IMG/VR virus record: IMGVR_UViG_3300037086_000458
Span: 22,090-86,089 of that record
Strand: one strand, 5' to 3'
Length of the DNA: 64,000 nucleotides
Origin: a virus
Each line of letters begins with the position of its first letter. Position 1 is the first letter of the stretch. The notes beneath the pieces were generated by a model. That model was given only the letters and a program-made list of their open reading frames with translations. It was not told the origin of the DNA and searched no databases. A program made the position numbers and the translations under genes. Shown piece by piece: positions 1 through 64,000 of the stretch.

Positions 1-224
1 GGCCAAGACATCCCTCGTGATTCAATGAGACCGTTGTCTTTGATTAGCACAATATCTGTGTGCGAAGGTACATCTTTTATAGTACAACCAAGCAGCCCAC
101 GCCAGAAGCCTGCTTTGCGATCAATCTCTCCAAAGGAAACAAGATCTGATATTATACTCGCTGAATCTTTCCATAGACAAAAGGCCCCTGTGCATAAAAC
201 TGAAGTATCAAGTACTGATTTCAT
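1..224 (-). CDS. hypothetical protein, partial (runs off window start)
   Basis: ATG at 224 on minus with AAGGA upstream; manual translation MKSVLDTSVLCTGAFCLW...SHTDIVLIKDNGLIESRGMSW stays open to the edge; not in the ORF track. Confidence 0.6.
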   Translation of the reverse strand, partial: MKSVLDTSVLCTGAFCLWKDSASIISDLVSFGEIDRKAGFWRGLLGCTIKDVPSHTDIVLIKDNGLIESRGMSW

Positions 225-226
225 TT

Positions 227-883
227 TTATTCCTTTTGGTTTATTGGATTCAAAGGTTCTGGCACTATTTTATTAGCTGCTGCATGATCTTTTTGGAATT
301 TCCACAATCTGTATTCAGGGCTTTGGTTTAATTCTCTTTCTATCTGCTCATACTCTAAAAGAAGACTTTTAGATTTTTCTAAGTTTGGTCTTCTTTTAAG
401 AAGAACTGATTTTATAGCTTCAAGTCTTTTTAATGGCTTTATAACTTTTTTATATCTCTTTGTTGCCCCTAAAAGCGATGAAGAATTTTTTAAACCATGA
501 CATTTTTTACACTGATATATTTGTTCTTTGTCTTTATAGTTATTAGGTAAATAAAGCTTTAAGCAAATTTTTTTACATTGAGGGCACAAGACATACCATC
601 TATACCCTCCTAAATAATTCTTCCTATATGAATATTCAAAAGTTTGTCCATTAAGGTTAAATTTTTTGAGACTCCTCTGGATCATTGCATGGACTAGCTC
701 TTCATTCGCTTCTATGTCTCTATTTTTAATTTGTGAGGGTAATATCGTGGGCCAAAGATCTATCATTTCCTCAGGAGTTAAAGTATTTAATTTCTCCTTC
801 ATCTCTTTTTTTATTCTCAGACATAATTCTGAAAAACAAAAATACGTAGCAGATTCTGAAGGGATATATTTTGTTTTATTCAT
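227..883 (-). CDS. Zn-finger hypothetical protein
   Basis: 218 aa; RWYVLCPQC and YQCKKCHGL motifs; in operon. Confidence 0.6.
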   Translation of the reverse strand: MNKTKYIPSESATYFCFSELCLRIKKEMKEKLNTLTPEEMIDLWPTILPSQIKNRDIEANEELVHAMIQRSLKKFNLNGQTFEYSYRKNYLGGYRWYVLCPQCKKICLKLYLPNNYKDKEQIYQCKKCHGLKNSSSLLGATKRYKKVIKPLKRLEAIKSVLLKRRPNLEKSKSLLLEYEQIERELNQSPEYRLWKFQKDHAAANKIVPEPLNPINQKE

Positions 884-960
884 ATTTACTTGAAATATTA
901 TTTATTCTTATAAGTATCTTGCATATATTTAATGAAAAATTATGCATAGGATATTACAAA

Positions 961-1431
961 TTATCTATCATCCATCAGTCTTTTTTGATCTTTAACAGTA
1001 ATTTTTATAATGCTCTCAAGAAAATTTATAGCTATAACTATTATTTTTACAAAAATAGATGGATTCTTTTTAGCATCATCAAGAGATTTGTCGAGGATCC
1101 ATTCCAAACAATTTAATTCCGGGTATTTTTTATTTCTTAATGTAGGATTTTTAAGTTCATTATTGAATTCATCCTCGATATCTTTTTTTGAAAATTTGTA
1201 AACGAAGGCATTACAACCATCTGGATTATTACACACATCTAAACCATTATTAAGATTTTTATTATATAAGCATACGTATAATTTTAAATGCTTGCTTCCA
1301 TCTATGATTTCTAACTCCTTCCCATAAAAGCAATTTTTAGCCAACTTTTTTTTAGCATCTTGTAATTTATCAAACAATATTTTTCTCTTTAATTGCCTGT
1401 ATCTGCGATATATTACGCCTGGACTTTTCAT
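961..1431 (-). CDS. hypothetical protein
   Basis: 156 aa, Cys cluster, 4-nt overlap with NYN gene. Confidence 0.6.
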   Translation of the reverse strand: MKSPGVIYRRYRQLKRKILFDKLQDAKKKLAKNCFYGKELEIIDGSKHLKLYVCLYNKNLNNGLDVCNNPDGCNAFVYKFSKKDIEDEFNNELKNPTLRNKKYPELNCLEWILDKSLDDAKKNPSIFVKIIVIAINFLESIIKITVKDQKRLMDDR

Positions 1432-1949
1432 TTTTTTTCTTCTTTACTTTTTTCATAATAAAAAAAGTTTTCATTTAAGAAATGTACACTGTCAGCATAG
1501 TCGCAAAGTTTCTTATTAAAACTAAGGCCTGGCAGCGACCATATCTCAACAGTTTTATTATTGGTCTTTAAGTGATCGCATAAATCAATGAAATCCCCGT
1601 CACCGCTCATAAGCACCCATTTATCAAATTCATCTATACGCTTCATACAATCTACGCATATAGACATATCCTGATCAGTACCTTTATAAAATTTTTTACC
1701 ATCAGATCTTGTTACTACAGTAGCTATTTTAGAAGACAGTGTATACCCAAGGGATTTTAATAGGTTCTCAAAATTATATCCTTTTGATGAGGGCTCATTA
1801 CTTCGAGCAGTGTAAGCTACCATGTCTACGATCGTTTCATCTTTTCTACTGTAGAAATGTTCCTTGATTTTATTGAAATCTATTTTTTTCCCTATGTTTT
1901 TTGCTGAAAGAAATAAATTCTGCACATCAAGTTGTATAAAAGTTCTCAT
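1428..1949 (-). CDS. NYN domain (LabA/DUF88, PIN-like) protein
   Basis: DVQNL, KGTDQDM, LMSGDGDFIDL and ADSVHFL motifs. Confidence 0.85.
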   Translation of the reverse strand: MRTFIQLDVQNLFLSAKNIGKKIDFNKIKEHFYSRKDETIVDMVAYTARSNEPSSKGYNFENLLKSLGYTLSSKIATVVTRSDGKKFYKGTDQDMSICVDCMKRIDEFDKWVLMSGDGDFIDLCDHLKTNNKTVEIWSLPGLSFNKKLCDYADSVHFLNENFFYYEKSKEEKK

Positions 1950-2557
1950 TTTGCTTTTTCAATCTCCAGACTATTGTTTTTGGATGTATACCTGAAGGAG
2001 TTCTCTGTCCTGTCAGAAAATCCAAGATTGTGTGTTACTAATAAGGCATCCAATTTTAATTTCTTGGATAGGTGATCCATCAGTTTTCCGACATTTTCTA
2101 TGTACTCGGAATCTACGGCGTCAAATGTTTCATCCATAAGTAACAAACGTGCTTTTTTCATTTTTATAATACAGATCATTCGTAAAAGCAGGCTCTCTAT
2201 CACTGATACACTACTTCTGGAGCTTGGATCTACTGTTTCTCCATTATAAATAGTTTGAAGATTTATCTTTATTTTACTACCTCTTTCTTCAATATCTGAT
2301 TTAAAAGAAAGATTTTTATCCGGGAAAACCGTATTTAATCCGTATGTGATAAGCATATCCATTTTACTCAGGTCTTCTTTGACTAATTTATCTATAAGAT
2401 ATTTCAAAGCTTTTTCTGTTTTTATAAGTAATAGCTCTCTCTTCTCAAGATTTCTAACAGTATCTTGGAGATTTTTTTTAATCTCTTTTTTATTCTGGCA
2501 AACTCCATCTAAATAGAGAAGCCTTGCTTTAACATTGTCAAAAAATTCGAAATCCAT
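1946..2557 (-). CDS. sbcC: SbcC/Rad50 ABC-ATPase C-terminal half
   Basis: coiled coil, Walker B LLLMDETF, H-loop LLVTH; no Walker A. Confidence 0.75.
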   Translation of the reverse strand: MDFEFFDNVKARLLYLDGVCQNKKEIKKNLQDTVRNLEKRELLLIKTEKALKYLIDKLVKEDLSKMDMLITYGLNTVFPDKNLSFKSDIEERGSKIKINLQTIYNGETVDPSSRSSVSVIESLLLRMICIIKMKKARLLLMDETFDAVDSEYIENVGKLMDHLSKKLKLDALLVTHNLGFSDRTENSFRYTSKNNSLEIEKAK

Positions 2558-2844
2558 TATATTTTTTTCTCTTTATTGATTTTTTGAAGTTTTCTACCAC
2601 AATGAGGACAGTATTTAAAACCAACTTCAATGAAACCTTCACGGATATGCGGTCGATCACACTCATTACATATTATTACTTTTGAGTTACTTTCTTTTAA
2701 TTGGGCCTCAATTAATAACTTTGAGTCCCTTTCTTTTAATAGTTTCCAAAATTGTTTGCATCGTTTGTCATTTGGTTGGACTTTGAGACTGCAAATAAAA
2801 CCTATTAAACAATTATTGCATTTTACGGATAAAAGATTAGACAT
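2557..2844 (-). CDS. small Zn-ribbon protein
   Basis: CNNC, CNEC, FKYCPHCG. Confidence 0.55.
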   Translation of the reverse strand: MSNLLSVKCNNCLIGFICSLKVQPNDKRCKQFWKLLKERDSKLLIEAQLKESNSKVIICNECDRPHIREGFIEVGFKYCPHCGRKLQKINKEKKI

Positions 2845-2910
2845 ATAAATCCTTAATATAGGTATTAATATTTTATTTTTTAAAAATGCTGTGTCTCGCT
2901 GTTAAATTAT

Positions 2911-3246
2911 TTATTTTACTTTCAATTTGTCAACTCGAGAATCGGTATAACTATTACATTTCTTCTCCAATACAGGCAAATCACAATTTAACAGATCACC
3001 TCTACATTTTGCAAGGTCATCTGCCGCATTTTTAGACTCATAGCTAATTTGCAGCGAGACTTCATTGAACCTTTGCCAGACATTCATTAGCTGATCTGTA
3101 TGTCCTTTAACAGTCTTCCTCAACTTAAGCACTATCACTACCAAAGCAACAATAACAATTATCACCGCAGCAGTAATAACACCTAAACTGAATGAAGTTA
3201 CTTCAATATTCATAACGCCTCCGATTTGCGAGGCACAGCATTTCAA
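2911..3246 (-). CDS. single-TM membrane protein (start probably the internal MNIEV)
   Basis: hydrophobic LGVITAAVIIVIVALVVIVL; GGAGG before the internal Met. Confidence 0.55.
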   Translation of the reverse strand: MKCCASQIGGVMNIEVTSFSLGVITAAVIIVIVALVVIVLKLRKTVKGHTDQLMNVWQRFNEVSLQISYESKNAADDLAKCRGDLLNCDLPVLEKKCNSYTDSRVDKLKVK

Positions 3247-3494
3247 GCATGGTGAAGTTTTCCAGCTATAATAGCAACAAACTTATCTCGCACTTCGGAA
3301 CACTGCGTACGAGTTAGATAATTATTACGAATCAAGTGATTGAGTTGGTCATCAACAACCTGACAAATCTGCGATAGCTCGGTAGTCTCAGTATCTACTT
3401 CAGCTATGGATTCCTCGATGCATAGATCACATTTTTCAACAGTTGTGTGATGGACTATACCGTGCTTTTTACATCGTTTAAAATTTATTGGCAT
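3243..3494 (-). CDS. hypothetical protein
   Basis: 83 aa, CKKH/CDLC, in operon. Confidence 0.5.
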   Translation of the reverse strand: MPINFKRCKKHGIVHHTTVEKCDLCIEESIAEVDTETTELSQICQVVDDQLNHLIRNNYLTRTQCSEVRDKFVAIIAGKLHHA

Positions 3495-3505
3495 TTTAAA
3501 TCATC

Positions 3506-4672
3506 TTAATTTGATTTTTGGCGTATCTTTGAATAGGCCCCTACACCTACTGTCATATATTTTATATCTTTTTTTTCTTCTTTTACTGATTCAATAACTT
3601 TAAAGAAAGATCCCGATGTGTTAATATAAATGTTTATGCTATCAGTTATAAAAGAAGAAATTTCTGTAATAAATAATTTATAATCCAATATGTGTTTTAT
3701 TTCTTCTGTTGAGTCATCGTTGACCCTTTTACAGTTAATTCTTTCTTTTGCTTTTAAATTAGATAGCAGAGCTATATCTAAAAAGGAATTATCCCCAGCC
3801 CCAGATAATACTATTTCTATACCCGCTCCTATCATGGTTGCTCTTGTGGACCCCAACCTATTAAGCTTTTTTACTAACTCGATACGATTTATCTCTGTAA
3901 AAGGTCCGTCTTTCTTAAGATAACTGAGATCCATCTTGGGGGCTTCAACAGCCGATTTTAGACAACTAAAATAGGTGCTAAGATTATCAGTGCGTATAAC
4001 CACATCATTATCTGATTCCCCTAGGATTAAAGTATCTTCGGGTATTTTTTCTAAAACTGATATAAAAAGTGGGGTTGCATTTTTTCTTATTTTTATATTA
4101 TTTATGCCTCTGAAATTAGGAGCAACAAAATACCCCATTTTATTTAATCCGTTTGCAGAAAAAATAACGCCATTGTTTATAATTACAAAGTCAAATTTTT
4201 TATTTTCTTCATTGGCGGCTTCAAGATATTTTACAGAGAATTTTAAGGATGCTAATAAAACCTCTCTGCTAATTGTGTGCGTGATATTAAGAGCTTTATC
4301 AACATTACTTACGGTAAGCATTTTATCTGGCGGGAACGATTGTAATGTATTAAAAGACTGCTCATCCACTGTAGTGAATACCTTTAAAGTAAGGTTACTC
4401 TGATCAAACTCCATTTTAACGGTATCACTATCAATCTTCGTTAAAAGCTTATCCAACATCTTAGGATCGGCTGTAAAGGAGCATTCTGTGTCACACTCAA
4501 TTACAGGGATAACACTCTGGGCTTTTAGGTCATTGTTAGTCCCTGAAATTTTCATTTCAGTTTTTGTTACTTTAAAAAGTAAATGCCCTCTTTCAACTTG
4601 TATTACAGCTTTAGAAAGAGCTTTAGAAGATATGGCTATAGCTTCTTTTAATTTATCCTTGGATATTTTCAT
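3506..4672 (-). CDS. dnaN: DNA polymerase III beta sliding clamp-like protein
   Basis: 388 aa; N-terminus MKISKDKLKEAI...ISGTNNDL resembles DnaN; three-domain periodicity; clamp loader genes in window. Confidence 0.75.
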   Translation of the reverse strand: MKISKDKLKEAIAISSKALSKAVIQVERGHLLFKVTKTEMKISGTNNDLKAQSVIPVIECDTECSFTADPKMLDKLLTKIDSDTVKMEFDQSNLTLKVFTTVDEQSFNTLQSFPPDKMLTVSNVDKALNITHTISREVLLASLKFSVKYLEAANEENKKFDFVIINNGVIFSANGLNKMGYFVAPNFRGINNIKIRKNATPLFISVLEKIPEDTLILGESDNDVVIRTDNLSTYFSCLKSAVEAPKMDLSYLKKDGPFTEINRIELVKKLNRLGSTRATMIGAGIEIVLSGAGDNSFLDIALLSNLKAKERINCKRVNDDSTEEIKHILDYKLFITEISSFITDSINIYINTSGSFFKVIESVKEEKKDIKYMTVGVGAYSKIRQKSN

Positions 4673-4675
4673 GCC

Positions 4676-4942
4676 TTAACCCTCTTCGATAACGGATAAT
4701 TTTTTTGAGACATCTTGAAGTCCAGATTCAAAGAGAGCCAGCTCTTCTTTAAGCTCAGTTTCTTTCTTTTGGATAACTGATTTTAAATCTTTTGGCTCAT
4801 ATCCGGCATCTTTGATTTCCTTAATAAGATTCTTTAACTCTGCTTCTTTGCTTTTGCACTGTTCTTCCAGGCGAATTTTTTTAGTTTTTAATTCGTCTTG
4901 AGTCTTCTTAAGCTCTACAAATTTTTGAGTTTCCGTATCCAT
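4676..4942 (-). CDS. coiled-coil hypothetical protein
   Basis: 88 aa heptad-rich. Confidence 0.6.
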   Translation of the reverse strand: MDTETQKFVELKKTQDELKTKKIRLEEQCKSKEAELKNLIKEIKDAGYEPKDLKSVIQKKETELKEELALFESGLQDVSKKLSVIEEG

Positions 4943-4943
4943 A

Positions 4944-5780
4944 TTAATCCTCTCCTACGCCGAGAGAAATTATTCCACCCTCGGTATCTGTGTGTAATTT
5001 GGATCTTTTTTTAGCGTTAGCTTCTTTTTTTTCTAAATAAGGATTACATGTTATCCTGTATGCACACCAAGCGCATGTTTTACTTAACTTAACTACTGAT
5101 TCAAAAATCTTATCTTTTTTTATGGCTTCTTTAGCCATAGCTAACTTATTTTTGAATTTTAACAGGATATCTGAGTTGAAATCTATGTACTGGATAGTTT
5201 TGTATTTATAGAATAAAAATCCTAATCTCTTAGGTAACTTTTCATGTTTAAGAAAATATAATAATGCGTAGAAAAATAATTGCTCAGGATCTACCCTATC
5301 TAAATGAGTTGTACTTTTACCATCTAATATCTCTACGGATCCATCTAGGCATTTTCTGATAAAATCTAATCTACCGTTTAAAATGTCCCCGCTTTTTTTA
5401 AGTTTTATCTCTATGTTTACTTCAGACTTGCACTCATTAAATAAAGGGAAAGTTTTTATATTCTCAAGTATGTCTTTAAACGCTTCCTCGAAGATCTCGT
5501 CAGCTGTTTGTTTTACCCAGGGATCCTTCCAGTTGACATAATTTTTTTCTAATATTTTTTCCCATTGTTTTTTTAATACAGCCCTCACTAATTCAGGGGT
5601 AATAGTAATCGTGCTGTTAATGAGGACGTTGGAGTATTCTTGAAAGAACCTTTGAATTAATATACCATATAAAGCAAAATATTTACTGTCTTCCATGGGT
5701 GGCTTTATACCATCCAATTCATATTTAAATTTACGAGGGCATTTTAAATAGGTGTCATATTTCGAGAAGGATAGCTTCAT
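4944..5780 (-). CDS. PD-(D/E)XK nuclease, Cas4/AddB/RecB-like, with Fe-S cysteines
   Basis: SFSKYDTYLKCPRKF, GRLDFI, ILDGKS, CAWCAYRITC. Confidence 0.85.
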   Translation of the reverse strand: MKLSFSKYDTYLKCPRKFKYELDGIKPPMEDSKYFALYGILIQRFFQEYSNVLINSTITITPELVRAVLKKQWEKILEKNYVNWKDPWVKQTADEIFEEAFKDILENIKTFPLFNECKSEVNIEIKLKKSGDILNGRLDFIRKCLDGSVEILDGKSTTHLDRVDPEQLFFYALLYFLKHEKLPKRLGFLFYKYKTIQYIDFNSDILLKFKNKLAMAKEAIKKDKIFESVVKLSKTCAWCAYRITCNPYLEKKEANAKKRSKLHTDTEGGIISLGVGED

Positions 5781-6790
5781 CTGAATATTTCCTTTATTGC
5801 TAAATCTGCTTGTTCTAAGTAATATTTAACGGAATCTATTATTTCTTTCTCAGCCTGGAGATTACTAATCTCGTACTCTATGGAGTTTGTATTCGTTAAC
5901 CCTTCGTCCAAATTTTTTTGTAATTTTTCTACAAATTCCTCTGTGGCCGATATTTTGTCCTTTTCGGCTTTCTTTTCTTCTAAATCAAAAACTTCTTCCG
6001 CAGGCTTTACCTTGAGTTTTATAGCCTGGGCTTTAATAGTAATTTTTCCTGAATCTTCTTTTGTTATTTCTACATAACCTATTTTAGGATCTCTTTTGAT
6101 ATTATCCTCAGAAGTAGTCCCTCTACTTACTGCTCCTACGTTAATGAAATATTGCAAATGTCCATTATTTACTTGTGTTTGGATACCTTGATCAATATGG
6201 TAGTGACCTAAGATATAGATATCGTAACCAAGCTCTCCTAATTCTTTATAAGAAAAAAGTTTGTTTTTAAACAGCACCCCTCCGTCTGAGGAAGAATATA
6301 AGTGTAAGGCACAGATATTAACGTCATGTTTGTCTCTTTGTGCTTTGCTTGCGGTACATTCCCACTCTTTAAATTGGAACCCCATTAAGGATACGTTGAC
6401 CCCTTTTATACCTATCTCAATTTCTCTTAGTTGCGTTAGAGTGTTGCTGGTATATAATACTTTTAAAGGCTGCTCATCAAAATTATTATAGCTGCCCCTA
6501 AGATCGTGGTTCCCTTCGATAGAGTAGATAGGTGCCCCAAAATCTTTAAAAACTTCCATAAGAGTAGTGTTTAGATGGTGCGTATTTTTTATAGGGGCTT
6601 TTATATGATAAAGATCACCAGCAAACACATAAAAATCTACCCCTAATTTTTTCCCAGCAGCTCCTATTTGCTTAAGTTTAAGAAGTATATCCTTTTTATA
6701 ACTTCCAAGACGTGCAGAAGGATTAATATCACTTATATGAACGTCTGAAAAGGATATAAACTTTATTTTTGTCATAATTTTGATCCGCAT
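5777..6790 (-). CDS. sbcD: SbcD/Mre11 metallophosphoesterase nuclease
   Basis: SDVH, AGDLYH, GNHD, GHYH motifs; next to SbcC. Confidence 0.9.
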   Translation of the reverse strand: MRIKIMTKIKFISFSDVHISDINPSARLGSYKKDILLKLKQIGAAGKKLGVDFYVFAGDLYHIKAPIKNTHHLNTTLMEVFKDFGAPIYSIEGNHDLRGSYNNFDEQPLKVLYTSNTLTQLREIEIGIKGVNVSLMGFQFKEWECTASKAQRDKHDVNICALHLYSSSDGGVLFKNKLFSYKELGELGYDIYILGHYHIDQGIQTQVNNGHLQYFINVGAVSRGTTSEDNIKRDPKIGYVEITKEDSGKITIKAQAIKLKVKPAEEVFDLEEKKAEKDKISATEEFVEKLQKNLDEGLTNTNSIEYEISNLQAEKEIIDSVKYYLEQADLAIKEIFR

Positions 6791-7935
6791 GCTGGGCAGC
6801 GATCATAAATACTTAATTCTTTATCCACTTTTATTAGCTCTTCCCCGGCGATTTTAATTGAACTTCTGGTCTTATTAACATCGGTGACGAGATCCGCAGT
6901 TTTATCATATAAAAATTTCAAATTGTTTATAAATTCAATTTTTGTATCAGGTACTTCAGGTATTTTAATATCTTTAATATTTTTTAAGACATTAACAGAG
7001 GTTGCTAAAGAATCATATCTTGATTGAAAGTTTCTGAGATTTTTGATCTCTGATAATTTGCTTTCAATTTCAGATGTTTCCTTTTCGGATATAATGATAC
7101 TGTTAACTTCCCTGAGGCGTAAAAAATCTTTTTTTATATCTTGGATATCTGAAAGAAAATTTTTTATTTTATCACACTCTACTATGTTTTTCTCTATAGA
7201 AATATACGATGGAATCTCGATACTTTTAACTGGTTTAAATCTTTTTATTTCTTCTGTATTTTTTTCATAAATATAAAACCAAGATTTTAATCCGAAGATG
7301 TCATCATATTTCTTGTTTAGTTTTATTTTTTCATCATCAAGACTTTTAGCTACTATCTTTACCTTATCAAAATCTTCAAATCTTTCTAAATCTTTTTCGG
7401 CTTGATCAAAATCGTTTTTTCTTAATTTACAAAGATTTGAATTTTCTCTTTGATCCCTAGCACACAAATCTATAGCTTTATAAAGCTTATCAAGACCGTA
7501 GATAGAAATAAGTAAGTCTGCGCTCTTAGTATCAAGCCTATCAACGAGGAATAGTGGAAAAAATTGCTCTGCATAAAATAAATTTATTTTTTCTTTGCCA
7601 ACATTTAATAAACCAAACCCAGCGTCTATAAGGGGCTTAGGAGGGGGTTGATTGCCAACCTTGTCATAGACATCCTCGTTATTTATCTTGTAGAAATTAT
7701 TACCGCTTTCCTTATGCCATAGTAATTCTATGTCGGTTGTCTTAATTTTTACTTCACAGAATTTCTCACCCCACCTAATAAAGTCTGTACCTTGTTGATT
7801 GGTAAGTGCAGCATTAATGGCTCTTAATGATGCACTTTTACCAATAAAATTCCTACCTACAATAGTAGTGAATCCCTCAAACTTAAGAGATAAGTTTTTT
7901 ATAGACTGAAAGTTTGTTATATCAACTTCGAACAT
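6772..7935 (-). CDS. sbcC: SbcC/Rad50 N-terminal half ending at the zinc hook
   Basis: NFQS, Walker A GRNFIGKS, coiled coil, terminal CPACG. Confidence 0.85.
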   Translation of the reverse strand: MFEVDITNFQSIKNLSLKFEGFTTIVGRNFIGKSASLRAINAALTNQQGTDFIRWGEKFCEVKIKTTDIELLWHKESGNNFYKINNEDVYDKVGNQPPPKPLIDAGFGLLNVGKEKINLFYAEQFFPLFLVDRLDTKSADLLISIYGLDKLYKAIDLCARDQRENSNLCKLRKNDFDQAEKDLERFEDFDKVKIVAKSLDDEKIKLNKKYDDIFGLKSWFYIYEKNTEEIKRFKPVKSIEIPSYISIEKNIVECDKIKNFLSDIQDIKKDFLRLREVNSIIISEKETSEIESKLSEIKNLRNFQSRYDSLATSVNVLKNIKDIKIPEVPDTKIEFINNLKFLYDKTADLVTDVNKTRSSIKIAGEELIKVDKELSIYDRCPACGSKL

Positions 7936-9296
7936 TATCCTTGTTCTCCACTACCCATAACGGATTTAAGATCGTCGAGTTCCTCTTTACCATCTTCAGA
8001 TATTTCAACGGAATCAATTTTGTCATCTACCTCAACTTCTAAAGAGTCATCGTCGAGTATAGATCCTTTTAACTGACTCCTAAGTTTATTCAATTCCTCG
8101 AGGTCATCTTTGGAAAGATCCTTTTCATCCATACCCTCAAGTTCCTTTTTCCTCTCTATCATAGCTTCTGTGCTGGCTGATGGGATAAGGTATGGGGTTA
8201 CTGCTTCCAATATCTCAGAGTGTTCCTCTAAGTATTTAACAACATTCATTCTGCCTTGGATGTTAAAACTATACTTACCGTTAGGGTCTTCCCAGGAGAT
8301 ATATCCAGCAGCTTTATCTTTGAATACCTTTGTATTTTCCCCAAGATAAACTAAAGACAAGATATTATCTACACCTTTTCCGAAAGTAATGTAAATAGGT
8401 CCAGATTTATAGGCTACATCAAATTTATTTTTTACACATATAGCTTTAACCATCTGGCTGACCATTTTCTTTTCGCTTAATCCAGAGAGATTGCTAACAC
8501 CCATTACGCTTTCTCTTTCACTGGTTTGCTTAAGCTCTATCCTTACGGTCGTGTAATATTTAGGTGCCTGACCTCCTGAGCTTATTTTCTTAGGACCACC
8601 ATGCATCCCAGGCATCGAAGACATTTTAATATCTACACGGGTTTGATTGATAAGTACAAGGGCAGTGTTGTACTTGTCTAATCTTTTTGTTATCCAATTC
8701 AAAAATTGGCTTGTAAGCTTTGCATGTTTTCCTATCTGGACCATTTTTGTTGGATCTTCGTTATCTTCAGATTCAGGAATCATACCGGTAACTGAATCTA
8801 TGACTATAATAGCTGGGTGATAAGCTACCATGGCTTTGGCTATTTTTTCCACGCCACTCTCAAAATTCATGGGAGTAATACCAAAAAAATTTGGGGAGTT
8901 TGTATCAATCCCTAAATTTTCTACGTAAGTTTTTTGTAGACGAAGGCTGTGTTCAAAATCTGCCCATACTACAGGCTCCCCAGCATCCAAAACATTTTTG
9001 CAAGCGAGGAGGGCTAGTGTAGTTTTACCCGTAGCTTCATCACCAAATATTTCTGTTACACCGCCTCTGGGGAATCCACCTGGTTCGTTATTTAAAGAGC
9101 CATTCCCTATTAATCGGTTCAATATAAGAGAACCAGTAGGTATGACTTCTATTTTTTTCATATGGAGATAAGTGCCTTCTTTCTCACACTCGGCCCTTAA
9201 CTCTTTTTTAAGATCGCCTTTTCCTTTTGGCTTACTTTTATTTTCTTCAGGTTCCGGAGTCTTCTTCTTTCCCCAGGTCCCTTTTTTCTTTTGCAT
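7935..9296 (-). CDS. recA: RecA recombinase with Lys-rich N-tail and acidic C-tail
   Basis: IPTGS, GGFPRG, GDEATGKTT, IVIDSV, INQ, GG, KNKF. Confidence 0.93.
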   Translation of the reverse strand: MQKKKGTWGKKKTPEPEENKSKPKGKGDLKKELRAECEKEGTYLHMKKIEVIPTGSLILNRLIGNGSLNNEPGGFPRGGVTEIFGDEATGKTTLALLACKNVLDAGEPVVWADFEHSLRLQKTYVENLGIDTNSPNFFGITPMNFESGVEKIAKAMVAYHPAIIVIDSVTGMIPESEDNEDPTKMVQIGKHAKLTSQFLNWITKRLDKYNTALVLINQTRVDIKMSSMPGMHGGPKKISSGGQAPKYYTTVRIELKQTSERESVMGVSNLSGLSEKKMVSQMVKAICVKNKFDVAYKSGPIYITFGKGVDNILSLVYLGENTKVFKDKAAGYISWEDPNGKYSFNIQGRMNVVKYLEEHSEILEAVTPYLIPSASTEAMIERKKELEGMDEKDLSKDDLEELNKLRSQLKGSILDDDSLEVEVDDKIDSVEISEDGKEELDDLKSVMGSGEQG

Positions 9297-9963
9297 CCTC
9301 TAATCTCCTTTTGATTTTTTTAAAATCGAAGAACATTTCGTTTTCCCGATAGATATATCCGACATACTCTGTAAATCCTGTTTTTATACCTTTAGTAAAA
9401 GTATGCTTACCACAAAAAACTTCTCGCTCATACTTGCCGAGATCTTCTTCTTTAAGATTTTTTAAAATAAAAAATTTGTAAAATCTTTTTCCAAAATACC
9501 CAGCCCAATAAGCGTCAGCTATGTCGTTTGCTAACCTGTGCCCTTGCATCCCTAAGATGGTTTTGGCGGCATCAACCATATGGGCTTTTCCGACATCTTG
9601 AACACTCAGATCCGGTCTAACCAATTTTTTAAGCTGCTGTGGCGGGAATGCAACAACAAATGTGCCAAGATCCAGGAAGGTTTTATGTATGAATTGATTT
9701 AAAGCAAATAGATGCTCTGCTTCATTACCACCAAAAAAAGGGGCTTCCATCCCAACAATATTGATGTTATGTTCAAGTAGCTTATCCTTAATCTGCTTTT
9801 GCTGTTTAAGAATACGCTGGATTAAAATACCATCAAGTTCGGATGTTTTTAATAAACCCTTATCTATAAGCTTATCGTCTGGGCCATCTATGTCTAAAAC
9901 AACATATCCGGCCTTTCGTAGAGATGGGTCCATCCCTAATATATAGGCCATACATATCCCCAA
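9247..9963 (-). CDS. ruvC: RuvC-like Holliday junction resolvase
   Basis: ILGMDPSL, VGMEAPF, PQQLKK, DIADAY. Confidence 0.85.
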   Translation of the reverse strand: MGICMAYILGMDPSLRKAGYVVLDIDGPDDKLIDKGLLKTSELDGILIQRILKQQKQIKDKLLEHNINIVGMEAPFFGGNEAEHLFALNQFIHKTFLDLGTFVVAFPPQQLKKLVRPDLSVQDVGKAHMVDAAKTILGMQGHRLANDIADAYWAGYFGKRFYKFFILKNLKEEDLGKYEREVFCGKHTFTKGIKTGFTEYVGYIYRENEMFFDFKKIKRRLEDAKEKRDLGKEEDSGT

Positions 9964-9996
9964 AAAAGGTACCTGTAGGACTTACAGGTACCTTTT
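9962..9996 (-). terminator. intrinsic terminator hairpin
   Basis: AAAAGGTACCTGTA-GGACT-TACAGGTACCTTTT perfect stem with A/T tracts on both sides. Confidence 0.8.
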
Positions 9997-10007
9997 AATT
10001 CGGTGTT

Positions 10008-10649
10008 TTAAATGCCTTCCAACACGTCGCCTACAGCAACATCGGTAGCTGCATCCTGTGAGCCAGGAGCATCTACCCCAAGGAGTTCTCTAATCTCTTC
10101 GATACTGAGATCTTGGCCTAGGTTGCTTTTTGCATCTTCTAACACCGCTGGATATTCAGCAAGGACCTTTTTCTGAAGCTCAGGATTCTTTCTCCAGATA
10201 GAGTCATTACAAGCTATGACCTCTATGTTCTGGAATTCCTCCACCTTACACTTGAGCTTTATATCATGTGAAATGAGGGCGAATTCATTATTGGTTTCTT
10301 TAAGAGTATTATACATGCTCTCTCCAAAAACCCATGGAAGGAGTTCCCAACCCATCAACTTTGGTTTGCCATCTTTTACTTGGATATCATAAACAATAAT
10401 TGCGGCTGCTATTCTCCATTTTGGCTTGTTTTTTTCATAGCTGGTAGTGCAACAAATGGCTTTGCTTTCTTTTGTTGATTTACATACAAAGTATTTGTCC
10501 TTATAATGGATCATGGCACCTTTGTATATATTTTTAGGGTCGGTAAAAATAATACCTACGCGGTCTGTTTGACCTTCTTTACCTTTGTAACTCTTGAATT
10601 TTGTGGAACGGATGTCATCTCTTTCCATTCCAAAGGATTCCACTGTCAT
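10008..10649 (-). CDS. putative single-stranded DNA-binding protein
   Basis: 213 aa, aromatic beta-rich core, acidic C-tail, strong RBS, position next to ruvC/recA. Confidence 0.5.
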   Translation of the reverse strand: MTVESFGMERDDIRSTKFKSYKGKEGQTDRVGIIFTDPKNIYKGAMIHYKDKYFVCKSTKESKAICCTTSYEKNKPKWRIAAAIIVYDIQVKDGKPKLMGWELLPWVFGESMYNTLKETNNEFALISHDIKLKCKVEEFQNIEVIACNDSIWRKNPELQKKVLAEYPAVLEDAKSNLGQDLSIEEIRELLGVDAPGSQDAATDVAVGDVLEGI

Positions 10650-10660
10650 TGTAACTCTCC

Positions 10661-10981
10661 TTATAGAAATTGTTTTATAAAATCCCCGGGTTTATAAATG
10701 ACACGGTTACCTCTAATTTTTTTTGTAACCATGCCTTTGACTTTTTTGTCAAAAACTTTTTTATCTTTTTCACCAATATTTTTGATAAGTACTGTACCAA
10801 AACCGCTTACAAGGTTTAGTTTTTTATCTTTAAGTAAATTATAGAAAATTTCTTCCGTTAGTTTTTTGTATATTTCTTTTTTTACAGGCTTTGAAAGAGC
10901 CCTCTTAAGTACTTTTTTTTCTATTCCCCTACTGGATAATACATTGATAAGAGTGTCAGAAATAATATCTTCCATAGCCAT
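10661..10981 (-). CDS. HU/IHF-like DNA-binding protein
   Basis: LVSGFGTV and RVIYKPG resemble the DNABII beta-arm. Confidence 0.7.
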   Translation of the reverse strand: MAMEDIISDTLINVLSSRGIEKKVLKRALSKPVKKEIYKKLTEEIFYNLLKDKKLNLVSGFGTVLIKNIGEKDKKVFDKKVKGMVTKKIRGNRVIYKPGDFIKQFL

Positions 10982-10984
10982 AAA

Positions 10985-12217
10985 TTAGAGATTGCTAAGG
11001 TCATCTAAGATATTATCTATGTTCACTTCCCCTGAGATAGTTGCAGTATCTCCTTTTGGTGCAGTCTTAGGACTTTTCTCTTTGGATGAAGGCTCTCCTT
11101 GGCCTGACTTTTTTGCAGGTTTATTGGTGACCACCGGAACATCTTCAGAAAGTATGTCTTCTAAGATAGTGCCCGCGTTACTCTCATCAATTATCTCGGC
11201 AGAAGATCCTTGATCAACATCTATCAAAGTATTCTCCTCTGACCCGACATCAGTAGCTGCTTCTATTTCCGCATCAGCAGTTGATGCGACATTAGTAGGC
11301 CTTGAATCAATATCTACAGGAGCGTCCCCCTCAGAAATATTATCCAAACCGTCTAAAACAGTATCCATATCTAAATCTGAATCCTCACCATCTTCTGGAT
11401 TTTCACCATCAGATGTTTGAGATTCTTCTTCAGATGAGACGCTGTCTGGTTCAATAACCGTTGAACCTTTAGAATCTGTATTACCTAAATCAAAATCTGA
11501 AGTATCTACTTCTGTAGAAGATGACACTTTAGGTTCTTGTAAGGTAACGTCTGACGGCACAGGATCTGATTCAAGCGTAATATCCATATCTTTATTATCG
11601 ACGGTAACATCCTCTTCTTGTTCTATAAATTCTTTTCCTTCTTCAGCTTCGAGACTTCTTTCAAGCGCCTCTACTCCTCCCAAAGCTTTCATTAATTTAG
11701 CTGTATCTTTATCATCTGGTAGGGGCACATTGATCTTAAGAAGGTCACTCATCATCCTGGATTGATCTTGGATGTTTCTCATCTTTTTTATTATAATACT
11801 CTGCTTAGTCTTTATAAGACCAGAGAGACTCCTAAGAGCAAGAATCTTACGGCTAAGTTTATTAAATTCAGCCATACTGTCTTTCATTAATAGCTCTATG
11901 GCTGATTCACGCTCTTTACCGGTTGCATATTTTTTTAGGAGGTCTTGGTTATTGGCGAACTCATTTCTTTTTTTATTATTTATTTCTTCTTCGACTATAC
12001 TCTGGCGTATCTCATAGTTCGTAAGCTCGCGGACTACCTTAGTATTGATTTTGTCTAATAAGTCAAGTGCTTTATCACATTCAACAATTTTTTGATCTAT
12101 ATAATGCCTGTTATAAGTGCTCTGCATCTCCAAAGGGACTTCTATTTTGGAGATTTGATCATAGATAAAATTTGTATCTAAATTCTGTAGAGATTTTTCA
12201 AAGTCGCCCATAAGCAC
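10985..12217 (-). CDS. coiled-coil protein with long acidic disordered tail
   Basis: 410 aa; helical N-half, D/E/S-rich C-half. Confidence 0.6.
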   Translation of the reverse strand: MLMGDFEKSLQNLDTNFIYDQISKIEVPLEMQSTYNRHYIDQKIVECDKALDLLDKINTKVVRELTNYEIRQSIVEEEINNKKRNEFANNQDLLKKYATGKERESAIELLMKDSMAEFNKLSRKILALRSLSGLIKTKQSIIIKKMRNIQDQSRMMSDLLKINVPLPDDKDTAKLMKALGGVEALERSLEAEEGKEFIEQEEDVTVDNKDMDITLESDPVPSDVTLQEPKVSSSTEVDTSDFDLGNTDSKGSTVIEPDSVSSEEESQTSDGENPEDGEDSDLDMDTVLDGLDNISEGDAPVDIDSRPTNVASTADAEIEAATDVGSEENTLIDVDQGSSAEIIDESNAGTILEDILSEDVPVVTNKPAKKSGQGEPSSKEKSPKTAPKGDTATISGEVNIDNILDDLSNL

Positions 12218-12353
12218 CTCTGCCTTTATCTTAATTATAGTTTTCTTAACATCTAAATATAATGATGTTGTTATTAATTATTAAAGTGGTTTTTTATTAT
12301 TTTTTAAGCAATTTATTTTGTTATGCCTGTGGTAGTTGGCTCGGGTGTTATTA

Positions 12354-12527
12354 CTAACATTTGTGCTCTGATATAATGAGTGTTAATACATTGTCTCGTA
12401 GTTGAAATGTTTGCTTTGCTCCACAATCAACGCACTCAATCTCAAAAATCTGATCGCCTTTTGGTATATCATACCCATATTTTGTTATATTTTTTGCTAC
12501 CTTCTCGCCCTTCCAAACATTACCCAT
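12354..12527 (-). CDS. 57-aa small protein
   Basis: manual translation MGNVWKGEK...IECVDCG...EHKC*; AAAGGAG RBS; below the ORF-track cut-off. Confidence 0.55.
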   Translation of the reverse strand: MGNVWKGEKVAKNITKYGYDIPKGDQIFEIECVDCGAKQTFQLRDNVLTLIISEHKC

Positions 12528-12560
12528 AATAAACTCCTTTTACTGTTATTTTACATCTTA

Positions 12561-13040
12561 TTATTCTGTAGCAGCTGATTCCAGCTGTGTTATTTCAAAA
12601 AAAGCTTTTTTAGAATCAATATCGTGTTTGGTATCTTTAACATTATTTAAAAATTCAACAGCTAACTCATCATCTATATCGCCAAAAAAATACAGCTCAT
12701 GTATGTCTGCCTGATAGAGTAATTTTAATTCATCTATATGCGGGAAATAAGTTAGAAAGGCAGCTCCTCCAGATCCTTGAACTTCTCTTCCATCGTCTGT
12801 AGAACTTTTTCCAGAGAGATAGGATCTAATTGCTTCGAAGATTGGCGATGTGAAGACTGGGTGTAATTCGGTTGACTCTCTGAATTTTCCAACCTCTTCT
12901 GCAAAGATACACTTGTTGTACCCGATTCCGCAGATGCTCTCTCCTCGAACAATAAGAGCTGCTTTAGGGTTTCTGCATTCTGATAGTTGCTTGGATTGTT
13001 GTACAACTGTCGCAAAGAAGTTCCTTTGTTTTCCATCCAT
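12561..13040 (-). CDS. dCMP/cytidine deaminase-fold protein with degenerate active site
   Basis: LSECRNPKAALIV..GIGYN and TYFPH layout of ComEB/dCMP deaminase, but HxE and PCxxC absent; AAGGA RBS inside recD2. Confidence 0.6.
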   Translation of the reverse strand: MDGKQRNFFATVVQQSKQLSECRNPKAALIVRGESICGIGYNKCIFAEEVGKFRESTELHPVFTSPIFEAIRSYLSGKSSTDDGREVQGSGGAAFLTYFPHIDELKLLYQADIHELYFFGDIDDELAVEFLNNVKDTKHDIDSKKAFFEITQLESAATE

Positions 13041-15244
13041 TCTGCAATCCTTTGTGAAAAAAGAGTGTTTCTTTCTTGGATCTTATCATTTTCAATAGCA
13101 CCAACTATAGCTGACCCTTGCCCAAAAACTATGATTTTTTTTCTAGCCCGGGTAATAGCCGTATATAATAAATTCCTTTGCAGGATACGTTTGCCGTGAA
13201 ATTTAATGAAGGGTAATAGAACAAGGTCATATTCCATGCCTTCCGCTTTATGTACAGTAATTGCGTATGCAAGTTTTAAAAGTTCATCCGCAATCTCTAT
13301 AGGGATATTAACTTCTTTTTTACCCTCATAATCATCTATTTCAACAAGGATGTCTGTAGCTAAAAATTTTATTACCTTACCTATATCACCATTAAACACT
13401 CCTAATTGATAATCATTTTTTCTTATTAAAACTCGGTCTCCTATCCTAATAACTCCTCCATTAACATAAATTTCTCTATCTCCTTCAACTTTTGGGTTCA
13501 AACTTTCTTGAAGGGCTATATTCAGAGTGTCTACAGATAAAGGTCCGCTGTTTCGAGGAGTTATTATCTGGAAAGTCTTCTTAAGACCTTTTGCCTTGAT
13601 CTGATCTTTTAAATCCTTAGCTAATTTTATTATGGTCTTTTCGAGCTCTTTTATGTTCTGGTTCCTTATAAACCATATATCAGCCTTAGGATCGCTTTTA
13701 AATAAAGATAAATCTATATCTCCTTCTCTTATTTTTTTAGCCTCTTTAATAATATCAGACTGCTCCTCTTGCCGGAAGATATTCTTTAGAGAGATAGTCT
13801 TTATGACGTTGCTCTTAATAAGTTCGTTTAAAACACGTCCGGGGCCTACAGAAGGCAGTTGATCGTTATCCCCTACAAACACCAGCTTGGTGTGGGTGTA
13901 GAGGGCAGAAACAAGCCTGTAGAACACTTCCATGTCGACCATGCTCATTTCGTCGATTACTGCAACAGATGTGTCATATTTGTTGTTTATATTATAGTCC
14001 CAGCTGTTACCTTTATATCCAAGTTTCCTATGGATCGTGTAGGCTTCGTACCCAGCTGTTACACCTAATTTTTTTGATGCTATCCCGGTAGGGGTTAAGA
14101 GATCAAAATTTATTTTATTTTTAATCATTAATTCTACGAAAGATTTAATAATCGTGGTTTTTCCCGTACCCGGTGAGCCGGTTACTATTAAAATTTTTTC
14201 TTTTATAAATGATCTTATGGCGTCTCTTTGTTCTTCACTTAACTTAAATGCTCCTGGTTTTGTTGGATCCTGTTGTGATAGCTCATACTCTTCAATGAAC
14301 TTTTCAGTATCTATATGACTTAAATCACAACTATCAGGCTTATTGGCTATTAAACTTAAGATCCTCGCTGATTCGTTCTCATAAAAGAATAAGTTTACCT
14401 CATAATATTTATCACCATTCCTGACCAAATATCCTTCATTTTCTAAATGGATTAAGTGAGCTTCTATATCCTGTAGAGTTATTTCTGAGCTTTTAAATTT
14501 AAAAGTTGTTCCTTGGTTATAGACATTAATTGCTTTTATAATTTGATGATCATATAAAAACAGATGCCCTGAGTTTACAGCTTCTTTAAGGACCCACAAT
14601 ATAAAATGGGTGTATCTTAGCTTATCCTCGGCTGAGAAGTGTAATTTCCCTGCTATAAAGTCACAAGTGGTAAATCCAAACCCAGCGAAGCATAATAGAT
14701 ATGGATTCTCTTTTATTTTGGTCTCAGCGTCTATCCCAAATCGAAGGAGTATCTTTTTAATGTTATTTTCTGATAGTCCTAACGAATAAAGAAATATTTT
14801 TACGCTTTTCTCTTCTCTATGCTCATTCCAGGCTTTGACTATGTTTTGAGCTATTTTTTCACCAATGTTAGGTACTTCGCAGAGTCTTTCCGGATGATTT
14901 TCTATGATATCTTCAAGTTCTTCACCGAAGTGGTTGGCGAGGTCATGTGATTTTATAGGTCCAACGAATTTTGCAATAGACTGAAGATATAAAGCTAAGC
15001 TTATTGTTGAGGTTTTGTCATAGGTGAATGTGTGGGCTTTTGCTCTAAAACCTTTTCCATACTTTGGATGATCTCGATAATCTCCATGTACTTCTATCGA
15101 AACACCCTCTACTATCTCCTGAAAATCGCCTGAGACAGTACTATACTGACCATTTTTATTTTTCAAGATAAAAATTTTGAAGTTGTTGTCTTTTTCTGGG
15201 GATGTCCATACTATCCTGTGGACAGTGCCTGTGAGTGTTTCCAT
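12752..15244 (-). CDS. recD2: RecD2-like SF1B helicase
   Basis: HPKYG OB region, HhH, GSPGTGKTT, IDEMSMVD, VGDNDQL, FRQ, AYAITVHKAEG, LYTAITRA. Confidence 0.95.
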   Translation of the reverse strand: METLTGTVHRIVWTSPEKDNNFKIFILKNKNGQYSTVSGDFQEIVEGVSIEVHGDYRDHPKYGKGFRAKAHTFTYDKTSTISLALYLQSIAKFVGPIKSHDLANHFGEELEDIIENHPERLCEVPNIGEKIAQNIVKAWNEHREEKSVKIFLYSLGLSENNIKKILLRFGIDAETKIKENPYLLCFAGFGFTTCDFIAGKLHFSAEDKLRYTHFILWVLKEAVNSGHLFLYDHQIIKAINVYNQGTTFKFKSSEITLQDIEAHLIHLENEGYLVRNGDKYYEVNLFFYENESARILSLIANKPDSCDLSHIDTEKFIEEYELSQQDPTKPGAFKLSEEQRDAIRSFIKEKILIVTGSPGTGKTTIIKSFVELMIKNKINFDLLTPTGIASKKLGVTAGYEAYTIHRKLGYKGNSWDYNINNKYDTSVAVIDEMSMVDMEVFYRLVSALYTHTKLVFVGDNDQLPSVGPGRVLNELIKSNVIKTISLKNIFRQEEQSDIIKEAKKIREGDIDLSLFKSDPKADIWFIRNQNIKELEKTIIKLAKDLKDQIKAKGLKKTFQIITPRNSGPLSVDTLNIALQESLNPKVEGDREIYVNGGVIRIGDRVLIRKNDYQLGVFNGDIGKVIKFLATDILVEIDDYEGKKEVNIPIEIADELLKLAYAITVHKAEGMEYDLVLLPFIKFHGKRILQRNLLYTAITRARKKIIVFGQGSAIVGAIENDKIQERNTLFSQRIAEWMENKGTSLRQLYNNPSNYQNAETLKQLLLFEERASAESGTTSVSLQKRLENSESQPNYTQSSHRQSSKQLDPISLEKVLQTMEEKFKDLEELPF

Positions 15245-15487
15245 TTACTTCTTTGATTTTAGATTGATATTAATTTTGAACAGGTGCAGGAAGGTATTCC
15301 GTAGACTCCAAGCTACTAAGACTATCCCGAAGCACATTAATATTACCACCAAGGCTGCACAGAATACTATACCGATCCACCTTATGACTACAAACACCAT
15401 AGGCTCATATTTGCAAAATAAAATGATGCCTATGACGGATAATAAGGTTGGTGTAAAATAAAGAAGACCTTTAAGAACGTTTTTCAT
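15245..15487 (-). CDS. small membrane protein
   Basis: two hydrophobic segments. Confidence 0.5.
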   Translation of the reverse strand: MKNVLKGLLYFTPTLLSVIGIILFCKYEPMVFVVIRWIGIVFCAALVVILMCFGIVLVAWSLRNTFLHLFKININLKSKK

Positions 15488-16377
15488 AATACCCCCTTGA
15501 TATACTCTTTTTTTACGTCTGTTATGATATATTCACCCTCTTCATACGTTGAAAATTTTAACCCATCCCCATATGCTTTTTTTGCATCGATTACTAATAA
15601 GGATATTTTGTCATCCATATGTACTGCAAATTTTTTTGCGAAGTTTGTTGCATTGTCCTTATTGCAGTAAAGTTTGATATATTTTTTTGTATTGCTAAAA
15701 ATACCTTTATCTTTCATTTTGTTGGCTAAGTTTGTTAGGGTGCCAAAATAGAGCTCATCAGGAGGGCAGAGATACACTTTCAATTTATATTTAATAAGAT
15801 TTTGGTCTTTAAATATTATTTTTCTATGCTTATCTTTAAAAAAGAGCTCTATGATGTGATTTTTGGTTATGTAGGATAAAAATGGCATTCTTTTTTTGAT
15901 GGTTCCACAAAGATCGTTAACCTTAAAATATCCCTCCGTGTCTTTATCTAAACTAGCAATATTGTTACGTAGAAGATGCACTGAGGAAATAAGAGTGGTG
16001 TCTAAATCACTTTGACTTGAAAATAAGGTGGAGGTTGGCTTACCTACGTGTAATATTTCTGTTGCCTGAACCTGAGAGTCAATGTCATATTTTATGTAAT
16101 CGTCATCTTTAAATGAAATTTTCCTTACCAGATCTTTGAAATAAAATTCAATGATGTGATTTCTGTTGATATAATATAAGGCTGGTATTTTGTCTTTTAA
16201 GGTGGATATTATGTAATTTATTGGAAAAAATCCATCAGAGTCCATAGGAAGATAAGAATAAGCTGAATATAAAATTTCTACGGAAGCAGTTAAAGCCATA
16301 TCAAGATCTTTTTGAGATTTATAGAAAGTAGGAGAAGGTCTAACATCAAGCTCGTTAAGGATCATTTTATTCCCCAT
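15484..16377 (-). CDS. KptA/Tpt1 RNA 2'-phosphotransferase-like protein, degenerate, with duplicated N-lobe
   Basis: PPDELYFGT, YIKL, LLVIDAKKA..DGLKF..EYI match the KptA C-lobe; two copies of the DxxGYF lobe. Confidence 0.65.
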   Translation of the reverse strand: MGNKMILNELDVRPSPTFYKSQKDLDMALTASVEILYSAYSYLPMDSDGFFPINYIISTLKDKIPALYYINRNHIIEFYFKDLVRKISFKDDDYIKYDIDSQVQATEILHVGKPTSTLFSSQSDLDTTLISSVHLLRNNIASLDKDTEGYFKVNDLCGTIKKRMPFLSYITKNHIIELFFKDKHRKIIFKDQNLIKYKLKVYLCPPDELYFGTLTNLANKMKDKGIFSNTKKYIKLYCNKDNATNFAKKFAVHMDDKISLLVIDAKKAYGDGLKFSTYEEGEYIITDVKKEYIKGVL

Positions 16378-16383
16378 TTTGAT

Positions 16384-16716
16384 TTAATTTCCATCAAATA
16401 GCTTCTTTTTCTTTAAAAGCTCACTTAATATTATATTAGTGGTTCCTGAGATAACTTTGAAATCCTCATAAATATCCGTAATAAAAGCTGAAATTTTAGC
16501 TTTTTCTAATAAAGCTCTTTTAATAGAATTATCCTTGGAGTCCGTAATTGAATTTATAATGTCTGATAATTCTCTTAGGACTCTTGTATTATAATTCATC
16601 TTTTTTTGGAGGATTTCTTGAATATCTTTAGTAATTCCCTCAATAGAGAAAGTCATAGCCATATTCTTGAAGATTTGCTCATTTTTTTCTTCATCAGGCA
16701 GTTTGTTAGAATTCAT
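16384..16716 (-). CDS. hypothetical protein
   Basis: 110 aa, AAGGA RBS. Confidence 0.6.
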   Translation of the reverse strand: MNSNKLPDEEKNEQIFKNMAMTFSIEGITKDIQEILQKKMNYNTRVLRELSDIINSITDSKDNSIKRALLEKAKISAFITDIYEDFKVISGTTNIILSELLKKKKLFDGN

Positions 16717-16837
16717 AACATCCTTTCTTTCACTGATAAATATAAATACTCCGATTTTTGTTTTTAAAGTAGATTCTTCTTTTTCTTTAATTATTATATA
16801 TTATTTATTATCTTTTATTATTAACGTAGTTAATAGA

Positions 16838-16900
16838 AAAGCAATAGATATAGTAATGGTTATATATTCAGATTAAGTTTAAGAAAAAGGTATTTTAAAA
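16838..16900. repeat. 63-bp direct repeat, copy 1
   Basis: AAAGCAATAGATATAGTAATGGTTATATATTCAGATTAAGTTTAAGAAAAAGGTATTTTAAAA; 62/63 identical to 17643-17705. Confidence 0.95.
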
Positions 16901-16956
16901 TTTTCCTTTAATTTTAAATATTCTTAATCTTATATTTAAATATCAAAAGGAGACTT

Positions 16957-17331
16957 ATGAAGATTGTTACTGTAATTTCTCCGGATAAATTAAGTATGAC
17001 TATGTTCTATGACTTTTATAAATCCGTCTATGTAGGGGATGGGTCTTTATCTGTTTTAGATATAAATTGTTTATTTTCTAAAGAAGTTCAGAATGCTAAG
17101 ACCAGAGAATTTATAAAGGCTAATGAGAATTCAGAGAATATTTTGATTAAATATAAGATTAAACTTAAAACAGTATTATCATTACCGGCTGAAATTGAGC
17201 AGAATTCTGATTATATAATTAAATTTGATATGTTTTCCAATCATCCTGAGCTCTTAAAAGATAAGGATGAAAAAGGAAAAGCTATGATCGAGAGATATAT
17301 TTTAAACGTTACGAACATGAACAAAGGTTAA
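16957..17331 (+). CDS. hypothetical protein
   Basis: 124 aa, AAGGAG RBS, first gene of the plus arm. Confidence 0.7.
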   Translation: MKIVTVISPDKLSMTMFYDFYKSVYVGDGSLSVLDINCLFSKEVQNAKTREFIKANENSENILIKYKIKLKTVLSLPAEIEQNSDYIIKFDMFSNHPELLKDKDEKGKAMIERYILNVTNMNKG

Positions 17332-17339
17332 AGGAGGTA

Positions 17340-17630
17340 TCTGGCAATATTATCTGCTGTAGCTTATAAGGAACCTCTTATTCGGGATAAGCAGTGGAGA
17401 TCGTAACCCGACTGACCATGGTGGCCTTAATAACGTTCCCCAAGCGGCTATAGTGCTTTTAATGAGGTTTCTTGAAATCTCTCTTGAGTGCCTCACCCTG
17501 GAATAAGTGATGAGGGTAGATTCACCTTGAAATAGCCAAGCTATCCCCCTACACTAGCGAGTAGGGGAGTAAGGCGCTAAGATTATGATTATCAATAAAT
17601 AAATGATCTTAGCTTAAACAAATGTTTAAA
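17340..17630 (+). ncRNA. candidate structured non-coding RNA (family unknown)
   Basis: ORF-free, GC-richer, at least six nested or adjacent stems with G-U pairs on the plus strand. Confidence 0.5.
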
Positions 17631-17642
17631 ATCACCATCGAC

Positions 17643-17705
17643 AAAGCAATAGATTTAGTAATGGTTATATATTCAGATTAAGTTTAAGAAAAAGGTATTT
17701 TAAAA
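17643..17705. repeat. 63-bp direct repeat, copy 2
   Basis: one mismatch versus 16838-16900. Confidence 0.95.
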
Positions 17706-17938
17706 ATTCTGTCTCTCTCTTTGAGGGGCATAAAAATTTATTTTTTAAGATGGAACTAGAGCATCCCTAATGTGTTATATAAGTTACCACACTTCAACAG
17801 TGGCGAGAGTGACCGTTCCATCCATTAATTTATAATAAAGATTCTAAAGAAGGTTAGCATGACTTTTGTTGGGTTATAAAAGTGGTGGCTATAGTTGCTG
17901 GATAAGCTACCTTGGTGTAGATAAGAAGAAGGTTTAAA

Positions 17939-18382
17939 ATGGTAAAAAATTATACATCTACCGTTGCTGCTTCTCGATCTGTTCAACATATAGAAGAGAG
18001 ATTAGTTGAGCACGGAGCAATGAACATTCTTAAACTCTACGAAGATAAACATCTTGTTGGGATCGCATTTATTCTTGATAATAATGGTGAGCAGCTTCCT
18101 TTCCGACTCCCCGCTAGAATAAGCAATGTTGAGAAACAACTTAAATCCGAAGTCAAACGCCCACGTAAGAGTACATTCAATAACATTAAAGAACAAGCAG
18201 AACGAACAGCTTGGAAGCTACTTTCTGATTGGGTGGACATACAATGTAGCCTTGTGGAACTACAACAGGTAAAATTTATGGAAGTGTTTTTGCCATATGT
18301 TTATGATCCTGTTAAAAAACAAACTTTTTTTGAAAAGTTAGAAGAAACAGGATTTAAACAGCTATCTTTTAAGAAAGAGTAA
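17939..18382 (+). CDS. phage hypothetical protein
   Basis: 147 aa, AWKLLSDWV...VFLPY. Confidence 0.65.
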   Translation: MVKNYTSTVAASRSVQHIEERLVEHGAMNILKLYEDKHLVGIAFILDNNGEQLPFRLPARISNVEKQLKSEVKRPRKSTFNNIKEQAERTAWKLLSDWVDIQCSLVELQQVKFMEVFLPYVYDPVKKQTFFEKLEETGFKQLSFKKE

Positions 18383-18384
18383 GA

Positions 18385-19386
18385 ATGTTTTTTCAAAAAA
18401 TAAAAGGCCATGAGGAATTATTAAATGAATTTAAAGAATGGCTTCTTAATGATAAGTTTGAGGGTGTTTATTTATTTGAAGGCCCAAAAGGTGTAGGTAA
18501 ATATTCTATAGCTAAAACCCTCGCAAAATATATAGTGTGCCCCGGGGTTAAGGATGATTCCTGCAACTGCGAAAATTGTAAGTTATTCCCAGCTATCCCT
18601 GATTATATAGAAATATCTTCAGATGAAGAAAGCGTAATCAAAGTATCTGACATAGAAGCCATCGAAGAATTTGTAACTTTAATGCCTTTCAGAGGCAAAA
18701 ATAAAGTTATTCTGATAGATGATGCAGAGAGATTAAATAATTCCTCAGCGAGCCAACTGCTAAAGACCCTCGAAGATTTAAAAAGCCATGTAATAATTTT
18801 TTTAATCTCAAGCTACCCGGAGAGAATAATACCGACCGTGTTATCGAGGTCGAAGAGGATTGCTTTTAAGCAGCTCCATCAGGATATCCTCTTAGAGCTA
18901 TTAAAAGAAAAAAATATTAATGTAAAGAACATCGAGGAACTTAATAGAATAATCCCTTTTCTATCTAAGAGTATACTTGCAAATTATCCTATTTACTCTA
19001 AACAGATATTATTTGTTCAGGATTTTTTGTTGAACTTCAGTAAAAGGGAAGAGGATGAAATACTCTCAATAATAAATGATATAGACATAGAAGGTGAGCT
19101 TGTCTATTTTCTGGAGATATTACTCATTTATGTTTGTGACATTCTAAAGATACATTTTGATGATAATAATATAATTTTCAATGAAGGAAACAATGCAGTC
19201 TTGGATAGAATGACTATAGGATGGAAGAGTGATATCTGTGTAGCTATGCTTGAGAAAATCAGACCTATTATAAAGGATTACAAAAAAGGTATCAATATTA
19301 AACTTAAGCCCAGGATAGCGTCTTTGATGTCTTGGATATTTTTAATGCTTAAGAAAGAAAAGAAAGACACTTTAAATGCTGGATAG
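18385..19386 (+). CDS. holB: DNA polymerase III delta-prime (clamp loader)
   Basis: YLFEGPKGVGK, CxCxxC, KVILIDDAERLN, LLKTLE, IPTVLSR. Confidence 0.88.
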   Translation: MFFQKIKGHEELLNEFKEWLLNDKFEGVYLFEGPKGVGKYSIAKTLAKYIVCPGVKDDSCNCENCKLFPAIPDYIEISSDEESVIKVSDIEAIEEFVTLMPFRGKNKVILIDDAERLNNSSASQLLKTLEDLKSHVIIFLISSYPERIIPTVLSRSKRIAFKQLHQDILLELLKEKNINVKNIEELNRIIPFLSKSILANYPIYSKQILFVQDFLLNFSKREEDEILSIINDIDIEGELVYFLEILLIYVCDILKIHFDDNNIIFNEGNNAVLDRMTIGWKSDICVAMLEKIRPIIKDYKKGINIKLKPRIASLMSWIFLMLKKEKKDTLNAG

Positions 19387-20302
19387 AACTTCAATAAAGA
19401 AAAATAAGAAATTTTTGATTAATTGTTCTGATTCCTATATGGCGAATGTGTTTATTGAGGAATGTAAAACAATTTATAGTGATTATACAGTAAAAATGTG
19501 TTTTAACGCCCAGGAATTTATTGAAGAGCTGAATGGCGGGTTTTTGTTTAATTCAGATAAGAAAATTTTAGCATTGATGAATTTTTCCGATGAGAACATA
19601 CAGGATATAGAACCATTTCTGGACTATGAGACTGAAGATATTATAATTTTGGTCGAGCATAGCGCCATTAAAAAGAATAAAGCTTATATTAAAATAAAAA
19701 GCGATTATGCTTATCAAAAACTTGAAGACATGTCCGAGAAAGAGTGTAGGAGTTGGTTACATACATTTATGGTTAAGGTGGATCTTAAATTCCAGCCAGA
19801 GATACCATCTTTTATAATTAGTAGGAGGGGTAAGGACCCAAGAGCTCTTACAAATGAAGTTAAAAAATTAAAATATTTAAATAAGGAAGTTACTGAATCG
19901 TTGTGCTCAGCAATAGTGTGTGAATCATATGATTCAAATTTTTTTGAGCTTATGGATCATTTTTCGCACAGAAGATCGGAACAATGCTTAAAAGAATTTA
20001 ATAAAGTAGATGAATCAAAGTATATACAGCTATTGCATTTCATAATAGGGCAATTCGAAAAATTGTACAAAGTTACTATCTATAAAGAGCAGAAAAAGTC
20101 AGCCGAGGAGATATCAGATATAATAGGAGTCCCAAAATTCATAGTACAAACGAAGCTATATACAGCTATAAGTATTTTTAACAAGGTTAAAATTTTGAAA
20201 GTTATTGATTTATTAAATGACCTTGATGTACAATTAAGGTTGTCAAAATATAGTAATAAGCTTATATTTGAGTCATATATACTGAAGATATTCAATTTAT
20301 GA
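19376..20302 (+). CDS. holA: DNA polymerase III delta (clamp loader)
   Basis: LTNEVKKL, NFFELMD, GVPKF, DLDVQLR resemble HolA; adjacent to holB. Confidence 0.7.
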   Translation: MLDRTSIKKNKKFLINCSDSYMANVFIEECKTIYSDYTVKMCFNAQEFIEELNGGFLFNSDKKILALMNFSDENIQDIEPFLDYETEDIIILVEHSAIKKNKAYIKIKSDYAYQKLEDMSEKECRSWLHTFMVKVDLKFQPEIPSFIISRRGKDPRALTNEVKKLKYLNKEVTESLCSAIVCESYDSNFFELMDHFSHRRSEQCLKEFNKVDESKYIQLLHFIIGQFEKLYKVTIYKEQKKSAEEISDIIGVPKFIVQTKLYTAISIFNKVKILKVIDLLNDLDVQLRLSKYSNKLIFESYILKIFNL

Positions 20303-20616
20303 TAGATAGATCAAACGATAAAATAGATTTAGATATAGATAAGGGTCGGATACGAGAAATCGTTGAAGAAGCTTTGAGGATGATTTATGAGTATGTAGGT
20401 GGAGAATATACCTTATCCAGGCAAGATGTTTTAAAAGAATTGGAATTATTTTTAAATAACGGTCAGATATCAACTCAATTTTTCCTTAAGATTGGAAGTA
20501 AGAAAATACCTGATTTATTATTGAGGGTTGATCCAAGAAGACGAAAAGTCCTTGGTATATCCGGTTTAAAGAAAAGAGCAGCCAAGATTAACATTTTTCT
20601 TAGGATTCTGGGATGA
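20299..20616 (+). CDS. hypothetical protein
   Basis: 105 aa, ATGA overlaps on both sides. Confidence 0.6.
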   Translation: MIDRSNDKIDLDIDKGRIREIVEEALRMIYEYVGGEYTLSRQDVLKELELFLNNGQISTQFFLKIGSKKIPDLLLRVDPRRRKVLGISGLKKRAAKINIFLRILG

Positions 20617-21086
20617 GAAATGAACCTCTGTTTATAAGATATGGCAACGGGCTTGTAGAGCCTGCTCAAGTTATTCAGTCTTTTCTTGAATCAAATTTTG
20701 ATGAAAAGTCGAAAGTGATTGCTGAAGAAGCTCTGAAGAATCCCCCAGACTTAACATTATTTAAAAAAGATTTCAGGAACCTTTTGATAGATATAATCGA
20801 CAATGGAATAAATAAGCAAGCTATCAATTATATTAATAATTATATGAAACCTTCTCTTGAAGAGATTGTAGAAGGTGGTACCAGCAGGGCGGGGGAGAAA
20901 AGACAAGTTATACTAAAGAACAAAGATGCCCCCTGGGTTGAGGCTATTATATGTTACAACTTAACGCTTTATATAAAGATGTATGGTATCCCTGAGATTA
21001 AGTTATGCCCTATATGCTCAAGATTTTTTAGTAATAAAGGTAAGTATGCAAAGTATTGTAGCGAAATATGTAAAGGAAATAAATGA
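20613..21086 (+). CDS. protein with C-terminal Zn finger (CGNR-like)
   Basis: CPICSRFF...KYCSEIC. Confidence 0.6.
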   Translation: MRNEPLFIRYGNGLVEPAQVIQSFLESNFDEKSKVIAEEALKNPPDLTLFKKDFRNLLIDIIDNGINKQAINYINNYMKPSLEEIVEGGTSRAGEKRQVILKNKDAPWVEAIICYNLTLYIKMYGIPEIKLCPICSRFFSNKGKYAKYCSEICKGNK

Positions 21087-21688
21087 TATCAAGTGTCATA
21101 TATGACGATGTTGAAGCTATTAAAAGTGCTTTAAAGCTTCATTGTGATAATCAAAATATAGATCTTGATCCAACATATAGTACTGGCGGTTTCTATAAAG
21201 GCGGCTTTATTAAAAAGCCACGTTTTTGTTTTGACATTGATCCACAAGTTCCTGGGGTAATAAAAGCAGATGCATCTAAATTACCTTTGGCTAATTTTTC
21301 AGTTAAGACAATTATTTTTGATCCTCCGTTTTTAGCGACTACAGGACCCTCTTTAAAAAGTAAAAATAAGAATAATAAACTTAATAAGAGATTTGGAGTT
21401 TTTCCAAATGAACCGGCTCTTTTTAAGTTTTACGAGGATGCTATTAAAGAACTTTATCGTGTATGTAGTGAAAGTGGTACGTTAATATTTAAATGTCAGG
21501 ATAAAGTTAGTTCTGGAAAGCAGTATTTTTCTCATTGTTTTATATATAATAAGGCAATTGAAGTTGGTTGGCATCCTGTAGATTTTTTTATTATGATATC
21601 TAAAAGAAGATTGATAGCAAATTGGCAGAGAGCAAATCAGTTACATGCTAGGAAATTTCATTGTTATTACTGGATTTTTAAGAAATGA
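21083..21688 (+). CDS. amino (N6-A/N4-C) DNA methyltransferase
   Basis: LDPTYSTGGF SAM motif and IIFDPPF catalytic motif. Confidence 0.75.
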   Translation: MISSVIYDDVEAIKSALKLHCDNQNIDLDPTYSTGGFYKGGFIKKPRFCFDIDPQVPGVIKADASKLPLANFSVKTIIFDPPFLATTGPSLKSKNKNNKLNKRFGVFPNEPALFKFYEDAIKELYRVCSESGTLIFKCQDKVSSGKQYFSHCFIYNKAIEVGWHPVDFFIMISKRRLIANWQRANQLHARKFHCYYWIFKK

Positions 21689-22203
21689 ACTTAGTAATAG
21701 GCTGCGGATTACAAAAGAGTTATTTTAATCCTAAAGGTTCAAGATATTTAGGTGAAAAAGCCGATGTCTTAGACGTTAGATTAAAATCTTATTTCAAGTC
21801 TTTAAGTTTAGATAAAAATATTGTATATATCTTAAGAGAGATCCACCAACCTGATGATTCTTTTTTTTCAGGTCAGAAATCTGGTTCTATAGTCGGTTCA
21901 GAGGATATAGAGATACCAGAATTTTATAAATCTTATTGTAAATTTGTGTATAATATTATAAGATATAATGGGTTTTATAAGACCCCTTTGGACTCAGAGG
22001 TTTATAAGCTAAAACCTGAAAAAGTTTATATTGTTGGTGTGGAGACACACACCACCGTACTTTTCACCGCAGAAGAATTCAGAAATAGGGGCTACTCAGT
22101 GAATGTTATTGAGCCTCTCGTGTCAGCTAAAGAAGATTATCTTCATGCAGTGGGGATAACTCTTTTGAGAAATTATCTGAGCGTTAATATACAACAGGGG
22201 TGA
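21685..22203 (+). CDS. isochorismatase/nicotinamidase-fold protein with degenerate triad
   Basis: LQKSYF, RYNGFYKTPL, VGVETHTTVLFTA, RGYSVNV; catalytic D/K/C apparently replaced. Confidence 0.7.
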   Translation: MNLVIGCGLQKSYFNPKGSRYLGEKADVLDVRLKSYFKSLSLDKNIVYILREIHQPDDSFFSGQKSGSIVGSEDIEIPEFYKSYCKFVYNIIRYNGFYKTPLDSEVYKLKPEKVYIVGVETHTTVLFTAEEFRNRGYSVNVIEPLVSAKEDYLHAVGITLLRNYLSVNIQQG

Positions 22204-22553
22204 AAGTTATGTCTTATTGTCAATACAAAATACAATGCTCAAATTGTCAGGCTGAAACACATCTTATAAGTTTGGAATGCAACCCTATTGTTTATAGGTG
22301 CAATAGTTGTAATAGAGTTGTCGTAATCCATAATGATAGAGCTTATACTATTAGTGAAAATTTTTTCATTAAGATGGCTTTGATTCATAATATAAAATAT
22401 TGCGGACAAGTAATTAAATGCTCCCAAAAAAATGAGTGCAAGTCCTACACGAAGCTAGTTAAGAGAGAAAGAATAACAGAATCCGATATAATTAAACTGC
22501 ATGAGTTCCTAGATAAAAACAAAGATTCGTCAGAAATTATTGATAAGCTGTAA
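22200..22553 (+). CDS. Zn-ribbon protein
   Basis: CSNC, CNSC; GTG start overlapping the upstream stop. Confidence 0.55.
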   Translation: MKVMSYCQYKIQCSNCQAETHLISLECNPIVYRCNSCNRVVVIHNDRAYTISENFFIKMALIHNIKYCGQVIKCSQKNECKSYTKLVKRERITESDIIKLHEFLDKNKDSSEIIDKL

Positions 22554-22650
22554 CTATATTTTGAAGAGTAATATGTTTCACTCATTTATGAGTGTATGAA
22601 TTGAAATAAATAAACCTTTAAAATTTGTTAGAATTACGTTATATTAGTGT

Positions 22651-23061
22651 ATGGAAACTATTAATGATAAAGACTTAGCGGGGCGTTTAGTCTATTTAAC
22701 AAGGTATCTTGAAAAGTGGTATAAGGAACTCAATCCAGCTTTTAATGTACCTATAGCAAATAGATTGGCCAAGGTAGTAAAGGTATTCGATTGGGATACA
22801 GATGAAGGAAAACTTTTACTAAGTGAGAGAGAAAAAACAGGTAAGTGGAAAAGTTTAGAACCGAAGCTTTTTAAATTCGTACTAAAAGTATATTACCCAG
22901 AACTTATACTTAAAAATTCTAAGAAGGTAATGATAGAGGAGGTAGTGTCTCAGTATTACCCTGGTACTGAAAATAAAATGTTCTGTTTGTTACCAGATTG
23001 GATGGTAGAAGATCTGAATAAAGAACAAAAGAATATTTTTACTATAGTGAAAAAAGATTGA
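22651..23061 (+). CDS. hypothetical protein
   Basis: 136 aa. Confidence 0.6.
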   Translation: METINDKDLAGRLVYLTRYLEKWYKELNPAFNVPIANRLAKVVKVFDWDTDEGKLLLSEREKTGKWKSLEPKLFKFVLKVYYPELILKNSKKVMIEEVVSQYYPGTENKMFCLLPDWMVEDLNKEQKNIFTIVKKD

Positions 23062-23062
23062 T

Positions 23063-23752
23063 ATGTATTTGGACGAATTTACTGAGCATGCCAATAAGGT
23101 AATGCTTGAATACGAAGAGCCTTTAAAATATTTATCAGGGCGAGGTTTTAATAAAGAAGATATCCTTAATTTCAAATTAGGTTTTTTAAAAGTAGCAAAA
23201 ATAAAAAAGGAAAACTCTGAAGATTATAAAAAGTTACATGACGAGACCTACCATTTTAAATCTTTAGAAAATCGTATCATAATGCCCTTAAGGAACGTTT
23301 TGGGCAAAGTTAATGGGTTAATAGTAAGGTCTATAAAAGAAAAAAAATATAATCTATACTTGTTGAAAGAGGCGAGAGATATAGGGGCTTGGTTTGGTCT
23401 ATACGAGGCATTGCCGTATGCCATTAAATCCGGGAAGATATTTATTCATGAGGGTGGGTTTAATTCAATAGCATTCTCAAAAGTTTTTAAGAACTCAGCA
23501 GCCTCTCTTACTTCTTTTATAAATGATCAGCAATATGATACTTTAAGGATGTTCGTTGATTTGATCATCCTTGTCTATGATTCAGATAAGGCTGGTATGA
23601 TAGGTACAGCCTCTTTAAAGAAAAGATACGGAAAAAGTATAGAGTCTATAACACTCGGTTACGATGACCCTAATAGCTGTTTACAGAAAATGGGGCAATC
23701 CCCATTCATAAACTATATAAAAAACAAAGTTCCTGTCCTACTACAAAATTAG
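23063..23752 (+). CDS. dnaG: DnaG-type primase core (TOPRIM) lacking the Zn-binding domain
   Basis: YLSGRGF, FKLGF, RIIMPL, HEGGFN, YDSDKAG, DDPN. Confidence 0.75.
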   Translation: MYLDEFTEHANKVMLEYEEPLKYLSGRGFNKEDILNFKLGFLKVAKIKKENSEDYKKLHDETYHFKSLENRIIMPLRNVLGKVNGLIVRSIKEKKYNLYLLKEARDIGAWFGLYEALPYAIKSGKIFIHEGGFNSIAFSKVFKNSAASLTSFINDQQYDTLRMFVDLIILVYDSDKAGMIGTASLKKRYGKSIESITLGYDDPNSCLQKMGQSPFINYIKNKVPVLLQN

Positions 23753-23769
23753 GATATTAAGAGATAATT

Positions 23770-25137
23770 ATGTTTGGAACAAAATACAGACCGTTAGATT
23801 TTGATAGTGTTTTAGGGTTGGATAATGTCAAGGACATATTGAAGGCTATCATTAAATCTGGTAGTTATGATCCGGCATATCTTTTTGAAGGGGACTATTC
23901 CTCAGGAAAGACAACGTTAGCAAGGCTTTTTGCGAGGAGTATTTTATGTAATAATAAAAAAGATGATATGTCCCCCTGTAATGAGTGTCCTTCCTGCAAA
24001 GACTTCCTATCTGAAAGAAACCCTTCTTACATAGAAATAGATGCTGCTAACAACGGATCAAAAGAAAAAATCCAAGAGTTGTTGGAAAAACTAAAATATG
24101 AGACAGTATCCGGGGTTGTGATAATATTCCTGGATGAATGTCACGAAATAAGTAAGGCCGGTAAAGATGCTCTTTTAATAGAGCTTGAAAAGGAAAATAA
24201 GAACGTTATATTCCTTTTTGGGACAACAAGCATAGATAAGATGCCACCTGAATTACGATCTCGCTGTGTAGAATTTCAACTCCCCCAACCAACCGAAGCC
24301 TACGTATTAAAAAAACTACAAAAAATCTGTGAATTAAATAGTCTTCAATACACTCAAGATGCTTTATTTACTATAGTACAATCTTCAGGGAGGCATTATC
24401 GTGATGCAGAGATAAAACTTGAGGTAACTTCAAGATTAGGGGATATAAATGAAGAGAATGTCGCCAAAGTAGTGACACTGTATATTAAAGAGATAGCCTA
24501 CTTATTGATAGCTTTGCCCTATGATCTATCCAAGACTTTTAAAGCCGCTGAGTACTTAATTAGTAGAATGAATATTAAAGATTTGTACGGAAATATACTT
24601 ATGATGATTAACGACACCATAAAGTATTCTCAAGGTTTTACTTTTGAGAGTGCTTCTTATGTAGAGATACTTAAGATGCTATCAAAGCAATACTCTGCTT
24701 CTGCGTTTGAGGTGCTAGATTATCTTCTATCGAGACAACGATTAAACGATCTCACACTTTTTCATTCTGATTTGCTTATTTTACATTATAAGTTCCTCCA
24801 AGGTCACTTTGATAAAAAGGAGTTGGTTTTACCCAAAGTTGTTACTCCTAAAGTTTATCCCAGTAATAATGATGCTGAAAAAAAATCTGGTCGTGAAATA
24901 GGACTGGACTATATAAATCAGCATGCCCCTTGGGAAAGGGAAGAACTTGTAAGACAGATTAAGAATAAAAAGTCTAAAGAGAATCAGGATAATCGCATAG
25001 AAGAGAATGTTTCTAAAGAATGGGGCCCTCAAATAAAAGGATCCACAGCTGACAGAAAAGCTATACTTAGAGGACAGATCACCAAGGAAGCTTTTAAAGA
25101 AGCTGTTAAGGGGTCTCTTGATGGGCTCAAAGTATAA
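23770..25137 (+). CDS. dnaX: DNA polymerase III gamma/tau (clamp loader ATPase)
   Basis: KYRP, SGKTTLAR, PCNECPSC, EIDAA, LDECH, SRC, RDA. Confidence 0.92.
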   Translation: MFGTKYRPLDFDSVLGLDNVKDILKAIIKSGSYDPAYLFEGDYSSGKTTLARLFARSILCNNKKDDMSPCNECPSCKDFLSERNPSYIEIDAANNGSKEKIQELLEKLKYETVSGVVIIFLDECHEISKAGKDALLIELEKENKNVIFLFGTTSIDKMPPELRSRCVEFQLPQPTEAYVLKKLQKICELNSLQYTQDALFTIVQSSGRHYRDAEIKLEVTSRLGDINEENVAKVVTLYIKEIAYLLIALPYDLSKTFKAAEYLISRMNIKDLYGNILMMINDTIKYSQGFTFESASYVEILKMLSKQYSASAFEVLDYLLSRQRLNDLTLFHSDLLILHYKFLQGHFDKKELVLPKVVTPKVYPSNNDAEKKSGREIGLDYINQHAPWEREELVRQIKNKKSKENQDNRIEENVSKEWGPQIKGSTADRKAILRGQITKEAFKEAVKGSLDGLKV

Positions 25138-25756
25138 GAAAAGTATAGTAAAAGAAAAAGTCAAAAGAGCATACAAGAAAAAATCCTGCAAAGATATCGT
25201 CCCTGCCATTGAGAAAGAATTCCAGGATATTAAATATCGATTTAAGAATAATACCGAAAAATGGATGACCATAATTTTAAATGAGAGCTGTGTACTACTC
25301 GAATCCTATAAGGCCATTGAAAATGAAATAGAAGATCTTTTCGGAGAGGATACTATTTATTTCATTCCTGTATATATAGAAAAAGAGAATAATGCCGATA
25401 TTGGATTCCAGTTGTTTGATGGATACATTTTTGTAAAGCGTTCCGAAGCCGCTAATAAAGAGTCTTTTAAAAAAACAGAACACCTCGATAAAATTCTGTA
25501 TAAAGGCTCTAACCCCTATTCTGCTACTAATAGAGATATTAACAAATTCAAGACTAAGATGAAATTGGATCTCATTAAAAGAATCCCTAAAAAAGGATCT
25601 AAAATAATAGCTAAAGAGGGTACTTTTAAGAATCAAGAGGGTACTGTTTTGTCGGTAAATACAAGGAAGAAAACAGCAATAATTGAATTTCGTAAGAGGA
25701 CAAGAATAGTCACAGCTAAATTATCAGTTATAAATTTTGAACTGAAGGATGATTAA
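25118..25756 (+). CDS. NusG/RfaH-like transcription factor (NGN+KOW)
   Basis: YFIP, LFDGYIFV, KOW-like GSKIIAKEGTFKNQEGTV. Confidence 0.7.
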   Translation: MMGSKYKKSIVKEKVKRAYKKKSCKDIVPAIEKEFQDIKYRFKNNTEKWMTIILNESCVLLESYKAIENEIEDLFGEDTIYFIPVYIEKENNADIGFQLFDGYIFVKRSEAANKESFKKTEHLDKILYKGSNPYSATNRDINKFKTKMKLDLIKRIPKKGSKIIAKEGTFKNQEGTVLSVNTRKKTAIIEFRKRTRIVTAKLSVINFELKDD

Positions 25757-26682
25757 TGCATAATTTTATTATAGACGGCAATAACCTTGTTTATCGGTCC
25801 CATAACGCTAACTTTGAATTAAAGACAGCTGCCGGTCTTTTTTCTGGTATGCTATTTGGATTTACCAGAACGTTAGTGTCTTTAAGAAAAAAGTATCGAG
25901 ATTTTAATTTTTCAGTGGCATGGGATAATCGTGCTAAAGAAAAGTTTGAAATACAGCCCGATTATAAAGCAGGGAGATCATCGTTACCAGCAGCTGTTTG
26001 GGATCAAGTATCGGATATTAGGGATCTTTTAGAAAATACGGGTGTTGATCAGTATGAAAAAGAAGGTCAGGAAGCTGACGATGTTATTGCAAGTTTATCA
26101 AAAGAATTCAAAAAAGATGGAAAAGTTTATATCTATACCAACGATAAAGATCTATTACAGTTGGTAGAAGATGGTAAAGTTATTGTATATAAGCCAAAGG
26201 TAGGAGTTAATCCTGAAAAATTTTATGATGAAGAGGCAGTGAGGGATCTTTTTGGAGTTCCTCCAAGAAAATTGGGGATATATAGAAGTTTTGATGGGGA
26301 TGATAGTGATAATATAAAAGGTATCTCCAGGGTGCCTAGAAAGATTGTGGCCAGTTTAGTAAATAAGTACTCGAGTATAGATGAAGTTTATGCCAATCTT
26401 TCTGAAGTTAAATTGACTGATTTTCAGAAAGGATCCTTTGAAGAAGCTAAAGAGCGTATTAAAAAGAATGCCAAGATTGTCTCTCTTAATAGGGACTTAA
26501 CTGAGATAAATAAACGTGAAGCTTCTTTTAATAAAGAAAAAGTAAATACATTGTTAGAAAAATATGAGATTAAATCTTTGAAAGCGGATGATATAGTAGA
26601 ATTGTTTTTGTCCACTATAAACATGAGATATAGCGATCCTATGGAGGGGGTAAAATTAGAATTTTTTAGTCTCTTTGGTTAA
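25756..26682 (+). CDS. 5'-3' exonuclease/flap endonuclease (PolA N-domain type)
   Basis: IIDGNNL, YKAGR, EADDVIA, DKDLLQL, GDDSDNIKG. Confidence 0.92.
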   Translation: MHNFIIDGNNLVYRSHNANFELKTAAGLFSGMLFGFTRTLVSLRKKYRDFNFSVAWDNRAKEKFEIQPDYKAGRSSLPAAVWDQVSDIRDLLENTGVDQYEKEGQEADDVIASLSKEFKKDGKVYIYTNDKDLLQLVEDGKVIVYKPKVGVNPEKFYDEEAVRDLFGVPPRKLGIYRSFDGDDSDNIKGISRVPRKIVASLVNKYSSIDEVYANLSEVKLTDFQKGSFEEAKERIKKNAKIVSLNRDLTEINKREASFNKEKVNTLLEKYEIKSLKADDIVELFLSTINMRYSDPMEGVKLEFFSLFG

Positions 26683-26720
26683 TTTTTTTAAATTAATAGC
26701 AGAAGGGATGGCGGAGGATC

Positions 26721-27371
26721 ATGAATAAAATAATAGACAGGAATATGGACCCTTATGAGTTACAAAACAGATTTTGTGACGATAACGACAACGAATTTGA
26801 TGGAGAAGTCCAATTATTAAATTCGGTAAGTGACAGGAACCTTTTTAGATTTGAGGATTTTGAACCGTTCATACAGAAGCTCCCGCAGAGGGAAATAGAT
26901 CTTATTGAGATGTATTATAAGGATAGGAAGAAGCAGAAGGAGATAGCTGATTTTTTTGGAGTTACGCAAGGAGCCGTCTCTCATAGGTTATCTCGGGCTG
27001 AGAAGAGATTAGATTTTCTTAAAAAAATGCCTAAGCTTTCTGAAGATATTAGAAAAATTTTAAATAAGCATTTTATTATTTTTGAGATAGATCTTATTAA
27101 TTATATGATTGAAACAACTTGCCAGTCTAAAACAGCGGAACTCTTAAATAAAAAGTATAAACTACAAGGTAAAAATGTAATGACTCAAATTAAGGTCAGG
27201 CATAAATTTGATCGTTATATAGATAAAATGAAAAAACTTAAGAGGACATATAAAGATTTAATGGATTGTTATAAATTGGCTCAATATATAAAGAATAACC
27301 TCTATATGCTTCACGAAGTGGTACTCCCCCACTTTGACAAAGGGTATAAAGTTAACTATAACCACCGTTAA
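26721..27371 (+). CDS. sigma-70 region-4 HTH protein (putative phage sigma-like factor)
   Basis: LPQREIDLIEMYY...QKEIADFFGVTQGAVSHRLSRA. Confidence 0.7.
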   Translation: MNKIIDRNMDPYELQNRFCDDNDNEFDGEVQLLNSVSDRNLFRFEDFEPFIQKLPQREIDLIEMYYKDRKKQKEIADFFGVTQGAVSHRLSRAEKRLDFLKKMPKLSEDIRKILNKHFIIFEIDLINYMIETTCQSKTAELLNKKYKLQGKNVMTQIKVRHKFDRYIDKMKKLKRTYKDLMDCYKLAQYIKNNLYMLHEVVLPHFDKGYKVNYNHR

Positions 27372-27386
27372 TTAAAAGTTTGAAGT

Positions 27387-27402
27387 TAATAACCTTTTCA
27401 TA
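27387..27402 (+). promoter_or_regulatory. 16-bp motif TAATANYCTWTTMATA (candidate late promoter)
   Basis: TAATAACCTTTTCATA; same consensus at 42682, 47345 and 53775. Confidence 0.55.
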
Positions 27403-27407
27403 ATTTT

Positions 27408-27457
27408 TCACCATTAGAATTCTAAAAGTATCAGTAAAATTCTAATGGTGATTTTTT
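27408..27457 (+). terminator. 14-bp perfect hairpin plus T6
   Basis: TCACCATTAGAATT...AATTCTAATGGTGA then TTTTTT. Confidence 0.7.
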
Positions 27458-27865
27458 ATGTATATTTCTATAGCAAATAGAGTCCGTAAATTAGCTAGAG
27501 TCATGATAGCTGATAATCCTGACACGGATCAATATACGTATACAAATCCTAGCAATGATTACCCCTCAGATATAACCTATGACGTATGGCCTGGCGAACC
27601 TAGTAATAAATTAAATGATCCCGCTTCTAAGATAGATGATTTAAAGAAAAAATATGATATGCATTTAATAGGCCCCGGGCCTATAGAAGATGATGAGATC
27701 CATGTAGGTGAGCGGCCTAGTTTCCTAGAAGACCCTGATTCTCCTAAGACTGATGATCAAAATAAAGTTCAGGATTTTGTAACGTCAAAAGGGGAAGAAG
27801 ATTCTGATGTCTTAGATAGAGAGACATGGGTCGGAGAAGGTATAATAGATCCTTTTAGTTTTTAA
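27458..27865 (+). CDS. acidic hypothetical (putative virion) protein
   Basis: basic N-helix then D/P-rich. Confidence 0.6.
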   Translation: MYISIANRVRKLARVMIADNPDTDQYTYTNPSNDYPSDITYDVWPGEPSNKLNDPASKIDDLKKKYDMHLIGPGPIEDDEIHVGERPSFLEDPDSPKTDDQNKVQDFVTSKGEEDSDVLDRETWVGEGIIDPFSF

Positions 27866-27870
27866 TTATT

Positions 27871-28536
27871 ATGACAACTATAGATGGTATCCCTTTTGAA
27901 TGTATTAAGTGTGGCAGATGCTGCAAGTGGAAAGGGTATGTTTTTTTATCTAAGCCAGATGTAACGAGCATGGCTAATGCCCTTACTGATGAAGATGAAA
28001 ATGAGTTTTTAGATCAATATACAAGGATGCTTGATAAGGGTAAATATCTTGTTTTAAAGGACAAGCCTGATTCAAGAGAGTGTATGTTTTTAGAAAATAA
28101 TGAATGTTCCATATATAAAATCAGACCAGAGCAATGTAAAATATTCCCTGTAAGTTATACGGAGGAATGCCCTGGTTTTATGATAAAAGGAGATGAACCT
28201 ATGGATAAGATGTCTGAAAAAGTAACAGGAGTACAAGAGAAATTGTCAACGGATAATTTTGAAAAAGCCGTTACAAATAATCTCTATGAAGATCTTAAGA
28301 CTAACCTGAAGGCTGCTAATGTCGCTGCAAGAGCCATAGAAGGCGGAGTCAGTATGTTTTTTGATCAGAGTAGGATTAAAATATCAAGTTTAGATGATTT
28401 ATTTGCTTTTAGCAGGGTAGACGATAAGCATATAGTCCATAAGTCTACACAAGATTTGTGGTCTATTGAATCGGATGATTCTGGGGAAGTTCATATAACA
28501 AGGCTTTTTGAATCGGGTAAACCCATAAAAGGATAA
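27871..28536 (+). CDS. YkgJ-family cysteine-cluster protein with C-terminal extra domain
   Basis: CIKCGRCC, CMFL, CSIY..RPEQC..FP; internal RBS and ATG at 28201. Confidence 0.75.
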   Translation: MTTIDGIPFECIKCGRCCKWKGYVFLSKPDVTSMANALTDEDENEFLDQYTRMLDKGKYLVLKDKPDSRECMFLENNECSIYKIRPEQCKIFPVSYTEECPGFMIKGDEPMDKMSEKVTGVQEKLSTDNFEKAVTNNLYEDLKTNLKAANVAARAIEGGVSMFFDQSRIKISSLDDLFAFSRVDDKHIVHKSTQDLWSIESDDSGEVHITRLFESGKPIKG

Positions 28537-28540
28537 AAAT

Positions 28541-29203
28541 ATGGCAAGAGAAAGATTAACAAACAGAATGGTAACAGCAGCTTCTGATCCTAAAAAGAAA
28601 AAGGAAAAAGAAGAAGGTGCCAGGAATTTGGATGGCTTTGAATTTGATAAATCCAAAGCAAAGATTCTTAAAGAATCCCTTCATAATATGAATGTTGCTC
28701 TGGGGACGCTTGTTTCAGCTATGAAGGAACTCGCCATACTGAGAGGTTCCGACATTACTCCTGACGGAAAAATTGGCGGGCGAGGATTTATTATGGAGTT
28801 CAAGGAAATTAAGAGCGTACTGAGCAGAGTCATTGAGGATCTGTCCAACGTTACAGATTCTATTGCTGATGAGCTTACTAACCCTAAATGGGGTCTTAAG
28901 GACAAAGAATTAAAGGTAGTAGAAAAAGAAAAAGAGGATGTGGAAGAAGAGAAAGAGGACGTTAAGGAAAATATTGCTGATAAAAAAATACAGCCAAGCG
29001 ATACCCAGGAAATTAAGAGAGATAATGATGAAGAAGGAAAAATATTTGAAGAAGTTATCGAAGATGATATTAAACCCGGGGATGTTAAAGATGCTTCTTT
29101 TTTAGATAGATATAAGGAGCTTTTAGGTAATAATGCAAAAGATAAAGTTGCAAGTGTGCTTAGCAAAAGAATATTAGCAAACATTTCTATTAAAGATAAA
29201 TAA
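28541..29203 (+). CDS. putative virion protein
   Basis: 220 aa, KDAS/KVAS motifs. Confidence 0.55.
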   Translation: MARERLTNRMVTAASDPKKKKEKEEGARNLDGFEFDKSKAKILKESLHNMNVALGTLVSAMKELAILRGSDITPDGKIGGRGFIMEFKEIKSVLSRVIEDLSNVTDSIADELTNPKWGLKDKELKVVEKEKEDVEEEKEDVKENIADKKIQPSDTQEIKRDNDEEGKIFEEVIEDDIKPGDVKDASFLDRYKELLGNNAKDKVASVLSKRILANISIKDK

Positions 29204-29214
29204 AGGAGTAAAAA

Positions 29215-31176
29215 ATGGAACGCGAAAATAAGCCCGATATGATGGATTTCATGGGCGATAAAAATGCTTCAGCAATTAAGGTCCCTGATCTCGATTGGTT
29301 GGCACTTTCAGCAACTGATGTGAAGAATATTCCTGTGCCGCTTAATATTGAGATTGTACCCCAGCTTCAGGAGAATTGGAAGAGTTTTAATGACTCAAAT
29401 CTAAATCTTATAGCAAATACAATTAAATCTGAGGAGATTCCTTCTTCAGATAAAGTCACGCCAGAAACCATAAGAGATGTTGTGTATGCTGCTAAGAAAG
29501 ATATGATGAAGGGTATTACTGGAAAAGCTTTGGCTCAAAAGTTAGCCTCAACATACCCAAAGAATCTTATTAAGGCAGCTGGAGAAGACCTGAAGAAGCT
29601 TGCCAATGAGCAAGGTCTCTTGGGTAATGTTTACATCGACCTTACTCCTTTTGACAGTTGTTCTGAAGCTGCTCGAGTTTTAGGTGCAGGTAAGATTAAG
29701 TTGGCCAGATATGTTACTGGTAATCCACGCGGGCATATGTGCTCGTCTCATACTACAGGGTATTGCAAGGAACTCCGTAAAAATGTAGTTGCCTCTATGG
29801 AGTATTCAGAAGAGCTTCTTAAGAGTTATACGACACACCTTAGGATAGCAGGTATGATAGGGCCTAATGATGTTATAGATTCTAAGGATCTTCTTAGGAC
29901 AGTTCTTCTAAGATCAGCGGAGGATAAGAAACCATCAGCTTTAGTAGATCCTACAGTGGATAAGTTTAGTTTTACAACAGTTGAAGCCGATTCAATGATG
30001 GATGATTTTACAAATCTTCTAATTAAAGAGGCTTCACAAGTTGAAAAGAATCCTGAATTAACCCGTTTTATGGAAGTCAGACCTGTTCTGGCCTTTATCC
30101 AGGATGAAATGCTTAAAGGAAAAATAGGTGGTGATCTTAAAGAATCTATTAATCATAAATTTACCCCTGACATTATTGAGAAGTATTCTTCTGAGATTAA
30201 AAGGATAGCTTCACTACAAGGTTTATTGGGTAATGTTTATGTAGATATCTCCTACTATAAAGATGCGGATGATGCCATTAAAGCTATTAAGACAGCGGCA
30301 GTAAATCCTTCATATCTTATTCAGAGTTATTCTAAGGGTAAATTTGATGATATCCTTAGAAAAGTTGCATTGAATACTGGATGTGAAATTCTTCCTAGAG
30401 ATGGGAAGATCAGTAATAAAGTTGCAAGTAGCTACATAGATGATTTGCAATTCAATCAAAGGATTTCTTCCGATAAGGCTGATTATTCAAGAAGAAGAAT
30501 TGAAGCAGGAGATAATGTTTTAAGTGTTCTTAGGGATGTATTCCTGAATACTATTAGCTATACCCCCAGAACCCGTGAAGGTGGCGTAAAAGCTCATTTC
30601 TACCAAGAGCCTGCAAAAAAGTACGCACATAGGGACAAGCTTAAAGAAGCGGTTTATAAAGCAGTGGAGGCGGGTCTACCTATAGAAAGTATAGAGAATA
30701 AACTTATACAACATATACCTACAGCAGAAGCTGTAAGTATTGTGAGAAATGTCATTGCTTCTGTTAAAGAAATAGATGCAAATGTACTTACTAAATGTGC
30801 CGTAGAGAAGTATCAGTTTAGTCCTGATGTATCTCTTAAGAAAGCAAAAAAGTGTGATGATTGTATCATGTGCTCAACAGCTGGATGCACTAAGCATGGG
30901 TTAATTTTTGCTAAGGATAAGTCTAATAAGGAAGATAAGAAAGAGAATACAAAGCAAGACAAACCAAAAGCTAACATAGATACTAAGACTGAAAAAGTCC
31001 TTCTTGAAGAGAATCCTGATCTTACCCAAATGAATATTAGGAAGGAATTTGACATGCCTGATTATCTGGGTTCGAATATTAATGTTTCTTTGGAAAAAAT
31101 GAGAGGTCAGAATAAGCTTAGCATGGATATCAGTTTTAATACAGAAGGCTTAGACGACAATCTAAAAAATTTATAA
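29215..31176 (+). CDS. putative virion protein with internal duplication
   Basis: two QGLLGNVY(I/V)D repeats; strong RBS. Confidence 0.6.
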   Translation: MERENKPDMMDFMGDKNASAIKVPDLDWLALSATDVKNIPVPLNIEIVPQLQENWKSFNDSNLNLIANTIKSEEIPSSDKVTPETIRDVVYAAKKDMMKGITGKALAQKLASTYPKNLIKAAGEDLKKLANEQGLLGNVYIDLTPFDSCSEAARVLGAGKIKLARYVTGNPRGHMCSSHTTGYCKELRKNVVASMEYSEELLKSYTTHLRIAGMIGPNDVIDSKDLLRTVLLRSAEDKKPSALVDPTVDKFSFTTVEADSMMDDFTNLLIKEASQVEKNPELTRFMEVRPVLAFIQDEMLKGKIGGDLKESINHKFTPDIIEKYSSEIKRIASLQGLLGNVYVDISYYKDADDAIKAIKTAAVNPSYLIQSYSKGKFDDILRKVALNTGCEILPRDGKISNKVASSYIDDLQFNQRISSDKADYSRRRIEAGDNVLSVLRDVFLNTISYTPRTREGGVKAHFYQEPAKKYAHRDKLKEAVYKAVEAGLPIESIENKLIQHIPTAEAVSIVRNVIASVKEIDANVLTKCAVEKYQFSPDVSLKKAKKCDDCIMCSTAGCTKHGLIFAKDKSNKEDKKENTKQDKPKANIDTKTEKVLLEENPDLTQMNIRKEFDMPDYLGSNINVSLEKMRGQNKLSMDISFNTEGLDDNLKNL

Positions 31177-31194
31177 TATTAAATTGGAGATAAA

Positions 31195-32109
31195 ATGGAA
31201 GATAATATGAAAGATGGCGATGAGGATGATGGTGATGTGGGTGTTGGTGTAAATATTAATATTGAAGATATCCTGGTTGATCCATCTCTTGAAAAAGAGA
31301 TTAGGGAGATTGAAAGTAGGTATATTGAAAGGGACATTATTAATCCTCCTAAGCAAAATATTATAAAAGATGTCCTTAGTAACTATAATGCAGATATAGG
31401 TCTGGATGAATTGGATAACTTTGAGGATATTGAAAATAAGGGTATTGATAGGAATATTATTAATCCACCTAGACAAATTTCAGAAACCCCTACCCCATCT
31501 ATTACTATAAAAGATATTCTAAAAGGACCTAAGATAGATGTAAAGCAAGAGATGGTAAAGATGGTACAGGATCAGGAAAAGATACCTATTCCTATTGAAC
31601 ATCCTATAGTAAATGATCCAAGTGAGATACTTGAAGGGACTATTAATCCTGCTGAGATAATACAGCAATTAATAGCAGACCCATTAAAAAATGACGCATT
31701 ATACGCTATTATAAGAAAAGAAGATTCTACTAACAATTTATTAGTACAGGTAATGAAGGAGATAGCTGAAGAGTTATCATATTTAAAAGCATATAGAAAA
31801 GTTCATTTTCTTGCAAATGAAGATGTCTCTGAAGTATCCGTTAAAAGAGTAAAATCATTAAAGATGTTAGTGGAAACTATTATAGAAAAAGAGAAGCTAC
31901 AAAACGTATCGTTTGACGGTAAAATAGATTTTAGTGGTGAGAAATTCGAAAAAGTCATGGAATTTATTCTTACCACCGTTAAAGAAACTTTTGAAAAAGT
32001 CGGGATACCAGAACAGTTTAATGATATCTTTTTCATACAATTAGCTCAAAATCTTGAGGGTTTTGAGAAGAAAGTAGAAAAGATTTATTACGGGACACAG
32101 AAAAAATAA
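31195..32109 (+). CDS. hypothetical protein, possible terminase small subunit
   Basis: directly upstream of terL with TAATG overlap; helical C-half. Confidence 0.4.
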   Translation: MEDNMKDGDEDDGDVGVGVNINIEDILVDPSLEKEIREIESRYIERDIINPPKQNIIKDVLSNYNADIGLDELDNFEDIENKGIDRNIINPPRQISETPTPSITIKDILKGPKIDVKQEMVKMVQDQEKIPIPIEHPIVNDPSEILEGTINPAEIIQQLIADPLKNDALYAIIRKEDSTNNLLVQVMKEIAEELSYLKAYRKVHFLANEDVSEVSVKRVKSLKMLVETIIEKEKLQNVSFDGKIDFSGEKFEKVMEFILTTVKETFEKVGIPEQFNDIFFIQLAQNLEGFEKKVEKIYYGTQKK

Positions 32110-33992
32110 TGACTATTTCAAATATCTGTACTAACTTCATAAAGAGCAAAACTAGCTCCAAAGCTGCTGCTGAAAAGGATATAATTGAGTTTTGTTCCGC
32201 AGAGTGGGGTCTTGGGTTAGGTACGGTTACTGGAACTCCCCCTCTTTATCCTGCTCAGAAATTTATTTTAAAATGTTATTATGGATTGGAATTAGATGGT
32301 AGTAGTAATAGAAATATTATAATAAATGATCAATTTAATGAAACTGAGAGATATCGTTTTAATGAAATTGAATATGCAAAATATCTGTTTGATGAAGGTA
32401 GGATAAATAAACCCCTTATAGATCATGCATTTGATCATATAGTTTTAGTAGTTGGAAGAAGGGGCGGAAAAACCTCTTTAACTTCTTGTATAATAGCATA
32501 TGAAGCATATAAACTTTTATCGAGATACAGCCCCCAAGAATATTTTGGTATAATGCCAGAGGATGATATAAGACTTACCTGCGTTTCTACAAGTAAAGAA
32601 ACAGCCTCTGAGTTGTTTAATAAAGTTACGGGTCATTTAGACAGATCTGAATTTTTTAGAAGATATAGATTAGAGTCTACAAAACAATCTATGTATCTTC
32701 AGACCCAAAGAGATATAGAAAAATATGGTAGAGGTAAAAGAGCCACTATATCAATACATGTGGCTCCTTGTAGCGCAAAAGGTGTTCGTGGTCATGGATC
32801 TATAGTTATAGGTTTGGATGAAATGGCCCATTTTTTTGAAGATGAAAAAGCTAAGGGTTTAGTTACTGGTAGTGATAAAAATGATAGGTCAATATACAAT
32901 GCTATAACTCCTGGTGTAGCTAAATTTAAAAGTGCTATCGATAATGTTTTTTGTGGCAAGATTATATGTATATCTTCCCCAAGTATTAAATCAGGAAAGT
33001 TTTATGAAGAATATGAAAGGTCGTTTAAATCCGATGTAAATGATCTGCTTATGATCCAGGCTCCTTCTTGGGAACTTGATCCAAATATGTCATCGGAGTA
33101 TTTAAGAAGTAAATTCAGGGAAAATCCAATAGTTTTCAGATGTGAGCACGGTGCAGCATTTGATGATAGGTTAAAAGGTTGGATAGAAGATCCTGAAGTA
33201 GTTCGTCAAAATATTGTACCTGGGTTAAGGTATAAGGATAGATCTTCTGAGCGTATTGCCCATTTTATGGGGATAGATATTGGTTTAAAAAATGATGGTA
33301 CTGCAATAGTAATATGTCATAGTGTCCAGGAGATAGTAGGGGGTATTAGACAGAATCTACTAGAGATAGATGCCGCTGAAGTGCGATATGCATCATTGGA
33401 AAATAAATCTCATTTTGTACCAGATGAAATGGCTGATTGGATAGCAGGATTTACACAGAAGTTCTATATAATTAAAGGATTGATGGACCAATGGTATGGA
33501 ATGGCTATCGTACCACTTTTGGAGGGAAAAGGATTAAAGCAATTCGAATATAGAGAATTTAATGAAAATACAAATTCAACAGTGTTTCAAAATTTGTTAA
33601 CACATTTTATTTCTCAGACGATAAGATTCCCTGATGTTGATAAGGTAATGTCTAATAAAGTTGGAGATACAGAATTAATTGCTGAAATATTATCGTTACA
33701 AGCGCATCAAAAATCAAAATACATAATAGCTGTTGCAGCTCCAGAACGTGATGGGGCACACGACGACTTAAGCAGCGCATTATCAAGAGCTGTTTTGTTG
33801 GCGTCAGATTATAAAAATAAAGGATATGGAATTAAATTTGCAAATGTAGGAACTACTCAAGCTAAATCATTTGGATTGTCCAGGCATAAAGAATTAATGA
33901 AAATGTCTTTGAATAGACCGTCCAGGGGATCAATGTCCGCAAGAGACATGTTTAGTCGATCAGTTTATAGTTCAAATATGCGAACAAGATAG
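32109..33992 (+). CDS. terL: terminase large subunit
   Basis: VGRRGGKT, IGLDEMAHF, ISSP, GIDIG, HDD. Confidence 0.9.
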   Translation: MTISNICTNFIKSKTSSKAAAEKDIIEFCSAEWGLGLGTVTGTPPLYPAQKFILKCYYGLELDGSSNRNIIINDQFNETERYRFNEIEYAKYLFDEGRINKPLIDHAFDHIVLVVGRRGGKTSLTSCIIAYEAYKLLSRYSPQEYFGIMPEDDIRLTCVSTSKETASELFNKVTGHLDRSEFFRRYRLESTKQSMYLQTQRDIEKYGRGKRATISIHVAPCSAKGVRGHGSIVIGLDEMAHFFEDEKAKGLVTGSDKNDRSIYNAITPGVAKFKSAIDNVFCGKIICISSPSIKSGKFYEEYERSFKSDVNDLLMIQAPSWELDPNMSSEYLRSKFRENPIVFRCEHGAAFDDRLKGWIEDPEVVRQNIVPGLRYKDRSSERIAHFMGIDIGLKNDGTAIVICHSVQEIVGGIRQNLLEIDAAEVRYASLENKSHFVPDEMADWIAGFTQKFYIIKGLMDQWYGMAIVPLLEGKGLKQFEYREFNENTNSTVFQNLLTHFISQTIRFPDVDKVMSNKVGDTELIAEILSLQAHQKSKYIIAVAAPERDGAHDDLSSALSRAVLLASDYKNKGYGIKFANVGTTQAKSFGLSRHKELMKMSLNRPSRGSMSARDMFSRSVYSSNMRTR

Positions 33993-34001
33993 GAATAAAA
34001 A

Positions 34002-37000
34002 ATGGCAATTATACCTTTCCATGGACAATGGTACTCTGATGTAATCATTTATGATGAACGTAAAAAATATTTTTACATGTGGGCCCGTAAGAATAAGCCT
34101 CTCTTAGATGATGAAATCAGAAACATGAATCTGGCTATTGTGGATCAGATTAGAAGATCCATGCAGAAAACTTTTGGTGAAGTCGGATCTCCTACAGAAC
34201 CATACTCCAATAGTTCTGCTGTAGGTGTTAATAGCGCTTTTAAGATATTGTCGGCTTCACCAGCTAATGGGGGGTCTGGGGACATAGCAGATAATTTTTT
34301 GATTACTGGTGGTGGAAATATAGAGAACCCAGCAGTATTGTTTGCAAAAGGTTTTTATGTTTTCCTCTCAGGAAATATAGAATATAATCAACAAAATGAT
34401 ATTGGGAAAGGTTTAACTGATGATGGGTTTACTGAGACTCCGATCCCAGATTTAATTTATTCCCCTCCAGGTATCAATAGAGTCGATATAGTCTATATCG
34501 ATCTTCATTTTTCTGAAGTTTCTGCGGTACAAGGCCTCAATCAAAGTGAATACCAGGATTTAAATCTCAAGAATCCTATCGTAGGTACTGAAACAGCAAA
34601 TAGAGCAAGAGCTGTTTTTGATGTACGTGTATGGGAAAATTGGAGATTTACTAATCTTAACGGTACCCCAAGAAGTCCAAGCCAGATATCTAATTTAAGA
34701 ATAAGTGAAGATATTTTTAATAGTAGTGATTTTCTTGGTTCAATAGATACGGAGATGATGTCTGATCCAAACCCTATAAATAAACATTATAGGATACCAA
34801 TAGCTATACTCTATCGCAGAGGTGGCGTACATGAAATATATGATACGGATATTGTTAATTTATTAGACCTTTATAATAAAAGGATACTTAGTCTTCAGGA
34901 GCTAACTTATAGAGTAAATCATGGTGGGTATACTCAGGCTGATGTTGATGAACTTAACCTCATGAATACCTATGCTGGGTTTACTGGTTTAATGACTCCA
35001 AGATTCCCTTATGCAATAGTTGATGAAAGTGCCGGTGCTACCGGAGCAAACCAGGGTTTAGATACAGAGGCTTTTAATTCTAATTCTGTTACTCCTCGAG
35101 TCCTTGATAATGAAGGTAAGTTCCAAGTACAGGCTTTATATGTCGGGGATCAGGATCAAAGTAATTTACCCGCAACAGGACCTAACGACTTAAATGATGG
35201 GGAGCTTTTAGCAGAAGATATCTCTGCACAGTCTATTTATGTTGGTTATGATGTAGGAGTACCTGGAGCCCGGGAATATACTGACAGAATAAATGTAAAT
35301 ATGCAAGGGATGACCGGGGGATCAGGTGTAGAAATTATTAATGAAACGGGCGAAACAGGAACTGCGTGCGTCAACATTCTTACCAATGATAATTCTATTA
35401 CCGTAGACTATAAAGGTAGGTTAGGTTTAAATACAGATATTCCTGGAGTGACCGGCCCTGATAGTGTCTGGGATACGGAAAGATTTACAGGAACTTTTGA
35501 TGCAGTAAATATAGTCGAAGACATAAATGATTCTGAAATAATCAGGGAACATCTGTTTGTAGAAAAAGACACCTATATAAAACGGGATACTTATGGCCCT
35601 ACATGGAAAATCCCTGGAGTGATAGATAGAGATAATCCTGCTTTATTTGGGTTTACAGGCATGCCACGGGAAGGTGTCACAGGATCCCCTGCAAGTCTTC
35701 AGGTGGTCCCCGGGATAGCCGTAAGAGGCGTTACTGGAAGCCTGAGAGGGTACACAGGTACTTACGGGTTCTATGATATCTATGATGCTGATGGCGAGCG
35801 TGTAGCCACTATAGGAAGCAAAGGGGACAATTTTGATAGACAAGTCCTATCATTGTATGGAACTTCTGAAAGAAGCCTTTATATATCTTCTGTAGATTTT
35901 TTGCACTTGCCTGATAATTATGTTGGTACGGAATTAACCAGCGGGGACCATGTAACATATACAATTACTCTTTTAAGTGGGAATATTACCAAACGGGTAA
36001 CTCTGACCAATGGTGGATATAGCGGATTATTTGAAGTAGCTGATAATATTAATAGTAATAGTCCGACAGGGGCTGGTTTTAACAGGACTTTTAGTTATCA
36101 GTATGCTGTTACACAGGAATTTGGGGACACTGGTCCAATAACTTACATAACAAAAACCGGTGAAGCTTTTGGAGCTGCTTTAAATTATGAAGATCCAGCT
36201 GATGGTTTGTTTTTAAGACTCCTTGTAAAATCCATGCCTGAGATAAATCTCCCTGTAGATCAGGTTGTGTTGAGTATAAATAGAAGCGGATATTCCCCCG
36301 ATCTCTCTGTAGATTTTATCAGATCAGGTGCTTACGGGTCTTCCACATACGGAGGGGATGTATTAGATCTTCGTTTCTTAAAATTTGATTTAGGTGAAGC
36401 AGCTGATGCTTTTATGTTTAATGGGGATGTTTATTTTAATGGTGGAGGATTGCTCAATAAAGTTACTTTCAGTCCTATAGCCATATTCAGAGATGACGTT
36501 TATATTTATGGAAAATTGTCAGCAGATCGATTATTGATACAGCTTGCTCAATTTACTAATCTTACAGTTGATAGAGATGCTCAAATATCAGAATACTTGA
36601 GTGTTTTAGATGGTGTTGCTGTAGGATTTGGACCCTATGCTATTAATGGGTTAAATCAACTTTCATTGATGTTGGGTTCAGAGTATGGAACCAGGTATGA
36701 CCTTAAGATGCTTATCAATGGCGGGATACAAGCTAATAATATTAATCTTAGGCAGAGCGGTAGTTCTGATTATATAGATTTTGGAGTTAATTGGGAATTG
36801 ACCCGGTCCAGGCTTACAGCAGAAGCTCTCGTTTATGTTTTAATGAATGGATCTGTTGATCCTAATTATCCTTTTGGTCTTCATATAATTGATAGACGTG
36901 GTTCCCCTGATCCATATGGGTTGTTTGTTTTTGATGGTAGCGATGGATCGGGTAATCCTTTTAATGTACAAATGTGGATAAAGGGAGGATTACAAGTAGG

Positions 37001-38174
37001 TGATCCTACTGATCCTAATAGTACTGGAGCTATTTTAGCAAAAAGACTTACTTTAGGTTTGGCTGCGTCTGCTGTAGATGAGCAGTATATATTATCTCTT
37101 AAAACCGGGCCAGCTTTTATAGATAGTCTCACTGTAAATAGCTTACAATTTAATGCTAATAATCCTTCAAGTGGCGCGATATTTACTAATCCTCAGAATA
37201 TCATAGTTGTTAAACCTACTACGGGTGATGTTACTTTTAATAAGAATGACGGGATTACTCGCAGGAAAGAGTTCTCATTTGATACATTTACAGACCCTCC
37301 TGCTATAATGAATAATACTTTAAGTGGGGGTGGTTCTTCAGATTATGATACTTTAAGTAGCGAAGGAACAGCTGTCTGGGCTAATGACACTTTGAGTTTT
37401 ACTAAGCAGTTAATTGAAGACATGACTGCAACAGCAGGTAGAAATGATGATACTATTATAACAACCGATTTTAATGTTCAATCTTTTTCTTTTTACAAAA
37501 AATGGGAATATTATAGAAATAATTTCAGTAGAATTATCATAGCTAATTTAGGAGTTTTAAAGATAACCTGGGTAGGTTATGATAATGTTCCAGCAGGATC
37601 AGGTCCTTCTACAGATCAAGATATTGCTATATCTGATTTAATTAATGCCGGAGGTATTAAAGGATATCAATTTAGCTCGTCTCTGTTTAAATCTGATCCA
37701 AGTGGAAACAATGTATTTGATTGGCAGAGTCCTACTAATAATTTTGTAACTACTTTAAGGGCATCTTTTAATAATAATAATTATGTTAATTCCATTCTTT
37801 ATAATCTTACTAAAATGATGGAAATATTTATACCAATATCTTCTTGGAGTGTGAGAGAAATTAAACAAGTTACACCGGGAATAGGGACTTACTATGAAAG
37901 AGTGTTCTATTATCCATATGCAAATAGTATACTAAATTTTAATGTCCTAAATTTTGATCAGCAATATCCTGCCACACCTGACAAGGTGTGGCAAGCAGCA
38001 CTATATCCTCGAATAATTCAGCAGAAGATGTATAGCGTGGATACACAGAATCAGAATGTTAGTAGCGCATATAAGATTTATGAGGCATTGTGGAATGTTG
38101 ATGTTGTAGTATATCCTGTAAATAGCGGGACGTGTAATAACTTGGTAGGGGATCTGTTGATTTCTTATATGTAA
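34002..38174 (+). CDS. large virion structural protein (baseplate/tail-fibre-like)
   Basis: 1390 aa, G/T/N/S beta-rich, repeated GxTG motifs. Confidence 0.6.
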   Translation: MAIIPFHGQWYSDVIIYDERKKYFYMWARKNKPLLDDEIRNMNLAIVDQIRRSMQKTFGEVGSPTEPYSNSSAVGVNSAFKILSASPANGGSGDIADNFLITGGGNIENPAVLFAKGFYVFLSGNIEYNQQNDIGKGLTDDGFTETPIPDLIYSPPGINRVDIVYIDLHFSEVSAVQGLNQSEYQDLNLKNPIVGTETANRARAVFDVRVWENWRFTNLNGTPRSPSQISNLRISEDIFNSSDFLGSIDTEMMSDPNPINKHYRIPIAILYRRGGVHEIYDTDIVNLLDLYNKRILSLQELTYRVNHGGYTQADVDELNLMNTYAGFTGLMTPRFPYAIVDESAGATGANQGLDTEAFNSNSVTPRVLDNEGKFQVQALYVGDQDQSNLPATGPNDLNDGELLAEDISAQSIYVGYDVGVPGAREYTDRINVNMQGMTGGSGVEIINETGETGTACVNILTNDNSITVDYKGRLGLNTDIPGVTGPDSVWDTERFTGTFDAVNIVEDINDSEIIREHLFVEKDTYIKRDTYGPTWKIPGVIDRDNPALFGFTGMPREGVTGSPASLQVVPGIAVRGVTGSLRGYTGTYGFYDIYDADGERVATIGSKGDNFDRQVLSLYGTSERSLYISSVDFLHLPDNYVGTELTSGDHVTYTITLLSGNITKRVTLTNGGYSGLFEVADNINSNSPTGAGFNRTFSYQYAVTQEFGDTGPITYITKTGEAFGAALNYEDPADGLFLRLLVKSMPEINLPVDQVVLSINRSGYSPDLSVDFIRSGAYGSSTYGGDVLDLRFLKFDLGEAADAFMFNGDVYFNGGGLLNKVTFSPIAIFRDDVYIYGKLSADRLLIQLAQFTNLTVDRDAQISEYLSVLDGVAVGFGPYAINGLNQLSLMLGSEYGTRYDLKMLINGGIQANNINLRQSGSSDYIDFGVNWELTRSRLTAEALVYVLMNGSVDPNYPFGLHIIDRRGSPDPYGLFVFDGSDGSGNPFNVQMWIKGGLQVGDPTDPNSTGAILAKRLTLGLAASAVDEQYILSLKTGPAFIDSLTVNSLQFNANNPSSGAIFTNPQNIIVVKPTTGDVTFNKNDGITRRKEFSFDTFTDPPAIMNNTLSGGGSSDYDTLSSEGTAVWANDTLSFTKQLIEDMTATAGRNDDTIITTDFNVQSFSFYKKWEYYRNNFSRIIIANLGVLKITWVGYDNVPAGSGPSTDQDIAISDLINAGGIKGYQFSSSLFKSDPSGNNVFDWQSPTNNFVTTLRASFNNNNYVNSILYNLTKMMEIFIPISSWSVREIKQVTPGIGTYYERVFYYPYANSILNFNVLNFDQQYPATPDKVWQAALYPRIIQQKMYSVDTQNQNVSSAYKIYEALWNVDVVVYPVNSGTCNNLVGDLLISYM

Positions 38175-38177
38175 GAG

Positions 38178-38210
38178 AAAAGGGATGGTTTTTAAATTCA
38201 TCCCTTTTTT
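38178..38210. terminator. bidirectional terminator between convergent genes
   Basis: AAAAGGGATG...CATCCCTTTTTT. Confidence 0.75.
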
Positions 38211-38215
38211 GGTAA

Positions 38216-38518
38216 TTATATACTTGATTTTATGTTCTTCTGTATAATACGACAACTTTTCAATCTCTGATATTCACGTTCAAGTTCCAGCCCCACAGCT
38301 TTAAGCTCTTTATTGAATCTTTTTGAATCCATTTTGCTCACTATTCGTTTATATAATTTATCTAATGGTTTGTAAGAATCAAGTCCAGAAGCAAGAAATT
38401 TTTTATGGAATTCTTCCGAATCAATTCTATCACAAATACGTTCATATAATTCATCAGCTGGAATTAGGAAGTGTCCTACTTGAATCATTGTTTTTTTAAT
38501 CATTACCTTTTTTGTCAT
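38216..38518 (-). CDS. hypothetical protein with short internal repeat
   Basis: DELYERICDRIDSEEF / DKLYKRIVSKMDSKRF; GAGG RBS. Confidence 0.6.
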   Translation of the reverse strand: MTKKVMIKKTMIQVGHFLIPADELYERICDRIDSEEFHKKFLASGLDSYKPLDKLYKRIVSKMDSKRFNKELKAVGLELEREYQRLKSCRIIQKNIKSSI

Positions 38519-38532
38519 GTTTTCCTCTGTTT

Positions 38533-39141
38533 TTAGCGTAATGTAATTTTGTCTGTTTTTTTGTAGTTTCCGGCTTTAAACACTTGTAAATAAGTCCCAG
38601 CGTAATTCATAATAGGTATAGAATAATCGCCAGCATTTTGCTCTTTGTTTACGAATCTACCTATTACCTTGCCTTGCAGATCATAATAAGCTATGCTAAC
38701 AAAACAAGTTTTTGTAAGGTTATAACTTAATATGTTAGAATAATTGTTAATAATAGGCATATTGCTTCTGATTATTTTTGATGGTTTTACCTCAGTTATT
38801 TTGAAATAAGATTTAAAAGATAGACTTGTTATATTACTATTTTTTGTAGTTATTATTGTGCTTTCTGGGGTAAAACAATAGCTATTTTTATCAAAATTTA
38901 TAGGCATTATTGTTATATTAGAACTGTCAGGTATATTGCTTATCAAAAAGGATGCCGTTGTTAGGTTACTCATGCGTGGTGTAAAAGGCTTCCCATTAGT
39001 GGTACCTGTAGCTTCTATGTTTATGGATCCAATTCCTGGTGTACCTGAAATAAGAACTGTTCCGCTTATTGTAAGAGAAGCAAAAGACACCACCGAGAAC
39101 ATCAGAATCATCACGACTGTCAGTAAAAAACTCTTTTTCAT
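38533..39141 (-). CDS. secreted protein with T9SS/FlgD-type C-terminal sorting domain
   Basis: start reassigned to 39141 (AAGGAG; signal peptide MKKSFLLTVVMILMFSVVSFA); C-terminus SIAYYDLQGKVI...NAGDYS...AGTYL. Confidence 0.65.
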   Translation of the reverse strand: MKKSFLLTVVMILMFSVVSFASLTISGTVLISGTPGIGSINIEATGTTNGKPFTPRMSNLTTASFLISNIPDSSNITIMPINFDKNSYCFTPESTIITTKNSNITSLSFKSYFKITEVKPSKIIRSNMPIINNYSNILSYNLTKTCFVSIAYYDLQGKVIGRFVNKEQNAGDYSIPIMNYAGTYLQVFKAGNYKKTDKITLR

Positions 39142-39359
39142 AAAAACTCCTTGGTAAATGGTTAAATATCTTTCCCTACTGATTATATTATACTTTTTTA
39201 AAAAACTCAAGCTTTTTTCTTCACTCATATAATCTCCTTTCTGCCTCCTAATCACAATATACTATTTTAAAATGGTTTTCCCCAAGACTTTTTTTAATAA
39301 CGTACTAATATTTTTTCCCCTTCTAATAAGTCTTTTTATTTTGGGCTTTTAGGCATGCT

Positions 39360-39635
39360 ATGCCTAAATCTCTATTTTTTTTATTAGCTAAAGAGGTTCT
39401 AATGCCAGGTGAGTTAGGTAATGAGTCTGAAAGCCAGCAGCCCGGTTACTATGAACATAGATATCAGCCTCAATCTGAAGTGATGGATGATAATAGATTT
39501 GTTCAAGAAGAGGAGGATTCAAAAAAAAGACAGACTCAGCAGGAAAGACTTATCAAAAGATGGAAAAGAAAACTTTATGTACAAGATCCAGAACATTCAA
39601 ATCTACCTGATGGCGGACCTTCGCCTGGTAAGTAA
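39360..39635 (+). CDS. hypothetical protein
   Basis: 91 aa. Confidence 0.5.
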   Translation: MPKSLFFLLAKEVLMPGELGNESESQQPGYYEHRYQPQSEVMDDNRFVQEEEDSKKRQTQQERLIKRWKRKLYVQDPEHSNLPDGGPSPGK

Positions 39636-39649
39636 GATAGGAATATAAA

Positions 39650-39970
39650 ATGCCAGATGTTAATAAGATAAAAGATGATGTAGATACATTGACAAAGAAA
39701 ATTAAGACTGACCTTGGGACTCTTGGGAGAATATATAGTGATTTCAGCTCTGAAGTTGAATCACGGTTTAAAGATGAGTTTAGAGAACAAAAAGGTAAAA
39801 TGGATGGTCTCGAGGATTTTTATAGCTTAAAGCTTATTGTTAATAGGAATAGTCAGAGTATCAATAATGCCCTTGGTATAATAACCAGATTAAAAAATGT
39901 TTCTGATTTTAATATATCTGAGTTGGTAGATAAGTCAGAAGATAAAATGATAAAAGAATTGATTAAATAA
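39650..39970 (+). CDS. hypothetical helical protein
   Basis: 106 aa, AGGA RBS. Confidence 0.6.
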   Translation: MPDVNKIKDDVDTLTKKIKTDLGTLGRIYSDFSSEVESRFKDEFREQKGKMDGLEDFYSLKLIVNRNSQSINNALGIITRLKNVSDFNISELVDKSEDKMIKELIK

Positions 39971-39996
39971 AATTACTTAAAAAAGGATATAAAATT

Positions 39997-41994
39997 ATGG
40001 CAGAAAATGAAGTTAGTGGAATTAATGCTGGAGCGGATAACCCAGTATCTCGTACCAGAACAAGAGTTAGTAAAACAGCTTCTACTGCATCGGATACGGC
40101 AAGAAAAATGACCAGAGCAAAAAGGGCTGTAATAGTCCAGGACGATACCCCAGCAAGGGCCCAACCTCTTACAGAGAATGAAATGAAGGCCCGGGCATTT
40201 AAAAAATATTCAACGACCACATTTGGTTTTAATAGCCGAGTAGCTTATTCAGGTATGGGTAGCGTAGACGTATCTGGAAGCTCTCAGGGTAATTTCTACT
40301 CCCCACAGCTATCTACAGACTTCCTGGAAAAACCACAGAACCTTCGTGAAAGAAGAGCTTGGTATAGGACCTTCTATAATGGCAATGAGTTCGTAGGACA
40401 AGCTATAGATCTCCACTCTACATTACCTATATCAAAAATTAAGCTCGATAAACCTAAATCTGAAAATCAGGATTTTGCCGATTATATATATGACTTTTAT
40501 GTTGATATGTGTAATGATCTAAAGTTGACAAAGGTATTATTAGAGACAAGTCATGAGTATCATTTAATGGGGAACGCATTTTTATATAATGAGGATCATG
40601 ATCCCTATAGTAAAGTAGATGAAGTTGGTAAAGAAGCTTTAAAAGAAACTGGTAGAGCAAGAACAAAAGAACTGTATGAAAAGTTTAAAATAATAGATAA
40701 AGATCCTAATTATAAAGGTTTTAGAAAAATAATTATACTCCCACCCGACCAGGTTAGAATTAAGAAAATACCTCTGTCGGATGAATCTCTTATAGAGTTT
40801 GTACCAGATCCTGAAACAAAAAAGACTATTCTTGGTATGGTTGAGGGAAATCCTCTTTCCTACGATTATAGAATATCTGATATAGATAAACAAAAAATAC
40901 AAGAAGATCTTCCTGAAGTCCTTTATGAAAAATTAAAGGATGGTGGAGCAATACCCCTGGATACTGATCCTAATAGTGGGTCACATTGCTACCATCTTTC
41001 AAGAAAAAAATCTCAATATGAGACTATGGGTGTTTCAATACTTGAAAGATGCGTAAACACCCTTCTGTATCAGGATAAACTTCGTCAGTCACAAACTTCC
41101 ATAGCCTCAAGGCACATGACCCCTATTAGAGTTATATGGGCTGAGGGTATGAGCGATAATGATACTGATGTCCTTAGAGAACAAGTTGATTTGGCTCTTG
41201 TAGACCCAGATTTCTCCCTTATATCAAATTTCGAGATACATTGGGAAGAAATGGGATCTAATGGTAGATTATTAGAGCTTTCATCTGAGTTTGAGCATAT
41301 TGAAAATGCTTTATTTGCAGGATTGGGAGTTACAAGAGAGTTGTTAACTGGTGAAGGTACTTATTCTGGGAATAAGATAAATCTTGAAATTCTTAATACA
41401 CAGTATCTTTTATTCAGGGAGCAATTGATAGAATATGTTGAAAACAATATATTCAAGCCTGTAGCAGTTAAAAAAGGATTTGAAGAGACAGATAAATTTG
41501 GTCGTAAGAAGCTTCTTTATCCTCATTTAAGTTTCTCACGATTGGCCGTAAGAGATAATGATGCCTTCTTTGATCAAGCTTTTAACATGTTTAATAAAGG
41601 ATCATTATCTGTAGATATCATCCATGACATAATGAATATAGATACGCATACTAATAAGAAGAAAATAGAAGCGGATCTATTCACGGTTAATGATGCGAAC
41701 TTCAATCAATTCCTTCAGAATCTCTATACATCCCTTGGTACTGTTATCGCTGAAAAATATGATATCTCTGATAAGTTAGCGGCATATCTTGGTTTAAAGC
41801 AATTACCACAACCCGTAGAAAATGCTGAGGGAGGGGAAGCAGGTGGTGGTCTTCCTGGTATGGGAAGATTCTCGAGTAGTTTAGGTAAAGATAAACAAGC
41901 AGCTTTGATGAAGATTATGGAAGCCGCCCTTAAACATCCGGAAAAATTGGATAAGATTTCAAAATTTTTAAACGGGAATGGAACGAATGCGTAA
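39997..41994 (+). CDS. portal protein
   Basis: 665 aa between terL and protease; VGQAIDLH, HLSRK, GVSILER, GLGV..ELL pattern. Confidence 0.75.
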   Translation: MAENEVSGINAGADNPVSRTRTRVSKTASTASDTARKMTRAKRAVIVQDDTPARAQPLTENEMKARAFKKYSTTTFGFNSRVAYSGMGSVDVSGSSQGNFYSPQLSTDFLEKPQNLRERRAWYRTFYNGNEFVGQAIDLHSTLPISKIKLDKPKSENQDFADYIYDFYVDMCNDLKLTKVLLETSHEYHLMGNAFLYNEDHDPYSKVDEVGKEALKETGRARTKELYEKFKIIDKDPNYKGFRKIIILPPDQVRIKKIPLSDESLIEFVPDPETKKTILGMVEGNPLSYDYRISDIDKQKIQEDLPEVLYEKLKDGGAIPLDTDPNSGSHCYHLSRKKSQYETMGVSILERCVNTLLYQDKLRQSQTSIASRHMTPIRVIWAEGMSDNDTDVLREQVDLALVDPDFSLISNFEIHWEEMGSNGRLLELSSEFEHIENALFAGLGVTRELLTGEGTYSGNKINLEILNTQYLLFREQLIEYVENNIFKPVAVKKGFEETDKFGRKKLLYPHLSFSRLAVRDNDAFFDQAFNMFNKGSLSVDIIHDIMNIDTHTNKKKIEADLFTVNDANFNQFLQNLYTSLGTVIAEKYDISDKLAAYLGLKQLPQPVENAEGGEAGGGLPGMGRFSSSLGKDKQAALMKIMEAALKHPEKLDKISKFLNGNGTNA

Positions 41995-42361
41995 ATGTAT
42001 AACTTATATCTTGAGGAAGGTAGTCGCTACCTTTCAGCAAGATGATACCCCCTACGATAACGATATCGTTGAAAAAAAGTATACGATAGAAAATCCCATA
42101 ACATCGATAAAGTTAAAAAATCAAGAATCATCTGATGAATCTAAAGGATCTGAAAAGCAAGAAGAGTCCAAAGGATCAGAGGAAAGATCAAATAAACCCC
42201 TTATAGATGTGCAGGAAAGAGATGTCCGGGATGCAAAAAGACCTGATATAAAACCTTCTCGTAGGCAGGAATCACATAGGTCTAAGTGGAAAGGTGAAGG
42301 GTCCCGGGAAGTTAGAAAAGATTATCAGAAACAATATCGTGTCGATAATGGAAACACTTAA
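41978..42361 (+). CDS. hypothetical protein
   Basis: 127 aa, charged. Confidence 0.5.
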   Translation: MERMRKCITYILRKVVATFQQDDTPYDNDIVEKKYTIENPITSIKLKNQESSDESKGSEKQEESKGSEERSNKPLIDVQERDVRDAKRPDIKPSRRQESHRSKWKGEGSREVRKDYQKQYRVDNGNT

Positions 42362-42370
42362 GGAGATATT

Positions 42371-42673
42371 ATGTCAAAAGTACCAAAACCTTTGGTTAAG
42401 CAGATTGAGAATTTTAATGAGATCATGGAAGCCTTAAACGGCCTTATTGATGGCAGTAAGATAAAACTTGAGAATTATGACGATGATTTTTTAGAGATTC
42501 TTACAGATATTCGTAAGAAGGGTTTAGAGCTTAGAGATCAGATAGAAGTGTTTAAAAATAAGTTAGAGGAATCTGTTTCTGATGAATATGATACTAGCTC
42601 AAACTCTAGATTTGCCTCTACAGAAAGAGTAATTGATTCTTTTTTAACAAGTAATGCGGAGTGTAAGTTCTAA
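42371..42673 (+). CDS. hypothetical coiled-coil protein
   Basis: AAGGAG RBS; RFASTERVIDSFL tail. Confidence 0.6.
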   Translation: MSKVPKPLVKQIENFNEIMEALNGLIDGSKIKLENYDDDFLEILTDIRKKGLELRDQIEVFKNKLEESVSDEYDTSSNSRFASTERVIDSFLTSNAECKF

Positions 42674-42681
42674 TAAGTTTC

Positions 42682-42697
42682 TAATAGTCTATTAATA
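42682..42697 (+). promoter_or_regulatory. candidate late promoter motif
   Basis: TAATAGTCTATTAATA. Confidence 0.55.
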
Positions 42698-42764
42698 TAT
42701 TTCCGAACTTTTGAAGTTAATGTCTTTAAATGACATGTGTATTGAAATTAAATAGAGGAATATT

Positions 42765-43931
42765 ATGGCAAAAGAAGAAAAGAAAAAAGTAAAGCCTTCT
42801 GATAATAAGATGGTTCAGAATATTCTATTAAAACATCCTGAAGTTATAAATAATGCTCGTCATCTATTTAGAAATGAAAACGGAACTACAATAGTTGAAG
42901 ATAGAGTCCCTCGAGGTGATCCTGAAAGAGGAACAGTGGGCCAGCCTTTTTGTCAGGGGGATCTTACTGATGCAGATTTACGGGACCTGGCTAAGTATGC
43001 TACTGAAATAGTAGATGAAGGCATCCTTCGCTACGATGAAAAAACAGCCTATGAAGATGCTTTACATAGAGCCATAGGAACTAAAGATGGTGGAAAATAT
43101 TCAGGAAAAGTAAATGCAGTTACCTATGGTTTAATACTTTCCTCTATGAATAAAAAGAAAGCTGCTCCTATAGATAAAAAAGCTAGTGAAAATATAGAAG
43201 AAAAAACACATTCAATAGATTCATCAAAGGACCCTAAGGAGGACCACATGTCAAATTTAGGCGAATTGGCAAAAATTGCTGAGTTCATAGCCAAACAAAG
43301 TCCGGATCAGATGGTTATACTCAGAGCAATGGTAAAAGAAGCTGCGGATCAGAATGATCCTAAGCGTTGGCAGAAAACCATGGATGCCATAGGTATCAAG
43401 GCTCCAAAGGCTAAGAGTGCTAGTGAAGAAGATGAGACTCCTGGGCAGGAAGAAGCTATGAGTGCAAAACATGACGAAGATAAGCCTGATACCAAAGAAG
43501 AAAAGAAAATAGAAGAGAAAGCAATGGGTAAGGGTCATGATGAAGACGAACCAGGACACGAAGAAAAAGAAACTCCAGCAGAGAAAAAAACTGAAGAAAA
43601 AGCTGTAGATAAAGCCAAAGAAGAAGAAAAAGATGCTTCTTCTCCTATAGTTGATGAGCTCGACAAAATTGCTGAAGAACTAGAGCAGTCTGGTGATTAT
43701 GAGCTTTTCAAAGTTGCATATCAGTTAGATCAGGTTTCTGATGTTCTACAGGGTAAGAAAACAGCGGCTGCTCTGGAAAGCGAACCAGATGAAAAGTATA
43801 TGAAAGACGCTTTCAAATCAACTATCCGTCAGAAAGATAAAGATGAAGGATACATGGAGTCTTTTGCTACGGATAAGACCCAGGAAGTTTCCAAAGCTTA
43901 TTCCAAAAGACCTTACGGAATAGTGAAATAA
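42765..43931 (+). CDS. putative prohead core/internal protein
   Basis: E/K-rich, many KxA(S/A); internal AAGGAGG and ATG at 43248. Confidence 0.6.
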   Translation: MAKEEKKKVKPSDNKMVQNILLKHPEVINNARHLFRNENGTTIVEDRVPRGDPERGTVGQPFCQGDLTDADLRDLAKYATEIVDEGILRYDEKTAYEDALHRAIGTKDGGKYSGKVNAVTYGLILSSMNKKKAAPIDKKASENIEEKTHSIDSSKDPKEDHMSNLGELAKIAEFIAKQSPDQMVILRAMVKEAADQNDPKRWQKTMDAIGIKAPKAKSASEEDETPGQEEAMSAKHDEDKPDTKEEKKIEEKAMGKGHDEDEPGHEEKETPAEKKTEEKAVDKAKEEEKDASSPIVDELDKIAEELEQSGDYELFKVAYQLDQVSDVLQGKKTAAALESEPDEKYMKDAFKSTIRQKDKDEGYMESFATDKTQEVSKAYSKRPYGIVK

Positions 43932-43956
43932 GTTTTAAAAATAAAGGGAGTCAGTA

Positions 43957-44526
43957 ATGCAGCCATATCCTCCAAATAAGTCTGCGGTAGCTACCAATTT
44001 CAAAATTGGTGATGCAGTAAAATGGGTCATTAGTGAAACGCAGATTTCTCCTTATATCGGTGTTATAACAGAGATATGTCCCGGTATCAATAAGGTATGG
44101 GCTGAAATGCCTATTGGGGGTAACCAACAATTTGATCCTAGCGATCTTATTTTGGTCCCCCCGGAGCAAGGGACTCCTTTAGTTAAGAAAAATACTGGGT
44201 ATAGTAGTTATGATAAGGAGAAATCGCATAAGGAGTTTGGTAATATCGGGGATAAAAAGGTCGTAAAGCTTGCTGAAGAACTTTTAGCTAAAAAGTTAAA
44301 CATTGATGTAGGTATCTATCATATAAACAAGATGGCTTCTACGATTGCCCATAAGTACGCTTCAGAAGTGATTGAAAAAATATCCTCGGATATCCTTAAA
44401 TGCAAAGATAGTGGATTAACAGATATACAAGCCTATCAAGATATTTATAAGAAATATGCTTCAAAATGCTCTGATGGTTTTATGAAGCATGCAATCCAAA
44501 AGATATATGCATTGAAGGAAGAATAA
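43957..44526 (+). CDS. putative virion protein with SH3-like N-domain
   Basis: FKIGDAVKW...GVITEI. Confidence 0.55.
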   Translation: MQPYPPNKSAVATNFKIGDAVKWVISETQISPYIGVITEICPGINKVWAEMPIGGNQQFDPSDLILVPPEQGTPLVKKNTGYSSYDKEKSHKEFGNIGDKKVVKLAEELLAKKLNIDVGIYHINKMASTIAHKYASEVIEKISSDILKCKDSGLTDIQAYQDIYKKYASKCSDGFMKHAIQKIYALKEE

Positions 44527-44532
44527 AAATAT

Positions 44533-47337
44533 ATGTCAATGCTAAGATTTGGGAATGCAGCTTTAGTGACCAGAATAGTCGATCCATTTAAATGGGTCGA
44601 CAAAAAAGTCCCTGCCGGTAGAGTTAAAGTTGCTAGAAATATAATAGCTAAGTATGATCCCTCTAAGTGGCTTTTAAGTCATGTCTCTATTATAGCTTCC
44701 GTTGATGTAGAGCTTGCAGATCAAAAAGATAAAAAAAGCAATTATTTAATTAAGCCAGAATATTCAGCTTTTGTAAATAATAATGGGGATTCTTGGGAGC
44801 GTGAACTTCTTAAAGCTACTTACAAAACTTTTTTAGGTGCTGATAATTATGTAGAGCATGTCCAAATCCCTGAGTTATCAAAAGGGAAAGTAATTGATGT
44901 TGCTTTAAGAGAAGTCCCAATAGGAAAAGATATAGATGGTAAAGATCTTACAACCCTTTATGTTGATATCCTTATAGCCACCAATAAGACTCACACTGAT
45001 TTAATTGAAAAAATTAAAGATGGTACATATAACGCAACTAGCATGGGTTGTGGGATAGCTGGTACAAAGATAATTCTACCTAATGGTTCTATTAAATTTA
45101 TAGAGAATGTTATGGTAGGGGATGAGGTATTAACGCATACCGGTAAATCAAAAAAAGTTACGGCATTATTTAATAAATATGTTTCAGATGTTTCTTTATA
45201 TTCTGTTGATTATATAGGTGCTGAAGAACCCTTAAGATTAACTGGAGAGCACCCTATTTTAATAGCATTTTCTGATTCCGTAAAATGTACCTATCAAAAA
45301 AGTAGGTGTAGGGTTGATAGAAATCAAAGTATGTGTTCTTGGAATAGTAAGGGTGGTAAGAAAAAAATAGAATGTGGTAGAGATAAAAATACCTATGAAT
45401 ATGGTTTTAAATTTGTTCCTATATCTGAGGTATCTAAAGGAGATTATATAGTTAGAGTTTTTCCTACAGATACAACTGATAGCGAAATTTTTACAGAGGA
45501 CATTTGTAGATTGTTGGGTATATATGCTGGGGATGGTTATATAGGTTGGCAATGGGCTACTAATATAGATCATATTACTCAACAAAAAACGTATACAAAA
45601 AGATACCCGGCGTATATTGGTTTTTGTTTAGGGTTAAAAGAAAAGAAGTTACAAGAAGAAGTTTTAGAACTACTTAATAAAATATCACCAAGTGTAACTA
45701 TTACAAGTAAGGAAGTTCCTGAAAGAAATGGTTTTTATATAAATGTTTATGATAAAGATTTATCAAAACTTTTTTATGAAAATTGTGGAGAAGGTGCTTG
45801 GACTAAATCTTTTTCAGATAAAGTGATGGTTTTACCTAAAGATAAGCAGCTAAAAATTATATCAGGTATGTTTGATACTGATGGGTGCTATCAAGAAAAA
45901 ACTAATAGCTTACACTATTCTTCTGCCTCTATAAATTTATTAAATCAGCTACATTTACTTCTTTTAAGAAATGGCATAGGTAATGCAAGGGAAAGGGTAT
46001 TAAGAAAAGATACAGGTAAGAAAAAAGGCCAAGGAAAATATTTTCAAGAAACAGTTACAGTTAATAAAAATTTTTCATTTAAAGTTCCAAGTTGTAAAAA
46101 TAAAAGTTTTGGTATTGAGCCTAAAATTAAAAAAGAAGATTGCTTCTTTTTTAATAACTATTATTTATCCCAAATAAAGACTATAACACATTTAAGATTT
46201 TCAGGTAATATTTATAATTTTTCTGTAGAAGAAGATGAATCTTATTCTGTAGATAATGTAGCTGTTCATAATTGTTTAATTGCTTATAGTCAGTGTTCTC
46301 AATGCGGTAATATAGCTGAAGACGAACCAAAGTTATGTAAACATGTACGTTATTTCAAGAATAACTTTTTCATAGATAAAAATGGTGTAAAAAGGATAAT
46401 AGCCGAGCTTTGTGGAAGAGCTGAAGATCCGGGTAGTAATAAGTTTATTGATGCAAGCTGGGTTAAAAAACCTGCTTTCGAAGGGGCTTTATTAAGAAAT
46501 CTGGTTGAGCCTTCTGAGGATATATCAGAAAAGCTTAATAAAGCGATGTTATTTCCTTCATTTCAACCTCAGCCTGGAATGCTCTTAAGAGCTGCCTCAC
46601 AATCAGCAGCAGCTCTTGTAAATGAGATACAAGCTCAGAATGAAGCTGCCCCTGATCCAGCCTCTTCCCCTGCTCCTAAGGAACCTAAAGAACCTGCTGG
46701 TGATGATACTGATTTTCCTGCAGCACCAGAAGGTGATACTCCTTTGAAACTTGATGAACCTCCTGCAGAAGAAGCACCAGCAGCAGAAGCACCTGTTCCA
46801 GAAGCTCCAGCAGCACCCCAGCCTCAGATCCAAGAGCCTGCCGAGGATGCAACTGTTAAAGAAGTAGAAGATCTCTTTACAAAAAATATCCTTAATAAAA
46901 TAAGAAAAAAACTATTAAAGGATGATGCAGAGTTAAAGACTGCTCCTGGTGATAAACCAATAGTTAGTGAATCCTTAAATGATAATTTTATAAAAACTTC
47001 AGATAGTAAAAATCACCTGATTAAACTAGCTAGAACTACAGGTAATAAAAGATTGATAAATGGTTTTATGATCCTTTCTAATATTGAAAATTGGGAAAGT
47101 TTAAAAAGATATGGGTATGATCGTAGAGATGTGTTAGGAATGCTTCATTTCATAGACAAAAACATGTCTTCTAACCCAGTAGGATCTGATGCAGTTTTAG
47201 CTTTGTCTAAGATTAAAACAGCAAATAGTAGCCCTCAATCTTTTTTTACTGAGATGATTATAGAAATTGGCAGACAGCCCTCAGTAAAAGAAGCTAAAAA
47301 GCTAATTAAGTGGGCTAAAATATTATCAAAATTATAG
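44533..47337 (+). CDS. prohead maturation protease containing an intein
   Basis: NNNGD, YVEH, KGKVID, TSMG|C..CSQCG; position between portal and scaffold. Confidence 0.75.
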   Translation: MSMLRFGNAALVTRIVDPFKWVDKKVPAGRVKVARNIIAKYDPSKWLLSHVSIIASVDVELADQKDKKSNYLIKPEYSAFVNNNGDSWERELLKATYKTFLGADNYVEHVQIPELSKGKVIDVALREVPIGKDIDGKDLTTLYVDILIATNKTHTDLIEKIKDGTYNATSMGCGIAGTKIILPNGSIKFIENVMVGDEVLTHTGKSKKVTALFNKYVSDVSLYSVDYIGAEEPLRLTGEHPILIAFSDSVKCTYQKSRCRVDRNQSMCSWNSKGGKKKIECGRDKNTYEYGFKFVPISEVSKGDYIVRVFPTDTTDSEIFTEDICRLLGIYAGDGYIGWQWATNIDHITQQKTYTKRYPAYIGFCLGLKEKKLQEEVLELLNKISPSVTITSKEVPERNGFYINVYDKDLSKLFYENCGEGAWTKSFSDKVMVLPKDKQLKIISGMFDTDGCYQEKTNSLHYSSASINLLNQLHLLLLRNGIGNARERVLRKDTGKKKGQGKYFQETVTVNKNFSFKVPSCKNKSFGIEPKIKKEDCFFFNNYYLSQIKTITHLRFSGNIYNFSVEEDESYSVDNVAVHNCLIAYSQCSQCGNIAEDEPKLCKHVRYFKNNFFIDKNGVKRIIAELCGRAEDPGSNKFIDASWVKKPAFEGALLRNLVEPSEDISEKLNKAMLFPSFQPQPGMLLRAASQSAAALVNEIQAQNEAAPDPASSPAPKEPKEPAGDDTDFPAAPEGDTPLKLDEPPAEEAPAAEAPVPEAPAAPQPQIQEPAEDATVKEVEDLFTKNILNKIRKKLLKDDAELKTAPGDKPIVSESLNDNFIKTSDSKNHLIKLARTTGNKRLINGFMILSNIENWESLKRYGYDRRDVLGMLHFIDKNMSSNPVGSDAVLALSKIKTANSSPQSFFTEMIIEIGRQPSVKEAKKLIKWAKILSKL
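45049..46272 (+). mobile_element. 408-aa intein with LAGLIDADG homing endonuclease
   Basis: starts CGIAGTKI, block B LTGEHP, LGIYAGDG and GMFDTDG, ends YNFSVEEDESY...VHN followed by Cys+1. Confidence 0.93.
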
Positions 47338-47344
47338 AGATTTA

Positions 47345-47360
47345 TAATAACCTATTCATA
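47345..47360 (+). promoter_or_regulatory. candidate late promoter motif
   Basis: TAATAACCTATTCATA upstream of scaffold-decoration-capsid. Confidence 0.55.
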
Positions 47361-47439
47361 TTGAATTTTTAAGTGATTGAAATTTTAGATCGATAGCAAT
47401 GGTGAAACTGAATATAAAATTATCACAGGAGGTTATTTC

Positions 47440-48558
47440 ATGAGAAACCGCTTAACTTCAAGAGTAGCTGCGGATACAGTAGCGGACAAAGGTACTGGGA
47501 TCATGAACGATCCGTACCAAGTTAACAATCCGGAACATGAAAAGAATGATCCGGAGATGTCAAGTTATGTTATAGGAGATCCTGAAAAGTTTGGTGAAGG
47601 CGTGAATAAGGATGATCTCTGGAAAAAAGATAAGAGAGATCCTGGAACGCACATTCCTGAGATTACCGCTAAGATGGCAGCGGATGCTATTAAAGCTGGT
47701 CGCAATCTCGAAGAAAAAGCTGTAAAGTGTATCGTCGCTTCTCAACGTATTCTTCCTGGTGCTGTAGATGCTGTTATTGAAAGCCAAGCGGCAGATCTCA
47801 TGCAGCTTCCTGACACTATGATTAATTCTCTTCTTAGTCGTCAAGAAGACCTGGCAAATTCTATTGCTAAGGCTGCTGAAGACACTTCTGAAAAAGTAGA
47901 AGAAAAAGAAGAGAAAGAAGAGAAGGATGAGAAGGATGCTTCTAAGGCTTGCAAAAAAGAAGATGAAGAGAGTGAAGAAGTAGATGCTTCTAAAGCTTGT
48001 AAAAAAGATGATGAGGATGAAGAAGTAGAAGCTGCTGCTAAGAAACTCGAAGAACTCCAGGCCTCAGTTATTAAACTTGCTGGTGAGATCCCTGCTGCTT
48101 TGAAGGCTTATCAGGAAGCTCAGAAAGCAAAAAAAGGTGAGAAGCCCGAAGAAAAAGAAGAAGAAAAAGATGCTGGTGCAATTCCTGAGGGTTTGAAAAA
48201 ATTTCAGGAAGAGCAAAAGGCAAAAAAAGGTGAGAAGCCCGAAGAAGATGAAAAGGATGCAGGTAAAAAAGTAGAACCTGCTGAAGAGAAAAAGGAAGAA
48301 GAAGAAGTAAAAGATGCTGCTAAGAAAGAGGAAAAGAAGCCTGAAGAAGAGATCACTTTTGGAGATACTGGTGAAGGCGAAGGAAAAGATGCTTCACAGA
48401 ATCTTCTTGATGATATCTTTTCAAGCGTTATCGCTTCTGATACGAAAAAGGGAGCAAAGAGTCTTAGTGGTTTAGTTAAGAAAGAAGCTTCTGAGGCAAA
48501 AGATCCGTTGGATGGCATATGGAATGCTCCTCCGGACGTTTCATCGCATTTTCAATAA
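47440..48558 (+). CDS. scaffolding protein
   Basis: E/K/A-rich repeats, strong RBS, between protease and capsid. Confidence 0.65.
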   Translation: MRNRLTSRVAADTVADKGTGIMNDPYQVNNPEHEKNDPEMSSYVIGDPEKFGEGVNKDDLWKKDKRDPGTHIPEITAKMAADAIKAGRNLEEKAVKCIVASQRILPGAVDAVIESQAADLMQLPDTMINSLLSRQEDLANSIAKAAEDTSEKVEEKEEKEEKDEKDASKACKKEDEESEEVDASKACKKDDEDEEVEAAAKKLEELQASVIKLAGEIPAALKAYQEAQKAKKGEKPEEKEEEKDAGAIPEGLKKFQEEQKAKKGEKPEEDEKDAGKKVEPAEEKKEEEEVKDAAKKEEKKPEEEITFGDTGEGEGKDASQNLLDDIFSSVIASDTKKGAKSLSGLVKKEASEAKDPLDGIWNAPPDVSSHFQ

Positions 48559-48662
48559 TGGATGTATGAATTGAAATAATAATAGGTAGATAGTTTTTTA
48601 ATACCCGCCAAAGAAAATTTTTTGGGTTGGGTGAGTTTAAATAATCTTAAGGAGGTTTTACT

Positions 48663-49214
48663 ATGATCGGTGAAGCAAGCGGCATAGTCCCAGATCGTGG
48701 GATGAATATTCTCTACAGAGTTACCCTTAATTCATTGGGTAAACTGACAGACGCTGGTTTAACAAAGGCTAACTACTCTTCTCTCCAGCAGCAAGCAAAC
48801 ACTCGTTTGAGTTCTTCAACTCCAAACGGTATTCTTGCTGGTAGCGTTGTAGCGGTTGGTGCAACTAGCGGGACAATCGTTGCGGCTAATGCGGATACTC
48901 TCACAGTTGTGGGTATCGCTGAGAACAATGCGGTTGGTTATCCGTATGAGTCTTCAAGTGGTGTTGGTTCCGGTAAGTGCCCTTACCTCTCAGGCGCAGG
49001 TTCATGCTTTGCAACTGACCTTTATGAGACAGCGACTGCTGGCGGAAACGCATCTATTATGACCGGTTATACTCCTGGTGCCCTTCTGTACGCTTCTGCA
49101 AATGGTCTTTTGACCAATTCTACAGATAGTGTTAAAGGCACAGTAGTTATCGGTGTTGTTTTGTCTGCTCCGTCAACAAGTGATCCGTTCATGGTTGTTC
49201 AGATGAGGATATAA
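48663..49214 (+). CDS. head decoration/cement protein
   Basis: 183 aa G/S/T/A-rich, YTPGALLYASANGLLT, upstream of capsid, AAGGAGG. Confidence 0.65.
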   Translation: MIGEASGIVPDRGMNILYRVTLNSLGKLTDAGLTKANYSSLQQQANTRLSSSTPNGILAGSVVAVGATSGTIVAANADTLTVVGIAENNAVGYPYESSSGVGSGKCPYLSGAGSCFATDLYETATAGGNASIMTGYTPGALLYASANGLLTNSTDSVKGTVVIGVVLSAPSTSDPFMVVQMRI

Positions 49215-49311
49215 TGGTGAGTGAGGTGTAACAGCCTCACTTTATTATTATAAAACTCTGAATACACATGAAATTGGGTAATCTAAAAAAAGTTTTAAGG
49301 AGGTTTTTATT

Positions 49312-50190
49312 ATGTCTGAGATCAGTAACGAAGTCAAACAGCAGCTTATAGGCGATTTCATTAAGACTGCTGCAGGCCGTGCAAAACTTGCTGCTTCCAT
49401 GATTCAGCCTTTACGTCTGAGAAGGGATTATACCTCAGTAGCACGTAAGGCTTTCTTGGTTGAGCAGCTTCCTGATGGCGCACTCCCAATCTATGACAAA
49501 GATCCGAACGTTACGGCCTTTGTTGTTGGTGAAGAGGGCGAGAACATTCTTGCTATTACCAAGCCTCGTCGCGTGATTTTCCCGTTGTTCGAAATTGCAT
49601 CGAACCCTGAAATTCCGTTGACACAGGTTAAAGAAAGACGCTTCGACCTTATTGAAAGAGCACAAGATCTTGCTAAGGCACAGATTCAGGCTGCGGAAGA
49701 TGCCAGAGCTTTTGACGTTATGGATGCAGTGTCAACGGTTGGTTTTGACAACCTTGGTTCTGCCTATGTAAATGCTCAGGTTAATGCTACTGCCCCGATC
49801 AAGCCCGCTGATTTTATTGATGCTTTCGCTCGCATCGAGACCCATGATCTGAGAGTTGCCCGAGTCTTTATGAACGCTTTGGATTATGCTGATGTGCGTA
49901 AATGGGGAAGAGACGTCCTTGACATCGAGAGTCAGGCCAGTCTGTTAAAGACAGGTTTGATGGCTACGGTTTGGGGCGCACAGATCATCGTAACGAGAAA
50001 AGTCAACCCCGGGTATGCATATGTATGTGCAGAGCCGGAGTTCTTCGGCAGAATTCCCGTTAGAACCGAGTTGACCGTACTTTCTGCTGACGATCCAAAA
50101 GCTCGCCGTATCGGTTTTAGCTGCTTCGAAAATCTTGGTATTGGTTGCCATAACCCATTGGCACTTACCAGAATTAAGATAGCTAGATAA
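49312..50190 (+). CDS. major capsid protein (HK97 fold)
   Basis: 292 aa; VGEEG, IQAAED, VFMN, VWGAQII; AAGGAGG RBS; followed by terminator. Confidence 0.85.
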   Translation: MSEISNEVKQQLIGDFIKTAAGRAKLAASMIQPLRLRRDYTSVARKAFLVEQLPDGALPIYDKDPNVTAFVVGEEGENILAITKPRRVIFPLFEIASNPEIPLTQVKERRFDLIERAQDLAKAQIQAAEDARAFDVMDAVSTVGFDNLGSAYVNAQVNATAPIKPADFIDAFARIETHDLRVARVFMNALDYADVRKWGRDVLDIESQASLLKTGLMATVWGAQIIVTRKVNPGYAYVCAEPEFFGRIPVRTELTVLSADDPKARRIGFSCFENLGIGCHNPLALTRIKIAR

Positions 50191-50217
50191 CTTTATAAAT
50201 CATAAGGTTATATACAT

Positions 50218-50253
50218 AAAGACTTGGCCTAATAAGCCAGGTCTTTTGTTTTT
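50218..50253 (+). terminator. intrinsic terminator after capsid gene
   Basis: AAAGACTTGGC...GCCAGGTCTTT then T-tract. Confidence 0.75.
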
Positions 50254-50314
50254 TATAAGCTATTTATTTAACTTCATATTTTCCTCTATGTAAACACGAA
50301 TTTTTTGTTTTTAT

Positions 50315-51579
50315 GAGTCTTACGAGAGAAAACCACGGGCCTTGTGCCCGTGGATGAATCGAGTCATTAAATAGTTTAAAATAAACCTTATATTTTGTGT
50401 AAAACAGAGTATATTACTATCAAATGCGCAAAACCTTTAAATATCGTCTATACCCTACAAGACTTCAGATAACCAAGATGAATAATATCCTGGAACTGAC
50501 TCGTTGGGTATACAATGAAACCCTTGCGCTTCGAAAAAACGCCTGGGAGTCTGAAAAGAAATCCATCTCTTTGTATGATACTGCTAATCATCTTCCTATT
50601 TGGAAATCTCAGAGACCAGAACTTCATGATGTACACTCTCAAATTTTGCAGAATGCTCAAATCAGAGTAGACCTTGCTTTTAAAGCTTTCTGGAAAAGAT
50701 GTAAACAAGGTCAGAAACCAGGATTTCCTCGCTTCAAAGGAAAAGGCTGGTATGACTCTTTTACTTATCCTCAGTCTGGCTTCAGACTTCATCCTGACGG
50801 GGTATATCTTTCTAAGATCGACCGTGTCAAGATTGTTCTTCATAGACCGCTCGAAGGGAAAATTAAAACCTGTACCGTTAAAAAGACTCCTACAGGAAAA
50901 TGGTATGTATATTTTTCCTGTATAGTTGAAACTCCTGAGCCTCTTCCAAAAACTGGTAAGATAGTTGGAATAGATTTGGGTCTTATCACTTATGTTCAAT
51001 GTTCTGATGGGACTAAAATTGATAAGCCTCGATTTTTTAATGAAGAGAAAAAATCTCTTGCTCAGGCCAAGCGGCGTGAGAATATAACTTTTAAAGCCAA
51101 ACATAAAAGAGTTTTGGCTATGATCCACGAGAGGATAAAAAACAAGAGAGAGGATTTTTGTCATAAGACTTCCAAGAAACTTGTAGATAAATATGATTTC
51201 ATTGCTCATGAAGACCTTAACGTTAAAAATCTTATTGAGAAAAAAGAAAATAGTAAAAATATCTCTGATGCCGCTTGGTCTACGCTGATCCAATACATGA
51301 CCGCCAAGGCTGAAAGTGCCGGGCGGATCATAGTAGCAGTAGACCCAAGGGGTACATCTCAGAGATGTTCCCAATGTGGGACTGATGTTCCTAAGAGTCT
51401 TGAAGTTCGAGTACATCATTGTCCTCATTGTGGTTTCAAAACTGGCAGAGATTTAAACTCTGCCTTAGAGATACTCAGACTTGGGATGAAGTCTGTTGAG
51501 CGACCATTGCATCGCCGCAAGGCGTGTGCAGCGGTCTGACTCATGGAAGCCACGGGGCTTGTCCCCGTGGAGCATTCAC
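50315..51579 (+). mobile_element. IS200/IS605-family TnpB-only (IS1341-type) element
   Basis: hairpins CCACGGGC-CTTGT-GCCCGTGG (50333) and CCACGGGG-CTTGT-CCCCGTGG (51550); TTTAT left flank, TCAC right end (boundaries inferred). Confidence 0.8.
50424..51539 (+). CDS. tnpB: RNA-guided endonuclease TnpB
   Basis: FKYRLYP, GFPRFK, GIDLG, HEDL, TSQRCSQCG, CPHCG, RDLNSA. Confidence 0.95.
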   Translation: MRKTFKYRLYPTRLQITKMNNILELTRWVYNETLALRKNAWESEKKSISLYDTANHLPIWKSQRPELHDVHSQILQNAQIRVDLAFKAFWKRCKQGQKPGFPRFKGKGWYDSFTYPQSGFRLHPDGVYLSKIDRVKIVLHRPLEGKIKTCTVKKTPTGKWYVYFSCIVETPEPLPKTGKIVGIDLGLITYVQCSDGTKIDKPRFFNEEKKSLAQAKRRENITFKAKHKRVLAMIHERIKNKREDFCHKTSKKLVDKYDFIAHEDLNVKNLIEKKENSKNISDAAWSTLIQYMTAKAESAGRIIVAVDPRGTSQRCSQCGTDVPKSLEVRVHHCPHCGFKTGRDLNSALEILRLGMKSVERPLHRRKACAAV

Positions 51580-51599
51580 TTTTATGCTATATTAACTAT

Positions 51600-53501
51600 A
51601 TGACAAAACCAGGACCAAAAATCCCAGATATTTCAGATGAGATATTAACTAAGCTCCTTGTAGAGGATAAAAAAACAGATAAGGAAGCTGCAGCTATTTT
51701 AAATGTTAGTAGGAATACTATCGCCAGGTCCCGCAACAGGTTGAATATCCCAATAAAGCCAAAGTGTAAAAAATCAGAGTTCACATCAGAACAGGATGAA
51801 TATTTAAAAAAATTATATATTGAAGAATCAAAAAATGATTATGAAGTGGCAAGTTTGTTACACATAGGAAGAACCCGTTTAATGTGCTGGCGAAGAAAAA
51901 ATAATATTAAATCAAAAACTAATAAAAAAGATCTGCCTAATAATATATGTTCTGAAATCAAATCTAAATTGCAAAATGGAGAAACTTTAACAGTTATAGG
52001 AAAATCTTTAAATGTAAAAGGATATTCTATAGCTCGTTTGTTAAAAAGAAATAATTATGAAACAGGATTTAGTATTAGATCAAGCCCACCAGGTATTCTT
52101 GATTATTCTCTTTCAACTACACAAGAATCTGTATTAATGGGAGAAATGTTTGGGGATGGAGGCCTTGTTAAAGGGGGTCCCGCCACAGCTTATTATCAGT
52201 GTGGGCATAGTATAGAACAGAAAGATTTTGTTAACTGGAAATATGATATTTTTTATCCTTTGAGTTGCAGGAAAAAAGAGAATGCTAACACCATAACTAT
52301 GGCTACATGGTCAAATAAATCTCTTTTTAATTACTGGAAATGGTTTTATCCTACTGGTAGAGGGGATAAGGTTTTATTACCTGAAATGATATCTAAGCTG
52401 GATTGGCTTAGTCTTGCTGTTTGGTTTATGGGTGATGGGGCAAGAGATCGTAAACAAGTAAGATTTTCTGTAGGAAAAGATCAAAATTTAATTCCTGTTG
52501 TAGAATCTATGAATCAAAAATTTGGAAACATGTTTGAAGCTTGCCTGTATGAAAAGGAGTGGTTTTTAAAAATTCGAGATAATGAATCATTTTTTAAAGA
52601 AATATCCCCTTATTTATTACCCTATTTTTCTTATAAGATTCCTTGTGCTACACCTATAATTAATAAACTCAACTCATCAAAAAAATGTCACCAGAAAATA
52701 ATGAAGGAAGAGAAGTTAGAAGCTGATCTTAAAAATTTGTCTTTTGATCCTAAAACTTGCCCTATTGATGAATATATTTTTTCTAAAGAAGATTTTTCTG
52801 ATGAAATCAAAGAATTTTTAAAATCATATGAGTGGCTTAAATCTGTTGGTGTTTCTTCTAAGTGGTGTTTTACAATGCGTTTAAAAGGTCATTTAGCTGG
52901 CGTACAAATACTGAATGAGCCAGCTGCTTATAGTAAATTATTAGACACGGTTAGTATGAAATTAGAATGCCTTGTTCAGAGGGGTTGTACGGTATCATGG
53001 GCACATCAGCATTTAGGGAGTAAGATGTTGATGGCTTCTGTGAATTGGATGGTACAGAATACTGAAAAGAGATTATTTGTTGGATATGCTGATCCGGCTG
53101 CAGCAGAGGTTGGGATAATTTATCAGGCGACAAATTTTAAATATTTAGGGGAAAATTTTGGTGGAAATTGTCTTTACAAGCATCCTACGTATAGAAATGG
53201 AAAAGAGTTTTCGGCCCATTCTTTAAAAAGGACTAGTATTTTTAAGGCTTGGTGCAAACAAAATAGTATCGCTATTGAATCATCTTGGATTAAGTCTAAT
53301 GGATTTAAAGATTTGAAACAGATACCCGTGGACATTAAAAATTCCTGGTATGATTGGGCTAAAAAATTAATATCAGAGTCTGAAAAAATTAAAATTTCTT
53401 TAAAAGGAAAATATGTTTTATTAAGGGGTAGAGATCGACGAGAGCATAAAATTTTAAATTCTTTGTTTAAAGTAAAGACATTCCCTTATCCTAAAAGATA
53501 A
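51600..53501 (+). CDS. HTH-LAGLIDADG homing endonuclease fused to Mom-like (GNAT) DNA-modification domain
   Basis: three HTH-like repeats, GEMFGDG, LAVWFMGDG; C-terminal FVGYAD..EVGIIYQATNFKYLG; start moved to 51600 because 51543 lies inside the IS end. Confidence 0.75.
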   Translation: MTKPGPKIPDISDEILTKLLVEDKKTDKEAAAILNVSRNTIARSRNRLNIPIKPKCKKSEFTSEQDEYLKKLYIEESKNDYEVASLLHIGRTRLMCWRRKNNIKSKTNKKDLPNNICSEIKSKLQNGETLTVIGKSLNVKGYSIARLLKRNNYETGFSIRSSPPGILDYSLSTTQESVLMGEMFGDGGLVKGGPATAYYQCGHSIEQKDFVNWKYDIFYPLSCRKKENANTITMATWSNKSLFNYWKWFYPTGRGDKVLLPEMISKLDWLSLAVWFMGDGARDRKQVRFSVGKDQNLIPVVESMNQKFGNMFEACLYEKEWFLKIRDNESFFKEISPYLLPYFSYKIPCATPIINKLNSSKKCHQKIMKEEKLEADLKNLSFDPKTCPIDEYIFSKEDFSDEIKEFLKSYEWLKSVGVSSKWCFTMRLKGHLAGVQILNEPAAYSKLLDTVSMKLECLVQRGCTVSWAHQHLGSKMLMASVNWMVQNTEKRLFVGYADPAAAEVGIIYQATNFKYLGENFGGNCLYKHPTYRNGKEFSAHSLKRTSIFKAWCKQNSIAIESSWIKSNGFKDLKQIPVDIKNSWYDWAKKLISESEKIKISLKGKYVLLRGRDRREHKILNSLFKVKTFPYPKR

Positions 53502-53522
53502 ATTTAATAATTTTACTTCATC

Positions 53523-53556
53523 AAAAGGCAGAGACCACCAAATCCCTGCCTTTTTT
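53523..53556 (+). terminator. intrinsic terminator
   Basis: AAAAGGCAG...CTGCCTTTTTT. Confidence 0.7.
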
Positions 53557-53579
53557 GTTAACCTTCTAATTTTATATCC

Positions 53580-53777
53580 TTGACTATGAATGAAAAAGTA
53601 TTAGAAAGAGATCTTAATTCTATAGCTTTTAAATATAAAAATATTCCTATGGATTGTGATGTTATAGAACAGTCCTATATAAATGAGATGGCCAATCTTC
53701 TTGTTGATTCATCGGTAGATGGAGAAGAATTTTATTCAATAATGAAATTCTTTAAAACTTTCCAGGAAGATGAGTAA
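53580..53777 (+). CDS. hypothetical protein
   Basis: 65 aa. Confidence 0.45.
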   Translation: MTMNEKVLERDLNSIAFKYKNIPMDCDVIEQSYINEMANLLVDSSVDGEEFYSIMKFFKTFQEDE

Positions 53778-53790
53778 TATCCTTTTAATA
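53775..53790 (+). promoter_or_regulatory. candidate late promoter motif
   Basis: TAATATCCTTTTAATA. Confidence 0.5.
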
Positions 53791-53807
53791 AATCTACCTT
53801 CTATATT

Positions 53808-54497
53808 ATGCTTAAACCAATAGCCTCTCATATCCGTATTGTTTCCGCAAAAATAAAAGAGAAATCTGAAGATGACCGTATTTATGAGGAAATTAAAGAC
53901 GAATATAATGTCACGGTATTACCTGGAAATAAAATAGAAAACGTAAAGAAGCTGTATGAAGCTTTAAAGAAGCTTCCTACGCAGTTAGTAAGAGATTGCA
54001 AAATAGTGACGATGGATTTTAAGGATTTGGGCCCTTCTAAAGAATTCTACCCTAATCACGGTCGATATCAAAGGGGAATCCTTACTTTAAATGAGAGGAT
54101 ACTTAAAGATACTTCTGTGGAAGTAGATAAACAGACTAATAAGAAAGCTACTAAGTTTGAGCATACTTATTATCACGAGTTAGGTCATGGTTTTGATGAA
54201 AAGAAGCATGAGAGAGATAAATGGTTAAGCCTGAAGGATGATTGGCTTGAATTATCAGGGTGGTCTGAAAGCCCTAAACCAGGATATAAAAGATTAATTA
54301 TTAGAGAAGAGGGTGCTCCAGAATTAAAGGGAGAGTGGTATTATTCTCCTGATGCAAAGTTTTCAAGGTTCTATGGTAAGCGTAATCCGTGGGATGACTT
54401 CGCAGACTCTTTTTCGTATATGGTAGCGGGTTTGAAAAGTTATCTGCCTCATAACAAAAGAAAATATTTTGATGATCTTTTAAAAGAATATTATTAG
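53808..54497 (+). CDS. zincin metallopeptidase
   Basis: YHELGHGFD and YGKRNPWDDFADSF. Confidence 0.75.
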   Translation: MLKPIASHIRIVSAKIKEKSEDDRIYEEIKDEYNVTVLPGNKIENVKKLYEALKKLPTQLVRDCKIVTMDFKDLGPSKEFYPNHGRYQRGILTLNERILKDTSVEVDKQTNKKATKFEHTYYHELGHGFDEKKHERDKWLSLKDDWLELSGWSESPKPGYKRLIIREEGAPELKGEWYYSPDAKFSRFYGKRNPWDDFADSFSYMVAGLKSYLPHNKRKYFDDLLKEYY

Positions 54498-54525
54498 AAG
54501 CCATATTTAGATTCACTTTAACATA

Positions 54526-54819
54526 TTGGAGGATTTTATGAAGATTCTGAAGACACTTATTTTGAAGGCAGAGGGTGGTTTTTCTTGGACTAAGTTTTTT
54601 TATTGGGTAACTACAATATGTGGTATAGTAACTCTGCTTCCTGGTGAAATGACACAGTTAGGTTTAACTGTTGCACCAAAAATTCAGCATTTAGTAGTTG
54701 TAGCCGGTATGGTATCTTTTTTGATTGCTGGTATCAGGAATAGGAATGCATCGTCTGTGATACCTGATCCTACACCTGTTGCACCAGCTGAACCTGTAAA
54801 AGAAGAACCTAAAGCTTAA
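54526..54819 (+). CDS. two-TM membrane protein, possible holin
   Basis: two TM segments, Pro-rich tail; GGAGG before ATG at 54538. Confidence 0.45.
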   Translation: MEDFMKILKTLILKAEGGFSWTKFFYWVTTICGIVTLLPGEMTQLGLTVAPKIQHLVVVAGMVSFLIAGIRNRNASSVIPDPTPVAPAEPVKEEPKA

Positions 54820-54832
54820 ATTTTATAATGTA

Positions 54833-54871
54833 TTTGAAGGAAGAGCGTAATGACTCTTCCTTCAATAAAAA
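54833..54871. terminator. hairpin, probable terminator
   Basis: TTGAAGGAAGAG...CTCTTCCTTCAA. Confidence 0.55.
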
Positions 54872-54883
54872 ATTGTATAAATT

Positions 54884-56266
54884 ATGCCTAACATATCAAA
54901 ATATAAAAGTAAGCCTAACTGGATGTCCGACTGTATGAGAATTAATAAAAGTGAAGGCAAAAAAAATGACCAAAGTTTAGCAATCTGTTTGTCCCAATGG
55001 AGACAGAAGCATAGGGGGAAAGATGCATCGGATTATTCTAAATATCTGGAATTTTCTCCAGGTAATGGTTTAGAATATTATGTACTAAGGATACCCAAAG
55101 ATGCCACTCCTCCTAAAGAAGGGGATTCTTTAAAACTAAATGGAGTTGATGTTATAGTCCATTCTGTAAGTACTCCTGATGATATTCGTAAAGGTAGAGG
55201 TGGACCTGCTGCTGATAGCTTAGAAAAGGCAGGCATAGGTTGGGATGTTAATTGTTTGCCTAAAGGTCATAAATGGCTTAAGCAAGCCGGTTACTTTTCT
55301 TCTTTAATGATTAGAATCGCTGATGATTTTCAGGTGGATATAGATAAAGCTAAAGAAGAGGGTCTTCCTTCAGTTTTTCTCGGAGGATATTGTGAGGATG
55401 GTAATAAATGGCGTGAGGAGATAAAAAAAGAGTTCAAGGAAGACTTTTTATTTATAGATCCTTACGATCCAGATTGGGAAGCAGAAGATAATATTTATAA
55501 TGAATTAGCAGCAATTTTAAATGTCGATCATGTTATATTCTACAGAGGCGGAAGAGGTACGGAAAAAGAAAAAGAATTTATGAAGAATACAGACAGTGAC
55601 TATAAAAGCTTTGGTAATTTAAATGAGTTGAAAGATTACTTAAAATCATTATCATTCCGTGTAGCTAAAAAAGCATGTATTTCTGCTTATTTGAGAAAGA
55701 TAGCTTCTCATATAATAGAAGTTAAAAAAATAAGCAAAGTTGCAAAACTAAATGGCTCTTATGATTATTCAAGTTTGCAGATACAGTTACCCGAAGATTT
55801 ATCAGAATCAGTTGTTACTTGGGGTAAAGATAACATCCCTGAGGAGCTCCTTCATAATAATGAGAAAGAAACTAAAGGGCGAGAGGATGATATTCATGTT
55901 ACATTAATTTTTGGTATTGAAAGCCCTGATTATACTGAATCAGAGGAAATATTAGAGAAAGAAAAGTCTTTTGATATTCGATTAGGCCTTGTTACAGCTT
56001 TTAAAGATGATCCAGATTATGATGTTATTAAAATAGATGTTGAATCGTCAAAACTTCATCAACTTCATTATAAATTAAGAGATAAGATTAAAGTTAATAT
56101 AACGCATCCAAGTTATTTTCCTCATATTACTGTTGCGTATGTTAAAAAGGATTCATCAGATAATTTAATAGGTAATGATTTTTTTAGAGGTAAAAAATTT
56201 ATTGTAAGTAATGTTGTATTTAGTTCTAAAAACGGTAATAAAAAAGTTATAGAAATTGGTAGATAA
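54884..56266 (+). CDS. multidomain protein: NDT-like domain plus 2H phosphoesterase (Acb1/T4 57B-like)
   Basis: VFLGG..WRE..FIDP..DW; HVTL and HITV 2H motifs. Confidence 0.7.
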   Translation: MPNISKYKSKPNWMSDCMRINKSEGKKNDQSLAICLSQWRQKHRGKDASDYSKYLEFSPGNGLEYYVLRIPKDATPPKEGDSLKLNGVDVIVHSVSTPDDIRKGRGGPAADSLEKAGIGWDVNCLPKGHKWLKQAGYFSSLMIRIADDFQVDIDKAKEEGLPSVFLGGYCEDGNKWREEIKKEFKEDFLFIDPYDPDWEAEDNIYNELAAILNVDHVIFYRGGRGTEKEKEFMKNTDSDYKSFGNLNELKDYLKSLSFRVAKKACISAYLRKIASHIIEVKKISKVAKLNGSYDYSSLQIQLPEDLSESVVTWGKDNIPEELLHNNEKETKGREDDIHVTLIFGIESPDYTESEEILEKEKSFDIRLGLVTAFKDDPDYDVIKIDVESSKLHQLHYKLRDKIKVNITHPSYFPHITVAYVKKDSSDNLIGNDFFRGKKFIVSNVVFSSKNGNKKVIEIGR

Positions 56267-56310
56267 TATCCGTATCAAATTACATCCAAATTAAATGGAA
56301 GGGGTAGATT

Positions 56311-57450
56311 ATGAGTACCTGTAAGGCAATTGATGAATTTAGAGCCAACTTAGATGGCGGAGTAAATCCAGTTTTGGTTAAGAAGGGGACAGTCTTTACC
56401 TATGATGGAAACTTTATGGAAGTTCAGGGTTCTGATGGTGTTGTAAAAAAAGGCAGTGTCCCGATGCTTAAGAGTCAGTTAAATGAATGGTACATTGAAC
56501 TTGAAGGATCTAAGCCCGTTGTGACAGCTCAGGATGCTCCTCAAGTTGAACCAGTACCTCAGGCTGCTCCTCAGCCCGTTAAGCCTGAAATAGCCCATGC
56601 TAAAGAGGTTGTAGATAGCAGTGCAGTAGGAAGTGATAACCTTGGCGAGCTTATTGAGAAATATGAGATTAAATCAGGTCTTAGGGATAGACCTTCTCCG
56701 ACTATTATAGATGATGATGCTACCATAGTTCGTCAGGTTACAAAAACTGCGGGTGAGAGTAAGACTCGGAATACTTCAGGAGTGCAACTTGAGGATTCTG
56801 AAGTTGGAAAAAGGACCGTAGTGTCTCATGAAGAGCGTCTTGTTAAAACTACTCAATATGCTCCTAATCCAACTGTTGATCCTTCGGAGCCAAGGAAGCA
56901 GCGTACTATAGTACGAGACTCAGAAGGTGTTGTAGTTAAAAAGACTTCTGAGAAAGCTATCTTCAGGAATGAAATACATCAAAATAAGATTGTTGAAAAA
57001 AGTGAAGTTTCTGTTGAAGAGGGTGTTGTTAAAGAAGCTTCTTATGCACAGAATAAACCTACGGATGTTGGTTCAACTACACAAGCCCAGGTAGCTTCTA
57101 AACAGTCTGCTGAAAAAAGAGCAGCTGAAAATATAGCAAAGAGAACAAAGCAGGTTTCCGGAGATCAGGATGGGATAGTAGTTGGAAAGGTTAGAAAAGA
57201 TAAAAGTGTAGAAGTTACAGGGGATGGGTTTGTTTCTAAACTTTCTGTAGGTGTGAATGAAGAAAAAATGGGTGAAGTTGAATTCGGTAATAATTCAGAA
57301 GGCGATATCGATGGGATAATTGGAGGAGATGCTGTTGTTTCCGGAGGCGGGATGATTAATGCAGCGGATGCCTCGGATGAAGGTACTGTTGTTAGCTCTT
57401 CAAGCAAAAACGATGATGTTGATATAGGTGATATCATTGAAGGTATTTAA
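56311..57450 (+). CDS. hypothetical protein with repeated EGxVVK-like motifs
   Basis: 379 aa, low complexity. Confidence 0.6.
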   Translation: MSTCKAIDEFRANLDGGVNPVLVKKGTVFTYDGNFMEVQGSDGVVKKGSVPMLKSQLNEWYIELEGSKPVVTAQDAPQVEPVPQAAPQPVKPEIAHAKEVVDSSAVGSDNLGELIEKYEIKSGLRDRPSPTIIDDDATIVRQVTKTAGESKTRNTSGVQLEDSEVGKRTVVSHEERLVKTTQYAPNPTVDPSEPRKQRTIVRDSEGVVVKKTSEKAIFRNEIHQNKIVEKSEVSVEEGVVKEASYAQNKPTDVGSTTQAQVASKQSAEKRAAENIAKRTKQVSGDQDGIVVGKVRKDKSVEVTGDGFVSKLSVGVNEEKMGEVEFGNNSEGDIDGIIGGDAVVSGGGMINAADASDEGTVVSSSSKNDDVDIGDIIEGI

Positions 57451-57461
57451 AAAGGCTTAAA

Positions 57462-59459
57462 ATGGATACTCTTACAAGAAATGTTATAGGTAGATATTTT
57501 GAAGATGAACAGGATTCTTTAGACCCTACCATTGATAACGTAGATTTTGTTGAGTATCTTAAAAAGAAGAATCACGAGCCTATCCATGATACTACTGAAG
57601 GAGACGCCACTTATAATCCTTATGATTATAAAGATCCGAGTAGTGAAGTAAAGGATATGGGGGATTCTGAAGATTTTACTAAAGACTATCCCTCATATCC
57701 TGCTTTTGGAAAGAAGAAAGTTTTTGATACTGAAGAACCTTTGGGTTATTGGAGAAAAGTACGTAGGGATGATTCAACAGATGATCCACAAGAACAATCT
57801 CCTGCTATGAGTCTTACTAATAGGTATGCTTCATCTGCTCTAAGGGTTATAAAAGCTTTTAATATCCGTATGGCAACACCTTTTATTAAATTAAAAAAGA
57901 ATCTTGGTGGAGCCACTATTAATGTTGGCTTAGAAAAGTTTGACTTTGAATCAATAAAAAAAATTTACGATGATTTAATTTCAAAAAAAACCGTTAAGAT
58001 ACCGAGTGCTCCAGGGGATATTATCCCTAATCCAATAGTAAGAGAGTTTAAGTTGGAAGATATCGACGATACTGTTATAGGTGTTGGAGGGGTGTCAGAC
58101 AGGGATAGATTAATACATAGTCTTGAGGAGATATTAAAAAAACCTAAAGGTAAATTTATATCAGAAAAGTTTCATCCGTTAAAATATGATGAAATGAAAC
58201 ACGAGTATATTTTAAATCCAGAAAAAGCTTATACTGTCAAAGAATCCTCAGTTAATAATGTGATATCTGAATTTCTTATATCACACATGCCTATTATAAC
58301 CACTCTAAACGAGCTCGGTAATTTAGATCATTGTGATTGTTTAAAGACAGCAGCTACCTTAAATGAGATAGTTTCAAAGCATCACCATAAAAATCTTACG
58401 ACAGGTGTGTTGGAATCAAAAGGTGTAAATGTAGATTGGAAGAAGTTTAACAGTCGTGATGGTATGAAAAAAGGTTTTGTAACCTTTAAAGCAAGAAGTC
58501 AGGACTCTGACAATGAACACACAGTTATATTTCAATTTTTGAAAGATGATGAGGAAGATGTAACTAACCCTGATAAAGCTAAAAGCTATGCAGATCTTCC
58601 GGTAGCTCTATCCTGTTCTTGTGAGTCTTTTCTTTACTACGGAGCCCAATGGTATGCCCTTCAGGGGATGTATATGTACATGCCTGCTTTGAGAAGGTCA
58701 GTATTACCTCCCGTATCAGAATCCAGGATATCTCGAGTTTATCCTGGAAAGGGTTTGAATTTCAGGGTATGTAAACATATTCTGGCATGCTATGAAGTGA
58801 TTAAAACCTGGAAAGTCCAAACAGAATTTAAGAGGATGATAAAGTATACTCCTTTGTCTTTGATTGTAAATCCTCAGCAATGGAAGCAATCTTTCGGAAT
58901 GGATTTTTCGTATAAGAGTATTATGAATTATTTAAGAAAACCTACGCCAATTCCAACAGGTATTAAGAGTTTTTTTAAATATAAAAAAGAGACTACGGAT
59001 CAAAGGGATGCTTTAAAAGCTTTGGATGAATATTTTAAAGATAGGTGGGTTAGAAAATCAGTATCTGAAAAATCCCAGGTATTGAAAGCATATATAAATC
59101 ATCCGGAGGAAGTGTTTTATTTTTTGATGAGAGAAGCTATAAGCAAAAACGGAAACATAAATGACAGGTTAGCGAAAGAGGGTATTATACTTATAGCTAA
59201 AACTATAGATCCTAATTATGCCCGGGTCTTGGTAAGCGGCGATTTTGATGCTGTTCCTGGTAAAGTTTCTATAGAGAAGAGTGAAGAAAAAGGAGCCCCT
59301 AAGGATAAAGTTAAAGGGATGCCCCTAATTAAGCCATATAAGGATGAAATTAAACCAGGATCTGAAAGATTTGAAACAAAAAAGCCAGGAAAAGAAGAAG
59401 GTAGGTTTGAAGGTCCTAAGCAAGTTAAGTCCCCATTAAGGAAAAAATTGGATGAATAA
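57462..59459 (+). CDS. putative virion protein with SWIM-type Zn finger
   Basis: LSCSCESF...VCKHILA. Confidence 0.6.
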   Translation: MDTLTRNVIGRYFEDEQDSLDPTIDNVDFVEYLKKKNHEPIHDTTEGDATYNPYDYKDPSSEVKDMGDSEDFTKDYPSYPAFGKKKVFDTEEPLGYWRKVRRDDSTDDPQEQSPAMSLTNRYASSALRVIKAFNIRMATPFIKLKKNLGGATINVGLEKFDFESIKKIYDDLISKKTVKIPSAPGDIIPNPIVREFKLEDIDDTVIGVGGVSDRDRLIHSLEEILKKPKGKFISEKFHPLKYDEMKHEYILNPEKAYTVKESSVNNVISEFLISHMPIITTLNELGNLDHCDCLKTAATLNEIVSKHHHKNLTTGVLESKGVNVDWKKFNSRDGMKKGFVTFKARSQDSDNEHTVIFQFLKDDEEDVTNPDKAKSYADLPVALSCSCESFLYYGAQWYALQGMYMYMPALRRSVLPPVSESRISRVYPGKGLNFRVCKHILACYEVIKTWKVQTEFKRMIKYTPLSLIVNPQQWKQSFGMDFSYKSIMNYLRKPTPIPTGIKSFFKYKKETTDQRDALKALDEYFKDRWVRKSVSEKSQVLKAYINHPEEVFYFLMREAISKNGNINDRLAKEGIILIAKTIDPNYARVLVSGDFDAVPGKVSIEKSEEKGAPKDKVKGMPLIKPYKDEIKPGSERFETKKPGKEEGRFEGPKQVKSPLRKKLDE

Positions 59460-60096
59460 ATTAATCATTTTAATAATAGTTTTTAGTATCCCATTTATAA
59501 TCGATGCAAAAACAGGGGTATCAGTAGATATTAATGTAACTGCGCCTGTGCCGGTACCACCTTTTTTTCCTCCTCTTCTTCCTCCTCCCCCTCCTGTTTT
59601 TGTACCAGTTGAACCGCCATTACAGCCTGATGGATATGTTGTAGCAACTGATAATGATGGGGATATGGATAGGGATGATTTAATAATTTATGATAGAAAT
59701 CATGTAGGTTTTTGGTTTTTGTTACCATCGGGTGATTATGTGTTTCGTTGTAGGGCTATGAGATATGATAGAGGAGCTGGTGAATGGTATTATGGGCCAT
59801 GGTATGAAAGGCACAACATAGACTATCATAGATATCATATGATACATTCTCATCCTGAGCATTTTAGGGATTATATGCATAGGAGATATCCAAGATATTA
59901 TGAGAATCATCTTAGACATAATAGAGATTCAAATCAACAGAAAAGACATGAGGACCGGCATTTAGACCATAATAAAAATAATCACGAGGATCGGCATTTA
60001 GATCATAACAGAAATAATCATGAGGATCATCATTTAGATCATAATAAAAACAATCATGATCCTGAACAGGCTCGTGATCACCATGATCATCACTGA
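59452..60096 (+). CDS. secreted Pro-rich/His-rich protein
   Basis: signal peptide, poly-Pro, His-rich tail. Confidence 0.65.
   Translation: MNKLIILIIVFSIPFIIDAKTGVSVDINVTAPVPVPPFFPPLLPPPPPVFVPVEPPLQPDGYVVATDNDGDMDRDDLIIYDRNHVGFWFLLPSGDYVFRCRAMRYDRGAGEWYYGPWYERHNIDYHRYHMIHSHPEHFRDYMHRRYPRYYENHLRHNRDSNQQKRHEDRHLDHNKNNHEDRHLDHNRNNHEDHHLDHNKNNHDPEQARDHHDHH
59947..60054 (+). repeat. 3 x 36-bp coding tandem repeat (HEDRHLDHNKNN)
   Basis: units start at 59947, 59983 and 60019. Confidence 0.85.
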
Positions 60097-60109
60097 AACA
60101 TAGCCTTAT

Positions 60110-60409
60110 ATGATTTCATATAAACTTGAGTGGAAAAACAGTGATATAAAAGGCGCTATAAAAATAGGTTTTTATTATATGGAAGTCATGGATGAGATAG
60201 TAGGTTTTGTATGCGCCCGTCCGGAGATAATAAAAAAGATAATTTTAAACTTTCCTGAAGATTTTAGATGTGATTTTATTCCAAACGGTGTAGGGATTTT
60301 AAGGACGGCTTATGTTTTATATAAATCTCTTAAGTGGGATGAAATCAGATTCGTAAATAGAGAAAAAACAAAAGAGCTGCAAATAATATTAGTAGATGAT
60401 AAGATATAA
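60110..60409 (+). CDS. hypothetical protein
   Basis: 99 aa. Confidence 0.5.
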   Translation: MISYKLEWKNSDIKGAIKIGFYYMEVMDEIVGFVCARPEIIKKIILNFPEDFRCDFIPNGVGILRTAYVLYKSLKWDEIRFVNREKTKELQIILVDDKI

Positions 60410-60436
60410 AATAATAACATATAACAGGAGTGTATC

Positions 60437-60871
60437 ATGCCTACCTATGAGTATCTTTGTCATAAGTGTGAAAAAATAGTAGAGATTGTCCACAGTATTA
60501 AAGAATCCCCGGTTATAAATTGTGAAGATTGTCCCGATGAGGTTTTGGAAAGACTAATTTCTCATAACATAGGCGGTTTTGTAATAAAGGGGGATTCTCC
60601 TTCAAAAGTTGTTAAGGAGACAGGTATCCGTAGAAGAAAGAATGCAGATCTTGGGGTGAGGCAGCTTGAACGCTATGGAAGTGGCCCAAAAGCCGTTCCA
60701 AATGTTGGGGGTACTGAGACAGAGACGTGGTCTGAAGCTGTCAAATTAGCGAAGGATAAGGGCCTTAAAACAGAGACCTATGAACCTATGATTGAGAAAG
60801 AAAAGAAAATAAGTAAAGTTAGCGGGATGGACGATACCAAATGGAAAAAAGCTAAAAATGAAAAATTTTAG
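60437..60871 (+). CDS. FmdB-family zinc-ribbon protein
   Basis: MPTYEYLCHKC...CEDC...RLIS. Confidence 0.8.
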   Translation: MPTYEYLCHKCEKIVEIVHSIKESPVINCEDCPDEVLERLISHNIGGFVIKGDSPSKVVKETGIRRRKNADLGVRQLERYGSGPKAVPNVGGTETETWSEAVKLAKDKGLKTETYEPMIEKEKKISKVSGMDDTKWKKAKNEKF

Positions 60872-60916
60872 TATATTATAAATCAATATCTTATATAGTT
60901 TTTTTAATAATGAGTT

Positions 60917-60954
60917 AATAAGGTGTGTATAGTATACACACCTTATTTTTTTTT
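60917..60954 (+). terminator. intrinsic terminator
   Basis: AATAAGGTGTGTATA-G-TATACACACCTTATT then T-run. Confidence 0.8.
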
Positions 60955-60965
60955 GATAAAATTGT

Positions 60966-61916
60966 ATGATATCTAAAAATATTATTAATAAAATTGTGTG
61001 GCTTACTCCATATGGGCAGGATAAATTATGGGATCCAGCTTTAAGATTACGTCGGGTAAATGTTCATAATCAGTTTCTTAAAATGGGGATAAATTCTAAT
61101 TTCATTTTTAATTGTCTTGGGTATAGTGATGAATATTTATTAAAAGAATTTGAAGATTCAAGCATAGTTGTATTTACTGAACAAAGTGAAAGAGAGTTTA
61201 ATTTAATTAAAGAAGCACGAAAAAGAAAAATTTTGACTATGCGAGATCATTGTGAGTACATGTTTGGTCTTCCATATCAAGATGAATGTTTTAGAGAAAC
61301 AGATCTTATAGTTTGTAGCTCGACTATTATTGCTAAAGAATCAATTAAAAGAGGATATAGAATTTGTGTTATACCCGACATGTGGGAACCAACACCTTTA
61401 TGTACTATAAGAGATACTTCTGATAATTTGAGAGCTATATATATGGGTAGTCAGGGGCCCTTGAGAATATTGTTAAACAATTATGGCAATGCTATTAAAG
61501 AAGCGGGATATGAACTTGATATTATAACGGATATAGATGGAATAGGTAAACGATGGAGTCTTAATACATGGGTCCAAGACTATATCCATGCAGATATATC
61601 TCTATGCCCTCAGGATATAAGATTATTCCCTGGTAAAAGTAATGTGAAGGTGGCTCAATCTCTCGGTACAGGATACCCTACAATTGCTAGCCCGTTGCAG
61701 AGTTATAAAGAAGTTTTTGATGGAGGGATTTGTGGCATTATAGCTTACAGTCCCGAACAATGGAAAGAAGCTTTAATATATTTAAAAGATCCTATTATAC
61801 GTTTGAAGATGCATAGTGCAGCAATTTTACAATCTAATAGATATTCACCTGAGAATATATCAAAAATGTGGTATGCGCAAATGCTATCACTTATTAATAA
61901 GAAAGCTATAAACTAA
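60966..61916 (+). CDS. GT-B (GT4-like) glycosyltransferase
   Basis: ADISLCPQ, KSNVK..SLG.GYPTIASP..SYKE. Confidence 0.75.
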   Translation: MISKNIINKIVWLTPYGQDKLWDPALRLRRVNVHNQFLKMGINSNFIFNCLGYSDEYLLKEFEDSSIVVFTEQSEREFNLIKEARKRKILTMRDHCEYMFGLPYQDECFRETDLIVCSSTIIAKESIKRGYRICVIPDMWEPTPLCTIRDTSDNLRAIYMGSQGPLRILLNNYGNAIKEAGYELDIITDIDGIGKRWSLNTWVQDYIHADISLCPQDIRLFPGKSNVKVAQSLGTGYPTIASPLQSYKEVFDGGICGIIAYSPEQWKEALIYLKDPIIRLKMHSAAILQSNRYSPENISKMWYAQMLSLINKKAIN

Positions 61917-61917
61917 A

Positions 61918-62097
61918 ATGGAACGGTTAAATGTCCATTTAGCAGATAGTCAGATAGCTAATCTTAAGATTATATCTGATACTTCAGGGACAGTTAGGTC
62001 TGAGTTGATTCGAAGGGCTGTAGATGAGTATATAGAAAAATATGTTGAGAATCATGATTGTGGGATAACCGGAATACTAAAACAGATAGAAAGATAA
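61918..62097 (+). CDS. ribbon-helix-helix (CopG-like) protein, 59 aa
   Basis: manual translation MERLNVHL...RSELIRRAVDEYI; below the ORF-track cut-off. Confidence 0.7.
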   Translation: MERLNVHLADSQIANLKIISDTSGTVRSELIRRAVDEYIEKYVENHDCGITGILKQIER

Positions 62098-62102
62098 TTA
62101 TA

Positions 62103-64000
62103 ATGTCAAAGAGAATGCTCCTTAGTTTAAATATCATCGTAGCCGCTGGGGAAGAGATAGAATTAAAAAGGTGTTTAGAATTATGTAAGGGGGATCTTTT
62201 TGATGAGATCTGTATAACGATAGCTGCAAAAGAAATGGACGAGAATGTTAAGAAAGTAGCTGAAGAGTATACAGATAATATCACTTTTTTTGAATGGATC
62301 AATGATTTCAGTGCAGCCAGAAATTTTAATTTTGCTCAATCTCATTGTGTAAGTGTACTTTGGCTAGATGCTGACGATGGTATCACCCCTGATAATTATA
62401 AAAAGCTTTTAGATTTAAAACCTTCAATGTCAGAATACGATGTTATCCTGATACAATATATTTATGCTACGGATAAGAATAAGAATCCAATTGTAGTACT
62501 TCCTAGGGAGCGTATAGTTAAGAATTGTGATAAGATAAGATGGCATGATCCTATCCACGAATATCTGGATATGGATCCTAAGTTTAAAATGAGGAAAGAA
62601 GATGATATTTTTATAACTCATTTAAGGACAAAACCTTTCGATAGCGAAAGGAATCTTGATATTTTAAGGCAGGAGTATTTAAAACCCGGATGTTCACCAA
62701 GAGTAAAATTTTATTATGGAAAAGAATTAGCAGATACCGGAGTATGGGAAGAAGCTATCCCTGTATTAGAGGATTGTATCAACTCTGGGGAAGGTTTTAA
62801 AGATAATTTGGCCATAGCAGCCATGAAGCTTTCGAGATATTATTATTCAATAAAAAACAATGATGCTGCAAAAGCCATAGCTCTTAAAGGGATAAGTTTC
62901 AGTAAAAATTATGCGGAGCATTATGTCCTTTTAGGGGATGTGTATTGGGCCCAGAAAGATACAGAAACAGCTATAAAATATTACAAGGAAGCGATGACAA
63001 AGACGTTAGGGACTGCCGGGATGTCCCAGTTGGCAGATTATTATAAATTTATCCCGTGTTGGAGATTAGCCTCCGTTTATGCAGAGCTTAGAGATTATAA
63101 TAAAGCTCTTAGATATTGTGATGCTGCTTTAGAGTGTAAACCCGATCGTAAAGAGCTAATAGAGTTACGTTATTCAATAATAAGATGTTCTGAAAATAAT
63201 AAGATTGATACGGTTATGGATGATACGCTAAAGAAATCTTTTAAAGAGCTGGCCGACAAACTAAATCTCAAACTTGAAATAGAAGATAATAATGTAGAGT
63301 TCGCCAGAATGAAGATAACTAAAACTAATACCATTAAGATAGCGTGGTTATTAACCGGATCAAGCTTATATGATCCATCTACAAGGATACGAAGATATAA
63401 TATACACACTAAGCTAAAAAGTGCCGGGATTAATAGTATCCTCATAGATAATTATAAAGGAAAAAACCTTTATGAATTAAGGAATGTTGTAGGGGATTCT
63501 AATGTCATAGTTTTTACTATGCTTGGACTTGAAGAATTTGAATTAATGAAATACTTCAAATCTTTGGGTAAAAAAATAGTGTACGATTTTAATGAAGCTA
63601 TTTTTGGGTACCCAATGCAACATGAGTGCTTTAAGGAATGTGATTTAATAGCATGCTGTTCTACTGAATTGGCTGAGATGGTAGTAAAAAAAGGGTATCA
63701 TCCAGTATGTGTAGTTAAAGACGCTGTAGAAGATCTTAAAATTAAACCTTCTGCAATATATGAGGATAGATATGATAAGCCAAAAGCTGTTTATATGGGT
63801 ATGGGTGGTAACAGTTTTCTTGTCACGGAATATTTGAAGGATACTATAGAAAAAGCAGGTTATGAACTTGTAATTATAACCGAATGGGATAACGCCACTG
63901 CTAAATGGGATATTAATACATGGCCACAGCTTATGTGTGAGTGTGATGTGGTTTTATGCCCTCAAAGGGTGGATGTTCAGCCAGCTAAAAGTAATGTCAA
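62103..64000 (+). CDS. GT2 + TPR + GT4-like multidomain glycosyltransferase, partial
   Basis: spot-translated: WINDFSAARN, LWLDADD, IHE; TPR-like helices; DPSTRIRR domain paralogous to 60966; runs off window so absent from the track. Confidence 0.8.
   Translation, partial: MSKRMLLSLNIIVAAGEEIELKRCLELCKGDLFDEICITIAAKEMDENVKKVAEEYTDNITFFEWINDFSAARNFNFAQSHCVSVLWLDADDGITPDNYKKLLDLKPSMSEYDVILIQYIYATDKNKNPIVVLPRERIVKNCDKIRWHDPIHEYLDMDPKFKMRKEDDIFITHLRTKPFDSERNLDILRQEYLKPGCSPRVKFYYGKELADTGVWEEAIPVLEDCINSGEGFKDNLAIAAMKLSRYYYSIKNNDAAKAIALKGISFSKNYAEHYVLLGDVYWAQKDTETAIKYYKEAMTKTLGTAGMSQLADYYKFIPCWRLASVYAELRDYNKALRYCDAALECKPDRKELIELRYSIIRCSENNKIDTVMDDTLKKSFKELADKLNLKLEIEDNNVEFARMKITKTNTIKIAWLLTGSSLYDPSTRIRRYNIHTKLKSAGINSILIDNYKGKNLYELRNVVGDSNVIVFTMLGLEEFELMKYFKSLGKKIVYDFNEAIFGYPMQHECFKECDLIACCSTELAEMVVKKGYHPVCVVKDAVEDLKIKPSAIYEDRYDKPKAVYMGMGGNSFLVTEYLKDTIEKAGYELVIITEWDNATAKWDINTWPQLMCECDVVLCPQRVDVQPAKSNV

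Follow-up and report, generated by a model that had tools for sequence, protein, structure and literature searches.

Comparative genomics of IMG/VR has yielded more than 10,000 candidate structured phage RNAs (PMC10690425), and structured RNAs have also been the subject of Weinberg-type motif surveys (PMC2864571, PMC5737381). The element described here resembles the surveyed phage candidates in being a GC-rich intergenic island which combines conservation and a shared fold and has no assigned function. However, it could be mapped to none of the published motifs; Rfam 15, which holds the curated ones, gave no match, and the element is represented by two sequences.

Like bacterial small RNAs derived from 3' UTRs, the element follows directly on a stop codon, has no evident promoter of its own and possesses a conserved terminal stem-loop, but it is much larger (about 280 nt) and carries no U-tail. 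ColE1 RNA II and the origin transcripts of T7 and T4 are the models for RNAs that act as primers or form R-loops. The likeness to primers of the RNA II type and to phage origin transcripts lies in a putative structured transcript situated in a replication region near an AT-rich gap. In contrast to RNA II, the element has no known RNA-DNA hybrid site, no antisense counterpart comparable to RNA I and no mapped origin, and the sequences show no similarity. The pRNA of phi29 is a phage-encoded structured RNA of 120-170 nt which serves as a protein-docking scaffold. The element differs from it in belonging to a replication module, not a packaging module, and it found no match in Rfam, which should include a pRNA model. 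HEARO (IscB omega) RNA (RF02033) is likewise a multi-helix RNA of about 200 nt and is carried by the same phage genome, but it has no sequence in common with the candidate, which has no IscB or TnpB gene adjacent to it.

The DNA analysed here (the window) comprises 64,000 nt, corresponding to bases 22090-86089 of an 86-kb IMG/VR virus record (G000). CheckV estimated the completeness of the record at 18%, which implies a phage of several hundred kb with a genome of roughly 480 kb. Pieces with at least 99% identity to positions 16700-18400 of the window were found in peat, permafrost, freshwater and bioreactor metagenomes (17 studies, 20 runs), and the phage lineage has a wide geographical range. 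The locus of the candidate RNA, whose ten neighbouring ORFs were scanned against Pfam, is a replication module (Table 1). A first-pass annotation of the sequence had placed the RNA at the strand switch. The switch, however, is a divergent 240-nt gap (16717-16956) with a G+C content of 0.15-0.25, about 400 nt upstream of the candidate, which itself sits in a 607-nt gap (17332-17938) with a plus-strand gene on either side, ORF124 and ORF147. The GC-richer, ORF-free stretch noticed in that annotation is real (17330-17629): its G+C content is 0.44-0.47 as against 0.15-0.30 in the flanks, and the gap contains no ORF of at least 60 aa. The sole ORF with a start codon inside the stretch, 48 aa on the minus strand, had no match in a collection of 5.8 billion proteins. 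The candidate is present as a single copy in the 86-kb record, and the covariance model R1 detected no second copy in the record or in any locus (best other match 11.7 bits, E 0.16).

ORF124 has ten homologues with 54-99% identity in the same protein collection and is without a Pfam or PHROG family. Its AF2 model (pLDDT 91) showed a P-loop/RecA-like core devoid of a Walker A motif, and the structural matches were generic (best Z 8.3). At the position of the P-loop Walker A motif, ORF124 and its ten homologues keep the sequence SPDKLSMT. Judging from the model, ORF124 may be a nucleotide-binding fold that lost the Walker A motif. Since its charge is near-neutral and its fold that of a generic NTPase, no RNA-binding partner is evident, and ORF124 was dropped as a candidate for this role, the P-loop/RecA-like core having given no informative structural match.

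A metagenome scan with the ORF124 alignment returned a single relative, contig L004, whose gene order is the same as that of the window on both sides. Protein identities between the two are 66% for ORF124, 69% for the Tpt1-like protein and 74% for the clamp loader. Over an alignment of 381 nt, L004 3625-3998 and window 17330-17690 share 70.9% identity (E 6e-37). L004 also has a repeat on either side of the cassette, and the order repeat, ORF, RNA, hairpin, repeat is an architecture common to both phages. From repeat copy 2 to the clamp loader the two sequences are unrelated. L004 contains an extra gene, ORF91, between its ORF124 homologue and the RNA; this gene is absent from the window and is an orphan for which no homologue was found. 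In L004 3001-3663 the ORF124 homologue (126 aa) and ORF91 lie in one frame with one TAA and two codons between them, and the last five codons and the stop of ORF91 overlap the 5' strand of the main helix of the RNA, P1.

RNA-motif scans of IMG/VR contigs gave either nothing or a chance match inside an 845-aa ORF (L010). Scans of IMG/VR contigs with ORF147, the clamp loader and the ORF124 alignment revealed no relative of the phage; the ORF147 scan found only the unrelated contig L003, which bears an ORF147 homologue. A motif scan of GTDB genomes returned only Bacteroidales tRNA-Lys loci and one coding region, approximately the number expected by chance. Among GenBank phages there was no DNA match and no match to ORF124, and matches to the clamp loader had at most 31% identity.

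Two observations were made on the gene 3' of the candidate. ORF147 is 82% identical to the protein encoded on L003 (3001-3471), a phage contig of about 50% G+C. The syntenic L004 lacks it, and the corresponding slot, immediately 3' of repeat copy 2 (L004 4005-4568), is occupied by a 336-nt GC-rich stretch and a 75-aa ORF. The 336-nt stretch has a folding z of -3.64, with 0 of 100 shuffles as good, and matched nothing in Rfam. It would appear that the slot holds variable cargo.

The comparison with L004 showed the candidate to be non-coding, to lie on the plus strand, to be subject to purifying selection and to have kept its fold. In the four flanking genes the proportion of differing sites is 0.53-0.55 at third and 0.12-0.21 at second codon positions, and neutral sites are near saturation between the two phages. 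In the one stop-free frame of the RNA, codon positions 1, 2 and 3 differ at 0.19, 0.26 and 0.32, so that there is no codon periodicity, and overall the RNA has diverged half as much as third positions in the neighbouring genes. The indels between the two RNAs (2, 10, 1 and 2 nt) are not multiples of three. Divergence is 11% in paired columns, 37% in the unpaired core and 69% in the variable part; positions 17516-17573 are only about 40% identical to L004, which is the level of a random alignment.

Table 1. Features of the candidate RNA and its surroundings (positions in the window; pairing strands separated by a slash)
Feature	Position	Strand	Description
Left flank		minus	RecD2-type helicase, 80-aa ORF, Tpt1-like ORF, 110-aa ORF
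Right flank		plus	ORF124, candidate RNA, ORF147, two clamp-loader-type genes, primase, clamp-loader/tau-like gene, 5'-3' exonuclease
Palindrome TTAACGTAGTTAA	16821-16833		upstream of repeat copy 1; comparable to TTAAACAAATGTTTAA
Promoter-like direct repeat, copy 1	16838-16903	plus	66 nt, about 54 nt upstream of the ORF124 start codon
ORF124	16957-17331	plus	gene directly upstream of the RNA
SD-like AAAGGAGGTA	17330-17339	plus	5' edge of the conserved block; identical in L004; homology begins here
Domain 1	17355-17455	plus	101-nt irregular hairpin of six helices; 30/30 pairs canonical in both sequences
P1	17355-64/17446-55	plus	UGCUGUAGCU with GGCUAUAGUG; encloses five further helices
P2	17370-74/17435-39	plus	
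P3	17379-82/17429-32	plus	
P4	17384-86/17425-27	plus	
P5	17391-92 + 17394-97 with 17416-19 + 17421-22	plus	
P6	17398-99/17412-13	plus	
P8	17464-17481	plus	small hairpin GAGGUUU/AAAUCUC; in both sequences
P9/P10 hairpin	17484-17530	plus	P9 is the outer helix, 17484-90/17523-30
P10	17491-95/17511-15	plus	CCUCA/UGAGG, invariant; conserved 15-nt loop with CUGGAAUAAGU
Lineage-specific hairpin	17545-17567	plus	CCCCCUAC/GUAGGGG; about 40% identity, 2/7 pairs kept in L004
Conserved 3' stem-loop	17576-17613	plus	GCUAAGAUUAU/AUGAUCUUAGC; six basal pairs invariant
Palindrome TTAAACAAATGTTTAA	17614-17629	plus	first 11 bases identical in L004, 17 with the adjoining stem bases
Promoter-like direct repeat, copy 2	17643-17708	plus	closes the cassette of ORF124 and RNA
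ORF147	17939-18382	plus	next gene 3' of the candidate RNA

When each sequence was folded separately, both MFE folds showed the same architecture for domain 1, and RNAalifold recovered the same long hairpin. With the pairs placed on the MAFFT alignment without realignment, all 44 modelled pairs were canonical in both sequences, while only 27-52% could pair when the 3' partners were slid by 1-3 columns. Covariation, here a comparison of two sequences, was found in domain 1 in the form of four two-sided (compensatory) changes, two of them in P1, one in P2 and one in P5; two further changes are one-sided, between G-C and G-U. A test that involves no selection of helices consisted in shuffling the alignment columns within conservation classes and refolding them. 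None of 300 shuffles was as good as the core (alifold z -3.4), domain 1 (-4.0) or the whole element (-4.4); for domain 2 alone (-1.9), 14 of 300 were. In a simulation ten random substitutions in paired columns left all pairs intact in 1.5e-5 of trials, but this figure is inflated, and the true one weaker, since the helices were picked after both sequences had been seen. The covariation shuffle control gave 41 of 500, the floor with two sequences being about 1 in 16. When all helices that both sequences retain were listed exhaustively, P1 ranked first as the best supported (10 bp, four supported pairs), whereas 4-bp helices with apparent covariation are common noise elsewhere in the alignment. 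G-U pairs, of which P1 contains four in the window and three in L004, argue for the plus strand, as had been proposed in the first-pass annotation.

The internal loops of domain 1 (UAUAA/CCAAGC and a GA bulge) are invariant and its tip is variable. P8 has a one-base bulge in L004 where the window has a G-U pair, and shows no covariation. P9 is formed in both sequences with a shifted register. The upper part of the conserved 3' stem-loop differs in L004 yet pairs there (ACC/GGU, with a 2-nt bulge). No ORF was present behind the SD-like AAAGGAGGTA, and neither a start codon nor a frame is conserved downstream of it between the window and L004.

On comparative evidence the element is more than chance; on single-sequence thermodynamics it is not. 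The whole 291 nt folded with a z of -2.09 on the plus strand (6 of 200 shuffles as good) and of -1.62 on the minus strand. It is the two 3' hairpins that produce this modest signal, the z of the conserved core (17352-17530) being +0.21 and that of its counterpart in L004 -0.72. Taken alone, a core z of about 0, that is an energy no better than that of shuffles, would speak against a structured RNA in the terms of the first-pass annotation, but the element passes comparative tests where single-sequence folding would have failed. It displays non-coding conservation together with a covarying shared fold, as conserved structured ncRNAs generally do, in the two sequences known. The earlier reading as a novel phage ncRNA gains from the conservation, the lack of a coding signature, the shared fold with its compensatory changes and the lack of an Rfam family. 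It is weakened by the energy of the core, by a proposed architecture that was right only in part and by the location off the strand switch.

Known families offered no counterpart. Rfam 15 had no match in the window at gathering thresholds and none to the RNA alone at E <= 10 in either phage, and when the scan was widened to 751 nt, the sole matches were three rows at chance level, all in the AT-rich flank. The families without a match included riboswitches, RNase P, SRP, 6S, ribozymes, T-box, pRNA and GOLLD/ROOL, among others. In agreement with the absence of tRNA and tmRNA hallmarks noted earlier, ARAGORN found neither in the window. Look-alikes of CCCCAAGCGG in bacterial genomes turned out to be the T-arm and acceptor of Bacteroidales tRNA-Lys, and nothing else is common to them and the candidate. 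Retron msr/msd RNAs and DRT-type ncRNAs were discarded because Pfam scans found no RVT domain in the ten neighbouring ORFs. The HEARO model RF02033 matched not the candidate, whose neighbours are ORF124, ORF147 and a clamp loader, but a site outside the window.

That site is worth recording in its own right. A full-length HEARO RNA (102.7 bits) is located at G000 19730-19952 on the minus strand, about 2.1 kb before the start of the window, with a 366-aa ORF directly downstream. Another RNA of the same record was matched by the Rfam tRNA model (G000 2766-2865, minus strand, 100 nt, 49.8 bits); it is a tRNA with an insertion, at which ARAGORN was silent.

The element of about 280 bases, from a huge uncultured peat phage, is probably a genuine ncRNA whose family has yet to be described, as far as comparison of the two sequences can tell. 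We give about an even chance to the view that 17330-17613 is a plus-strand structured ncRNA which forms the 3' part of the ORF124 transcript, is stable, acts in trans and is shared within a small clade of huge phages that are uncultured and come from peat and freshwater. The layout, in which a repeat is followed by ORF124, the RNA, a stem-loop and a second repeat, suggests that the RNA is the tail of the ORF124 transcript, and ORF124 is probably co-transcribed with it. The two repeat copies are 97% identical to each other, bracket ORF124 and the candidate and occur nowhere else in the 86 kb. In L004 the copies (about 2880-2930 and 3949-4000) are identical over about 52 nt. Identity is thus 97-100% within each phage as against about 75% between the phages, which indicates that the copies are homogenised or constrained to stay alike. 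We infer that the repeat functions as a promoter. A short palindrome was noticed just upstream of each copy (TTAACGTAGTTAA and TTAAACAAATGTTTAA).

The transcription and processing of the RNA, its partner and its function we infer as follows. Repeat copy 1, as a putative promoter, would start the first rightward transcript of the replication module, which would comprise ORF124 and then the RNA as its 3' part. The stem-loop at 17576-17613 would end or insulate this transcript, so placing the RNA end at 17613, and copy 2 would restart transcription for the downstream genes. The RNA, whose predicted core consists of the 101-nt six-helix hairpin followed by two smaller hairpins, one of them with the conserved 15-nt loop, would be cut from the 3' UTR and work in trans. 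The stem-loop is likely to be the 3' end of the transcript or an insulator. It was not flagged by a terminator scan because no T-run follows it; nor was a promoter or processing site located for the RNA. One metatranscriptome had sequence words in common with the locus; it yielded only a 151-nt contig inside ORF147, covering 18107-18256, and contigs cannot show absence. The four runs examined gave identical low-coverage pieces and short AT-rich junk, none of which covered the RNA. From its invariant unpaired bases and the ordinary stability of its fold, the RNA may be a platform on which a protein or a second nucleic acid docks, and it is this interpretation that favours a stable trans-acting RNA. 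RNA-RNA duplexes with 101 translation-start regions were also considered and dropped, as they gave only unrealistic duplexes with long loops.

The stems listed in the first-pass annotation are all present in the window, and their conservation in L004 bears on a different explanation. Two of them, AAGGAACCTC/GAGGTTTCTT (9 of 10 pairs) and GTGGCC/GGCTAT (6 of 6), are well kept, as is the base of the 3' hairpin GCTAAGATTAT/ATGATCTTAGC (six basal pairs), the upper stem of which re-pairs differently. The outer pair GTAGCTT/AAGCTAT retains 5 of 7 pairs, but AATCT/AGATT retains only 1 of 5 and CCCCTAC/GTAGGGG, which lies within the unconserved part, 2 of 7. The multi-stem architecture thus stands for some of its stems but not for the 5' half, where both MFEs and RNAalifold choose the one long hairpin UGCUGUAGCU/GGCUAUAGUG instead. 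The two well-kept stems are mutually exclusive with P1 and P2. In both phages the energy of a fold that contains them exceeds the MFE by only 1-5 kcal/mol, and a C-to-G change at 17374 is matched by a G-to-C change at both alternative partners, 17435 and 17467. From these pairings the RNA may be bistable.

It is conceivable, if unlikely, that the element is a cis-acting bistable RNA switch, an attenuator or insulator in which AAGGAAC pairs either with GUUCC in the long hairpin or with GGUUUCUU in the multi-branch fold. Such a switch would, with the same low likelihood, control whether the RNA is read through, stabilised or processed at the 3' stem-loop, and thereby how much transcription from the ORF124 unit arrives at the replication genes. 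The retention of two folds of similar energy in both phages and the double match of position 17374 are consistent with this, although one doubly matched column among two sequences may be coincidence. In L004 the end of ORF91 overlaps the 5' strand of P1, so that translation could toggle the fold, but ORF91 is an orphan and absent from the window. Attenuators and riboswitches under the control of an intrinsic terminator consist of an aptamer and, 3' of it, a terminator hairpin with a U-run, placed directly upstream of the gene that they regulate. Measured against these, the locus has a conserved hairpin 3' of the element as well as the two kept folds, but the hairpin lacks a U-run, and the promoter-like repeat copy 2 lies between the RNA and the downstream genes, which therefore seem to have their own start. 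Decidedly doubtful is the wider proposal of a new class of bistable RNA which would toggle between two conserved folds in the start or control of replication, for instance by giving rise to a primer or an R-loop or by timing the replication operon, in a huge-phage lineage without a cultured member.

An improbable explanation is that of an origin-associated element, either a structured primer precursor or R-loop former, or a displaced plus DNA strand that folds into a priming signal. It would fit the replication module, with RecD2, clamp-loader subunits, primase and 5'-3' exonuclease nearby, the gap of 18% G+C 0.4 kb upstream, and the minimum of the cumulative GC skew of the 86-kb record about 2 kb upstream. 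The skew minimum, however, coincides with the switch in gene orientation and so is not independent evidence, and transcription would lead away from the AT-rich gap. The cassette is flanked by direct repeats, but these number only two and form no iteron array. Frequent G-U pairs would poorly suit a DNA hairpin, and no initiator gene was identified. The support is thus positional, with nothing specific to an origin.

One further likeness to origins concerns the lineage-specific hairpin. Its sole motif shared with L004 is the CUAGCG loop (17553-17558; about 3869-3874 in L004). The single-strand origin ssoA of rolling-circle replicons is a long imperfect hairpin with the CS-6 sequence (TAGCGT/A) in its terminal loop and an RS_B site. 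The CUAGCG loop may recall CS-6, a resemblance that would count in favour of an origin.

Conservation at the DNA level, with protein-binding or promoter sequences retained and the pairings fortuitous, is very improbable. An example would be a sigma-70-like promoter driving the 3' half only, and a scan did find the promoter-like TTAATA, 16 nt, TATAGT at 17427-17454, with TTAATA, 16 nt, TACAAT in L004. Promoter-like matches in the region are, however, no commoner than in shuffles (10 found, 7.3 +/- 2.7 expected), and the two changes in the putative -10 box are exactly matched on the other strand of P1, one being compensatory and one G-U/G-C. The ordinary fold energy of the core and its long invariant unpaired runs would agree with DNA-level conservation, but the shared fold beats all column shuffles. 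A decayed or unconventional coding region (a pseudogene, a recoded gene or a read-through extension of ORF124) is hardly credible, for although a stop-free plus frame (17363-17506) encodes a peptide 55% identical to that of the L004 frame and indels in the hairpin tip amount to a net 12 nt, the frame has no start codon and no third-position excess, is ended as a shared frame by a 1-nt indel at 17504 and differs between the phages relative to ORF124, while the sole start-codon ORF, on the minus strand, is absent from the protein collection.

For the putative structured RNA at the end of the ORF124 transcript, the practical value is limited for now, as the family has two members and no cultured host, and thousands of comparable phage RNA candidates have already been catalogued. 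Huge phages contain much unexplained non-coding sequence. If the reading is true, a sizeable conserved RNA heading the replication module would provide a handle on the timing or start of DNA synthesis, or on dealings with the host, in these phages.
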